64,000 nucleotides of DNA from Camelus ferus (taxonomy: Eukaryota): the NCBI RefSeq assembly GCF_009834535.1, contig NC_045699.1, positions 74,772,001 through 74,836,000 on the forward strand, in the 5' to 3' direction. Made by a program: the position numbers and the translations under genes. Position 1 is the stretch's first letter. Each line of letters starts with the position of its first letter. The notes below the pieces were generated by a model that saw nothing but the letters and a program-made list of their open reading frames with translations, was not told the origin of the DNA and searched no databases. This document shows positions 1 to 64,000 of the stretch, in pieces.

Positions 1-110
1 TGCCATTGGCGGCACACCAGACCAGCGGCCAGCACGTCAGCTGGGCCCAAGCTCAGGAAGATCTGGTAAACGAGGCTGTCGGGGAGCAGGGGCGTGCCCC
101 CCTCGTCCAT
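1..110 (-). CDS. FBXW5: F-box/WD repeat protein 5, first coding exon (partial; gene continues left of the window)
   Basis: Minus strand from ATG at 110 reads MDEGGTPLLPDSLVYQIFLSLGPADVLAAGLVCRQW, the FBXW5 N-terminus/F-box. Acceptor gtttcag precedes exon start at 133. Confidence 0.95.
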   Translation of the reverse strand, partial: MDEGGTPLLPDSLVYQIFLSLGPADVLAAGLVCRQW

Positions 111-999
111 CGTGACATTCTGCCCAGGCGGTCCTGAAACGCATGCACGGTCCCCTTAGCCACCAGTCAGACCAGAGAGGACACTGGCCTCTAGACCCAC
201 AGAAAGATGCAGGGGCCAGAGGTGAGCTGAGGCCTCCCAGGGGGGCTCCTCCCACCCCACCAACTGCCCTGCTGGGAATTCCACTGGACTGAGCATGTGC
301 GGCGGACCAGCTGGCACTACCCGTCTGGCCAAGGATCCAAGAGCTTCACCAAGGCCCCCTGGACAGCCGTGCTCCTCAGACCCCACACTCCTGAGCACCC
401 CTGCAAGGCCCAGTGATTCCCTGGAATAGGCAGCAGACACCTCTCAGAACTCCCAGACCTCCTCTGGCCTGAGATGGAGCATGCGGCAGAACACTGGGGA
501 CCCCAGACCCACCCTCACCCCAAAAGACCCTTCCCCCAGGGGGACAGGCTCTCTGAGTGAGGCCCTCTGACCTCCCCCAACAGGGTCCTAGGGAGACATC
601 TGGCAGCCAGGGCTGGTGACCGCTCCGAGGTCAAGAAACGAAGGGTCAGTGACCCCCCGCGCACCCTGTCACTCTGACCTTGCTGTCCCAGGCTTCGGAG
701 CTGTCAGCATGGGACAGAGGTCCTTCCGAGAAGAGACTTGGGGCTGGCAGGACGAGGGCCAGCCCGCCCGCCCTAGAAGCCACCAGGGACACCAGCCGGT
801 CCTGGTCGGCCCTGTGGCCTAGGGGATCCCGGCCAGGCAGGCAGGGGGCCAGCGCAGCCACAGCCAGGAGAGCTGGGGGCGGGGCTGGAGCGGGACCGCC
901 CAGCGCCCCCTCCCACCCTCCTTCCGAGGGGCTGCCGGGGGCGGGGCCTCGGCTCAGCTCCCCCTGTCCCGGCGCCGACTGCCTCTGCGACTCATTCAT

Positions 1000-1560
1000 T
1001 AGTCGAGGGCGCGGCTGGGGTCGAAGGCCGAGGGGCTGGGCCGGCCGGGCCGGGGATGGGGCCGGGTGACGACGCTTCCCGGGGCCGGGGTGCCGGGGTC
1101 CGAACACAGCCCGTGACGACGCTCCCCAGGCCAGGCCCACTCACCGCGGCCGCCTCCGCCCCGCTCCGCTGCCCCCGCCCCGGCGCCCGGGCTCGGCCCG
1201 CAGACCCGCTTCCGCCCCCGGTCGCCGCTCCGGCCGCCGCGTCTCTATGATGGAGGCCGCCAGGCCAACGCCACGAGCCCCGGGGCATCGATCGCTGCGG
1301 AGGGCCGAGCCCGGCAGCCCGAGTCAGCTGTTACTGCGCCTGCGCTTCAGGCGCCGCGACCCAGGCGGCGCTTCTTAGTGCGCCTGTGCGTGCTCGGTCT
1401 CATCCGGAACAGCGCCCCTGGCGGCCGGGAGAGGCGGCGGCCGGCGCCCGGGCCCGTGGGCGGGGCTTACGGGCGAGGCTCATGAGCTCGGTTAGGGTTA
1501 GGGTTAGGGTCAGACGCGGCTCAAGACCCGGCTCGGGCAGTTCCCAGTGTTGCGCTCTGA
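1000..1560. promoter_or_regulatory. CpG island: FBXW5 non-coding exon 1 and promoter, head-to-head with C8G
   Basis: Dense CpG; minus-strand donor G|GTGAGT at 1145/1144; NRF1-like TGCGCCTGCGC near 1335; GC boxes. Confidence 0.75.
1490..1513 (+). repeat. Short telomere-like array (GGTTAG)3 GGTCAG
   Basis: Read directly: ggttag ggttag ggttag ggtcag. Confidence 0.9.
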
Positions 1561-1722
1561 GCAAATGGCTTGAAGAACTCGGGTTCTTCGCTATGAGGAT
1601 AAGACCAGTTCCTACCTCAAGGGGCTGTTTGCAGTTGAGGGGAAATAACCGTGCAAAGGGATGAGCTCCAGCCACAGTGGAAGTCAGGTGGGACTTGTGG
1701 AAGCAGAGCCAGAGGACAGCTC

Positions 1723-1916
1723 GGACTTTGTACACAGGACGTGGCGTCAGGGCCCTGCCGGGAGGTGCTGGATCAAGGGTGAGGCTGAGTTCATGAGGAG
1801 GCGGGGTGGGGTGGGGGGGGACCCTGGCCCAGGGCACGGGTTTGGGGAGGGGGAAGGACAGTCATAGACTTCCTGGGCTGGGCTGGTGGGTGGCACCAGA
1901 CAGTGGACTCTGACCT
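1723..1916. promoter_or_regulatory. Putative HNF4/nuclear-receptor sites in the C8G promoter
   Basis: GGACTTTG (CAAAGTCC on -) at 1723-1730 and DR1 TGGACTCTGACCT (AGGTCA-G-AGTCCA on -) at 1904-1916, 60 bp upstream of the ATG; C8G is a liver gene. Motif match only. Confidence 0.45.
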
Positions 1917-1975
1917 GGGACTTGACCATTCTGCCCTGAGCCTCCCCCAATCCTGTCACTGTTGCTGCCGTCGCC

Positions 1976-3305
1976 ATGCTGGCTGCCAGGACTGCAACCC
2001 TCTTGACTCTGCTCCTGGCCACCAGCTCCCTGGGCCAGAGGGCTCAGAGACCCCCTAGGCCCCCCTCCTCCATCAGCACCATTCAGCCCAAGGCCAACTT
2101 CAATGCTCAGCAGGTAGAGTTGGGAGGAGGTGGGGGGTCGGAGCTTTGCAGCCCCCATCCCCACCTGCTCTCATGGCCTGTCCTCCAGTTTGCAGGGACG
2201 TGGCTCCTTGTGGCCGTGGCCTCCTCGTGTCGTTTTCTGCAGGAGCAGGGCCACCGGGCTGAGGCCACCACACTGCACGTGGCTCCTCAGGGTGCAGCCA
2301 TGGCCGTCAGCACCTTCCGAAAGCTGTGAGTCCCGGCACGGACCCTGACCCCACCCAGCCCCCGACTCCCGTCTCAGTCCCTTGCCCCACCCCAGCCCTT
2401 AGCCCTGCCCCCGTTGTGGTCTGGACCAGTGTCCCAAGAGGTCCTGCCCAGTTTGGGGACCCCAAGCCTGCCGTGCCTCCTCCCAACCCCCACCTCTCCC
2501 AGGGATGGGATTTGCTGGCAGGTGCGTCAGCTCTACGGAGACACAGGGCTCCCAGGTCGCTTTCTGCTCCAAGGTGAGGAGGCAAGACCAGCCGGGGATG
2601 AGGGTGCGGGGCTGGGGAAGGGGCTGACGTGGCTGACCCAGCTCCGCCTAGCCCGAGGGGCCCGAGGGGCGGTGGACGTGGTCGTCGGGGAGACGGACTA
2701 CGGGTCCTTCGCCATCCTGTACCTGGAGCGGGCACGGCAGCTGTCGGTGAAGCTGTATGGTACGTCCACGCAGGAACCGGGCCTGCACACACCCAGGGCC
2801 ACCCAGGTGGAGCTGGGCAAGCCCAGCTGGACACACGGCCCCTCCTCCGACTTCCCCTGCCTGAGATGGGGACAGAGAGGGGACCGGGAGGGGCGGGGGT
2901 CACAGCCCCAGGCACACAGCCCAGCGCCCAGAGGGCCCTGCCCCCACCAGCCAGCAGGTGCCAGGAGCCCTGTGTTCCGCAGCCCGCTCGCTCCCCGTAA
3001 GGGATTCAGTCCTGAGCATGTTTGAGCAGCGGGTCCAGGGGGCCAACCTGACCGAGGACCACATCCTGTTCTTCCCCAAGTACGGTGAGTGTCCCGGCCC
3101 CTGGTGGTCTGCCTTGCCCCCTCGTGTCTCGCCTCTGCCACTTCTGACCCCTGCCCCGGCCCCCAGGTTTCTGTGAGGCTGCTGACCAGTTCCACACCCT
3201 GGATGGTGAGTGGGCAGCGCCGGCTGGGTGGCGAGGTGAGGGGCGGGCACCCTGCGGCTCCCTCACTAGCTGAGTCTCATCTCTGCTGCAGAAGTGAGGA
3301 GGTGA
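1976..3305 (+). CDS. C8G: Complement C8 gamma chain (lipocalin), 202 aa
   Basis: Exons 1976-2113, 2189-2325, 2503-2573, 2652-2759, 2983-3084, 3167-3205, 3292-3305; all GT/AG, phases consistent, 609 nt. Signal peptide, FAGTW, GETDY, ends LDEVRR*. Confidence 0.97.
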
Positions 3306-3448
3306 GGCCGGGCAGCAGCCACGCCCCGAGAGAGAGCCAAGATTCTGGAGGTGGGGGCACCCACTGCCCCCCTCTCTGAGCGGGGGACTCTCCCATCTGC
3401 CCCCAAAGCTGCCCCTCACCCCTGCCAGGAGCTCAGGGCGCTGCCTTC

Positions 3449-3454
3449 ATTAAA
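3449..3454 (+). terminator. C8G polyadenylation signal (ATTAAA)
   Basis: ATTAAA about 145 bp after the stop. Confidence 0.7.
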
Positions 3455-6400
3455 CACCATTAGCCTTGGGCCCTGACTTCTTACTGTGCTGGACCCCGCC
3501 AGGGCCGCTGCTCACCCAGTCATCTCCTGGACACGTGGGGCTGCTTCCCCGGTGGCCCAGGAGGGGCAGCGGCTCATTCTCCTGGACAGGAGCCCTCCAG
3601 GGAGGTAGGCAGGGTAGAGCCTAGAGTGTCTGGTGCCCTGCCCTGCTGGGCCCCGGTGTCCCCTCTTCCATCGACCCTGCCCCCCCAACCCTGGTGTCCC
3701 CTCCTCCGTCGGCCCCTCACTATGGCCGCCCCTGCCCTTCTCTGCTCCCTGACTCTGAACACCCCTGCCCTGCTGGCCTCTCTGGGCTGCCCTGAGCTGG
3801 CCCAGACCTGAGTGCACCCCTGTCCAGACACTCTGGCCTTTTCTGGAAGGATGTGTGGCCCCCCACAGAGGTCCTTCTGGCCTCCTACTGACCCCTGAGC
3901 TCCTCCCTCCTGGGAGGCAGGAGCCCTGTGGCCTGAGGCAGGATGGGCCGCTAGGGAGGGGCAGGCGATTTCAAGGGGGCAGGCAGGGAGACCCCCCTCC
4001 CAGTTCCTGGACTCGGTGCCTGGGTCTGGGGCGAGCTGGCAGGAGGGTGGGAGGCTGAGCTGCCCCTCACAGCCGCCCCAGGGGCTGGCGGGGCCAGACA
4101 GCATGGGACTGGCCTGGGAGCAGGACTGACCCCTGCCCCGCGCTGAGTCCATTCCTGGCATTGGGCAGCCGGGTGCCCCTAGGGGAGATCATGAGGGCAG
4201 GCAGGCCACAAAGAGAGGTGGGGGGTCTGTACCCCAACCTGAGGAAGCAGGCCTGCCTATCTCACCTGCCACGATTGGGGTGAGCACAGGGGCTCTGGGT
4301 GCACAGGGGAGGGACCCCTGAACAGACTGAGTGCCCCTCAGGAGCCCACAGCCAGCATCTGTCCTAGGTCATCAGCCAGGAGGGACCACAAGATGATCTC
4401 TGATCTGTAGAGACTTTTCTGGAATGACGGAGCTCCAAGGCCCAGGGAGAGGCAGGCAGGGGCTGGAAATGAGGGAAGGGGTCCTCACCTGCCAAAGGCG
4501 GCCTGGAGGGGTCCCTCCAAGTGACTCCAGACTGTCAAGAGGAGGTGTGGGCTTGGGGACAGGGACACTCCCCCAGGCAGACTGGGTGGCCCTTCCACAC
4601 ACCAAGGTCCCAGCCAATTTGCCTGTCCCTGGCCAAGGGTCCCCCTAGGGTAGAGAAAAGGCCAGAGGGTCAGATCTACCACTGCAAACACCTGAAGGCT
4701 GAGAGTCAGCGGCCCAGGGGCGGGAGCACAGAACAGATCACTCTGGGGGCCAACTGTACCCCTCTCTCCAGAGTCCCCCCAGGGGCTCCCACAGGCAGGG
4801 ACAGCTGCCGGAGACTGTGGGGAGGGAAGTGCTCTGGCATCCTGTCCCCTACTGGTGAGAGCCCGTCCAGACGCACCTCCCCGGGTTGAGCAGCTGAGGG
4901 CGTCCGAGGTCCTCCAATCCCTCGGGAGCCTGCTGGGCCTGTGCCCTGACAGGTCCAAGGACCCCACCACCGTTCCCAGGGGGAGGCTGGCTTTCTCTCC
5001 CCCGCCAGCCTCCCCCGCCCCTGCCCGCCCAGGCCTGAACCGAGAATCAGGCCCACATGGTGGCCGCCAGTTGGCCAACCAGCAGTGTCCCCTGGGGCAC
5101 TGCGGGTGACCGTGCCTGGCACACTGCTTGCAGGAGCACTGTGTGCACACCCCTCCCCACGCCAGCCTCCCTCCAGAGAACTTGGGGGAGGGGGAGGGCA
5201 AATGGCGGCCCCCAGGCTGGGGCCAGAATAGGGCTGGAGGGTCAGGGAGCTGGTAACTGGCTGGGCCAAAGCTCGGTCTGGGAAATGGCCCCAGGCCACC
5301 CCGTCTGGGGACCCTAGCTCAGCGTCCATCTGATGAGTGTTCCTGAAGTGCCCCACTGCACGCCAGGTCCTGGGCATACGGATGGGCAGTTCTCTTCCCT
5401 GGGGGCCTGAAGTCCAGGCCTTGCCACTCTGACCTCTGGTGAGGCTGAGGGGGCACCAGGGCTGGACCCCCACCCCAGCCCCCATTTTGTCCCCTCCAGC
5501 AGCTTCCCCCCTGGGCTAGGGGGAGGACCAGGCCACCCCAGGTGATGATAACAGAGCAGAGGGGACCACTGCCTGGTCCCTGGAGACCAGGGTCAGAGGC
5601 CCCTGGTCCCCCCTGCCTGCCCACCTGCCCTCCTCATCCACTGACCCAGTCCAGACTGGAAGGAGCCCACAGTGAGTAGGGACCGCTCCTGACACCCTAC
5701 TGGGCTGTGCCCACCCAGTGTCCCTCAGCACTGGACTCCCAGAAGGGCAGAGAGGTTGGGCTCTGGGAAGCAGGGAAGGCAGGGACCCCACAGAGCAGAG
5801 CTGGAGGCCACAGGGCACTTGCGTCTCACGGGCCGGGCTGAGAGCTGACGGTGCCCCAGAGAGCCCCCCGCACGCCTGGCCCCGTGCCTCCTGGGCAGAA
5901 ACGAGGCCTCTGTTCTGCGGTGTGGGTGGTTTCAGGCCGCGGGCGAGGCTCGTCAGATCCCCACTCTCGGGGCCTCTGGGGAAGCAGGGTCTGTCCAGCA
6001 GGGCCGAGTGGCCACAGAGCAGCCCCGCCTGCCCTCCCAGGCCTCCCAGTCGGCTCCTTACCCGGGTGGGGGGCGGCGGGTACGGAGTGCTACCATCATG
6101 ATGTGTTTTATTTGCACATAAACGTTTAATGAGCCCTAGATGAGTTTTCAAAAACTAGGTGAAACAGTTGTAGCTCTAGGTGAGTCGTTTTTATGGAAAA
6201 ATGTACTAATTGATTTTTGCCTTTTAATTATAATAGGTGGTTTTTAATACTTTAGAAGAAAACATGCCTTTAAAAATCTATGGAAGGTCCTACTCTGCTG
6301 GGCCCACACCAGGGTGGAAGCACTGGGGCTGGTGGAGCAGGGGAGGGAGCAGGGGGCCGGGGTGGGGAGCCCAGGCCTAGGGCACCTGATGTCCAACATA

Positions 6401-7674
6401 GGGCGTCCCTGGCCTCCACTGCTGCATGCACTTTGTGCCAAGGCCTGTGCTGACCAGGGAAGGCCAGGTCGTCACGGGGCCCTGGCAGGGTGGGGGTACT
6501 TGGGGAGGGGCCGCTGTCCCATGCTGACACTCTGAGCTCCAAACTTCCCCAGAGCACCCTGTGGACAAGGCAGTGTCGGGAAGGCAGCAGCCTCCAGCCA
6601 GGCTGGTGCACCCCAGCCCGGGTGTCCCGGCACAGAGGGCTGGTTTCGGTGGGTCCTTGGAAAGGTTTAGGGTCAGGCGGGGATCGCTGGGGTGGGGTTG
6701 GTGCCTGCAGCGGGGAGGTGGAGGCCAGGCACTCGGAGGTCTGGGAGGGAGCTGCTGCCCCAGCTTCTGCCCGAGACTAAGGGGTCTTTTTGGAAGGTCA
6801 TGGAAAACCACCCAGATGTTTGCAGCTTCTCCCCCAGGGAGTTCAAGGAATGGGGATTGGCTCCCCAGACCCCCACCCAGGCTGGACGAGCCCCCCAAGC
6901 CGCCCCAGGCCCAGGGCGGGGGGAGGTGGCCGAGGACACACTCCCTGGTCAGGTGCAGGCCCTTCCCGCTGTTGTGGGGCCCACGCACACGCCCGGCGGC
7001 CCGAGGGAGGGCAGGCTGTGCTCTTTCCTCCGGGGTGGCTGGGGCGGGCCACATGCCCAGAGCATGCCCCCCTCCTCCCCGACTGCCCTCCAGCCCCTAG
7101 GACCAGCGTGTGGGTGCCCACCCCCTCTAGGCTGGGCTTCCCTGGCCCTTGCCCTCCCCCTGGCATGACTGCGGAACCCCTGACCCAGCTCTTCCCCCAA
7201 CTTGGTTTTGGAGGTGTGCAGAACAGCGTGGGGGCTGGCAGGTCCAGGCTCTGCACTGTGTTCCCATAGCACGAACGCCGCGGCCCTGACCCCTGGGGAC
7301 TGGGATAGGTCGTGCTTCCTGTTGCGCCAGGAGCATCCTGTTCTGCATGCACAGTGGCAGGGGTGCAGCGGGGGTAGGGCTGGGTGGGGGAGGCGCTGCC
7401 AGCCTCAGACCCCCAGGAAGGGGGCCAGTGGGGTGCAGAGCTGGTGGGGGGTCTCAGAAATCAGAGTGCAAGGCTCAGGGACCTCCCTGGGGGCTGCTGG
7501 ACCCCCTCCCCAGGCTGAGACCCAGAGGCCCCCAGCTTTGATGGGCTGGATCTGAGGTGGGCCCCGCCCCTGCCTAGCCCAGTCCCAGGCCCTCTGCGCC
7601 CACCTCTCCTGCCTGCCCTGAGGCAGAGGGTGAAGGGGGCCCGCCTCCGGTGGGGGGTGCCTGCCAGGCAGGCA

Positions 7675-7680
7675 CATAAA
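7675..7680 (+). promoter_or_regulatory. LCN12 TATA-like box (CATAAA)
   Basis: 65 bp upstream of the ATG; a CATAAA is also found upstream of PTGDS and LCNL1. Confidence 0.6.
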
Positions 7681-7739
7681 GAGATGAGTCTGAGCCAGCA
7701 GCACCGGCGGCCACTTCTCTTGCCTCTGTCCTGGCTGGG

Positions 7740-10700
7740 ATGGGGCCCTGGTGTGCCCTGTGGGTGCTGCTGGCCCTGCTGAGAGACCTGAGGGGCCTGA
7801 CCGCGGACCAGGCACTCAGCAGCTCAGTCCTGCAGAGCTTCCAAGCAGCTCAGGTCAGGAGCTGGTCGGGAGGGGGGTGCAGCTGGCCGGGGTCCAAGTG
7901 CAGGGAGAGAGGAGGACCATGCCCGCCAGGGGAGTCCAGCCTAGCCAGTCCTGCTCTCGGCACCCCTACCCTGACCTCCAACAGAAGGGGACCCTAGAGA
8001 GACCTTCCAGGGCCCGCCACTCCCTCTGTAATCCCTGCCAGTCCCTGTGAGGTGGGGACATCTCAGTCCCTCTGCACACATGGGAACCTGAGGCTCAGAG
8101 CAGCCAGCCATGGGCCAGGATCACCACCCCCTGCCAGACCCAAGGCGTCCTGCCCACGGGAGCGGGGTGGGCCCAGCCGGAGCCGTTGCCTGGGGAGGGG
8201 CCCTGGGGGCTCCTGGGCTCCACCACCCCCAGCCTCCTGCAGTTCCAGGGGCTGTGGTTCGTTCTCGGCCTGGCAGGCAGCACCCACAGGACTGTGGACA
8301 GGTCCCTGCTGAGCCCTTTCACAGCAACGTTCGAGCTGCGTGAAGACAGCCGCCTTGAAGTGTCGTACGCCATGATCCGGTGAGTGAGGGCGCTGGGCCT
8401 GTGCCCCTAGAAGCCAATGGCTCTGTGACTCGGGCCCACCCTGGGTCTGGGCCACATTCTCCCCAGGCCTTCCTCCTAATGTGACTTCCAGCATGGGCTG
8501 CTAATGACCCAGTCCAGCTCTGGGGGTGTACACAAACAAGGGCAGGCACTTACTAGATTACAGACTCGGAAGAGCCCGCGGGCTAATGGATTTCAGGTAC
8601 AGCTGGATCCAGGAGCTCAACGCTGTGATCCAGGCCCCATCACCCCCTCTTTCTCCTTCTCTTAGCTTGGCCTGCCCTAGATTTCTGTTCGAGCAGGTTC
8701 TCACCTCACAGGGGTAAGACAGTGGCTGACCCTGCTGTCCTTCTCAGGGTCCCAATTCCAGAAAAGAGGGAACATCCAAGCCGGCCGGCTGGTGGTATCT
8801 GATTGGCTCTTCTTGAGCCGTGTGCTGCTCCAGGACCATCTGGGGTGACAGGCGCTCTGGTGGTCTGGCTGGGATGCCCCGTTGAGGGGAAGTGGGGAGC
8901 CTTGATGGGCAACTCTGGGAGCCCCTGGAGGGCGGTGCAGCCCTCCTGGGGGGAGCTGATGCTGCGAGGGCCCCTCCCCTGGCAGCCCCTCCTGCAGGCT
9001 CCGTGGCCTTGCTTGCTCACTTGCCAGAGACCCCTTTGCTTAGGGCTGTTTGGTTCCAAGTAGCATGAAACCGTAAGCCTAAGCAAGGCGGTCTGTCCGC
9101 CAGGGGCAGCTCCTGAGGCCAAGAATGGGACTCAGTGCAGCCTCTGAGGGACAGCACCCAGCCCCTGCGCTGGCCCGCCGCCGGCCCTCAGAGCCTCGTG
9201 TGGGCTCAGCCGCGGCGGACCCCCGCCTGGGCGTCTCGGAGGCTGATTAGGTGGGGAGAGAGGGACCCGGGGCAGAAGCAGCCTCGGAAGCCTTGTGGGC
9301 AGCCCCAGTGCTCCCCCACCGGCAGGCCAGGCGGCGTGGCCCAGTTGCTTCTCAGGCAAGTGCATTCACCTGGCCCTTCACTGGGGACTGAGGAGAGGGA
9401 GGGAGGGAGGCCAGGCCCAGCTCCGCCCTCTCGCTCCCCCCACCCTGCCCGAAGCCCAGGGCTGCTGGCTGGGGTGCTGGCCCCCAGCTCTCCTTCAGGG
9501 CCCCTTGCCGCCCAGAAGTCTGCTTCTCCTCCGAGCACACTTCAGGTCCTGCTCCAGGCTAGGGAGTGGTCCACAGGGTGGGGGGGCTGGACTGAGGCTG
9601 CACAGGGGAGAGCTCGCCCCCAACTCTTCCAGGAGGGGGCGGTCCAGACACCTGACAGACCAGGGCGGAGACACCCCTCCAGGGAGAGGCAAAGTCCCCA
9701 GCCGGCCAGGCCCTGCTCAGGGCTCAAGACCAGGGGCTCCCCTGGTGAGCCGGCCTGGGCAGCCCCTGTGAAAGGGGACGACGCTGGTGGCCCAGCCAGG
9801 CTCTGGAACCTTCCTCCTCTGCCTCTCCCCCACCCCGACAGGGGCCGTCGCTGTGTGACCTGGTCTTATGTACTGATTTCGGGGACCCAGCCTGGGAAGT
9901 TCTCAGTGGACAACAGCGGAGGTGAGGCGGCGGGCAGAGGGGAGGACAGCCTGGGGGTGCTGGTGGGAGGACCCTGACTCTGTGGCCCTGACGCCCCCAG
10001 TGCCCGGGGGAGACCCAGAGGAGGTCCAGGTGTACGACACCGACTACACCACGTTTGCCCTAGTGCTCTCCAGGAGACAGTCCGGTGACCAGGGGATCCT
10101 CAGGATCTACCTGCTGTGTGAGCCCCTCGCCCTGCAGCCATGGTGGAGAAGGGGGGTGAAGGAGGGGGGCACCTCAGGGCAGGGGCCACCCGCCACTCAC
10201 TACCCACCCTAGTGGCTGAAGGCCACGCCTTGTTCCTTGGGCCCCAGGCAGGATGTGGGCCATACAGACTGAGGTGCTAGACAAATTCGTCTGCCTGGTC
10301 AGAGCGCAGGGCCTCTCGGATAACAACATTGTCTTCCCGGACTTGACAGGTAGCCGGCTCCCGGGGTGCGCTGGGGGCCTGGACTGAAAGTGGGCGTCTG
10401 CCCTTGGGCCCCCGAAGCCCTGCGGTGGCCCTGTGGTGGGGGGGCCACAACCTGCACTCGAGGTCACATGTGGGGTCCCAGCACCCCCAAGTGTTCAGCC
10501 TGAGCCCGAACTAGGCTACATGACTCCTTGGTCTTCCCCCCACCACCCAGGCCCCAACCTAGGCCACCCCCTCCTCACTCCAGGAGCATTTCCCACTGTG
10601 TTTCTTGCCTCTGGCCCTTTGCACGTGCACAAGAACAGGCACATCCACTGACAGGCATGTGCACAAAACACGTACAGATGCACACACAGAGACGTGCAGA

Positions 10701-10980
10701 GCCTACACACAAGCATATGCCACGCACACACGCGTGTGCACAGGGAGAGAGGCACTCCGGCGCACACAGGCTCCCAAGCATGCACACTGCACACCCATGG
10801 TGCCCAGGTCTGCAGTGAGTCTGGGGACCCGAGGTGGTGGTGGGGCGCTTCCTGAGGAGCCCAGGCTGGGGGCAGGACAGCGCCCTGGGGTGCATGTCCC
10901 TCAGCCCCACCCTTCCCCTTCCCCTTCCCCTGACGGGACTGCAGGCTTCCTTCCTCCCTCCCTCCTGCCCCTCCTCCTCT

Positions 10981-11019
<39 letters not shown>

Positions 11020-11126
11020 TCAGTCTCCCTTCTGGCTCCGCCCCCTCTCTCCCTCCAACCCCACCCCTCCGTCCTGAGGCTCTGTCTCTCCCCGCAGACT
11101 GGTCACTCCACCCAGATGCCTGTTGA
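7740..11126 (+). CDS. LCN12: Epididymal-specific lipocalin-12, 192 aa
   Basis: Exons 7740-7853, 8243-8379, 9842-9921, 10001-10117, 10248-10349, 11098-11126; 579 nt, no stops. FQGLWFVLGLAGS, DTDY, AQGLSDNNIVFPD, terminal Cys; syntenic position after C8G. Confidence 0.95.
10565..10870 (+). repeat. LCN12 intron-5 segment duplicated at 23215-23540
   Basis: Same-strand copy, roughly 85% identical by eye; a 30-nt exact match at 10652-10681 = 23309-23338. Confidence 0.92.
10983..11018 (+). repeat. (GT)18 microsatellite in LCN12 intron 5
   Basis: Read directly. Confidence 0.95.
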
Positions 11127-11178
11127 AGGATGAGGTGCTTCCTCCCCCAGCCAGGTGCTGCCTCACTGTCCCGTGTGA

Positions 11179-11184
11179 AATAAA
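11179..11184 (+). terminator. LCN12 polyadenylation signal (AATAAA)
   Basis: 53 bp after the stop. Confidence 0.8.
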
Positions 11185-12315
11185 CACGCCGGGTTGGGAT
11201 CCAGGAGTATGAACAACAGTACTCGTGGGGTGGGCGAGCGGCGCAGGTGGGGACCCTCGGCTCCAGGGGCCAGGACTGCCTCTGGGCACCCACGCCCGTC
11301 CCCAGCCCGCCAGTGCCGGCCTCACACCCGCTGGGGCTGCACATGCGAGCGGGTGTCTCTGCATGTTGTGCGGAGCTGCACCAGGTCGTGCCCAGAGCAA
11401 CCCCTCACCCTCCCCGACCCCCTGCTGGGTGACTCCGCAGACCCTGGGGCCCCGGCACACAGGGAGGACCCCACGCAGGTGCCCCAGCCTGGGGAGGGGG
11501 GAGGGGCTTCCTGCCAGTGGGGATGTGGGGACAAGTGGCCCACGTCTGACCCCCCCCCCCGGCTGTAAGGGCGCTTCAGGAGCAGAGAGCTACAAGCCGG
11601 GACACTGCGTCCAAGCACGCACGGACTGCAGCCTACCTGCCCTCCCCTCCTGAGCCTCCCAGACCCCAGGGAGGAGCAGGGAGCACCCAGAGCCCCCGTG
11701 GAAATGGCCTCACCAGAGGGCAGAGGGCCTCCAGGGAGACCCCTGCTTGGTGCCTGACCTTCACCTCCAGGAATCTACCCTCCAGAGGTGTCCGGGGCAG
11801 GGGCTGTTTAAAACCCCTCAGAAGACAGACCTCCCCGTGTCCCCTTGGCGGTGGAGCCTGGTTCCACAGGCACGTCGCCTGGGCAGGTTGGGCCAGAAAC
11901 CAGGCAGATCCTGGAACGGGAAGCTGGCCCCGCCGGCCCCAACAGAATCACCCCAGCGACAGACCCGAGGGGCGCCAGGCGCGGCCCCTGCCGCCTTCAG
12001 GCCACGAGCTAGCGTGTCCGAGCCCCCAGGGCACAGGCTGCCGAGGCACGGGTTGCGTGGCCGTCGCCCTGTCTCATGCTCCGAGTGGCGCCTGTCACAG
12101 AGGAGGCTGTGGACACCAACCCGTGGATAACTGCAGGGGATGCATGGTAGAATGGACGGGTGGCTGTAGGGGGACGGAAGGGTGGAGGTAGGGGTGAAGG
12201 TGTCTTGACCTAAGGAGCGTGTGGTTAGGGGTCCTTCCTGCCTGCACGAGCCAGGGATTGGCCACTCTGCTGCGGGGGCCGGCAGCTGGGTTGTAGCCCA
12301 GGGGTCTCCAAGGCC

Positions 12316-14150
12316 ATGGTCTCGCTCCCGCCTCGCTCGCTCCTTGGTCCTTCCCTCCCTGACCCATGGTATGCCTGTGGGCAGAGCTCATCCTGAGAGT
12401 CAGGTCCGAGCCCTCACCAGCCCAGGGCCTGGGCCAGGCAGGGGACAGCAGCTTGGGGTGGGGTCTGGATGCAGGACCAAGCAGAGAAGAGGACGGGCCC
12501 CTCCCTGCCCCAACCACGTGAGTGGGACCTCACAGGCCACATTCTCCCCCTTAACCCTGCACAGACCTGCAGGAGAGGGTCTTCAGCTCCCTCCACAGAT
12601 GGGGAAACAGGTTCAGGAATGCTGACCGCTTGGCAGGGTCACTGGACCCCTGGCCTCCCCAGAGTGCCGGGTCTGTGGTTCATGCTCAGCCCAGCAGGAA
12701 GCACGGACTCAGCTCCACGGTGCGGCTCCCTGTGTGCAGGCGGGAGCCGTCTCCTCTTGAACCTGGGGCTGCACCCTCGGGTGGTGGCCGGCTCCCTAGA
12801 CACAGGCACAAGCAGAGTGAGACACCTGGGTCACAGGGCTGCTGGTTCCCCCCCAGCAGAGGGAGGGAGGAACCACAGACCCATTTCAAGGGGCTTCAGC
12901 TGCCATGTGTGTCACCATAGGAGGACAGAGGTGCCTCCTTTAAAAGTTGGAAGTACAGTGCCTGACTCAAAGACTCAGGCCTGTGGGCAGAGGGGACGGG
13001 TCCCCACCCTTCCCTGACAGGTAGCCCTGGGGACCCTGTAGAATGTCCCTGACCCCCTGCCCTCCTGCCTGGCCCTGTCCTCCAAGAGCAGGGCCTTTCC
13101 CAGAGAGGGTGTGGGGTGATTGGTGGCCCCCAGCCCAGCAGGTCCAGATGGCCCCGACTTTGGCCAAAGTCAAGGCGTAGCCCTGCAGGGTCAGTATAGC
13201 CGCCCCCGCCCCCACCCCTGCTGGCCTGAGGGCTGTCACAGCTGTCCTGCTGGCCTGCTGCCCGGGACACCCACCTCGGCCCATCCCACTGCAGCCTCTC
13301 TCTGAGCCTGGCCGGACGGTCCCCCTCATGCTCTGGGTGGTGTGGTTACCAGCCTGTCCCCAGGCTGGGTCAGCATCACCTGAAACCCTACCTTCCGCCT
13401 TTTCCATGAGCAGAAACCCTGGAAAGTCAAAATGGCGGGGGCCTGGGGCCAAAGACACAGGTGGGTCCAGCCAGCTCTGGACACAGACTCACCAGCACCT
13501 GAACCTTTAGAGGCCAGAAGACCTGCAACCCCCAGGTGGGCTCAGCCCCTCACTTCTCTCAGTAATCCATCCCTGCAGTCAGGATGTGTGGCAGCTGTGT
13601 GACAGGCAGGGACCTAGGTGGGCGAGGGCCCCAGGCGGCACCCCCCACAACGGGGTGCTGACGCAGCTGGCTTGGGCTGGGTGGACGCGCGGGCACAGTC
13701 TGAGTAGCAGCCGTGACGTTGCTGGGCCAGTGCAGTTCCATTTTCTTCTGCATCTCCCGGGTCCCTGAGGGCGGTGAGATGGAGGGGAGGACAGAGCTGC
13801 ATCTGGATGGACAGTGACTGCCCTGGCAAGAGAGACCTCCCGGGGCCCTGGGGGACCATTTCAGGGAGAGCAGCCCCCATGAGGGAGAGAGGGCCCTTGA
13901 GGTCTGGGACCCTTTGTGGCCCCATGTCTGCATCTGAGCTGGCTGGGGCTTGACTGCGTGGTGGGGACAGGCCAGAGCAGCCAGAGGCCACAGTGGTGGG
14001 AGGGCAGCTGCGGGACCGTGGGAGCTCAGAGAGAGTGGGGACGTGGTCTCTGGCCACCGCAGAGCCATCTCAAGGATAGCCCTGAGACGGCGCCGTGTGG
14101 TCGGGCCACCTGGACGGAGCCCACCGCTGGGTCCGCAGGGCCTGCACGTG
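12316..14150 (+). pseudogene. Decayed LCN12-like lipocalin copy 1
   Basis: 12664-12705 encodes VPGLWFMLSPAGST vs LCN12 FQGLWFVLGLAGST (31/42 nt), 1 nt out of phase with the AG at 12661-62. Exon-1-like end gagctcatcctgagag..tcag|gtc at 12403. Weaker exon 3/4/5-like traces at 13141-13200 and 13960-14150. Confidence 0.55.
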
Positions 14151-14339
14151 AGCTAGGACTCTGTGATGGATGCAGAGCTGCCAGCTGTGCCACCCAAGAC
14201 AGCCTTGTAGGGATGGTCCTGTGCTGGTGACCCCAGCCGATCTGGAGTGTCCACCTTTCTTCCGTCTTTCCCTGCCCTCCGTGTACGGGGGGCCAGTTTC
14301 GGATTTCATCGGAACTCCAGAGGGTGTGGGCCAACACCA

Positions 14340-14525
14340 CACCATGATGTTACTCAGCCAGAAACAGGAAGGAAATTCTGACACTCGATGACACTCTTGA
14401 GGGAAAGAAGCCAGACACCAAAGGCTGCCCGTTGTGAGACTCCATTCATATGAAATGTCCAGAGGAGGCAAATCTAGAGACAGAAAGTGGGTCAGTGGTT
14501 TCCAGGGGCTGGCGGTGGGGGGCAG
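14340..14525 (+). mobile_element. Old L1M (L1MB-like) 3' fragment
   Basis: gaaagaagccagacaccaaagg...tccattcatatgaaatgtccaga...ggcaaatctagagacagaaagt..agtggtttccaggggctgg resembles L1M 3' UTR consensus. Confidence 0.75.
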
Positions 14526-14859
14526 TTGGGAGCCCCTGAAAAACTGAAGGCTGGGGGCTGGTCTCTGGCAAGACAGGGTGAGGTTAGAGGGAGGCCATGT
14601 CCAGCCCCACCCTCAACCCCCAGGGAAGGAGGAGCTGGGTGAGCGAACCACCAAAGGTTAAGGGAAGAAACCCGGGAAGGAGGGAGGGGAGGGGGAGAGG
14701 AGGGAGGGGTTCAAGCAGCCACCGGCCCAGACGGAAGCCTGAGGTGACTGAAGCGGAGGCCAGACGCTCATGGGGTCACACTGACACCCTCAAGTGGAAT
14801 ATTTAGACAAACTAGGGAAGTTCTGAAACAAAGCAAAACACGTAATAAGCTGGCACAAG

Positions 14860-15760
14860 AGGGCAGAGAAGTTGGCGGAGGATGGGAGACGGAAGCCCAC
14901 CGTCGCTGCACCTGCCGGCGCGGGCCCCCCCGGGGGTGCGTCGGGAGGTGCCCGGGGTGCCCACTGGGGCCACAGGACAGCCGTCTGTGGGACGCGCCCG
15001 CCGGGCGTCCCCGATGAGCAGGGCAGGACCAGGAGGGGAGGAGGGCACGCGGGAGCGTGCCACGAAGCCCCTCCTCCCACTGTGCGCCTCCAGCCCCCAC
15101 ATTGACTAACATCCTGCCGGGCAGCAGAGAAGATCTGTCCGCAGGGTGTGGCTCCCAAACACGAAGGGCAGCAGAGGGCAGATCTGGGCCGGGAGTTACT
15201 AACGCGATGCCGGGCGCGCCTGCCCCTTGGGCGGCACACCGCCCTCGCGCTCGCTCCCTTCCCCGCGCTCGCGAACTGCCCGACAGGATGGGGAATCGGT
15301 GACTCCCCCCAACGGGGGGTCCCTCCTACAGGCGAGGGAGGGGCGCACCCTTCTCCCGGCACGGGCGCCGCGCGCCGTCCCCGCCCCATCCCGCGGTCGC
15401 CGGGCCACTCCCTTCTCACAGCCAGCCGCAGTCCTGCTGAAGGTTCCGCTTCCAAAATTCAAAGCTGTGACGTTCATCTCAGCGGCACGTGCACGCAGCA
15501 GGCGTGGGAAGAAGGAAGGGGAGCCCAAAGACGCTGGCGCGGCCCAGGAGCCGGGGTTCTCCCCGTGGACCGACCCCCGTCTTAACTCCCAGGTGCCTGA
15601 GCCTCCCAGAGGCCTTCCGTTTGGGGGCTGTGGTCCTGTAGGCGTGGGAGGCCCGCGTGGCCCTCCGGGGAGCCCCCTGCAGCCACAGCGCCCCCCCCCG
15701 GTTCTGCGCAGACACCCGGTTTCCTTCCCGGTTGGGACCGGTCACTTCAGCCAGTAGGAG
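14860..15760. promoter_or_regulatory. Orphan CpG island between LCN12 and PTGDS
   Basis: High CpG density against the flanks; E-box CACGTG at 15486-15491; TGACGT half-CRE near 15467. No coding gene attached. Confidence 0.55.
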
Positions 15761-16902
15761 AATCCCTCTTTCTGCTCGTCAATTGGGGGCATGACAGCCC
15801 CAGATGGCCTGCCGGGGGCTGCCACATTCTCTAATTCAGTTACTGTGTCCCCTGGTGGGGGCCGAGCTGAACATTGTCGGGACAGGAAGTAGCCCACGGG
15901 ATGTGTTAGTGAGAAAGGCCCCCAGACCCCTGGTTCTGTACCCCAGCTGGCACTGGGGGAGCGGGCGCCACATGCATGTTCACAAGCATGTGCATGTTCT
16001 GGGGTTGAGAGCGTCCCTGCATCCTCTGAGACGGAAGCGCTCCTTCTGGGCGCTGCCCCCGCTGTCACCGTCATCGATCCTCATGAAGCCAGTCCACGGT
16101 TCCAGGGACTGGGCGCACATGAGGACAGGGCTGTCCAAGGCAGGAACCCACCCTGCGTACTTCCTTTCTGTGCAGAACGCCAGGATGTGGTGGCATCCTG
16201 TGGGCCACGATGGTGACGTGGGCCCGCCCAGCGCAGCCTGCCCATCAGACTCGGTGGGCGAGTGTCAGAAAGGGGCCAGGAGGCAGGCACCCAGCTCCAC
16301 TCCTCCCACATGTCGCCCTCCCCACCCGGTGACCAGGCAGCCAGGCTAAGCACAAGGTCGGTGTGGGAGGCCTGGGTGGCGGGGACAGGGGCCTCGTGGG
16401 AAGCCCTGGCCCCTTCCATCCTGTCTCAGGCCTCGCAGGGATGGGGGCCGTGCTGGGACAATGTGGAGGGCAGACCAGGCAGGGCTTGTCCTGATATGTT
16501 GGCCTGTGAGGGTGGCACTGGGACCCGGGAGGGCTGCTGGCTGGAGCCATGTGGCTGGCCCCCACTGTGGGCCCTGAGCCATGGCCTCAGGCCCTGTGGG
16601 CAGCCAGATCGCGTCTCTTTATCTTGGCCTGAGATCTTCCACCACCATCTGGGCCTGCTGGGCCCAGGCCCAGCCCCCTGGGGGCTTCCAGAGCTGACTC
16701 TGCTTGTTTTCTGGCAAAGGAAGGGAGGGGGCAGGTGGGCTGGGGGTACCAAGTGGTCGGCCAGGGGGGCCGGACCTGTGGGTGCAGAGCTGGGCTGGAG
16801 CCCCTCCCACCCCCGGCCTTGGCCTCTGCCCTCCTCTGGGTCCTGAGGCCTCGCCCACTCTGGCCCCTGGGGAAGCACCTTTTCCCTGCAGGCCACTCAG
16901 AG

Positions 16903-17058
16903 GGTGATGCCGGCCACCCTGACATCCAGCCCCGGGACAGTGCGGGCTGAGCTGCGGCCACCGGGCACCTCGGCCTCCCAAGCCTTCTCCAGCAAGCCCA
17001 CCAGCCAGGGAAGACTGGCCATGATGGCCCTGGGGTGCCCGGGGGCTGGTCAGAAAGG
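16903..17058 (-). repeat. Inverted repeat, left arm (156 bp)
   Basis: Reverse complement of 17616-17771 with 6 mismatches. Confidence 0.95.
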
Positions 17059-17615
17059 GCCTGGTGGGCTGATTGCTCAGGAGTCCCCCATGGGCCGCCA
17101 ACATACACACACACACCGTGGTGACACAGGGACCCTGCGGAGGATGGTGCCACATGGTTGGGGACCCCACGTGCAGCCCGGGGCCACCCCAGTCCAGAGT
17201 GACAGGGTGTGGGGAAGTCCCTCTGTTCACCTGGGGCATGGGGAGGCCTGCGAGATCTGTCCTCCCAGCCTCCAGGGAACCTCTGCTGGGAAGAGAGAGG
17301 GGGCGAGGCTTGTGTGTAGAGGGGGCTTGGTGAGGGGGCAGGGCACCCCCCAGGGGCCATGGGGCAGGTTCCCAGGGACAGGGGCCAGGTGAGGCCTTCA
17401 GGGCCAATCTGAGCCTGACAAGGGGGCCCCTACCAAGCTGCTCACCTCTGCAGGCCCTCTGACCTGGCCAGGGAGGCAGGTGGGAGGGTGGGACCCCAGC
17501 AGTGAGGTGGCTGACAGGCCAGGCTCCCCCTGCCCCAGGTAAGCTGACCAGTTCTTAGGAGGGAGGGACAGGTCCTAGCAGGTGAAGAGGCCCACCGCCA
17601 GTCCAGCAGGCAGAG

Positions 17616-17771
17616 CCTTTCTGACCAGCCCCCGCGCACCCCAGGGCCATCATGGCCAGTCTTCCCTGGCTGGTGGGCTTGCTGGAGGAGGCTTGGGAGG
17701 CCGAGGTGCCCGGTGGCCACAGCTCAGCCCGCACTGTCCCGGGGCTGGATGTCAGAGTGTCCAGCATCACC
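17616..17771 (+). repeat. Inverted repeat, right arm (156 bp)
   Basis: About 96% identical to the left arm; 557-bp spacer. Confidence 0.95.
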
Positions 17772-20363
17772 TGCCACCGATGGCTGACAGTGAGGAAAGG
17801 GCACCGGGAGGGGCTCCCCCCCGGGCGACCATCCTGGGACCACCTCTGGTGTCCTCCAGGCAGAGAGGACACGGGAGTGGGCTCAAGGGGAGGGGCTAGG
17901 GGAGGGAGGGTTGCGGGGCCTGGTCACCGTGGAACCAGCCCAGGGAACAAGAGGCCTGGGGACTGCAGGACCACGGGGAGGGTCTGACCGCCCACCCCCC
18001 TTCCCTGGTGAGCAAGTCACAGCTCCCAGGCTTTTGGGGTGGGAGGGGGACCCTGAAACACAGTCTCCACCGTGTTCAGGCGCACACGCGCACACGCACG
18101 CCTCTGCTCTGAGACACACTGTCTCTTGTGCCTGTTCAGAAAGCTCTCCCCGCGGGGCAGGGCGGGGCGGGCAGGCCGCACCGGGGAGGGGGTGCTCCAG
18201 TGGAAAGCTACTTTGTTTTGAAGGAAGTGATTTTATTTCTTGGGTTTGTGCAGATTGACTGGGAGCTGGGTTTTTCCAGTTTTATCAGCTGCTGGAACTC
18301 AGGGACCCTGGACTGCAGATATCCCCTGAAGTGACAGCACTCCAGCCGGATGCCCGGCTCTGAGCCCAGGGGAGGGCCAGGCTGGACGGCACAGCCGCCC
18401 TGGATCTGGGCCGGGAGGCCAGCGGACGGCTGGGGCTGCCCTGGAAGCGACCCCGCTCCGGCAGGTCCGACACGCCTGGTCTAAGTACCCCCACCCCAAC
18501 CTTCCCCACGTCTCTGAGACCTGCTCCAGGTCTCACCTCCCAGAAAGCCCTCAGGGGCTCTGGGGCGCCAGTGCCCTGGGTGCCCCCAAGTCCCACAGAA
18601 CCGTGGGAATAGGACCCTGGAGAGTGTCATTCACAGCGTCCTGGGCCCTCCTCGCCAGGGTGGAGTGGGCATGGTGCCCCAGTACCTGGAGCTGCCCCCG
18701 CCCAGAACCAACCAGGGGTGCCCGAGAGGCCCTCCTAGAGCCATCTGGAGACAGCTGTGACAAAGCCCTGGGGGCTGGTGCGGGGCGTGCGCAGTGTGTG
18801 GCCCCTTCTCACCGTCCAGTGCTGGTTTTGCAGATCAGGATGCTGGGACCCCTGACCCCGTCAGGCCTGTTTATTCCTGGGGATGGGAAGGGGCACAGGG
18901 AAGTGGGGACACCCCACTCCCACACCTCCCTGCCTGGCGGCAGGAGGAGCCACGCCACCCACCCACAGGCACCTGATGTGTGACAATCTGGTCGTAGGGA
19001 GACAGCCTCGAATGGAGGGTGGAGGAGACACACACAGGAAGCCCCGTCTGGCCCCCAGACCCACTGCAGACTCAGGTAGCCCTGAGCGAGGAACAGAGTG
19101 GTCATGAGCCCAAGCACGAGGGCGTGTGCAAGCATGGGCGCAGGTGTGCAGGTGTGTGTGCGCATGCTTGTGTGTGTCCCCAGGAAGGGGGCTCATGGGC
19201 CATCCCTGGGTAGGGGATGGGGACTGACAAGGACTTGGTTCCGAGCCTGGGAGAAGGGAAGGAAGGACCAGCCCCCAAACCCTGCAGCCTGAGTCTGAGC
19301 CAAGATGAGGGCCTCCCTCTGCTAGGGCTCAGCGAAGCGCGTGAAGCTGCCATCACCCTTGCTTGGCGACGGTGGTCCTAAAGCTGTGGTCCGTGTTCAG
19401 CTGGTCCCCGCACCCATCCAAGGAGGAGGCGGCTGAGGCTGCCTTGCAGACCCTGACTTGTGAGCCACCAGACAGCTGTCCCCGCAGCATGGGATGTGTC
19501 CGCCTCTGCCCAGTGGAAGGGATCTGGTGCTCCACCCGCTGCACTGTCTGGCAGAGCCCCTGCCCTGCGTCTGACCTGCCTCCGTAGGACAGCTGCCCGC
19601 AGCCCTCACACCACCTTCCCGAATCCAGCAGGGACCCTGGTCCACGGCCCCACCCAGCTCAGCCCTGCCTGATGCCCAGAGGACCTCAGGGCCGCGTCAC
19701 CAGCTGCGGCCGAGCTGGACGGAGCCCTGAGCCTGGGCCTTGGCCTTGTGAACTCAGCCCCAGAACTCCTGCTCACTTCTCAGCCCCTCCCCTCCTGACC
19801 TGCCCCAGCGCCATCCTCCGGTCCCGGTCCCGCCTCATTTAGAGCTGAGCAAGGACCTCAGCCTCCCTCCCCCACGGCCAGGCGAAGTCCCAGGCGCAGC
19901 AGTCCCCTTCGTCTCTCCTCTCTGCAGCCTCTAAGAATCTGATTCCTGTGGCGGGGCCCTGGGACCCCAGGCACAGGCCTCCAGCCGCCCTTTCCTCCCC
20001 CAGTTCGGCCACCATCTGTGACCTCAGCCCTTTCCTGACTTCAAGCCTGGGCTTACAACCACCCCGAGGACCTCACTCGGCCCGCTTTCTCCCTTCTGCC
20101 CCTGCCTCAGGCCAAGGCAGCCCCAGCCCGCTGCAGCTCCTCCCCTCCTGGACCCCAGCGCCCCGACCCTTTCTCGAGACGTCCCTCTCTAACCCGGGGG
20201 ACCCCGCCAAGTATCTCAACTGTGTGCCACCAAGGCAGTCCTTTGCTGGGCCCCCTTTCCAGGTGTCCTCCACGGTGGCCTGCCACTAACCCACCCCTAT
20301 CTCTGCCCAGTGTGGGGGCCCCGCTGGCCACTGGGCAGGGGAAGGGTCTGCAGATCTCCCAGC

Positions 20364-23300
20364 ATGGCCAAGATCTCCAGCACCAATTGCCGGGGGCCAG
20401 GATGCGCCCTTGGAAGGTCTGATACCTGGGAGCCACAGAGCTCTGACCGAGAGGAAGCTGACCCTCATGTGGAAGGTGAGGGAGGGTCATCCGGGCTCCT
20501 GCTTGGCCTCTGGGCCTGCGTGGTGGCTGGACTGTGGGTGATGTGGGGAGGCTGGCCACAGAAGATGGTGGACAAGGAGTCATCTCCAGGCTCCAGAACC
20601 AGAGGCTGTCAGACTGGGTCCTTCCCTTCCTCCCAGAGAGGAGTCCTGGCCCCTCGTGGGCCCCCATCATCCCTGCCCGTCCCCGGTGAGGCTCTGCTCA
20701 CGTGCACTCCTCTCACACATGCGGTGTTCAGGCTGGAATGTCGGCAGCCGTCGGGAGGAGATGGCCTGTGTCTCAGCTTCGGGGCTCGGGACCGTGAGAA
20801 GGCCATCCAGAACCAGAGGACAGGCCACGGCCAGGGTGGACGCGGACCTGTGCGGCGCCCAGTGGGGCCTGTGGCCGTTGTGTCTGGGCGGCGGGTGAGC
20901 TTCTCCCTTTCCGGTGGACAGTGGGGCCTCGTGTCAGCCGGCAACTCGGCCACTCGGAACTCAGGCTCCGATTCCCGGCCTTCTGGGTGGTTGGCAGCAG
21001 GCGCAAGGCTAAGTCTGGACAAGAGACTCGCAGTGACATTTGCACTTTTGCAGATGCCTTCTGAGAGAGGGGCTCCCCTCGCCCCTGGCCTTGGTGCTGC
21101 CAGGGACAGCCCCGAGCCAGCCACGTGGGGCAGAGGCCGCACACAGTGTTGACACAGCCGGTAGGAGGGTCCGTGAGCCATGAAGCCCCACGTGGGCCCT
21201 GGCTGCCGCCACTGGACTTTCACGTCAGAGAGAAACAGGGTCACTAGGCTGCGTGTAGGGACAACGGTGAGCTGTCTGCAGTCTACCCTGGGGCTCGGCT
21301 GGCACGCCGTGCAGGCCGCAAAGCCCTGCCGTCCGCAGCCCGCCAGCTGGACACGCAGGGCCGCCGGGCGGTGCGCTTCAGCCCAAATCCACGGCCTGGG
21401 AGTCAGGGGCCAGATCGGGGCCCATCAGAGTTGGAAAGTCCAAGAACCAGGAGCACCGGTGTCCTAGGGCGCGGCGGGGTGGGGAGCGGCTTGGCCCCGC
21501 AGAGGGACCTCATGCTGCTGCCACCTTTCTGTTCTATTTGGGCCGTCGAGGGGCCGGACCAGGCCGCCCACACCACATGCCAGGGTCTCCCAGGGACGCC
21601 CTCCCAGACACACCAGAAATGAGGGGCTGCTGCCCCCTGGGTGCCCTTAACCCAGGCAAGAGGTCATGTGAAGTCAGCCAGCGCCTTGGCTGTGGGGGAA
21701 GCACCCCCGCACTTGGGAGCCTGTGGGAAGCCTGAGCCATTTGAGGGGACCCTCAGGAGGAGGAAACAGTGGGGAAAGGGGGCCTCCGAGGCCACGCCCG
21801 CTGTCAGCCAGGCACTTGCTGGGGGCGGGCGGGCCGAGCCCCCAGCCCCTGCCCGGGGGGGGGGGGGCTGCAGCTGCTCCACGCACCTGTGAGAAGTTCT
21901 GGTTCTGCCAACACAGGCTGAGCTCTGGGCAGGATGGGGTCGCTTCAGACCGTGCCGACCTGGGAGAGGACAGGCCCCGGCCAAAGGGAGGTGCCGGACC
22001 CTCCAGCCTGCACCCTCCCCACCTGCCCGTCACCTCTCTGGCGGGTCCCATGCTTCAGAGCTCATTCTGTGCATCATGGGGAGGGTCTCTGTGGGTGTGG
22101 GAGCTTTGCCTCCTCCCAGGGTCCAGGCCACCAAGCCCTGAAACCAGAAACTCCCATGTCCCCCCCAGGCCCCTAAGAACTGCTCAGCCGAGACAGCGGT
22201 CACGCCAAGGTCTCTCTGGGGGACTCCCCAGCTGGTCCAGCCTCACCCAGGGGCACCCATTTCAGGACTAGGAGAGTAGAGGGTGGGGGCCTCTGTTGCC
22301 CGCAGAGGTGCTGGGGTTGGGGCAGGAGAGAAGACACTGACCTGCGGCTGCCCAGGCCTAGGAGCAGGGCTGGGGCTGCAGAACAGGGTCAGTGTTCGGC
22401 CAGCCGGGCACAGACAGTCTCTGTCCTCCTTGTCCCTCCCTGCCCTCCCTTTCCACCGCCACCCATGTGCCCTGGGACCAGAGGACAGCTCAGCCATCTT
22501 CCAGCGGGTCTGTGCCCGCCGGACCAGAGCAGGCGGGGGCAGGTTTCAGGGCAGCAGCCCAGCTGGGCACATGGGCCTTTGGCTCTGGGGCCTGCTGTGA
22601 CGGCCCCCAGACATGGGCCATGACCCCCCAGATCCAGCTGGGAGCTCCCACCAGCAGGAGGCTCTGGTGTCCGGCATGGGGTGCAGACTGCTCCAACAGT
22701 GGGTGCAGGGGCACATGAGTGCCAGGAGGCCAGACCAGGGGACCTCCCGGGAGCTGGCTGTCTCGGCAGCTAGGCAGGGGGGCATGAGGGCAGGCTTGGG
22801 CTAGTGGCATGGAATAGGGGACCGAGGGGGGGACAGCTTGTCAGATGGGGGAGGCCGGGGTAGGGGAGGGTCACCCTTGAGGACAGAGAAAACTCATAGG
22901 GGCCCATCTGTGTGACCGAGGGAGGGGACAGGCCCGTGGGATTTGTGCTGGAGGGCTGGGGAGGGACAACTCGTGAGGTGAGAGATTAAAATTACAAACA
23001 CAAAATTAGGTTCAGGGCCTCAGAAGAGCCCAAGCAGGTGAGAGAAGGCTGTGACTCTGGGCACCAAGGACCTGAAACAGGGCTGCCGGCCAGAGCCGGG
23101 ACTCTCCACAGCCCCATCTGCCCCCGACCCAGGGGCCTCTCCATCTCTGCCCAAACCTCTGGGCCCCCGCACTTGGGCCCTATCCTCTCCCACCTGGGTC
23201 CGCCCGCCCTGGGCCACCCACTCCTCACTCCAGGAGCGTTTCTCCCTTAGCCCTGTGTTCCCTGCCTCCAGCCCTTTGCATGTGCATAACCACAGGCACA

Positions 23301-23980
23301 CCAGCTGGCAGGCATGTGCACAAAACACGTACAGATGCTCACACACACAGACGTGCAGAGCCCACACACAAGCGTATGCCACACACACCCCACTCACACG
23401 CACATGTGCACTCGGGTGCACACATGCCACAAGCACACGCACTGCACACCCACGGTGCCCAGTTGCCTGGGTCTGCGATGAGTTTGGGGGTCAGGGGCGT
23501 GAGGTGGGGGGTGCTTCCCGAGGAGCCTGGGCTGGGGGCAGTGGTGGTGCAGACAGGCCCTGTCCCTGCTGCCCAGCACTCTGTCCTCACAGTGCGACCC
23601 TGAGGCCTGGGGGGGCGGAGTGAGGCTGGGGAGCTGGGGGCGTCCCAGGGCCCATGCTGGGACCCACCAAGGTGGCAGGAGGCAGTCTGAGGTCCGGCCC
23701 CTTCCTTGCCCTGCTACACCCTCTCGCTCTCCCCCCTCCTCTGGGGACTGTCTCCCCTTCCTTCTCTCACTCCAGCTCCCCCCACCCACCGTCTGCCTGG
23801 CCTCCCCGACTCTCAGATGGCCCAGGTCAGCCCCCTCTCCTGAGATGGTGGCCTTGTCCCTCCGGAGCCCAGCCTGGCCCCTGGCTGACCCCATCCTCAC
23901 AGCCTGTCAGGGCCTTCCTTGTGTCCTGTCCCCCGAGGCCACATCTGTTCCCACAACCCTCCCCCACCAGAAATAACACT
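20364..23980 (+). pseudogene. Decayed LCN12-like lipocalin copy 2 (collinear exon 1-6 remnants)
   Basis: Exon-1-like 20364-20475 (112 nt vs 114, GT donor); exon-2-like from 20909 (GQW..AGNS, AG lost); exon-4 acceptor ggccatgaccccccag vs LCN12 ggccctgacgcccccag at 22631, then RRPDQGTSR vs RRQSGDQGILR; exon-5 remnant with stops ending at a donor at 23038; intron 5 about 85% identical; exon-6 acceptor at 23816. Confidence 0.7.
23215..23540 (+). repeat. Copy of the LCN12 intron-5 segment
   Basis: See 10565-10870. Confidence 0.92.
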
Positions 23981-26900
23981 TGGTGCCAGGAGAAGCCAGC
24001 GTGACCGCCAGACACCACATGGGGTGGACAGGGGCTGTGGGGCAGACTGGGGGTGGCTTCCAGAGCACCGGGGTGCCAGGCCCAGGCGGGGAGCCCAGCG
24101 TCCGCTCTGACGTTTGTCCTCACTAAGGGAGGCCTGGGCACTCTCCTGGCCTGGCCTGGGCTCTCAGGACCAACAGAGCCAGACCCGTCCTCACACACGG
24201 GCCACAGAGGCCGGCTACCAGCCTGGGGAGCAGAGAGCAGCGGGTGACCCAGCTGGGCCCCCCGGGGTGCCAGGACACAGACTGTGGCCAAGGGCCCCCT
24301 GCCCAGCCCCACAGGATCCAGCACCTCACCGGCTAGGCGCCCACTTTGCTCAGAGCTGTGGCCCCCACCCCCCGGGGTCACCTCTGGGCCCAAGTGAAAG
24401 GCAGGAGTGCCCACCACAGGGCACCTTAGGCCAGGGACCAAGGGCCCTGGGCCCAGGGTGGACCAGGAGATGCTGCAGACCCTCGGGCCAGCCTGACATG
24501 GTCAGTTCACAGGGGCGAGCAAACTTCCCGAATAAGGAGACTCCTCTGGGCCCTGGGTAGGCAGACCCACAGGAAACAGTCTTGGCTTCGGGGTGTTTCA
24601 GAGAAGCTGCCCCGACCCCCACTTTGGACCCTGGTGGCCCACCAGGGAGCACAGCCACGCTGGCCCCACTCTCTACTCTCTGCTCTCCACCTGGCTGCCT
24701 CAGGCCAGCCCCGGAGGTTGGACCCATCCAGGAGCCTGGGGAGGGGGGCAGGGAAGGAGGATGAGGCCTTCGGTGATTTTCCAGAATATTCTGTCTTAAC
24801 AGCTTTTAGGTGACCGAGGGCACCACCCTTCCACTTCAAATCTGCTGGTTGGCGAGCCACCAGCCAATCTCCCCAGCGTCTCCACGGATGGGGTGAGCCC
24901 TGGGCTTTCCGGCCCTTCTGGAGGGCGGGGGACAGGGCCTGCGGGGGTAGGGTGGGGTGGGGTCCAGTGTGGCTGCCCCTGGCCATCAACTCAGAACCGC
25001 TTCCCACAGGGTGCAAGGAGCTGATGGCCAAACAACAAGTAAGTGAGGTCCACGAGGTCCCTGTGAGTCGCCCATTCGAGGCCAGCGGACACACCGTCAG
25101 CCACGGGTCAACGAGATGCCACCAGGGGCTGGGAAAGCCTCGGCCCTGGAGGGCCAGCCACCTCTGGGGGACACTGCGTGGAGACTGGGACCCGTCACTG
25201 CCCGCCAAGGGCGAGATCAAGCCCGAGCCTCCGACCTGCCAGGCCAGAAGCAGGGGAGGCACCCGTGACCTCCTTGCATCCCCGGGCCCACGATGCCCTC
25301 CTGCCCCTGCCCTCCCAGCCGATGCCCGTCCTCGCCCTCAGGCCTGGCCCAGGGCTCCAGGCAGGCTGCGGCCTCGGCCCGGACTGACCGCTGAGCAACC
25401 ACCTCCGTGGCTCACGTGTTCACGGGCCCACAGATGGCCTGGGCTGGCTGCGTCCAGAGCCGTCCAGGTGCCACGGAGGGCTGGGAGGGGGACGGCCAGG
25501 GCAGAGCGGAGAGGGTCTCAGGCCTACCTGTGGCCCCTCCCCGGTACCACTGCATTCCTTATGCCCGACCCACCCCAGCCCCTCTCAGGTGCCCTGTCTC
25601 TCTCGGCCATCCGGCTCATCCTGGCCTCTGCCTGGGACACCAACCGACCCCCGCCAGCCCCAGCAGCAGTGAGAAAGCAGGAGGCGCTCTGCATGGCACT
25701 GCTCACCCAGGGCCTCCCCCAGGCAGCCCCACCATGCTGATGGAGCCCCGGGCTGCCTCCCAAAGCAATGCGAGTCTGTGCTTCCCAGTGCCTTGGCCAT
25801 GGGGAGGGGGACAAAGGGCAGTATCTGCCGGCCTCACATCCCAACCAGGGGTGGAGGCCACAGCCCCACAGTAGGGGTCCAGCCAGGGCCAGAAAGCCCA
25901 TGGGGGCTGAGACAAGGGCAACCCAGCTTCACCAGGACCCCTGTGGGCCTGGTGCCCACCATCCTGCCCCCACTAGGTGGGTGGCAGTGCCCACGTTGGT
26001 CCCATTCAGGGAGCTGACCTGACCCCACGCCTCCCCTTTGATTCTTTCCGGACAGCCTTGGGGCCATTCCAAAGCCAGAGGCCAGAGCTGCCAAGGATCC
26101 AGCTTCCGGGCAGAAGGTGCCAGGCACTGGGATGGGAGCCTGTACCCTGCGGTGGGCTGGGCCTGTGTGTGGGGCTGACCAGCCCCCGCCTCCCCACTCG
26201 CCACAGCTGCATCCCCTTTGTGTCTGCACCACGGCCTCATCTCCCCCAGCCCCACCCACTGTTGCTCAGAGCTGATGACCCCACTCTGTCCTGTGCTGAG
26301 GCCCTGGCTGGTCTGGGGAGGCCTTGGGCAGGACCAGAGGGATGGGTGACTTGCCAGATTTGAACCAAGCCCAGGACCTCAGAGACAGCCTGCCAACCCA
26401 GGGAGGCCTCCGGAGGGAGGTGGAGTTCCCTGCAAGGTGGGCAGGTTTCTCAAGCCCTCTGCTGGGGGAGGCACCAGCCTCAGCGCCCCAGGCACTAGGG
26501 CAGGCTGAGTCCCTCAGGTCGCTGCCAGGCCAGACTCGTGGGCGGACCGGTGCCACTGAGGATGCTCCGCGGGAGGAAGGGCCTTGCTCGAGGCCCCGGC
26601 CAGAGCTTCGACAGCTGGCTGTGTGGCAACCTGGCCCTTGGTCTCCATTTTGGGGGCAGATTTGACTTCTTTGCCTTGGTCCAAGTTTCCCGACACCCCC
26701 CGGGGCCTGCTGGGCTTTTCAGAACCAAACTCATACAGTGCAAGTGGGGCCCCGAGTCCCCTCTCAGGGTCACCAGGCTTGGAGACGGGACAATGGTCAG
26801 GCTTGTGAGAAGGGGGCTTCCAGACCTGGAGGGAAGTGGCCAGAGGCCCCAGAGGCAAGGCCTCGCCCAGGCACTTGCCCCTGTCCCCATCGGGGCTCCT

Positions 26901-27133
26901 GGGGTGGGTCTTTCTGGGACTGGAGAAGGGACTAACCACACAGGGGCCTCTGCCTGCCCGCCCCTCACTCAGCCCTGCGTGGCAGGGCCCAGGCCTGCCT
27001 GATCAGTGCCTCTTACATAAGCAGCCCGGTGGGGGGCGAGGCTGCGGCTGGGCTCAGCTGCCCTGTCCTCCCCCAGCATCACGAGCTTCCAGTGGGCTGT
27101 CCTTGTGCCTTCGGTGGAGGCCAAGCCCAGCCC

Positions 27134-27140
27134 ATAAATA
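27134..27140 (+). promoter_or_regulatory. PTGDS TATA box (ATAAATA)
   Basis: About 80 bp upstream of the ATG. Confidence 0.75.
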
Positions 27141-27216
27141 GGGGTCTCCCCGGTGGCTTCTGCTCCTCCGGCCCGTCTCCCTCACTCTGCCTGCACTCCT
27201 GCTCAGCTCGGGGAGA

Positions 27217-27744
27217 ATGGCCACTCAGAGCACTCTGTGGACGGGGCTGGTCCTGCTGGGGGTCCTGGGGGCCCTGCAGATCCCTACCCAGGCCCAGGTC
27301 TCCCTGCAGCCCAACTTCCAAGAGGAGAAGGTGAGGGGCTCTTTGCCTGGTCCCCAAGGCGAGACAGTGCCCTGTGGGACGGGATGCTCTCTGGACCCCA
27401 GTTGTCTTCAGGGGAAGAGGGGAGCTGAACAGAAGGAGGGTTGGGCAGACAGGAGGAGGCTGACGGCGAGAGGCCCCTCCCTGGGGCAATTCGCCAACCA
27501 GGATATCGGAGCCCGGTATCCCCAACTGGCAGGGAAGCACCTGTGTCCACTTGGCACACGCAGACACGCGGGACACTGCGTGCAGGTCATCCCTGACCCA
27601 ACGCAGTTAGCCCATTGAGCTCACAACGCCCAGGGGAAACAGGCACATGTTCCACACTGGGGTCCTAGGAGGCACCTCCGTGCGCCAGCGCGCAGACGGG
27701 AGCATGGGGTGGCCACAGAAACACGAGAGCGCGCGCACGCGCGT

Positions 27745-27784
<40 letters not shown>

Positions 27785-29975
27785 CCGGCGGCGCACTCAC
27801 GCTCGGGGGGGGGGGGGGGGGGGCGGGGGGGGGCTGCGCGGGAGCACTTCCGAGCGAATCTTCAGCCCCGCGCCCAGCTCCGACCCCTCCGGGGATGGCC
27901 TCGGCGCCCCCCCCTCTCCCCGCCGCCAGCTCCACCCGCAGGCGAGGCGGGACTGGGCGGGGGGCGGGGCCGCGAGGCGGGGGCGGGGCAGGGCTGGAGA
28001 CCCGAGTTGGAGGAAAGGGGCGCCCACCCCCATGGGTCCCAGAGGGTCCTGGCAGACCCGGATGGGGTCGTTCGCTGCAGTTCCTGGGACGCTGGTTCAC
28101 CGCGGGCCTCGCCTCCAACGCAAGCTGGTTCCTGGAAAAGAAGGCGATGCTGTCCATGTGCAAGTCTGTGGTGGTCCGGGCGGCAGATGGTGGCCTCAAC
28201 CTCACCTCTACCTTCCTCAGGTGGGCGGTAGGGCTTCTGGGGCCAAGGGCTCCCCACCCACCCCCTGAACACTGACCCCTGACCCCGAGGGTGATCTGCC
28301 CACAGAAAAGACCAGTGTGAGACCCGGACTCTGCTGCTGCGTCCTGCAGACCCCCCAGGCTGCTACAGCTACGTCAGTCCCCGTGAGTAGGGCCCCTCCC
28401 GGACCCCAGGGTCCAGCCAGGAGTGACACTTGCTGGCTGGGGACTCTGTGCAAACCCCCTACCCAAAAGTGCATGGGATAGGATGATGGCTGCTCCACCG
28501 GGGTTAGCCTGGTCTGGATCTGCCCCAGGCTGTTCCTGCCAGGCCCCTCTCTGCTCCATGATGGACTGTCCCCAGAGGTCTGCGGCCCCACCTCTGCTGG
28601 CCAGGCGAAGTACACGCAGGCAGCCCCCCATCGGTCCCCTCACACCTCCCACTGTTCCTTGCCCTGGGACCCCAGCCGGGCCCTCCTCACTCACTGGGAG
28701 AGAACCTCTCCTCTTCCCCTTTCGGCTGCGGGCCTTGTGGTTGTACCATGAACTCCTCATTTCCTGAGCCTGCGTGTTTGTTGGCACCCCAGGACTTCTG
28801 GTTTGGGGTCACTGGACCCCACAGAGCTGAAGAGCTGTGCAGGCAGGAAGCAGTGGGTGGGCGCCTGCCCTGGTGAGTGGATGGAAAGGCAGCCAGACAG
28901 ACAGAAGGAGGAGCACACAGCAGGCTCACGAAGGGCGCCCCTGCCCCAGCGGAGCTTTGGGGCAGGGTCCCTGGCCGACCAGGGTTGTTTCTTGGGTTCG
29001 CAGACTGGGGCAACAACCACGAGGTGTCGGTGGTGGAGACCGATTACGACGTGTACGCACTGCTCTACACTGAGGGTGTTAAAGGCCTGGCCCAGGACTT
29101 CCGCATGGCCACCCTCTACAGTATGTGACCCCACGCCAGGCCCACGGTGTGGACTGAGGCCCCATCTGAGAGGGGCGTCTGGGGGCTCCCCAAGCCGCAG
29201 GGCGGGGGAAGAGCCAAGATCTCCCCGGATGGAGGCCAGCGGCTTCTCCTCCCACCCCAGGCCGCACCCAGGCCCCGAGTGCCCAGGTAAAGGAGAAATT
29301 CAGCACCTTCGCCAAGGCCCAGGGCTTCACAGAGGACAGCATTGTCTTCCTGCCGAAGGCTGGTAAGGGGGCCCTAATCTGACAGGGAGGGGATTAAGGT
29401 CAGATTGGAGGCAGACAGACGGTCTCCTGATTCAAGGGAGGCTGAAGGGTGAGGTTCGTCCGGCCAGACCGCCCATTGACCGGTACACGGTCTCCAGAGT
29501 GGGGGCATTCTGTCCTCACCGCGTGACCTTGGCCTGCAGCCCCTGGGCCGGGCCCAGAAAGATACTCCTCCAGGAAACCCCCCCTCCCTGGGTTTACCAG
29601 GCTCCCACTGTGTGCCAGCCCTGGCTCATCCTCCAGGACACGCAGGCCCCCAGCCTGGTGGGGGGCAGGCACAAGGAACAGAGCCTGCGGAGTGGGGTGC
29701 CCGGGGCACACAGAGACACCAACCACCCTGGGCCTCAGTGCCCACAGCCTCCCTGGGGCAGGCAGCCTGCTCTGGCCCAGGTGGGACAGAACCCACTCCT
29801 TCTTTGGAGAAGCAAGGCCTAGGACGGGGTGGGAACGTGATGGAGTGGGAGTCAACCAGTGCTGCGGGGGCTGGGAGGGCGGCAGCCCTGGCAGAAAGTG
29901 GCCCTGGCCTAGGGCACTGACCACCATCCCCCGGCTCCTTTCTTGGCAGACAAGTGCATGGGGGAGCATGCATAG
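27217..29975 (+). CDS. PTGDS: Lipocalin-type prostaglandin D synthase, 191 aa
   Basis: Exons 27217-27330, 28081-28220, 28306-28382, 29004-29120, 29261-29362, 29950-29975; 576 nt. FLGRW, catalytic Cys65 (SMC), Cys89/Cys186, sequons N51/N78, ETDY; non-coding exon 7 from about 30320/30339. Confidence 0.98.
27729..27833. repeat. Alternating purine-pyrimidine tract with (AC)18, followed by G19-C-G9, in PTGDS intron 1
   Basis: Perfect RY alternation 27729-27783; G runs 27805-27823 and 27825-27833. Confidence 0.93.
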
Positions 29976-30459
29976 GTGAGTGTGATCGTGCAGACTGGCT
30001 TCACCCAGTGGTGCCCCCAATCACTCACTCAGTCATTCAGCATTCACCCACCAACAGCCACCCACCTGCCAGGAGAGGGTGGTCCCAGGCAGACGGGGGC
30101 TGGTGCAAGGAGGAGGAGGCTCCGCTGGGGTTCAGGGAGGTCCCTGGGGGTGGAAGGAGCTGGTGGCTGGGACAGGAAAGGGGTGGGGGAGATGGAGGGG
30201 AGATCAGAGGCTGGTGCCCTTCACCCAGAGACATGGTGGGGAGCCCCTTTCGGCCTGACACCGGAAGGAGTCTGGGGACCCTGGGGCCGGGAGAGGTGGT
30301 GTTTTCTGTCCCACCGACAGGTCCTGCTCTCTTGGCAGGTGACCTCAGCCTCGGCACCTGGCCACCCTGTCCTGATGGCTCTTCCCTCCAATACCCTGAG
30401 ACACTACCCCGGCTCCTTCCACCGCTGCCTCTGCCCCTCAGCTTCATCCCAGCTCTGAG

Positions 30460-30465
30460 AATAAA
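30460..30465 (+). terminator. PTGDS polyadenylation signal (AATAAA)
   Basis: In the terminal non-coding exon. Confidence 0.85.
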
Positions 30466-31579
30466 CTCCGGAAGCAACTCAGTGGCCTGGCTCCCGCCTG
30501 TCTGTCCTTCAGCCCTTACTCCCAGCTGGCTCTGGCCAACTCCCCGGGGAGCCGAGCACCCCCTCTTGCTTTGGGCCTGGGTCTCCCTTCACCTGGGAGG
30601 CTGGTTCTAGCTGACACCCACGAGGGGCGGGCAGGGGCCCGCTAACTTTGCTCCCGGTGGGGTGGAGGAGTGGGGCTGGGTCAGCAGCCAGGACAGCTGA
30701 GGTCGTGTCCATCCCCACCCCACCCCTCCTGGGGCTCTGATCTCAGCGGGGCCATCCAGCCCCGCCCCCTCAAGCTGCAGCTCAGGCTGGGCTGGCTTGG
30801 AGCTGGCGCCTGGTCAGCAGCTAACCCTAGGCAGGGCCCACAGCCTGCCCCCGGCCCCCAGCCAGGAGAGGGGTGAGGCCTCGGGGAGTGTTTGAAGGTG
30901 TGGAACTAGTGCACTCAGACTGGCAGGGGTAAGGGCGTGGGGGAGGTAGCTGGAGTGCCCGTGACCCCCAGACTTGGACATGCTGGAGACAGGCCACCCT
31001 CACCTCCCCTCTGGCTCTCTGAGATCCCCAAGCCTCTGGCCTGGGCTTCAAGAGCACGCAGCCCTGCCCTCTCGCCAGGCCTCTGGCACCAAAGCTGACC
31101 CAGTGCCCCGGGGCGCGGTCTCCCCCCACCAGCCCTGCCCTTGACCTCCTACAATCCCCCAGATTCCCGGATGGAGTGGCCGTTCTCAGGCGCCTGTCCC
31201 GGGCCCTCCTGGCTCACAATGTGCAGTGCTCCCTGCAGCCCGCCCACCAGGCCCCCAGCCAGGCTGACTTCAGCCAGGCCCTGCAGATGCACCAGGGGTT
31301 GTGAGGCTCAAAGGTGAGGGAGAGTTTCTGGGAAGGCTTCCTGGAAGAAGGGGCCTGGGGTCCTGCCTGAGCTGAGGGCTGGGGGCCACATCTGGCCAGA
31401 ACTTACCTCCCCTTGCTTTGGGACATCTGGTGGCCCCTCCCTAGGAGGAAACACTGGGGATGGGTGGAGCCAGGTGGAGGGAGCTGGGCCAGCTGCTGCA
31501 GGGTGTAACCTGGCCAGGAGCCTATTGCAGTGGGCTCTGTCCCAGGCCAGCAGGCCAGCGCCTCAGGGCACCTTGGGGG

Positions 31580-31586
31580 CATAAAA
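31580..31586 (+). promoter_or_regulatory. LCNL1 TATA-like box (CATAAAA)
   Basis: 72 bp upstream of the ATG. Confidence 0.7.
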
Positions 31587-31651
31587 GTGCAGTGGGAGAG
31601 GCAACCCCAACTCTCCTGCCCTGCTCGGCGCCCGTGCAGTCTAGGAGAGCC

Positions 31652-33646
<1,995 letters not shown>

Positions 33647-33983
33647 GTGAGTTCCCGGGGGCTGCCTGGACACCCCTCCTAAGACCACAGTGCCTGGCGC
33701 CCTGCTGACCCAGGGAGGCCCCTCCTGCCCAGAGGGCTGCGCTATGGGGGTCTTGTGAGCAGGGGTGGGGATTGTCCCATAGAATCAAGCTGGGACACGA
33801 GCAGCGGTGGGGAGGGACAGAGTGGGGCCCCCTGAGGCTGGGCCCGGGGAGGGCAGGAGGAGGTGAGAGGATGCCGCCCACCCCAACAGGTGCCACTCAG
33901 TTTCCAGTGAGGGCTGCAGCCATGGAGTGTGAGCGGGGAGGAGGCCATGATGTCAGCTGCTCCGTGTACCCGACCCTCCTCAC

Positions 33984-34023
33984 AATAAACTCCTCTCCAC
34001 CCCCACCCTTCCAGCACAATAAA
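33984..34023 (+). terminator. Tandem LCNL1 polyadenylation signals (AATAAA x2)
   Basis: AATAAA at 33984-33989 and 34018-34023. Confidence 0.8.
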
Positions 34024-35049
34024 CAATACCTCTAAAAGCCAAAGCTGTGCGTTTCTTGGGAGTAAGGGCAGGAATGGGGGGAGGGGCAGAGGAGCCAAGT
34101 GGACTGGGGTAGAGGTGCCCCAGGGCCTGCAGCCCCCGGGCCTGGGACCGGCCCTCCCCAAGAGGGACAGTGCAGGTCTCTGGCTCCAACCCCAACTCCC
34201 AAGGGCAGCGCTTGCACGACTGGGTCCCGGGGCCAGGCAGGCCTTAGGCCTGGCTCTGTGGGAGGCAGGCTCCTTGGGCTGCTGGACAAGGGCCGGCTGG
34301 GGCTTCCCTGGGTCCCCTGCAGACCCCGGCCCTGGGACTCCAGTTGCTGTCCTTGCTCCGCAGCACAGACCTCTGCGCAGCCATGGGAGAGCGCGCGGTG
34401 CCGGACCGACGCCAAGTGCGCAGCTGGGCTCCAGTGGGGGACAGACCTCTCTGCCTCGCGGGTCCCCCCAAACCCCAACCTGATGGGTGTCGGGGCCACT
34501 TCCGTCCGCGGGTGGCCTTCCAGCACCCCTTCTTTCTGACTCCCTCCTGCAAGGCGGAGCTCTGTCCTGCCGTCGTGTCTGTGAGGGAAAAACCGCTGTC
34601 CTTTCCCGAAGCCCTGAAGCGCTGGAGGGTAAAATGGCGTCTGTAACGTGACTAGTTCAGAAAGATACACCACCAGGCGACAGCGCGTCGGAACGCTGAC
34701 CGCCGCTCCATCTGGGTGATGGCTTGTGACGCCAGCACTTCTGCTCTTCAGCCGCTTAGACGTTTTCCATTAAAATACAGCCCTGTCCTGCCAGACACGA
34801 TCTGGGCCCTTCTGAGTGAAGAGCCCCCACAGCCCGGGAGCCCCGGACAGCCCTTCCACGCCTGCACCCAACGCCTGGGGCCCGCCGCTGCCTCTGCTGC
34901 CCAGCCCACCTGCGAGCTCCGGCCTCCCGTGGACACCACCGGGGCGGGGACCTGGCCGGTCTGCCCCTGCCTGCAGCCTGACACCAGTCTGGGCTGACAC
35001 CCCTCCTATCCTCCCACCTAGACCAGCGTCTGCAGAGAGAGGCTGGTGA

Positions 35050-36936
35050 TAAGTCAGCTGATCTACTGAGTGACGGACCTATCAGTCACTGATTCACTGG
35101 TTGTCATTTGGCTTCCACGTGGACCGAGAGAAGAAGGGGTGGAAAGTGCCACGGTGGCAACAGGAGAGATTCAAGGCAGAGAGAGGGGAGACCTGCACAG
35201 GCAGTTTCTCCGGCAGGCTCCCAGCCCCCGACATCCCCCACTGACCGTTCCCTCCCAGGTCCCCTGGGAAAGATCCGGAGTGAGGAGACGCAGTTTACAC
35301 TTCATGACCTCATGGACACCATTCATTCCGAGGGAGGGTCTGTTGGAGGGGCAACCCCCGCAGAGCCCCTGTGGACCCAGGAAGGGTCAACCCCTTGGCA
35401 CCTGCAGATCAGCCCAGGATCATCTTGTCCTGCACTCCCTGCTCCGGCCACACGAGGGCAGCCCTCAGCCTGTTCTCCACCCTGCAGCCCAGGGATGTGT
35501 GTGCAAGGTCAGCTGCTGCCCTCCTCTGCTCACAGCTGACCCAGTGGACCCCATCTCACTGAGAGTAAAGGCCAAAGTCCCTCCGATCGGCCCTCGTCTG
35601 ATCCCACCACTGTTATTGCAAAGAACCAGGACGTTGGAAAAAAGACTGTCCCAAGCTTAAGCACTCCAGGTCCCTTCAGCCCTCTAACCAGCCTTTCCGA
35701 TGTCCTCCTAACCCCCACGGACGGGGTTCCAAGGAACTGTAAATGCTCCTCCCAAGCTCTCTCTGTCTCTTTTTTCCCCTAAACCGTCTCTTTTCTTTTT
35801 TCCAATCCTCCCTCTTAGTCAGCTCTGATTGGTTATTGATTATTTCCATTGACAATTGGAATAGAAAAGAGTTCTCTATGCACTAAACTGAGGACTGCAC
35901 CCCAGAAGACACAGATGCAAGAAACACTTGAACTGTGTTCACTGGGCTACAAAGGAAGGGAGGCTTACACAGGTAAAAACTGCAGAGTTATAGAAGTTGT
36001 TTGTCAAGAATTAAAATCAGAGCTGGCAAGAAGTAAGGGTGCTTATTAAGCAAGAATTGGTTGGGGCCCAAAATGCATAGTTTCAAGGAGAGACCTTGAG
36101 ACCATATGGTAACTGGTGACAGATGCTGGCAGATACCATTCTGAGAATGGCTGGTGGTGTCCTTGACTCTCATATAGTTCAGAAAATTCAAGTTCTCAGT
36201 GATGTTGGAACTGTCTGAAACCACTTCCACAGTGATCGCCTGGCTGCACCCTGGATACCTGAACCACAGTTTTATATCTTGTCAGAACAATGAGCAAACA
36301 TCAGACATGAGAGGGGCACATGTCTTCACAGTCTCAGAACAGACAGATCAGCACATGCACAACAAGGCAGCAGGACCTTGGTATCTGGGAAAGGATTCTC
36401 ACCTGCGAAGGACATTGGCGTCATTGGACAGGGGAAGGATATTTATCCCTGTCTTCGAAGTGGACATTCTAAACAACCTGGTGATGCTTCCTCCTCCTTT
36501 TTCCTCTTTTGGTTAAAGCAGATACACAATCTATGTTTGACATAGACAGGCTGTTCTAGTTAGCATAAAGTTGAAGTCAAATCATGCATAATTCAGAATG
36601 ACTTCCCCATAATTCAATATGTGAAAATCTTTTTCATCAACTGTATCTTCCCAAAGTGCTTTTTCATTCTTTCAGCTGTGAGTGTGCACTTGCTGTTCTA
36701 AGACACAGACTTCAGATGGGAAATTCCTGAGAGATCTCCCTCCTACTCCTCCTTGTTACTCGAATGTGACCTCAGTAGGTTTCCAGCCCATGCACTTTCC
36801 GAACTTCCACGTGGGACACGACACCCAGGAAAGGTCTTTCCTGGCATAGGGAGAGAAAAAGTCACTGAACCCAGGAAAGACATGACTGCTGATCAGCAAT
36901 GCTTGCAGAGTAAGATCTTGAGCAAAGCAGGGGAAA
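35050..36936. mobile_element. Nested or fragmented LTR/ERV1-like remnants
   Basis: Abrupt GC drop; LTR-end-like attgaca at about 35851; minus-strand LTR-like text with TATAAAA near 36272; purine tract aggggaaa just before 36937. Internal boundaries and families unresolved. Confidence 0.5.
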
Positions 36937-37357
36937 TGTGAAAATTAAGAGACGGAAACCTCATTTAAAACGGAGTCAGGAGGCCAGAAAGGGGAGCTCT
37001 CACATCTACTGCTCAGCCTCAGTTTCAGACTCAACAGGAAGAAGGTTGCTACTTACTACCCAGCAGGAGGAAGGGAGATTTTCTCCCTGCCCGGCAACAG
37101 CCCAGCCAACGAGAGACCATCACAGCTCAGCCAGTGAAAAGCCACTACACCTCCAACTCCCAGTTTCCTCCAACAGACTCTTTGTTTAGATCAGCCCCTC
37201 CCAACTCCCCTTTCCCCTCTATAAAAGAGTTTCTTCTTTGTTTTCCAGATTTCCTGTGGTTCGCCATAGATCATGTCCTGAATTGAAATTCTTTGCTGTT
37301 CCCCAATGAACATTTTGCTGGCAAAATAATTGGGTATGTTATTGTTTTAGGTCAACA
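36937..37357 (+). mobile_element. ERV1-class LTR
   Basis: Starts TGTGAAAATT after a PPT-like tract, ends ttttaggtcaaCA, internal TATAAAA at 37220-37226. Confidence 0.7.
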
Positions 37358-37430
37358 CATACAAGGTAACATTCACAAGTTCCAGGGATTGGGACTGACA
37401 TCTTTAGGGGTCATTATGCAGCCTACCGCA
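37358..37430 (-). mobile_element. MLT1 (ERVL-MaLR, MLT1D-like) 5' end fragment
   Basis: Reverse complement tgcggtaggctgcataatgacccctaaagatgtc...ccctggaacttgtgaatgttaccttg resembles the MLT1D start. Confidence 0.65.
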
Positions 37431-37439
37431 TTTTACCTA

Positions 37440-37990
37440 GAAACAATCTCCCAGGTCCTGAGCACGTGCTGAAGGCTGGTGACTCCACGCTGACATCTCT
37501 GGACTTGACCCTTCCTCTAGATTAGAGTCTGTGTACACAACAGCGCCATCAGACATACAGCCACATCAGGAGCTCGCATGACGGAGAGTCCCCCATGTCC
37601 TCTCCGATCCTGCTTCAGCCCAGTTATCTCAGGGAGGGCATTTCCACTCTCCCTATATGCAAGTGTCATCTGTGACCCCTCCCTCCCCTCCCCCCTACTA
37701 TTCTCCCTGACCCCCTCCCCTCCACCCCTGCAGCCCTTGGTCCCCTCTCTTCATGGCACTCAACATGCTTTGTACACATAAATCAGAAGTGCCACTCCCC
37801 ACCCCACTGCTGCTTAAACCCTCCAACGGCTCCCCACTCTGCACTCATTCTTTCATGATATTTATTGCATATCTCTATGTGCCAGGCACTGTTTAAACAC
37901 TAGGATACAATGGCAAATAAAACAGAAAGAAAGCCCTGTCTTTGAGGACCTCATGGGAGAAATGGGCAATAAACAGGATAAATGTTTATT
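37440..37990. mobile_element. L2 LINE fragments
   Basis: cattctttcat..tatttattg..ctatgtgccaggcactgt..taggatacaatgg..aataaaacaga is a typical L2 3' end. Confidence 0.65.
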
Positions 37991-37994
37991 TAGA

Positions 37995-38519
37995 TGTATT
38001 AGTCACCTATTGCTGAAAAACAAATTACCCCAAAAGTCAATGGCTTAAAAAGATAAGCGTGTATTGTTCCCAATTTGTGAAGGCTAGGCGTCTGGTCCTG
38101 GGTGCTCTGGGCCCTCTGGCAGAAGATCTCTCATGAGGCTGCAGTCAAGCTACTGCCTGGGGCTGCATTCTTATCAGAAGGCTCAGCTGCAAGGGAGGCA
38201 GTGCTCTAGCTCCCTCACTGGTGGTGGCCAGGCCTCGGTCCCGTATCACATGAATGTGGTGGCCAGGCCTCAGTCCCGCATCACATGGATGTGGTGGCCA
38301 GGCCTCGGTCCTGCATCACATGGATGTCTCCACGGGGCCGCCTCATGTCATGGTGAGCAATCCCAGAGAAAGAACGAGGTGACAGCCCATCACTTCTGCC
38401 ATATTCTATTGCCTAGAAGCCAGTTATTCGATCCAGCCCATGCTCGGGGGAGGGATACACAAAGGTGTAAACACAGGAGGCAGACATGTTTGGGGGCCAT
38501 CTTAGAGGCTGCTGTCACA
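37995..38519 (-). mobile_element. MLT1 (ERVL-MaLR) solo LTR inserted in L2
   Basis: tgtattagtc..tattgctg..aacaaattacccc..tggcttaaa ... ggggccatcttagaggctgctgtcaca; TG..CA ends. Confidence 0.75.
38221..38325 (+). repeat. 35-bp tandem repeat x3 inside the MLT1
   Basis: gtggtggccaggcctc(g/a)gtcc..atcacatg(a/g)at at 38221, 38256 and 38291. Confidence 0.93.
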
Positions 38520-39230
38520 TGTACATGAGAGTGTACTTTATACAGTGACAAGTTGGAAAACAAATAAAAAGAAGAGGAGAGGGGACCTGAGATGCTGATC
38601 AGGGCGTTGAAATCATATATAAGGCAATAGCGAAGACTTCCTTGAGAAGGTGATTTTTGAATAAAGGTCTGAATGAAGTGAGTGAGTCTGGAGAAAGGGC
38701 GTGCCAGGCAGAGACAACAGCATATGCAAAGGTCCTGGGGGCAGGAGCCTCCTGGGGGTGAGGGGAGAACTGAGGGTTGTGAAATAGGAGAAAGTAGGAG
38801 ATTAGGCAGGCTGGGCTGCAGGCATATTTGAAATACATTAGCTTAGCTTACAAACCCACCTGCCGCCTCTTTATGGCCACAGTGTGGTCACCCTGGCCTT
38901 CTGCAAAGCCCTGAGCATAACTGTTCTGTGTCCGCTGTGGCGCTTCTGTAGTGACTGCCCCCCCCCCCCCGCCTGGTACACCCTCTCCTGGTGTGCTCCG
39001 TCCCTCTCTTCTTCCAGGTCACAGCTCAAACGGCACTTGGCACTACCCGAGAATTTCATGTTTCGCTTGTTCATTTGTCCATCCCATAAGCTCTCACAAG
39101 CTTCAGGAGATCAGAGACCTTGTCTGCTGATCACGGTGAGCTCAAGGCCTGGGACAACACGAGGCAGAGACGAGGTGCTGGGTGAACATTGTGGGATGGA
39201 TGCACGAGTGGCAGAAGCCTTTTAAACCGG
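38520..39230. mobile_element. L2 LINE fragments
   Basis: gaagacttccttgagaaggtga..tgaataaaggtctgaatga..ccaggcagag..aacagcatatgcaaaggtcctg resembles L2a; a second L2-like tail at 39060-39220. Confidence 0.65.
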
Positions 39231-39299
39231 TTACCGTAATTCATTCACTTTTGTACTTTGACTTGTTACAGCTGATGTTAGGAAGCTGGTTGCAGAGGC

Positions 39300-39740
39300 C
39301 GGGGGAAGCCGCGGGGACCGCACGGGGGTCAAAGCAGGCTGAGACCTGAGCGGTTAGGGGAACCGGGCACTCAGCGGGGACATACCCTGCGGGCATGCAG
39401 CAGGGTACGGCCCGAAGAGGCCACCAAGTGGGCGTGGGGCTCAGACGCCCGGACTGCGCTGCGCAGCCCTTGTCACGCGGGAACACAGCTCGGGACTGGC
39501 CAGCCCCGGAGCCCCGCCCCGCGCCAGGCCCCGCCCCATCAGCGCAGGCCCCGCCCCATGAGGAGGCCCAGCTAGCCCCGCCCCGCGCAGGCCCCGTGGG
39601 AGCCTCTCGGCTCTGTCCCACCTCGCTCCCAAGTCCGCCCACTGGCGCAGGCCCCGCCCCCGCTCCGGAAGGCATCCGCCTGCGCAGGCGCCCTAGGCCC
39701 GGAGCCGTGTGCATCGCATCCCTCCGGCCGGCGAAGTGTC
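39300..39740 (+). promoter_or_regulatory. PAXX CpG-island promoter
   Basis: Repeated GC boxes (GCCCCGCCCC), ETS CCGGAAG at 39665, NRF1-like TGCGCAGGCGC at 39681. Confidence 0.75.
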
Positions 39741-41119
39741 ATGGTGTCGCCGCCGCCGCTGTCGCCGCCGCTCTGCACGCTGCCGCCCGGCCCTGGGCCC
39801 CCGCGCTTCGTGTGCTACTGCGAGGGGGAGGGAAGCGGGGCCGGGGACCGTGGGGCCTTCAACTTCTAGTGAGTAGAGGGGACCGTAGGCCTGTGAGCGG
39901 CGCGGGCAGCTCTGCAGGCGGTCCCGCCTGACAGTTCCCCCCGCCTCCACCAGTGTGACAGACGCCGCGGAGCTTTGGAGCACCTGCTTCACGCCGGACA
40001 GCCTGGCGGCCCTGGTGGGTAACGGGACTCCTGGGCGGCCGGTAGCCCCCAGCACCCAACACCTGCAGGGCGGACCACCTGTGGGATCGAAGGGGGCAGT
40101 CTGGGATTCCCTGGAAGGGTCTGGGCACCCTTCCCACGGCTCTGTAGCTGTGGTCCTAAGATTGGTCACAGGCACATCCGGGTGGGGCAGGTTTGGGGTG
40201 TTCCCAGTGGTTCTAGGGTCTCAGGCACCTGGTGACCAGTCCCTGTGTCCTGTAGAAAGCCCGTTTTGGCCTGAGTGCGGCTGAAGACATCACCTCGCGG
40301 TTCAGGTGAGCCCCTGAGAAGGGAGGAGGGGTGGGTGGGGAGCGAGTGAGTGTGGCCACAGCACTCAGCCACCCTCCTTTCCCAGGGCAGCCTGTGAGCA
40401 GCAAGCTGTGGCTCTCACCCTGCAGGAGGACGGAGCATCCCTGACCCTGTCAGGGGGACCCTCGGTGCTGGGCTTTGACCTCTCCAAGGTGCCAGGCCCA
40501 GAGGCAGCCTCCAGGTTGCAGGCACTGACACTGGGCCTGGCAGAGCGTGTGTGCAGCCTGGAGCGGCGGCTGGCAGGTAGGATGGAGGGTGGGCATCTCA
40601 CACCCTCACTGGGGTCCACCTGCCCCTGCCTCCATTCCGGCTTTTCCCGCAGCTGCTGCGGGGGAGACAGCCACCAGCCCCAGGAAGAGCTCCCGGCCAG
40701 CGGGGCCTCAGCTCTTCTTACCAGGTGAGGCCTGTCACCTATGACTTGGGGTGGCACTGTGCTCATTCCTCTGTGGCTCAGTTTCCCCAGAACAAGCCTC
40801 AAGCTCCAGAGGAAGGATCTGCCTATATGGAAAAGGGGTTGTGGCCCTGGGATTCTGCTGGACTTAGGTGCTCCCCCTCATCCTGTTTCCCCCCAGACCC
40901 GGATCCTCAGAGAAGTGGCCCTGGACCTGGGGTCAAGAGGCGGTGTCCAGGAGAGTCTCTCATCAACCCCGGCTTCAAGAGGTACCCACCCACTCACCCC
41001 TCCCTCCTGCGCCGAGTCCAGCCCCAGACCCTGCCCGTCCCTCCACAACCCTATAGTGTCATCCTCTCTTCTCTCTCAGTAAGAAACCAGCTGGTGGTGT
41101 AGACTTCGATGACCCCTGA
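39741..41119 (+). CDS. PAXX: PAXX non-homologous end-joining factor, 208 aa
   Basis: Exons 39741-39868, 39954-40014, 40256-40305, 40386-40576, 40653-40724, 40897-40981, 41080-41119; 627 nt. VTDAAELWSTCFTPDSLAAL; C-terminal Ku-binding GESLINPGFKSKKPAGGVDFD. Confidence 0.97.
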
Positions 41120-41244
41120 AGGTGCAGCACAAAGTCTGACCCTGCCTGTGAGGGGAGGGGCAGCCTCAAAGACCCTGCCACCTGCACCTGCCCATCCTGC
41201 TGCCCAGCAGGAACAAACCTGCTCCTCGAGCCCCTTTTCCATCA

Positions 41245-41250
41245 AATAAA
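41245..41250 (+). terminator. PAXX polyadenylation signal (AATAAA)
   Basis: 126 bp after the stop. Confidence 0.85.
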
Positions 41251-41918
41251 CATCTTTCTCTGGCAGAAGTCATGGCCATGCTCTGGCTCCTGGGGGCTGG
41301 CTCCAGGAGAGGGCGCAGGGACCCCCCCCCCCCCGCCACTGCCTGTGAGCTGGGCACTGGGCCGCAGAAGGTAAACAGATGCATCAGACTTCGAGCTCCC
41401 AGGTGGAGTTGCCTGAGCTCTCCCGCCCTGCCCAGCTGTCCTGCCTGGCCAGCCCAGGAGCTGACAGGGCTGTGCAAGGCAGGGCCAGGGTTCTGCCAGG
41501 GTGGAACTCTTCCCACCCCACCGGGCACAGGGGCCTACGCCTCAGTGATGCAGACCCCCACGAGGAACACAGTAGATCTTGCAGGAGATGGGAGTGGCCT
41601 GCATGCCACCTGGGGCGGAGCAGAGGAATGTGGGCCCGCCTGTCCTCTGGCCTGGAGCCCTGAGTTGCCCAGATCAGGCTCTGCTCCCCACCCTCCTCGG
41701 CCATCCTTCCACCCTGCCCTGGCCTGACTGGTTTGGGAGCCCAGTCCAGTCCCACCATCCCTGACGAGTAGAGGGATGGCCCCGCCCACCTGGCTCTCCG
41801 CCAATCCTTCCGGGCTGTCCTCTGGAGCTGAGACTCACAGTGGGAGCTTAGAGGTGGCAGAAATCGGGGGGTCCCGGTCCTTCGGATGTGCGGACACACT
41901 CACTGAGGCAGAGATGCC

Positions 41919-41924
41919 TTTATG
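41919..41924 (-). terminator. Probable CLIC3 polyadenylation signal, variant CATAAA
   Basis: Only PAS-like hexamer seen just after the stop on the minus strand. Confidence 0.45.
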
Positions 41925-41967
41925 GGGCTGCAGACGAGTGGGCGGGGTGGCGGGGGAGGCGGGGACG

Positions 41968-43850
41968 CTAGCGAGGGCGCACGGCGGGCCGGTAGGCCGC
42001 CAAGATCTCTGCGCTGTGCGGACACGTGTACTTGAACTCCTTCTCCTGCAGGGCGCTGTCCAGGTAGCGGCGGAGCCCGCGCAGCTCATCCGGGATGGGC
42101 GCCTGGCGGAAGTGCGCGCACACCGTCTACGGGCGCAGGGCGCGGTCAGGGTCTCCTCCAGGGTCTGTCCTGGCCCACCCCGCCCCTCCCGGCCCGGTGC
42201 TCACGTTGACGACGTGCAGCTTGGGCAGCAGGCCGCAGTCGGCCAGCGTGAGCTGATCGCCGTCTAGGAAGCGGCGGCGCGACTCGCGCAGCTTCGGCTC
42301 CCGTACCAGTTCGTGCTCCAGGGGCGCGCGCAGGTAGCTGTCCAGCTTGGCGAGGGCGCGCAGCAGCTGCTGGTACAGGGCTGGGGGCGGGGGAGCGGCA
42401 CGGTGAGGACCCGGCCGGGGGCCACTCCCCTCACCCTCGCCACGCCTCCGGGCCCTCCTCACCATCATCCTGGGCGGGCACTGGGTTCTTGATGTAGGCG
42501 GAGAATTTGTGAAAGACGTCGTTGCCCGCCGCGATGGACTCCCGGTATCTGGGCGCCAGGCTGGGGAATCTGCAGGTGGAGGGGATTCGGGTCAGGCCTT
42601 GGCCGCGCGCTGCAGGCCCACTGTGTCCTTCCTGGGCTCTGTCCTGGAAGTGTCCTTCCTGAGGGCCCCATCTTTGTCCCTCCCACTGGTCCGGGTCCTC
42701 ACTCAGGTGGGCCTAGCGTCTCCTCCAGAAACTCCTCGATCTGCAGCGTGTCCGTTTTGGCGTCACCGTCATAGAGCAGGATGGGCAGCTGCGAGCCAGG
42801 GGCGAAGTCCTTCAGCACATCTGGGGACCTGTGGGCACAAGGCAGGGAGGGAAGCGGCTGGCCCGGGGAGGGCAGAGGCCAGGGAGGGTCCTGGGCAGGC
42901 TTACCTGCGGGTGTCCACGGTGGTGAGGGTGAAGGGCACGCCCTTGAGAAGCAGGATCATGAAAAGCCTCTGACAAGAAGGGCAGTGTCCCACGCTTTCG
43001 CCGTCCTCGCTTGCCTGGAGGGGTGGAGTAGAGGGGCGTCGGGGAGGGAGCAGACCCTGGAATCCTGCCACCAGGCTGGGTGGGACCTGGCCTCCAACTG
43101 CCAAGAGGCTGGCACGGTGCCAGGGCCCCAGCTCAATCCAGCACAGCCTTGACAAGTGGCCGCTGAGGGCCCTTGACTTGGTCCCTGGGAGGTAGGGAGG
43201 GTGCAGAGATGCTGAGGGCCCGAAGACTGGGTGAGGGCACAGGGGTGAGGGGTGTGGAGCAGGACCCTGGTTCTGGGGCCTGGCCCCTTGACCCTTATCT
43301 ACAGAGGCTGGGCCCCTGGGCACCAGGCCCTGCAGGCTGGTGGCAGGGTGGGGTGGGCCAAGTGAGTTGTTTTTTGAGTGATTCATTCTGCCAAACTGGG
43401 CATCCTGCTGCCCTGGGCCCTGAGGGTGGGAGGAGGCCAGGCCCTGGCATCCCCCACACCGGGATCCACAGATCTGGGCCTCAGTGAGGCTGCCTGGCCC
43501 AGGTCCCTTCTGTGCCTCAACCCCAGCCTCACCTGGGCCTGGGCCACTGGCTCCCTGCTTGGCACATCCCTACTAAGGGGTTTTTTCTCCAGGAGGGCTG
43601 GGCAGGGCCCAGGAGTCAAGAGGAAATTGGGCTGGGGCCACCCCCAACCCTTCCCCCCGCTTTGCTGCCCCCACCTTAAGCAGCCTCGGTGGGACAGCCT
43701 GAGCCCACCGCAGGGGAATTAGTGCAGACGCTGTCCCAGAGACCCACCCGCGCCTCAGCCTGCCCGCAGAGAACCCCTTTCCCCAGCCCTCCCCCAGCCC
43801 AGCCAGCCCAGCACCTTGACAAACAGCTGGAGCTTGGCCGTCTCAGCCAT
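41968..43850 (-). CDS. CLIC3: Chloride intracellular channel protein 3, 237 aa
   Basis: Exons 43815-43850, 42905-43014, 42703-42828, 42463-42569, 42205-42380, 41968-42126; 714 nt. [22 protein letters not shown] active-site motif; [18 protein letters not shown]. Confidence 0.97.
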
Positions 43851-45039
43851 GGTGGGGACTGCGGCAGCAAGGCCTGGGCGGGGACCTGGGGAGCTCTTTA
43901 AGGTTCCCTGAGCGCCCCGCCCTCCACAGCCCAGGGCCCCGCCCTGTGGAGACACCTAGGCGGCGGGAACATAAGGGTGTGACCATGAGGGGAGCTGAGT
44001 GCTGGGAGCTGGACCTGAGGGCCTCTGTGTTGGGGTGAGGGGGGCAGGGGTGGAGGATGAGAGCAGTGGGCTGCTAGTCAGGGAAAGCGGGCTGCCTGCC
44101 TGGGACAGGGGGCAGCCTTGGATCAGGACCACCCCTGCCATGAGCCTAGCAGCCCTCCTGGCAGTGGACACCCTGCTGTCTGTCAGGGCGCCCAGCCCGG
44201 AAAGCCAAGGAGTGGGCAGGAGAAGTGAACAGCCTGGCCACAGCCTGTTACCCCATCGCCCACCAGGGCATCACAAGTGACAAGCCGCTTGGAAGGGACT
44301 CCCCCTCCCACCTCCTGAGCTCGGACAGAGCGCCACTCCCGCGGGGCGGGGCCACGTTCCAAGCTGCCCGCGGAGGACGGGCCGGCTCAGGCGTCTTTAC
44401 CCAGACGGCCCCACACCCCGCCCCTCCCTCGTGGGCTCGGGGCTGGCTTCTCTCTGCTCTCAACCTTTGAAGGAAGAACCCCAAGGGGGTTGGGAGAGGT
44501 GGTTAGAAGCTACAGTCTTCTGACCCAGAGAGACTGCCAGCCAGCCCCCAGTCGCCCTGGACTAGAAGGAAAAGCCCAGGGGTGGTTGGGGGAGTTGGTG
44601 CCCCACAGGTGTGCCCCTGCCAGTCCCTGCAGGGGCCACACTCCCAGCTTCCCACACCAGGGCTCAGCTTCGGTGGGAGGGGCCTCAGGGAGGGGCAGCG
44701 AGGCCCTGGGCCGCGGAGGCCCAGCGCCGCCTGGCGGCAGCACGTGGGACCTGCAGGAGCCTTCCTCTCCAAGCCCAGGTCTCCTGCCTGGCCGCCTCTC
44801 CTGGAACCCAGCACTGGTCAGGGCTCCTGGCTCAGGCTACCCTTCCAGCCTGGGGCTGACCTCGACATACTACAGAGCTCAGCGCCCGGCTCCCCTCTGG
44901 GGCCTGGACCTCCCCTCCACCTGCCTCTGTCCCAGCACCAGGGGGCTGCTGCTCCACAACCGGGGGGGAGGGGTCACCCCAGCTGCTTCCTGCTTCCCTG
45001 GCACACACGATGCCTCCCCTCCTCACCTGCGCCCATTCA

Positions 45040-45350
45040 TCAGATGTCCTGTGTCTAAAACCCCCTTACAAGTCGTAAGGAAAATGGCGAAATGGACACG
45101 TGAGCAGGTGGTTCCCAAGAAAGGAAATAAAACACACCCACAGAATACACAAGTGTTTCACTGCACTTACTTCAGGGACAAAGCAGAACAAGACAGTTTG
45201 TGGTCACAACAGCCAGAAATATAGCAACCATATTCTGGGAAGCACATTCCTGGGGGTGAGTATCACCAGGTAATCAGCAGCCATCACCTCGAAGTCCCCA
45301 TAAGTACACGAGGGACCAATAAACAGGTTCACCATCCCCCTGGGTGTGGG
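45040..45350 (+). mobile_element. Old L1M ORF2-end fragment
   Basis: aaaatggcgaaatggacacgtgagcaggtggttcccaagaaaggaaataaaac resembles L1M consensus text. Confidence 0.55.
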
Positions 45351-45415
45351 ACAGTCCTGGCGTGTCCGCAGCAGAGGATGGAGGAGGTGGGTCTGGTTAG
45401 CCTGAGGGTCAGTGG

Positions 45416-45935
45416 TGTTATGGGCTGAACTGTGTCCCTTCTCCCAACCCAATTCATATGTTGAAGTCCTAGCCCCCAGCCCCCAACACCTCAGAGTATG
45501 ACCATATTTGGAGATGGGGTTTTTACAGAGGTAATCAAGATGAGAACATTAAGATGGGCCCTAAGCCAATATACCCATGTTCTTATAAAAGGGAGATTTT
45601 GACACGGACACACTGAGTGGAGGCAGAGATGGGTGTGGCACTCGTTCAAGCCAAGGGCTCCAAAGACGGCCCAGGGGAGGGTACAGCTCAGTGGTAGAGC
45701 ACGTGCTTAACATGTACGAGGTCCTGGGTTCTATCACCAGCACCTCCACAAAAAAATAAATAAACCTAACCCTTACCCCTGTCCCCCACAAAAAAATGAA
45801 GATGGCCAGAAAACCACCGGGAGGAACCAGCCTGCCCACACCTTGGCCTCGGCCCTCTGGCCTCCGGACTGCGAGAGTGAACATCTGCTGTTTCAGCCCC
45901 TGGTTTGTGCGCTGTGTTACAGGGGCCCTAGCAGG
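45416..45935 (+). mobile_element. MLT1B-like solo LTR interrupted by a SINE
   Basis: Starts tgttatgggctgaactgtgtccc..aattcatatgttgaagtccta; resumes after the SINE with ggaggaaccagcctgcccacaccttg. Confidence 0.8.
45674..45796 (+). mobile_element. tRNA-derived SINE, camelid Vic-1-like
   Basis: ggggagggtacagctcagtggtagagcacgtgcttaacatg..gaggtcctgggttc (A and B boxes), tail aaataaataaaccta.., A-run end; degenerate TSD aagacggcc/aagatggcc. Confidence 0.85.
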
Positions 45936-46561
45936 TCAGCCGAAGCGGGCTGAAGCGGGAGGGAGAAGCCAGCAAGTTGCAAACACTGTGTCAGTTACGG
46001 TCACTCCGAGTTCCTGCTTGTGTCTGAGCACAGGTGGGAGCGACCGCCTGCAGGATGACCTCTGACACACGCACACACATGCCATCTGTGCTCCTTCCGC
46101 CTGCATGGTTTGAAATTTCTACCGTATCTTTAAAATGTTTCTGAAGACATGAGAACAAACTCAGGGTCACCAGCCTTTACCGGGCTGCTCGACTGCTCAG
46201 GCTGTCTCTAGCTCTCCCTGCCATCCCCACCACGTCCACACAGCAGCCCTGAAGCAGGCCCCCGAGGGTGGCCTGACCCCTCCCTCCACTGTCCCTGCGG
46301 GGCAGCCGTGGCCCAAGGTCCCAGGGGCTGCTGGCCTCATCCTTGTCCCTGCGTGGGACTCTTCTGTCCTGAACCCCTGCCTGCAGGTCCTCCCCAGCGG
46401 CATCTCCCCGACTCTGTTCTGAAGAGAGGCGGGGGGGGAGCCCACCCTTTCTCTGGGCTGACCTGGCGCCTGTGCGGCAGGGGCTGTAGCCGTGGCATTG
46501 AGCACGCCCGTCTTCGTCCCACACCAAGCCCCACACACGCAGGCTCGCGTGGGCTTTCATG

Positions 46562-46567
46562 TTTATT
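46562..46567 (-). terminator. ABCA2 polyadenylation signal (AATAAA on -)
   Basis: About 700 bp after the ABCA2 stop. Confidence 0.8.
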
Positions 46568-47264
46568 TATTTAAAACAAACACCTATGCCCTACGCACAG
46601 GTCCGGCTCCTGGGTGGGCAGGCAGGGGGCCAAGCTGGGCGGAAGAGCGATGGCAGCTGGAGGGGGAGGGAGGGGGTCCGACCCCTGGCCTGGCCGGTGG
46701 GGCTGGCTTCTCCGTTCCTGCCACCCAGGCCGCCACCCGATGGCAGCCTCCTCCCCGGACCTCGATGGTGGCCTTCCTGCAGAAAAGCAGGGTGAGGGAG
46801 CCTCTTCCTAACAAAATAAATAGGCGCTTTGGGTGGGACCTCACCCACACCCACCCTCAGCCCCAGGCCAGCAGCTGCCGCCACCCAAATTTGGCTGTAA
46901 GAGAAGAGCCGGTTCAGGAGCCAGGCCGGCCGGGGGCAGGTTGGGCAGAACCTGGCAGCCTGGGTCACCCCAGTGGCCCCTGGGGTGGTGGACAGAGCTG
47001 GGCAGGGGTGGAGGCCAGGGGCCGGCCAGACCCCCAGGCATTAAGGCAGAGCAGGGTGAGGGAGAGCACAGCCCAGGGCCGGGCCAGCCTTTGGCACAAT
47101 GCGGGGAGGGCGGCACAGCGGCCAAGAGCAGGCGGAGCCTGAGGCCCTTGGTCCTGGACCTCCTGCTCCAGGGCCTGGCAGGTGGGCACTGGGGGCATAG
47201 GGTGGGACCTCGGCCACCGCCTGACTTCTGTTCCCAAGGTCCGTCATCCATCCAGCTCCTGTGG

Positions 47265-50200
47265 TCAGCAGAGCGTGTCTGTGTTGAAGGAGAGCTGGGC
47301 CTGGTGGACAGCAGACAGGCCTGGCTTGGGACGTCTGACACCCTCCCCCCAGAACTGGGCCTGCCGCTGGCTCACCCCACTCCAGACCTGAGCTTTCTCA
47401 GTGGTGGGCACCCCACGTGGCCCCTCTGCTAGTCTGGTGGCTGCTGTCCCCAGGCTCTGCTCCCTACACCTCTGCTCAGTGTTGTGGTGTCTGGGGTGGG
47501 GCTGTCCCCTCTGCCTGTGCCCACGCCTCCCATGTCCATTCTGGTCCTGAACATCAGGTGGGTCCCTCTGTCCCCTGGAGCTCGGGACAGCAGGGGCCCC
47601 AGGGCCACTCCCCTCCAGCCCCTCCAACATCCAGAGCCTGAGCCCTGAGGCCTGCCCAGCTGCCTGACCCGCCAGACCCCGCTCACCCGCTCCTCCTCGA
47701 AGCTAATGAGGCCCTCGTCCTCCGTGTCCAGGTCCTCGGGCTCATCAGCCACGAGTGCCCGCAGCTCGGTGGGGGTGGGTCGGGGCCGGAGCAGGCTGAG
47801 TAGGCGGCCCAGGGGGGACTGCAGGGCTGAGGGCGGCTCTGTCTCCTGCTGCTCTAGGTTGTCGCTCTGCTTCTTGGCAAAGTTCACGAACACCTGGTGG
47901 GCGTGGGCAGGTGGGTGGGCGGGGCCGGCCCAGCGGAGCCCCGGAGCCCCGCCCCCGGCACTCACGTTGTCCAGGGTGGTCTGGCTGACCGAGTAGTCCT
48001 GGATGCCCAGCACGCCCGCCACCTGCTCCATCTTGCTGAACACTTGTGCCAGCGAGATGTGCTCCGACTTGAGCTGGTACTGCACCTTCGTGTGGTGCCG
48101 CTCCTGTGGGGCACAGGGGTCAGAGGCCGCTCGGGCAGTGGCGCCCCCCACCGCGCCCCAGCCCCAGGGGCCCCCCCACCTTGAGCACAGCCTCAGGGAA
48201 GTTCCTGTTGAAGAACCGCACCACGTCCTTCACGTTCTGGCTACTCTTGGTCCTCACTGTGATCATGTAGCCGTCCCCGAACCTGCGGGACAGGCCCATG
48301 GCCCAAGCACCAGCCGCAGGGAGTCCGGCCTCCCCCCGCCGCAGCCCCCACAGCCCGCCCCCGCGCAGCACCACTGCTCACCGGTTCTTCAGGTGCTGGA
48401 TGCTGCCCAGACAGCGCAGGCGCCCATTCACCATGATGGCCAGCCGTGTGCACAGAGCCTCGCACTCCTCCATGCTGCGGGCAGAGACACGCTGGCTGGC
48501 ACAGACAGAGGGGGGCACTGGGGGCGTTGGGGAGGAGAAGGCCGGGGGAGTGTGCACCTGTGAGACGTCAGCACCACCGAGCGCCCCGTCTTGATGAGGT
48601 CCAAAATGAGGTTCCAGAGGAAGCGCCGGGCCTTGGGGTCCATGCCTGTGGTGGGCTCATCCTGGGGGTGGTGCCAGGCTCAGCTGCTGTACCCCATTCA
48701 CCCCAGCTGGCCCCACCCTCTGCTTCCAGGCTCACCGGGAAGATGAAGGTGGGGTAGCGGACCCCCATCCCACCCCAGCTCACCAGGAAGATGAAGGCGG
48801 GGTACCCGATGAGGGCAATGGCTGTGGACAGTTTGCGCTTGTTGCCTCCGCTGTAGGTGCCGGCAGGCTTGTCAGCATACTTGGTCAGCTCCAGCTTCTC
48901 CAGGGCCCACGTCACCACCTGGGAGCGAGAGCGGATGTCAGGGGCCCACCCTCTACAGCAGCCCCCTCCCCCGAGGGGCAGCCCTCACCCGGGCCTCGTC
49001 CTTCCAGGGGACACCCCGGAGCCGCGTGTACAGCTGCAGGTGCTCCCGGGCCGTGAGCTCGTCAAACAGGGCGTCAAACTGTGGGCAGTACCCGAGGCTC
49101 TGCTGCACCTGGAGCAGCTCCTTGAGCACGCTGGGGACACAGAGCCGTCAGCCCCGTCGCCGCGGTCTCCGCGGTCGCCCGGCCCCCGAGCCCCCGCCCG
49201 CCTGCACCTGTGCCCATTGACGAAGGCCTCGCCCCCTGTTGTGCTCTCGTCACCCGTCAACATCTTGAAGGTGCTGGTCTTGCCCGCGCCATTGACGCCC
49301 AGGAGGCCAAAGCACTCGCCAGGACGCACACCTAGACACAGGCGGTCCACTGCCAGGATGCGGCCGATCTTCCGCGACTTGTACACCTGGCAGAGGTGAG
49401 GGGGCAGCTGGCTCAGCGGGGCGTGTCCACCTGGGCCCCGCCCCACCAGGGCCGGGCCCCACCTTGGTCAGGTTCTCAATTTTGACCATGTCGTTGTCAG
49501 CATCCCCCCGCAGCACACGCTGCCGCTCGCTGGCCACGTCCACGTCATCCTCCACGGGCTTCGTCGACACTGGCATGCGCCTGGGGGGACAGGGTGGGCA
49601 GTGCCCGGCTGGATCACCCCGCATTGTCCCGTGCTCCCCCACTCACCGTGGCCACGGTAGGAAGGTGGGCAGTGCCAGGCCCCCCGCCCTGCACCGTCCG
49701 TCCAGGACGCCCCCACTCACTGTGGCTGCCGCAGAAAGTTATACTGACACACGATGGTGAGGAGGAAGCCCACGAAGCCCTCGACTGTCATGGCCACCAA
49801 CCCCCTGGTGACAATGTCCCACTCGAACGGGGACTTCATCTTGTCGAACTGGCCTGTGGGGCAGCTGGCTGAGGGCCGTGCCCGGGGCCTCGGGAGCCCC
49901 TCCTCGGCCCATGCCTGGAGCTCCCTGGTCTCCCTCGGCCCCCTGTCCAGGGGCGCTGGCTCTCCCCCCTCCACCCGCNNNNNNNNNNNNNNNNNNNNNN
50001 NNNNNNNNNNNNNNNNNNNNNNNNNNNNNNNNNNNNNNNNNNNNNNNNNNNNNNNNNNNNNNNNNNNNNNNNNNNNNNNNNNNNNNNNNNNNNNNNNNNN
50101 NNNNNNNNNNNNNNNNNNNNNNNNNNGGGGTCATGGCACAGCCTCAGCCCCACCGTCCCGCTGCCCACCGCCTGGCCGCCCCCCACCTGGCCCACCTTGT

Positions 50201-53200
50201 CATGCTCAAAGAGCTGCAGCAGGAAGGTGGCCACAGTGGCCGTGATGCCGATGAAGAGGTTGATGACAATGAGAAACACGTAGGCTGAGCTGGGCACCTC
50301 GAACCAGAAGGAGGCCGGGTACATGATGGGGGTGATGGACCAGCTGTGGGCAGCGGGCGGGCGGTGGTCACTGGTGGCCCTAGCCTGCCCCAAGCCCATC
50401 CCCCTCGCCCGCTCCCCCTTACCCGTAGAGCAGGAAGAGGGACAGCACAGCAGGGAAGTTGGTGGGCGACGTGTAGGCCGGCAAGTCAAACACGAACAGG
50501 ATGATGACGCAGCAGGTGGCCGGGACCAGGTAGTTGAGCTACCGGAGCAGGGGCGGCAGGTGAGGGGCTGGGGGGTGTGGGGGAGAAGCTTGGGGGCAGG
50601 CAGGGGTGAGGGGCCCGGGGGCAGGACTGGGGGGCCCGGCAGGGGACAGGGGATGGGACGGCCAGGGCTCCAGGGGCACACCATGTCCCACACGTAGTTG
50701 GCCAGCCAGTAGACGACAGGATTGCAGCCGCTGACGAACTGCAGGTGCTTGGCCTTGGTGGACTTCTCGGCCACCAGAAAGACCACGAAGCTGGCCGGCA
50801 CGAAGGACATGGCCACGATGATGAAGATGGCGATGACTACATCTGTGCCCTGCAGCCTGGGGGCAAGGTGGCCCTCAGCCCTGCCCGCACGCAGTCCCGC
50901 AGTGGTGCCCCGCCCCCTCCCACCCCCTGCACGTACAGGTAATCCAGAGAGAGGCTGGCACTCGTCTTGTTCATGGGGTGGTTGGTGACGGTGATGCCTG
51001 CAGCACAGCAGAGAGCAGCCTCAGGGGCCTGCTCTGCGCGCAGCCCAGCCCACCCCGGCCGCCCCAGCTCACCATAGGCCGCAGGGTTGCCCTTGCTCTT
51101 GGGTAGATTGGCACGCAGAATGGCGTTGTTGAGGCTGTTGAGGTAGGTGGGCATGCTGTGGTAACCCTTGTTGTTGTAGAAAACCTGACGGGGGCACAGA
51201 GAGACCCCAAAGCCCGGTGGGTCCCTGCAGACCGTGGGCGAGGGCCGGACGCTGCAGGGCCCGGGACCGAGTGGTGCTCACCTGGGCTGCTCGGCGCACC
51301 GCGATCTTCCGCACCATGGCTGGGGCCCGGGCGCCAAACGAGGCTGGGATGGACTTCTGGACATTGCCAAAGGTGATGGCCCCATACCTGGGCAGCAAGT
51401 CAAGGAGTGGTGAGGTCAGGCGGGTGCAGGCTGTCTGCTCCTTGTCCATGGCCAGTGCGCCCCTCCCACCTGGCTCACCGGTGCAGCCGGAAGCGGTCAG
51501 AAGTAAAGAGTAGGTACTCAGAGACGTTGTGGCCGGTGATGTCTGTGAGGATGTCGCCCGTGACCACTCGCATCTGGGGTGGGCGTCCGCCCACACCACC
51601 AGGGCAGGAGAAGCCAGTGCCCTGCCCAGAGCAGGTGCAGCGGACAGGCTCCCGCACCAGGTGTGGCAGGGAGGGTGCGGACGTCCAGTTCTCTGCGGGC
51701 ACAGCAGGCAGTCAGCCCAGCCCACACTGCCCCAGGCCCCGTGCAACCCCACGATCCAGTACCTGGCCCGGAGGTGGGTGGCAGGGAGGCGTTCCAAGCC
51801 TGCAGCAGGTCCTCGTCCAAGGACACAGGGGAGTCAGAAGGTGCGGGCGAGGGTGGGGGTGGCACGAAGTTGGACAGCGGCAGCCCCTGCGTGAAGGACT
51901 CCAGGCACATGCTGTCGAAGAACCGTGCGGCCAGCAGGCGCGACTCGCCACTGCTCAGGTTCAGTGTGGGCCCCAGGGAGCCGTTGGCTGGAGACTTCAG
52001 CACACAGGTGGCGCCCACACCCGACGGCAGCCGGAACGTGCTCACCAGCTGCTGTGGGCTGGCATCAGGGGACAGCCGCAACCTGGGAAACCCCAGAATG
52101 AGTCTAGGTTGGGGGACGGTGCCCACCACTCCCAGCTCTCACACTGGCCCCCATCCCCAATGGCTGTCTGTCTGGCGGCCTCACCGGTCCTCCTGGCGCT
52201 CCTCGTTGGCATAGGGGATGAAGTTGCCGCGGGGCTGGGTGTAGTTGTGGTACTGGGAGGGCGACAGCACCAGTGGGGGCAGGTCACCTGGCAGGGTGCA
52301 CGGGCAAGCCTGAGCAGGTTGTGCCTGCCAGCAACCCCCAGGCCTGGGTTCCCTCTCTCCCGTACCCAGAGGGCCCAAGCCTGGGGTCTGGACCCAAGGA
52401 AGGCATGAAGCCCGGGGTGTGCCTGCCAGGCTCAGGTGCAGTGCCCAGGCCCGGAGCAAGTGTGGGCCCCCCAGGTGGCTCAGGAGCAGGACGGAGCCAC
52501 GCCCCGAAGCCAGGCCAGGCAGCCGTACCGATCTCTGGGACAGAGAGAGCCACAGTCATAGCCACGCAGACAAAGAAGGCGGGGAGCAGGATCTGAGAGG
52601 ACAGCGCCTTGGAGTTGCGTCGGGCGCAGTGGAAGCGCTTCACCAAGAGCCCGTGGAACTGGCGCACCTTCAGCCACCAGCCCTCCAGCTTGCGGCTGCC
52701 CTGGCCGACCCGTGTGAGGGCCTCCGCTTCGGCCTCTGCACAGGGAGGTAGGGGCTGAGCAGGTGACCCCACACCACCCTCCAGGACACTCCCGGCCCCA
52801 CCCAGCTGCCCCCCACCTTGCAAGCTGACATTGTCAGGGTCCTGCAAGTTGTCGAAGAGGGGACGGTAGTCGCCGTACACATCGGTGTAGCCGGCTCCCT
52901 CGTCACCGCGGGCAGAGCCCACCGAGGACGCGGACTGCAGCGATGCCTGTGACTGGGCCAGCTCTGCGCTCTGGGCCAGGTTGCTGGCGTGAGCCTCCCC
53001 GGACATCGAGTCCTCAGCCCCAGGCAGCACATCTTTCCTGGACTCTTTCACATCTGCAATGGCAGAGGGGCCAGGGAAGGCAGGAGAGGGGCTCAGGGCT
53101 GCCGGCCCCCAGCAGGCCTGCCTGGGACCCCAGCCCCCACACTCGCCCACCCACCCAGGACCCTAGCCCCAGACTGACCCTGGGAGGTCCTGGCTCCTTG

Positions 53201-56200
53201 TTGCCACCTAAGACCCTTGGTGCCCAGAGATAGGGGAAGAGTGAGCAGCCCCAGACCCAAGTTCAGGCCTGGGGGAGTGGGGAAGGTTGAGAAGGGCAGG
53301 GCTGATCCGCAGCTCCGGGACCTCACCTGCCTCACTGTTCTCCAGAGACTGGTCCTCCTCTGACACCTTAAGGAACACCTCCTCCAGTGTCGAGTCCATC
53401 AGCCCAAAACTGCTCAGGTGCAGTTCATCCAGACTGCGCTCTAGGTGCTAGAGAGAGCTGGGTGAGGCCCACCCCAGCGTGGGCCGCAGGGCGGGTGGTG
53501 CCTGCCTCCTCTGCAGCCCCGCCCCACCCCACGGGCCCGCCTCCCTGGCCCCGCCCCTGAGCACTGCCCAGCCCCGCCTTCCTCCAACCCCACCTCTTCT
53601 GCTGAACACACCTCCTCTGCAGCCCTGCCTCTGCCATGAGCCCGGCCCCCGAAGCCTACCCCAGCCCTGTCTCCTCCACCAGCCCCACCTCCCCTCAAAC
53701 CCCACATCCCTCCACGGACCCCGCCCCCTAACCAACCCCGCCTCCCCTGCCGCCTCCACCTCCTGCACTGGCCCTCCCCGGAGCCCCACCCCCTCCTCTG
53801 GTCCCACCTCCTCCACCAGCTCAGCCCCACCCTCACACCTGAAAGAGGCGCTCAAAGGCCCCCTTCTTGGCCGCCTCGCTGGGCAGGATGTAGGAGAGCT
53901 CAGTGCTCGTGTCCGAGACCAGCAGGCAGGAGGCCACGTGTTTGCGGATGAATTGGGAAACCTGAGGCTCGGAGCAGCTGCTCAGCTGGGCCTGACCTGG
54001 GGGGCTGGCTGTCAGACCCGGCTCTAGGAGGGAAGAGGAGCAGGGAGGGCTTCACTCAGGGGCGGGGGGAGAGGGGGAGCCAGGCCCAGCCAGCATCCTG
54101 GGCCTCACGGGGCCACGGTGAGAGCTCAGGCCCTCAACCTCATGGGTGTGAGGAAGGGATCTGGGGGCAGGCCGCCTCAGCACAGACCTTGGGGGTCCCC
54201 GGGTTCGGCAGGCTGCTTGACCAGCGTGAGGCGGTAGCCGTCCCCGTAGGCACCCTTGAGAAAGAGTGGGGAGCCGCAGCACTTGAGCTTCCCGTGGGAG
54301 ATGATGGCGATGCGGTCCCCAAGCAAGTCGGCCTCGTCCATGTGGTGGGTGGACAGGAGGATGGTGCGCCCTGCGGCAGGCCGAGGCGGGGGTCAGGGGG
54401 CAGCTGGGCGGGGCCGGGCAGGGGCCGCACACACCCACCTAGCGACCTGCTCACCTGGCTTATACTTCAGGATGAGGTCCCAGATGGCGCGGCGCGCATA
54501 GGGATCCACGCCGGCTGTAGGCTCATCCAGGATGATGGCACGGGAGCCGCCCACGAAGGCGATGGCCACAGACAGCTTGCGCTTCATGCCACCGGACAGT
54601 GTCTGCACCAGCGAGTGCCTCTTGTTGGAGAGCTCCAGGTCTTCGATCATCCTGAGGGGGGTACAGCAGGGCCTAGGACCGGGCCTGTGGGGAGCCGGGG
54701 CCTCGGCTGCAGCCTCTGGTCCCGCCCGAGCCCCACCCACTTGTCCATCTCCTTGCGGATCTCCTCCTGGGCCATGCTCTTGAGCCTGGAGTAGAACCAG
54801 AGGTGCTCCTCCACCGTGAGGCGGTCGAAGAGCACGTTGTGCTGAGGGCACATGCCCAGGTTCTTCCGGATCTCGTCCATCTCCGTGCGGATGTCATGCC
54901 CGTAGATGGTGGCCGAGCCCGACGTCGGCGGGAACAGGCCAGTGAGGATGGACCTGGGCGGGTCGGCAGGGTCAGGGCCCCCACCTCCTGCAGGGAGCCC
55001 TCCCGACCGCCCGTGCAGTCAGGAACTCGGGGTGGGTCCCCGCACCCCGACACTCACATGGTGGTGGTCTTGCCGGCCCCGTTGTGGCCCAGGAAGGACA
55101 CCACCTGGTTCTCGTAGAGGTTCAGGCTCAGCTTGTTCAAGGCCAGCTTCTTGTCATTCTTGTAGACCTTGGTGAGCTTGTCCACGCAGACCACCAGCGG
55201 CAGGTGGGTGGGCTCCTCTTCCATGCCCCGAGTCTCCTCTGCACCAGGGCCGAGGGTCAGCGCCGGGGCCACCCCAGGCCCCTGAGACGCAGCAACTGCC
55301 CCAGCCACCACCCTGGCGCCTGCCTCACCCAAGCGCCGGCTCTCCATGGCGCAGGCCTGGTCCTCTTCCATGACGCTGAGGCGGGGGGCGCGAGCCCACG
55401 GCCAGCTCCACTCCCATGCCTCCGCCCGCCCGCTGCCCAGCCAGTAGGACTTTTGCAGCGGGAAGTACCAGGGCCGCGGCAGCCCGTACATGCCTGCGGG
55501 GTCGAAGGGGAGGCTGACCCAGCGCCCGGGGTCGCTGTCTACCTGAGGCCACGCGCCCCTCCCCCTAGAGACAGCCTCCTCCCCCTCTCCCTCCAAGGAC
55601 TCGGTACCTGGGTGCACCGCCTCAATGTACCATGTGAGCACACCATAGACAGCTGCGTCAACCATCAGCATGGTGACAGCCAGGAGCAGGTTGAAGTCGT
55701 CCCCTTCCACAGGTGACTGGCTGAACGTGTGCCACTGAATGCCCACGCCTGCCACCTCGTACAGGGCGAAGTACTTGGAGCCCAGGCCAAAGGCCGTCGT
55801 GGACATCAGGGACTGAGGAGACAGCAGTGTCAGGGGGGAGAGGAGGCTGGACTCCACCTCAACCCCCACCACCATGACCCTCACCGCGATGCACTTCTCG
55901 AAGGCGGTGATCTTATCGTGGGCCACCTCCTCGCGGATTGCCACGTACATGTAGGGCACATAGCTCAGGAAGTAGATGATGCCGCCGCAGGCCGAGGCCA
56001 GCTTGGCCTTGGAGTACAGCACGGACACCAGGAAGCTGGGGGCAGGCAGGGCCACGGGCCATCAGCCACACCTGAATCTCGGCCCCATGCGTGAAGCCCA
56101 TACTCCAGCCTGCTGCCAGCCATACAGCACTCACCAGAACATGATGGTGGCCACAGCGTAGACGGCCAGGAAGAGCCAGATGATGAGCACATGGCTGTGC

Positions 56201-59200
56201 ATGAGGACCTGGCCATACTTGAGGATGGCAGTGAGCGCCGTCACCGAGATGGAGAGCTGCACAAAGCCCGTGATGAACCAGGCCACCCAGTGCACCGCGT
56301 TGTTCAGGCCCATGGTCTTCATCACCTGTGGGCAGTGGGCAGGCAGCGGGCATGGGGCCTTGAGACAGCGTCCCCAGGAAGGAACGCCCTGCCCAGCCCC
56401 ACCAGCCCAGGGCCAGGGAGGGAAGTTGCCCCCCACCTCCATTCCTCCCCCACCTCTAACATTTGTAACTCTATCCCCCCTTTCCCCCACCTCCATCCTT
56501 CCCCCTCCTCTACTCCTCCATCTCTCGCTCCTTCCTCCATCCCTTCCCCCTTCCATCTCCCCATCTCTCTCCTTTCCCCCTCCTCCATCTCCCCCCTCCA
56601 CCCCCCCTCCTCTGCTCCAACCCCCCACCTCCTTCAGCCGGTGCTCCTTCTCTGCCACAATGTGCTGGATGGTCATGGCTACAGAGTAGACCCAGGAAAT
56701 CACCATGCAGAGCGGCATCATGTGCTCGATGACGAACAGAAAGCTGGGGAGAGGGAGGGGAGGGGCGTGAGGGTGGGGCTCGCTGCCTGCCTATGGCGCC
56801 CTGCCCTCGGCCGCCCCCACTCACTCGTCCCGCGTGTAGCAGGGATACGGGAACATCTGCACATAGTTGCCCGGCTCCACCACGTGGTGCCCCACGAAGG
56901 TGTCGATGATGGCGCGCTCCATCATATCTGCGATGGGGGGCAGCGGTCAGCGGCGGCCACGCCCCGCCCCCCGCGGCCCCAGGGCCGGCCCTCACCCTGG
57001 ATCCAGACGAAGCCGTACAGGAAGTAGAAGCGGCCGCCGGTGTTGGGCCCCGGCCGCCAGTAGGCCCGGCGGATCTCGTTGGTTTTCTCGGTGAAGCTGG
57101 AATTCTGGCGGATCTTGTAGTGCACGTGGGGCGGCAGGGAGCCGTCCTTGCGGGTCTGGAAGATCACGCCTGGCACAGGAGGGGCGGGGCCGGGGAAGGG
57201 GCGGGGTGAGGGGGCGGGATCGAGGAGTGGCCGGTAAAGGGGTGCGGGTCATGCAGGGACTGGGGGAGGGGAGAGGCGAAGGAGCAGGGCTCGGGGAGCT
57301 GCCCAGGGGCCCCGGCTCACTGGCAAACACGGTGACGTTGTCCTGGTAGGCCTGGTTCAGGGTGTAGTTGACAATGCTCTCCTCGTCAGGAAAACCCTTG
57401 AAGATGTCCACGCTCACCTGGGGGAGGGGGGGGTCATTAGAGCTGACCCTGGGAACCTGAGAAGCCCCTCCGGGCTCGCCCACCCACCTTGGACATGAAC
57501 TGGATCCAGCCGCAGGCCGCATTGTCGATGGTGTCCAGCTGCTGCAGGAGGACCGAGCCGTTGGGCAGCGAGAAGTTGTCCTGGCGCAGGGCAGGCGGCA
57601 GCTCCTCTGGTGACAGGCTCAGAGCTTCGGGGTGCAGCCGCAGCTCTGTCACATACTGGGGATGGGAGGCCAGCTCAGCGGGTGGCCTGGGCCAGCCACC
57701 CCCAGGACAGAGAGGGCTCCCTGCCACCCCCGCCAGCCCAGCCCCCTCGGCACCTGCTGCAGCCAGCGCAGGTGCTGCTGCAGCCTGCCCTGCTCCAGGT
57801 AGCTGCGGATCTCCGCCGAGATGTTGAGCCAGAGCTGGGCGTAGTGAGTCACATTGCCAACAAGGGCAAAGGTCTCATTGGCCTGCAGAGGGTGAGGACA
57901 GAGCAAGGGGCTCATGGAAAGACCCCAGCCATCGAGGGGGTTCTCACTCCTTGCCTGCCCCCATGGCCGGATCCAGCCACCAGCCAGGCCCCAACAACAA
58001 CCAGTCTTGCTCTGGCCAGGCTGCCACGGGGAAGCTCCAAGCCCTCCCCCTCCAGGCCTCTCTTCAGCGCCTCCCCCAGAATTCCCTGTGCCCTGGCTCT
58101 CCGGGCAGCATGGCCTCCGGTTCCCCCCACCTCACCAGCTGTGCCTTCCCTGCTCCTTCGTGGGATGCCTCCAAGCGTCCCTTCAGCAACCCCTGTCCCT
58201 CATCTTCCCTGTGCTCATTCTAGGGTCCCCTCCACGGCCCCTCCCCTTCCTGGGCCGCTTCCAGCCCTAGTTTCCGCTTGTTCCAGATAGGACCTCTACC
58301 CTGGGGTGGCCACAGACATCTCGCCCTCAGCAGGCCCCAAACCACTTGGCTACCCCGCCCAAATGTCGCCCACTGGTTGCTGCTCTAGATGGTTTCCGCG
58401 TGTGGCCCCTCCTCCATCCTCACCAGCGCTGCCCAACCCTGACCATGCCCAGCCAGATCAGGACCCTGCCCCACACCAGCCGTCCAGTGCATCCCCAGGG
58501 CAGCCCCCAAGTGCCCCTGTACCTTGAACCCCCCCCCACAGGTCCCCCCCACTCAGAGCCAAGTTGGAGCTGGAGGGCCAGGGCTGCACTCCTCCCATGC
58601 CAATTCTACCGACGCCCCCACCACCTCTGCTCGGGGGTCCCTGGCCTGCAGAACCCTCTGCCCAGCTCCTCCAGCTCCTGCCCCAGGGGACAAGTGCAGC
58701 CTGAGCACTCAAGGCAGCAGTAGACTGGTGCACCTTGAGGATGACACGATCTGCTTCGGAGCCAGCTGGCGCGTATAGGATCTTCGGGTTGCTGGTCATC
58801 AGGTGCACAAGGAGGCCCAGGTTGCGCTGCTCCTTGCTCGTGAAGCCCAGGGAGCTCATGTTGCCCCTCCGCAGCGCCTCAGGCTCGATGGTGCTGGGGT
58901 GGGCAGATGAGACCTCAGGGTGGGGGCGGGGCGTCGGCAGGGGGCGGGGCTTCCGAGTGCGCGCGGGTGATTGACGCGGAGCAGGCCGTGCAGCAGCACC
59001 AGGGAGGGGGCATCCGCGCCAAGCCTCGGGGTCAGGCCTGGCCCCTACCTGTCTTCCTCACCCACCCCCCTGCCAACCACCTACCGGTTGTTGCCACACA
59101 GGATGGGCTGCAGGCCCGCCCAGAGCTGCACGAAGGCAGAGCACTGGCCCTGCAGAGTGTCCCCGGAGGCCGGGGCTGCAGCGGACGGGGTACCCTCCTC

Positions 59201-62200
59201 CGCGGTGGTGTTGGGGCCCACGCCCGCCCCAGCCCCAGTGCCATTGGCCGCCCCACCAGGGCTGCCGCCTGGGGGCACCGGAGTCCGGCCGGTGCAGGCG
59301 CCCTGAGGCAGCAGCAGGGCCAGGGCCGAGAGGACGTCCACGTCCTGCAGAACTTTCTGGGCATCCAGCAGGTCCTCCAGCAGCGCCTGCAGCCGCCGTG
59401 GGGGTGGTGGCTGCTGCTGGGAGGCGGAGCCGTTGGGGGCATCCAGGTCCAGCTGAGGAGAAATGGGGCCAGTGGGGAAACGCAGGCTCAGGGAAGGGAC
59501 CAGGATCTGGGGCTGATCTGCAGCTGGGTGCTGAGGTCGGGGGCAGAACATGGAGGACACCAGCAGGGGACACAGGCTGAGAGGAAGGGAACAGCCTGCG
59601 GGTGAGGGGAGCCCCAGCTGGGGGCTGGGTGACACAGACTGGGACCAAGGCATGGAGCAGGGCAGGGGCACAAGGCACCCCCATGCAGAGCCTGGGCCCA
59701 GGAGTCCCCTGTGATGCCAAGGAGCCCCAGCACCTCCTCCAGCCCAGGCAGCTGATCCGAGGGCCAGCTGGCAGGCAGGGCCTAACCTGCTGGGCGATCT
59801 TGGGCACATCCAGCTGGTTCCGGAGCTCTGCAGCCAGCTCAGAAAAGCGCCGGGCACGCGCTGCAGCCTGCCCACTGCAGACAGTGTCCCGGTAGCCCTG
59901 CAGCGCTGTCTGCTGACCCTGGGGCACAGTGAGGATCCGGCCTAGCTCCCTGGAGCCAGGCGAGCACGTGAGCTGCTCCAGGAGGGTGGGGGCCAACAGC
60001 AGCTCCTGGGGGCAGGGGCAGGGGACAGCTGAGAAGGAGCCCCGATGGAGAGAAAACCAGGGGCCTGGCCTGAGGTGACCTCAGGCCTTCCCTTCCCCAC
60101 CCACTGTGCCAGGCCTGAAACCACCCAGGTTGTGCATTGTGGGGTAGGGTGTAAGAATGGACACACATCACCATCCTGCCTGCTCCCTCCCCATGCCAGC
60201 CACAGACTCCCAGGGACCCTCCCTCACCTCCAAGGGGATCCCTTTCTTCACCCACCCAGGAGCACGCAGCACGTCTCCCACCCCACTGCAAGTCCCCCTC
60301 ACCTCCATCTGGAATAGCGGGTTGCTACCCTTGTGGCTCCAGGGCTTCTGATTCCTGGGGAGGCCTGACCCCACATCCAGGGCAGGTGAAGGGCCAAAAA
60401 CCAGACGATAGACCTGGAGTGTGAGGGGGCCATGGTCAGGCCGATGGCTCTAGAGCCCCACATGCCCCCACCCCCACTCCTGCAACCGGGGGAGGGCAGA
60501 GCAGCGTGGCCAGGGCTGGCAGCCACAGCAAGAGCAGACACAGGCTCGTGGCTGATGCCCGCCCCGTCTCACCTCGGGCAGGTCCACCTGGGCAACCAGG
60601 AAAGCCTGGGCTGTGCTGTTAGGCAGCGACAGGTTCTGCGTCAGGAAGCGCCAGAGCTCCCTCGGGTCCCTGGCCACCGAGTCCAGAGAGAAGGAGGACA
60701 CTGGACAGGCAGAAAGACAGGGCTGAAGGCCAGCCCTGCCCGGGGCCGAAGCACCCCAGACAGACTCAGAGCTGTGCCCAGGACACCACAGCTCAGCCCC
60801 TGGGGCCACTGGTTGGGCCACACCCGGAGCACTTGTGCCCTGGGAACTCAGGGCAATGGGTCAGAGGGCGGGGCCTGAGGCACAGACACAGGCCCGTGGC
60901 AGGAAGTGACCGAGGCAGGGCACGAACCCAGCTGACGGCAGAGCTCGGGCACAGCCCCCCAGCGCTGGCTCCGCCCCACCTGCCTGAGGCGCACCTGAAG
61001 GTCTGCTCAAGCGGCTCTCCCAGGCGTCCGGGCCCGAGCTGAGGGCCTCCAGGTGCCGGCGCAGCGCCTCGAGCTCCGAGCCCAGGCTGGGCCTCGCCGG
61101 GTCAAATAGGTTGCCTTCCTCTACCACGCGGCTGAGGCGCTCCAGCAGCTGTGTGACCCTGCACCACCACCGGATGTCACCCGCAGGTCACCAGGCCTGG
61201 GCTGGGGGGAGGGGCAGCAGGGGTCCCCAGGGGACACTCACGTGGAGTTGGCGTACTGAAGGAAGCCAAACTCATCCCGCTGGCCATCTGGGCACAGTGA
61301 CTGCATCACGGGCAGGATGCCGGCGGAGGTGAGGGGGGCTGCCGTGTAGAAGGCTGAAGGGCGGTGGGGGACAGGGCAGGTGAGAGGGCCCAGGGCAGGG
61401 GGAGAAAGGAATCAAGAAAGGGAAGGGAGACAGAGGCCAAGAAGAGAGATTTAGAGAAAGTCAGGAAGGGAAAGCAGCTTCAGGCAGCAGACAGGAAACA
61501 GAGGGCTGAGAGTTCTAGTGCAAATGACCTCAGCAGGTCAGAGGTCAAAGGGCATCTCGCCATCCCTACCCCACAACTCCTAGAGCATCCCCCTTCCCTC
61601 AGCCAGCCAAGGCCAAAATGCCCTGACACTTCCCCAAAGAATCTGGCTGTGGCACTGCCCACAGAGCCCAGGGGAGCACTGGGGCCCCTACCAGGCAGCG
61701 ACCTCTGACCTCTCTGGCCAGCTGGTTAGTGGATGGAATGCAGGAGCCCACAAGGATCTGAGGGGAGAGCAGCAGGGCCCCCCTTGCCAGGCAACCCTAC
61801 AGAGAGGGAGACACCTGGGATCTGGACCTGGGGGCCCCTGTGGTCTGGGTGGCTCCATCCTTCACCAGCCACCACCCCATCCCCCACCAAGAGCCAGCTG
61901 CTCCTGAGAGCGGGCAGGGGCCTCTGCGAGACCGGCTGGCCAGGAAAGGCTGTTAATGCAAGCGATGGGGTGGGAGGGGGGCTCAAGCCGCAACAGGGGG
62001 CGCCGCAGGGCCGTCCTGTGGCTGCCGCCTGGGCCAGCAAGGAGGAGGCGGCCGCTCACTTACAGACTGCATGCAGGCCGAGGAGGAGGAGGAGGAGGAG
62101 GAGGAGGAGGAGGACAAGAGACCGTGCGGGGGAGGGGCAAAACAGAACAGAGGAGAGCAGTGAGAAACTGGTGCCTCGGTCACTCTCGGCCACCACGGCG

Positions 62201-62518
62201 GACCACATCCTCCAGTCCAGCCAGGAGGCACGGCCAGGGACCATGAGGGGGAACAGGCACGCGGACTCAACGGGGAGGAGCCGTGGGAGCTGGTTCCCAC
62301 CGATGCGGCCATGTGCACACAGGACATGCGCGCGTGGGTGATGCAGTGAGGGCTGCCTGCCCTGCCCCGCCCACCCCGCTGGAACCTGGTCCCTGGTCCC
62401 CCTCCCCCACCAAAGGACCCTCACCTTCCTTTACAGAGATGGTTGGTTTCTTCTGCCGAAGCCCCAGCAGGATGAAGAAGAGGACCAGAGGGATGAAAAT
62501 CTCGAAAGCCAAGACCCA
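47265..62518 (-). CDS. ABCA2: ATP-binding cassette transporter A2 (5'-partial; start exon beyond 64000)
   Basis: Exons 5'->3': 62425-62518, [62064-62066], 61242-61353, 60995-61158, 60573-60700, 60303-60413, 59787-60005, 59085-59452, 58734-58893, 57754-57882, 57488-57655, 57321-57417, 56996-57169, 56825-56927, 56629-56743, 56135-56325, 55885-56035, 55608-55812, 55329-55493, 55058-55238, 54741-54953, 54455-54651, 54188-54370, 53839-54023, 53327-53447, 52817-53053, 52529-52735, 52185-52287, 51763-52082, 51479-51692, 51282-51387, 51073-51184, 50937-50997, 50682-50856, 50423-50538, 50196-50343, [gap], 49721-49853, 49463-49580, 49208-49386, 48989-49130, 48784-48918, 48558-48661, 48382-48474, 48180-48282, 47966-48103, 47687-47893, 47265-47300. 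Two Walker A ([16 protein letters not shown]), LSGGMK/YSGGNK signatures, ends SFNTDTLC*. Confidence 0.97.
48730..48809 (-). repeat. 48-bp-period duplication of an ABCA2 exon end plus donor
   Basis: 48730-48761 vs 48778-48809 are 28/32 identical, both with GTGAG donors. Confidence 0.92.
49979..50126. other. Assembly gap (148 N) hiding one ABCA2 coding exon
   Basis: Upstream exon ends in phase 0 (EHDK) and the downstream exon starts in phase 1 (G|QFDK), so a 3n+1 exon is required. Confidence 0.9.
62064..62066 (-). CDS. ABCA2: 3-nt ABCA2 microexon (TCT)
   Basis: Minus strand: long pyrimidine tract..ctgcatgcAG|TCT|GTAAGT. Inclusion converts VKE-A-FYT to VKE-VS-FYT in frame. Confidence 0.85.
62080..62113 (-). 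repeat. (CTC)11 repeat within the microexon polypyrimidine tract
   Basis: (GAG)11 on the + strand. Confidence 0.93.
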
Positions 62519-63852
62519 CTGGAAAGGGAAGGCTGAGTGAGGCCGCCTGCCCAGGGCTGGACAGGACAAACTCAAACACTCCTCTCCCTACCAGACAGAC
62601 ACCCTCCCTGCAGGGCCGGCCCAGCCCAGCCCCTACGTGCTCCCTCAGGGAGGAGAAGGTCAACCCAGGCCCTCCAGGGCCACAGACATCACAGCCCCTT
62701 CCTTCCTGGACCCCGTGAAAGAGTGAGAGGGTCAGTGTTGTCTGACTTAAGCGAACCAGGTCTCCCACCTCCCAGCCCAGGTTCTGCCGGCCACACTGAA
62801 GGCCAACAGGGACAAATCAGCCAGCTTGTGGTCCACTCTGACCGTGCATCTGCCCAGCTCGCCTTCTCCTCTCCCACCTGCAGGGCTGCCTGGGCAAGAT
62901 CTTGGAGGCAGTCTCTGACGGGCCTGCAGCTCTCACACCACCCGCCCTGCAGGGTCAGCCCTCCTCCCTACCTCTACAGCAACATTACACCCCATGCAAG
63001 GGCTCACAGAGATGAGGTCTGGTGGTGGAGGAGGCGTGGCTTTAGCCCAGGGCCCTGAGCCTCTGGGAAGACCTGGGCAGCAGTCTGACAACCCCAAGTC
63101 CCGAGGTACAGGCACCTCCTTCCGCCCTGGCCCCTCTTCCCCACCCCTGGTGGCTCTGGTGGGCACAGGGGCCGTTGCCTGCCCGGGGTCTCTGCTCAGG
63201 GTTTTCAGGACGGCTCCTGCCACTCCAGCCTGGGCACCAGCCTTCACCCTGGTGGGCCCTGCTCTGAGCAGGGCAGAAATGCCAGGGGCCCAGGGGTCCA
63301 GCCTTCCCTCTGTCTCCCTGGAAAACGGAAGGACTTCACCATTCTTGCCCCCACCTCTCCTACCTCAGGGAGGGAGCAGAGGAAGGAGGAGGAGCTCAGG
63401 CCAGCTGCTCTTTCGGGGAGCCCCCTGCCCAACCCAAGGGCACACCCTGACCCCTGCCCCCACCTGGCTCTTCTCGGAGGCACTAGGGTTCCTTCATCCT
63501 CACCCCCACCCCAAAACAGACTTCAGAGCCCCCACCCAGAGGCGCTCCCTCTGGCCCCGGGTCCCTTGGGGTGGGGCAGCTGCTGTGTTTACTGTGCTTT
63601 GACAATAGTGCTCTGTGGTCTGGAACACCCCGTTGTGTGTCTGCGCCCCACACCCGGCCCAGCCTGTGCCAGCCTCCACCCCCGCCCTGAGCCAGGATCC
63701 AGCCCAGGGCTAGCCAAGAAGGCCTCATGGGCACCCACAGGCCTGGGACAGGCACACGCCACACGCACGCACACACTGAGCGAGGGGGGCTGTGTGCGAG
63801 CAGTGATGCGGGAGGCCGGGGTCACGGCCGCCGTGGTGCCGGCCTCACCCAC

Positions 63853-63903
63853 CTCAGCCCTGCCACCGGGCACCTCCACCACGTAACTGCGGCAGTAGGC
63901 CAT
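63853..63903 (-). CDS. Candidate alternative ABCA2 first coding exon (MAYCRSYVVEVPGGRAE)
   Basis: Kozak gcagccATGG, 17 codons, phase-0 donor GAG|GTGGGT compatible with the phase-0 acceptor at 62518. No transcript evidence available. Confidence 0.4.
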
Positions 63904-63915
63904 GGCTGCCTCCTT

Positions 63916-63929
63916 ATTGCTATAGCAAC
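63916..63929. promoter_or_regulatory. RFX X-box-like palindrome
   Basis: GTTGCTATAGCAAT on -, with a perfect 12-bp palindrome TTGCTATAGCAA at 63917-63928. Confidence 0.6.
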
Positions 63930-64000
63930 AGCGGCGCACGAGCTGCCAGGAGGAGGCGAGGCCTGCTTGGCGGGCAGGCGGCTGGCTGGGCAGCTGGCCA

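Follow-up and report, generated by a model that had tools for sequence, protein, structure and literature searches.

Analysis of the window (the whole 64,000-nucleotide stretch of DNA studied here) reveals a three-nucleotide exon, TCT, within the ABCA2 gene, which is very probably the ortholog of the alternative 3-nt ABCA2 microexon catalogued in human (VastDB event HsaEX0000256; UniProt isoform Q9BZC7-3 versus Q9BZC7-1). The exon is already catalogued and annotated for human and is not a new kind of element. It is a clean case of a 3-nt exon with a deeply conserved splice-site core. In our reading, it is an alternative microexon that is widely used, with graded inclusion and a modest neuronal/SRRM4 contribution. 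Conservation and orthology suggest that TCT would also be included in transcripts of the species analysed.

Anatomy of the microexon and its flanks

ABCA2 of mammalian type is located on the minus strand of the window, with its stop codon near position 47268. The gene extends past 62518, and the window does not include its first coding exon. Among the proteins retrieved, Camelus ABCA2 is the closest (97% over the exon matches). The long exon upstream of the microexon (Table 1) encodes the first transmembrane helix (TM1) and ends with SVKE followed by the first base (G) of a split codon; it is 94% identical to fish ABCA2 and is also matched by mammalian ABCA2 proteins. The interval between this exon, ending at 62425, and the next long one, starting at 61353, is 1,071 nt in length, and the minus strand around the microexon reads ...cggccTGCATGCAG-TCT-GTAAGTgagcgg.

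Joining the exons in silico with TCT results in SVKE-VS-FYTAAPL, whereas skipping of TCT completes the split codon as G-CC and gives the Ala form; the reading frame is kept either way. Because TCT splits a codon, one residue is replaced by two and not simply inserted. The original prediction of a frame-preserving ABCA2 microexon that exchanges Ala for Val-Ser agrees with this outcome, and the elements which it described on the minus strand, namely a pyrimidine-rich tract with (CTC)11, TGCATG, UGC and AG-TCT-GTAAGT, are all present in their predicted place. Elsewhere in ABCA2, a run of 148 N (49979-50126) lies between exons that code for the second transmembrane domain.

Table 1. Features of the ABCA2 microexon region in the window, and the corresponding microexons of six other vertebrates.
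Feature	Position	Strand	Remarks
ABCA2 coding exon with TM1	62425..62518	-	ends ...GTA AAG GAA G, then donor G-gtgagg
Upstream intron, TM1 exon to microexon	62067..62424	-	358 nt
Candidate distal branch point CTCAC	62160..62164	-	A at 62161; 98 nt upstream of microexon
Pyrimidine-rich AG-exclusion zone	62069..62167	-	85% C/T
(TCC)11 microsatellite in pyrimidine tract	62082..62114	-	equals (CTC)11 in the other register
TGCATG, RBFOX-type motif	62070..62075	-	-9 to -4; overlaps UGC-AG of 3' splice site
3-nt microexon TCT	62066-62064	-	in frame: G+TC, T+CC = Val-Ser; counterpart T[C/G]T in six further species
Donor GTAAGT	62058..62063	-	full consensus for intron +1 to +6; invariant in seven species
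Downstream intron	61354..62063	-	710 nt
Next ABCA2 coding exon	61242..61353	-	acceptor ttcag, first bases CC TTC TAC ACG
Tiger microexon			TCT
Manatee microexon			TCT
Pika microexon			TCT
Lizard microexon			TCT
Bowfin microexon			TCT
Milkfish microexon			TGT, Val-Ser all the same

Conservation of the splice-site core

The genomic loci of six orthologs, from tiger, manatee, pika, lizard, bowfin and milkfish, were compared with the window. Each of the six homologous introns contains exactly one AG-TNT-GTAAGT, situated after a pyrimidine-rich tract. Together with the window, CAG-T.T-GTAAGT is invariant in all seven species, and conservation of cag-TCT-gtaagt, which had been proposed as a check on the original prediction, is thus observed. 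The lizard and bowfin copies are independent of annotation, since the gene models of these two species begin downstream of the region. Comparison of these loci indicates that the splice-site core has stayed frozen since bony vertebrates last shared an ancestor. Alignment of the four mammals reveals that GCATGCAGTCTGTAAGTGA is invariant in an interval where just 18% of the columns are, and the block containing it is among the three best-conserved 40-nt windows of the interval.

Two protein forms in databases

Search with the luminal-domain exon identified full-length fish ABCA2, and the N-terminus of this protein was used as a query. It retrieved 120 teleost entries, 99 of which carry VKEA[FY]Y and 12 VKEVSFYS; for ray-finned fishes overall the Val-Ser form is found in 13 entries against about 110 for the Ala form. 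For mammals the query was a 40-residue stretch in which a fish protein does not differ from the window. Among the approximately 60 mammalian entries retrieved, 15 have SVKEVSFYTAAP (VKEVSFYT) and 30 have SVKEAFYTAAP, many of them being X-isoforms of the same species. Isoform counts across species are not independent, and isoforms of non-model species are mostly automatic models. Two marsupial entries show VS and VA, respectively. The difference between VKEVSFYT and VKEAFYT, which the original prediction gave for ABCA2 reference proteins, is therefore real at the level of database proteins, which include both forms. Isoform X3 of Macaca mulatta ABCA2 has neither of them but reads SVKE-GEP-FYT at the junction; the GEP is probably a model artefact or the product of a different donor.

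Human ortholog and its inclusion

The human ABCA2 microexon is listed as HsaEX0000256 at chr9:137023838-137023840, with a length of 3 and class MIC (PMC7935315 S3 Data, Head et al. 2021). NM_001606.5 / Q9BZC7-3 has Val-Ser where the canonical Q9BZC7-1 has Ala, at positions 54-55 (PMC13380727). The human exon and the TCT of the window are alike in gene, intron, 3-nt length, Val-Ser/Ala outcome and flanks (SVKE and FYTAAPL), but the window comes from another species and has a (TCC)11 expansion within its pyrimidine tract. The one-residue offset between the two forms matters in practice because clinical variant numbering follows the microexon-containing transcript while the UniProt canonical protein lacks the microexon.

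The inclusion values and the data on SRRM4 all come from human, and the PSI of a 3-nt exon hinges on junction-library mapping. The kidney table, which is one of nine tissue sheets in the source, gives a mean PSI of 59.7 for healthy samples and 75.4 for tumours (P = 1.7e-17; PMC7935315 S3 Data). PSI is 19.88 in day-50 neurons and 1.57 in neural precursors (NPC), and in MCF7 cells it is 30.09 with a deletion-mutant (inactive) SRRM4 and 40.6 with the wild type, a gain of 10.5 points (PMC7935315 S9 Data). Human inclusion is thus intermediate and graded by cell type, it is not neural-specific, and SRRM4 gives a modest boost.

The gene-named S4 Data list of the same study (HEK293, SRRM4 versus GFP, sheet 'Inclusion') does not contain ABCA2, nor does the excerpt of its gene-named S6 Data list (wild-type versus deletion-mutant SRRM4 in cancer cell lines), in which the smallest change is about 25 points (PMC7935315). 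The supplements of PMC7821500, PMC4317164 and PMC12626424, among them those of a zebrafish study on conserved neuronal microexons, likewise gave no ABCA2 entry. Our literature search found no main text that pairs ABCA2 with 'microexon', and discussion of the exon in main texts was confined to a one-sentence isoform note in PMC13380727.

Intronic signals around the microexon

The 98 nt preceding the AG at 62068-67 are 85% pyrimidine, and the sequence is AG-free for 101 nt; in the five species measured, the AG-free zone is 72-164 nt long. CTCAC, which we infer to be the branch point, is invariant in the four mammals, where it is located at -64 to -98. UGC is present at -5 and -9, and at 62071-69 it directly abuts the AG; a UGC no further than 15 nt from the 3' splice site is common to the species compared. 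GCATG is found at -8 in all four mammals and at -14/-25 in milkfish, and bowfin has TGCATG. GCAUG is thus present within 30 nt upstream in six of the seven species, lizard being the exception. Scanning of five species revealed no GCAUG downstream within +300 nt of the microexon, and in these species the motifs sit upstream only, at -8 to -48.

Tiger, manatee and pika retain a second upstream GCATG, located between -32 and -48, whereas the window has GCACG in its place (62127-62123, minus strand), which means that one of two RBFOX-type motifs has been lost here. The number of units in the (TCC)n run differs between the window (11), tiger (3), manatee (5) and pika (0), and this variation indicates that the run is not a conserved element. 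The earlier suggestion that splicing might be tuned by repeat length therefore finds no comparative support. Folding of the microexon region gave z = -0.01, and we propose no structure for the exon itself.

Definition of the exon and regulatory readings

With only 3 nt there is no room for exonic enhancers, and the anatomy implies that definition of the exon would have to come from its intronic flanks. The candidates for this role are the perfect GUAAGU donor, the invariant YGCAUGCAG 3' splice site, the long AG-free pyrimidine tract and the distal CUCAC branch point. The full-consensus donor may compensate for the non-consensus exonic UCU, and the two short flanking introns may also help in defining the exon. 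The conserved upstream (U)GCAUG and the C/U-rich elements probably act as handles for tissue modulation. With RBFOX or PTBP bound at the 3' splice site, or across it, inclusion should decrease. Single-codon-sized cassettes that are intron-defined and widely conserved are also known from the 3-nt microexons of TLN1 (PMC4317164) and NSFL1C (HsaEX0043901, PMC7935315) and from Drosophila hth micro-Ex8 (PMC7392893), which belong, however, to other genes and protein contexts.

One alternative to our reading is that the exon is broadly included and is repressed by RBFOX and/or PTBP through the upstream GCAUG and the C/U-rich tract. By the usual position rule, an RBFOX-type motif over the 3' splice site predicts repression and not activation. 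In favour of this alternative are GCAUG within 30 nt upstream in six of the seven species, with none downstream in the five scanned, and the long AG-exclusion zone with its distal branch point. Furthermore, PTBP1 has been reported to mostly repress alternative micro-exons via pyrimidine tracts (PMC4317164). Such repression predicts that PSI is lower where RBFOX is abundant, as in neurons and muscle, than in tissues resembling kidney, and human neurons (20%) are indeed below kidney (60%). However, the lowest PSI is that of NPCs (1.6%), which simple RBFOX repression does not predict, and lizard has no GCAUG. We consider this explanation possible but doubtful.

UGC beside the 3' splice site together with an upstream C/U-rich element is the arrangement of nSR100/SRRM4 targets. 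The original prediction saw in these signals a switch-like neural microexon dependent on SRRM3/4 (eMIC) and RBFOX, which neurons would include and glia, like other tissues, would skip. As for the signals themselves, UGC is indeed present, as are the C/U-rich tract and a strong donor, but the RBFOX part does not hold in the expected form, since GCAUG is upstream only. GCAUG enrichment at alternative micro-exons is downstream (PMC4317164), and the nearby downstream (U)GCAUG that characterises RBFOX-enhanced micro-exons is absent in the five species scanned.

Length within 3-27 nt, a UGC no more than about 20 nt from the 3' splice site (here at -5 and -9), a C/U-rich element upstream, a strong donor and deep vertebrate conservation are all features that the exon shares with eMIC neural microexons. 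The rise of human PSI from 1.6 in NPCs to 19.9 in day-50 neurons and the increase with active SRRM4 in MCF7 also point in this direction. Unlike eMIC microexons, which have low PSI outside the nervous system and gain strongly on SRRM4 expression, the human ABCA2 exon shows substantial inclusion outside neural tissue and where SRRM4 is not active. It reaches about 60% in kidney and 75% in kidney tumours in the kidney sheet of a study themed on SRRM4 silencing in tumours, and 30% in MCF7 with inactive SRRM4. Its response to SRRM4 is about 10 points, whereas typical targets in the PMC7935315 tables go from 0 to 80-90, and ABCA2 is missing from the S4 list and the S6 excerpt of SRRM4-responsive events as well as from the supplements of the zebrafish study. 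A neuron versus glia switch is thus not supported by the human values for kidney, MCF7 and neurons (about 60%, 30% and 20%), and the SRRM4 perturbation in human MCF7 cells yielded only a small gain. Taken as a whole, the neural-switch interpretation has partial support. We regard a switch-like neural microexon as improbable, and the reading of a broadly used exon with graded inclusion is preferred.

Chance and artefact

In 128 kb (both strands), AG-NNN-GTRAGT has 3 copies, and only the copy described here has a pyrimidine-rich upstream sequence (0.88). AG-TNT-GT is the sole form able to yield Val-Ser, and AGTNTGT occurs as a single copy in the 1,071-nt intron. Neither an alternative donor (the next bases are gtg) nor an alternative acceptor (the previous bases are cag) can give TCT, which leaves a separate exon as the sole source of the Val-Ser transcript. 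The TCT microexon is far above chance expectation.

That AG and GT were juxtaposed by chance, or that an annotation artefact has spread among automatic gene models without any real exon, is effectively refuted already and has a negligible probability: the non-human isoforms are mostly automatic predictions, but the core is unchanged over about 400 million years in seven genomes, two of them with gene models that do not reach the region, human PSI is based on reads from thousands of samples, curated human RefSeq and UniProt isoforms exist, and AG-TNT-GTRAGT was found in 0 of 2,000 shuffled introns.

Position in the protein

ABCA2 is a lysosomal/endosomal lipid transporter. About 10 residues separate the microexon site from TM1, which places it where the first luminal/extracellular domain starts, as had been predicted. 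In alignments to relatives of solved structure, it corresponds to HECHFP, a segment that follows TM1 where the first extracytoplasmic domain starts in ABCA4 and ABCA7. Spacing in the Ala form equals that of these two proteins, whereas the Val-Ser form has one residue more. Inclusion of TCT lengthens the linker from the TM1 helix to the first luminal domain by one residue. The PDB copy searched contained no ABCA2 structure. The fact that the core has been frozen since the bony-vertebrate ancestor argues that the Val-Ser form does something that the Ala form does not.

An inverted repeat in the downstream intron

Downstream of the microexon, the intron that leads to the next exon contains two further blocks that are invariant in the four mammals, AGAGGTCAGAGGTC at 61713-61700 and GACCTCTGACCT at 61546-61535 (minus strand). 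They form a perfect 12-nt inverted repeat with arms about 165 nt apart. Both the minimum free energy (MFE) and the centroid folds pair the two arms in all four mammals, with a duplex of -30 to -39 kcal/mol. Changes in pika have occurred on both arms, and the pairing is kept there as G.U. The downstream conserved segment as a whole gave a z of only -1.09, and the inverted-repeat blocks are not in the milkfish intron. Instead of a stem, AGAGGTCAGAGGTC and GACCTCTGACCT could equally be two DR1-like nuclear-receptor sites.

One can speculate that the CAG-TNT-GUAAGU core, the upstream GCAUG/UGC and the downstream 12-bp stem constitute an ancient module which grades the Val-Ser/Ala ratio by cell type (for example neurons, oligodendrocytes and kidney). 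The linker residue might then alter lipid handling by ABCA2, and (TCC)11 might shift the set-point in this lineage by moving the branch point about 30 nt further away. We think it unlikely that this whole scheme is correct.

Downstream of ABCA2, the window contains a CLIC-like open reading frame at about 42127-42468. In the bowfin locus (39832-43649), a CLIC-like gene and PAXX come after ABCA2, and the presence of a CLIC-like gene or open reading frame downstream of ABCA2 in both suggests old synteny.
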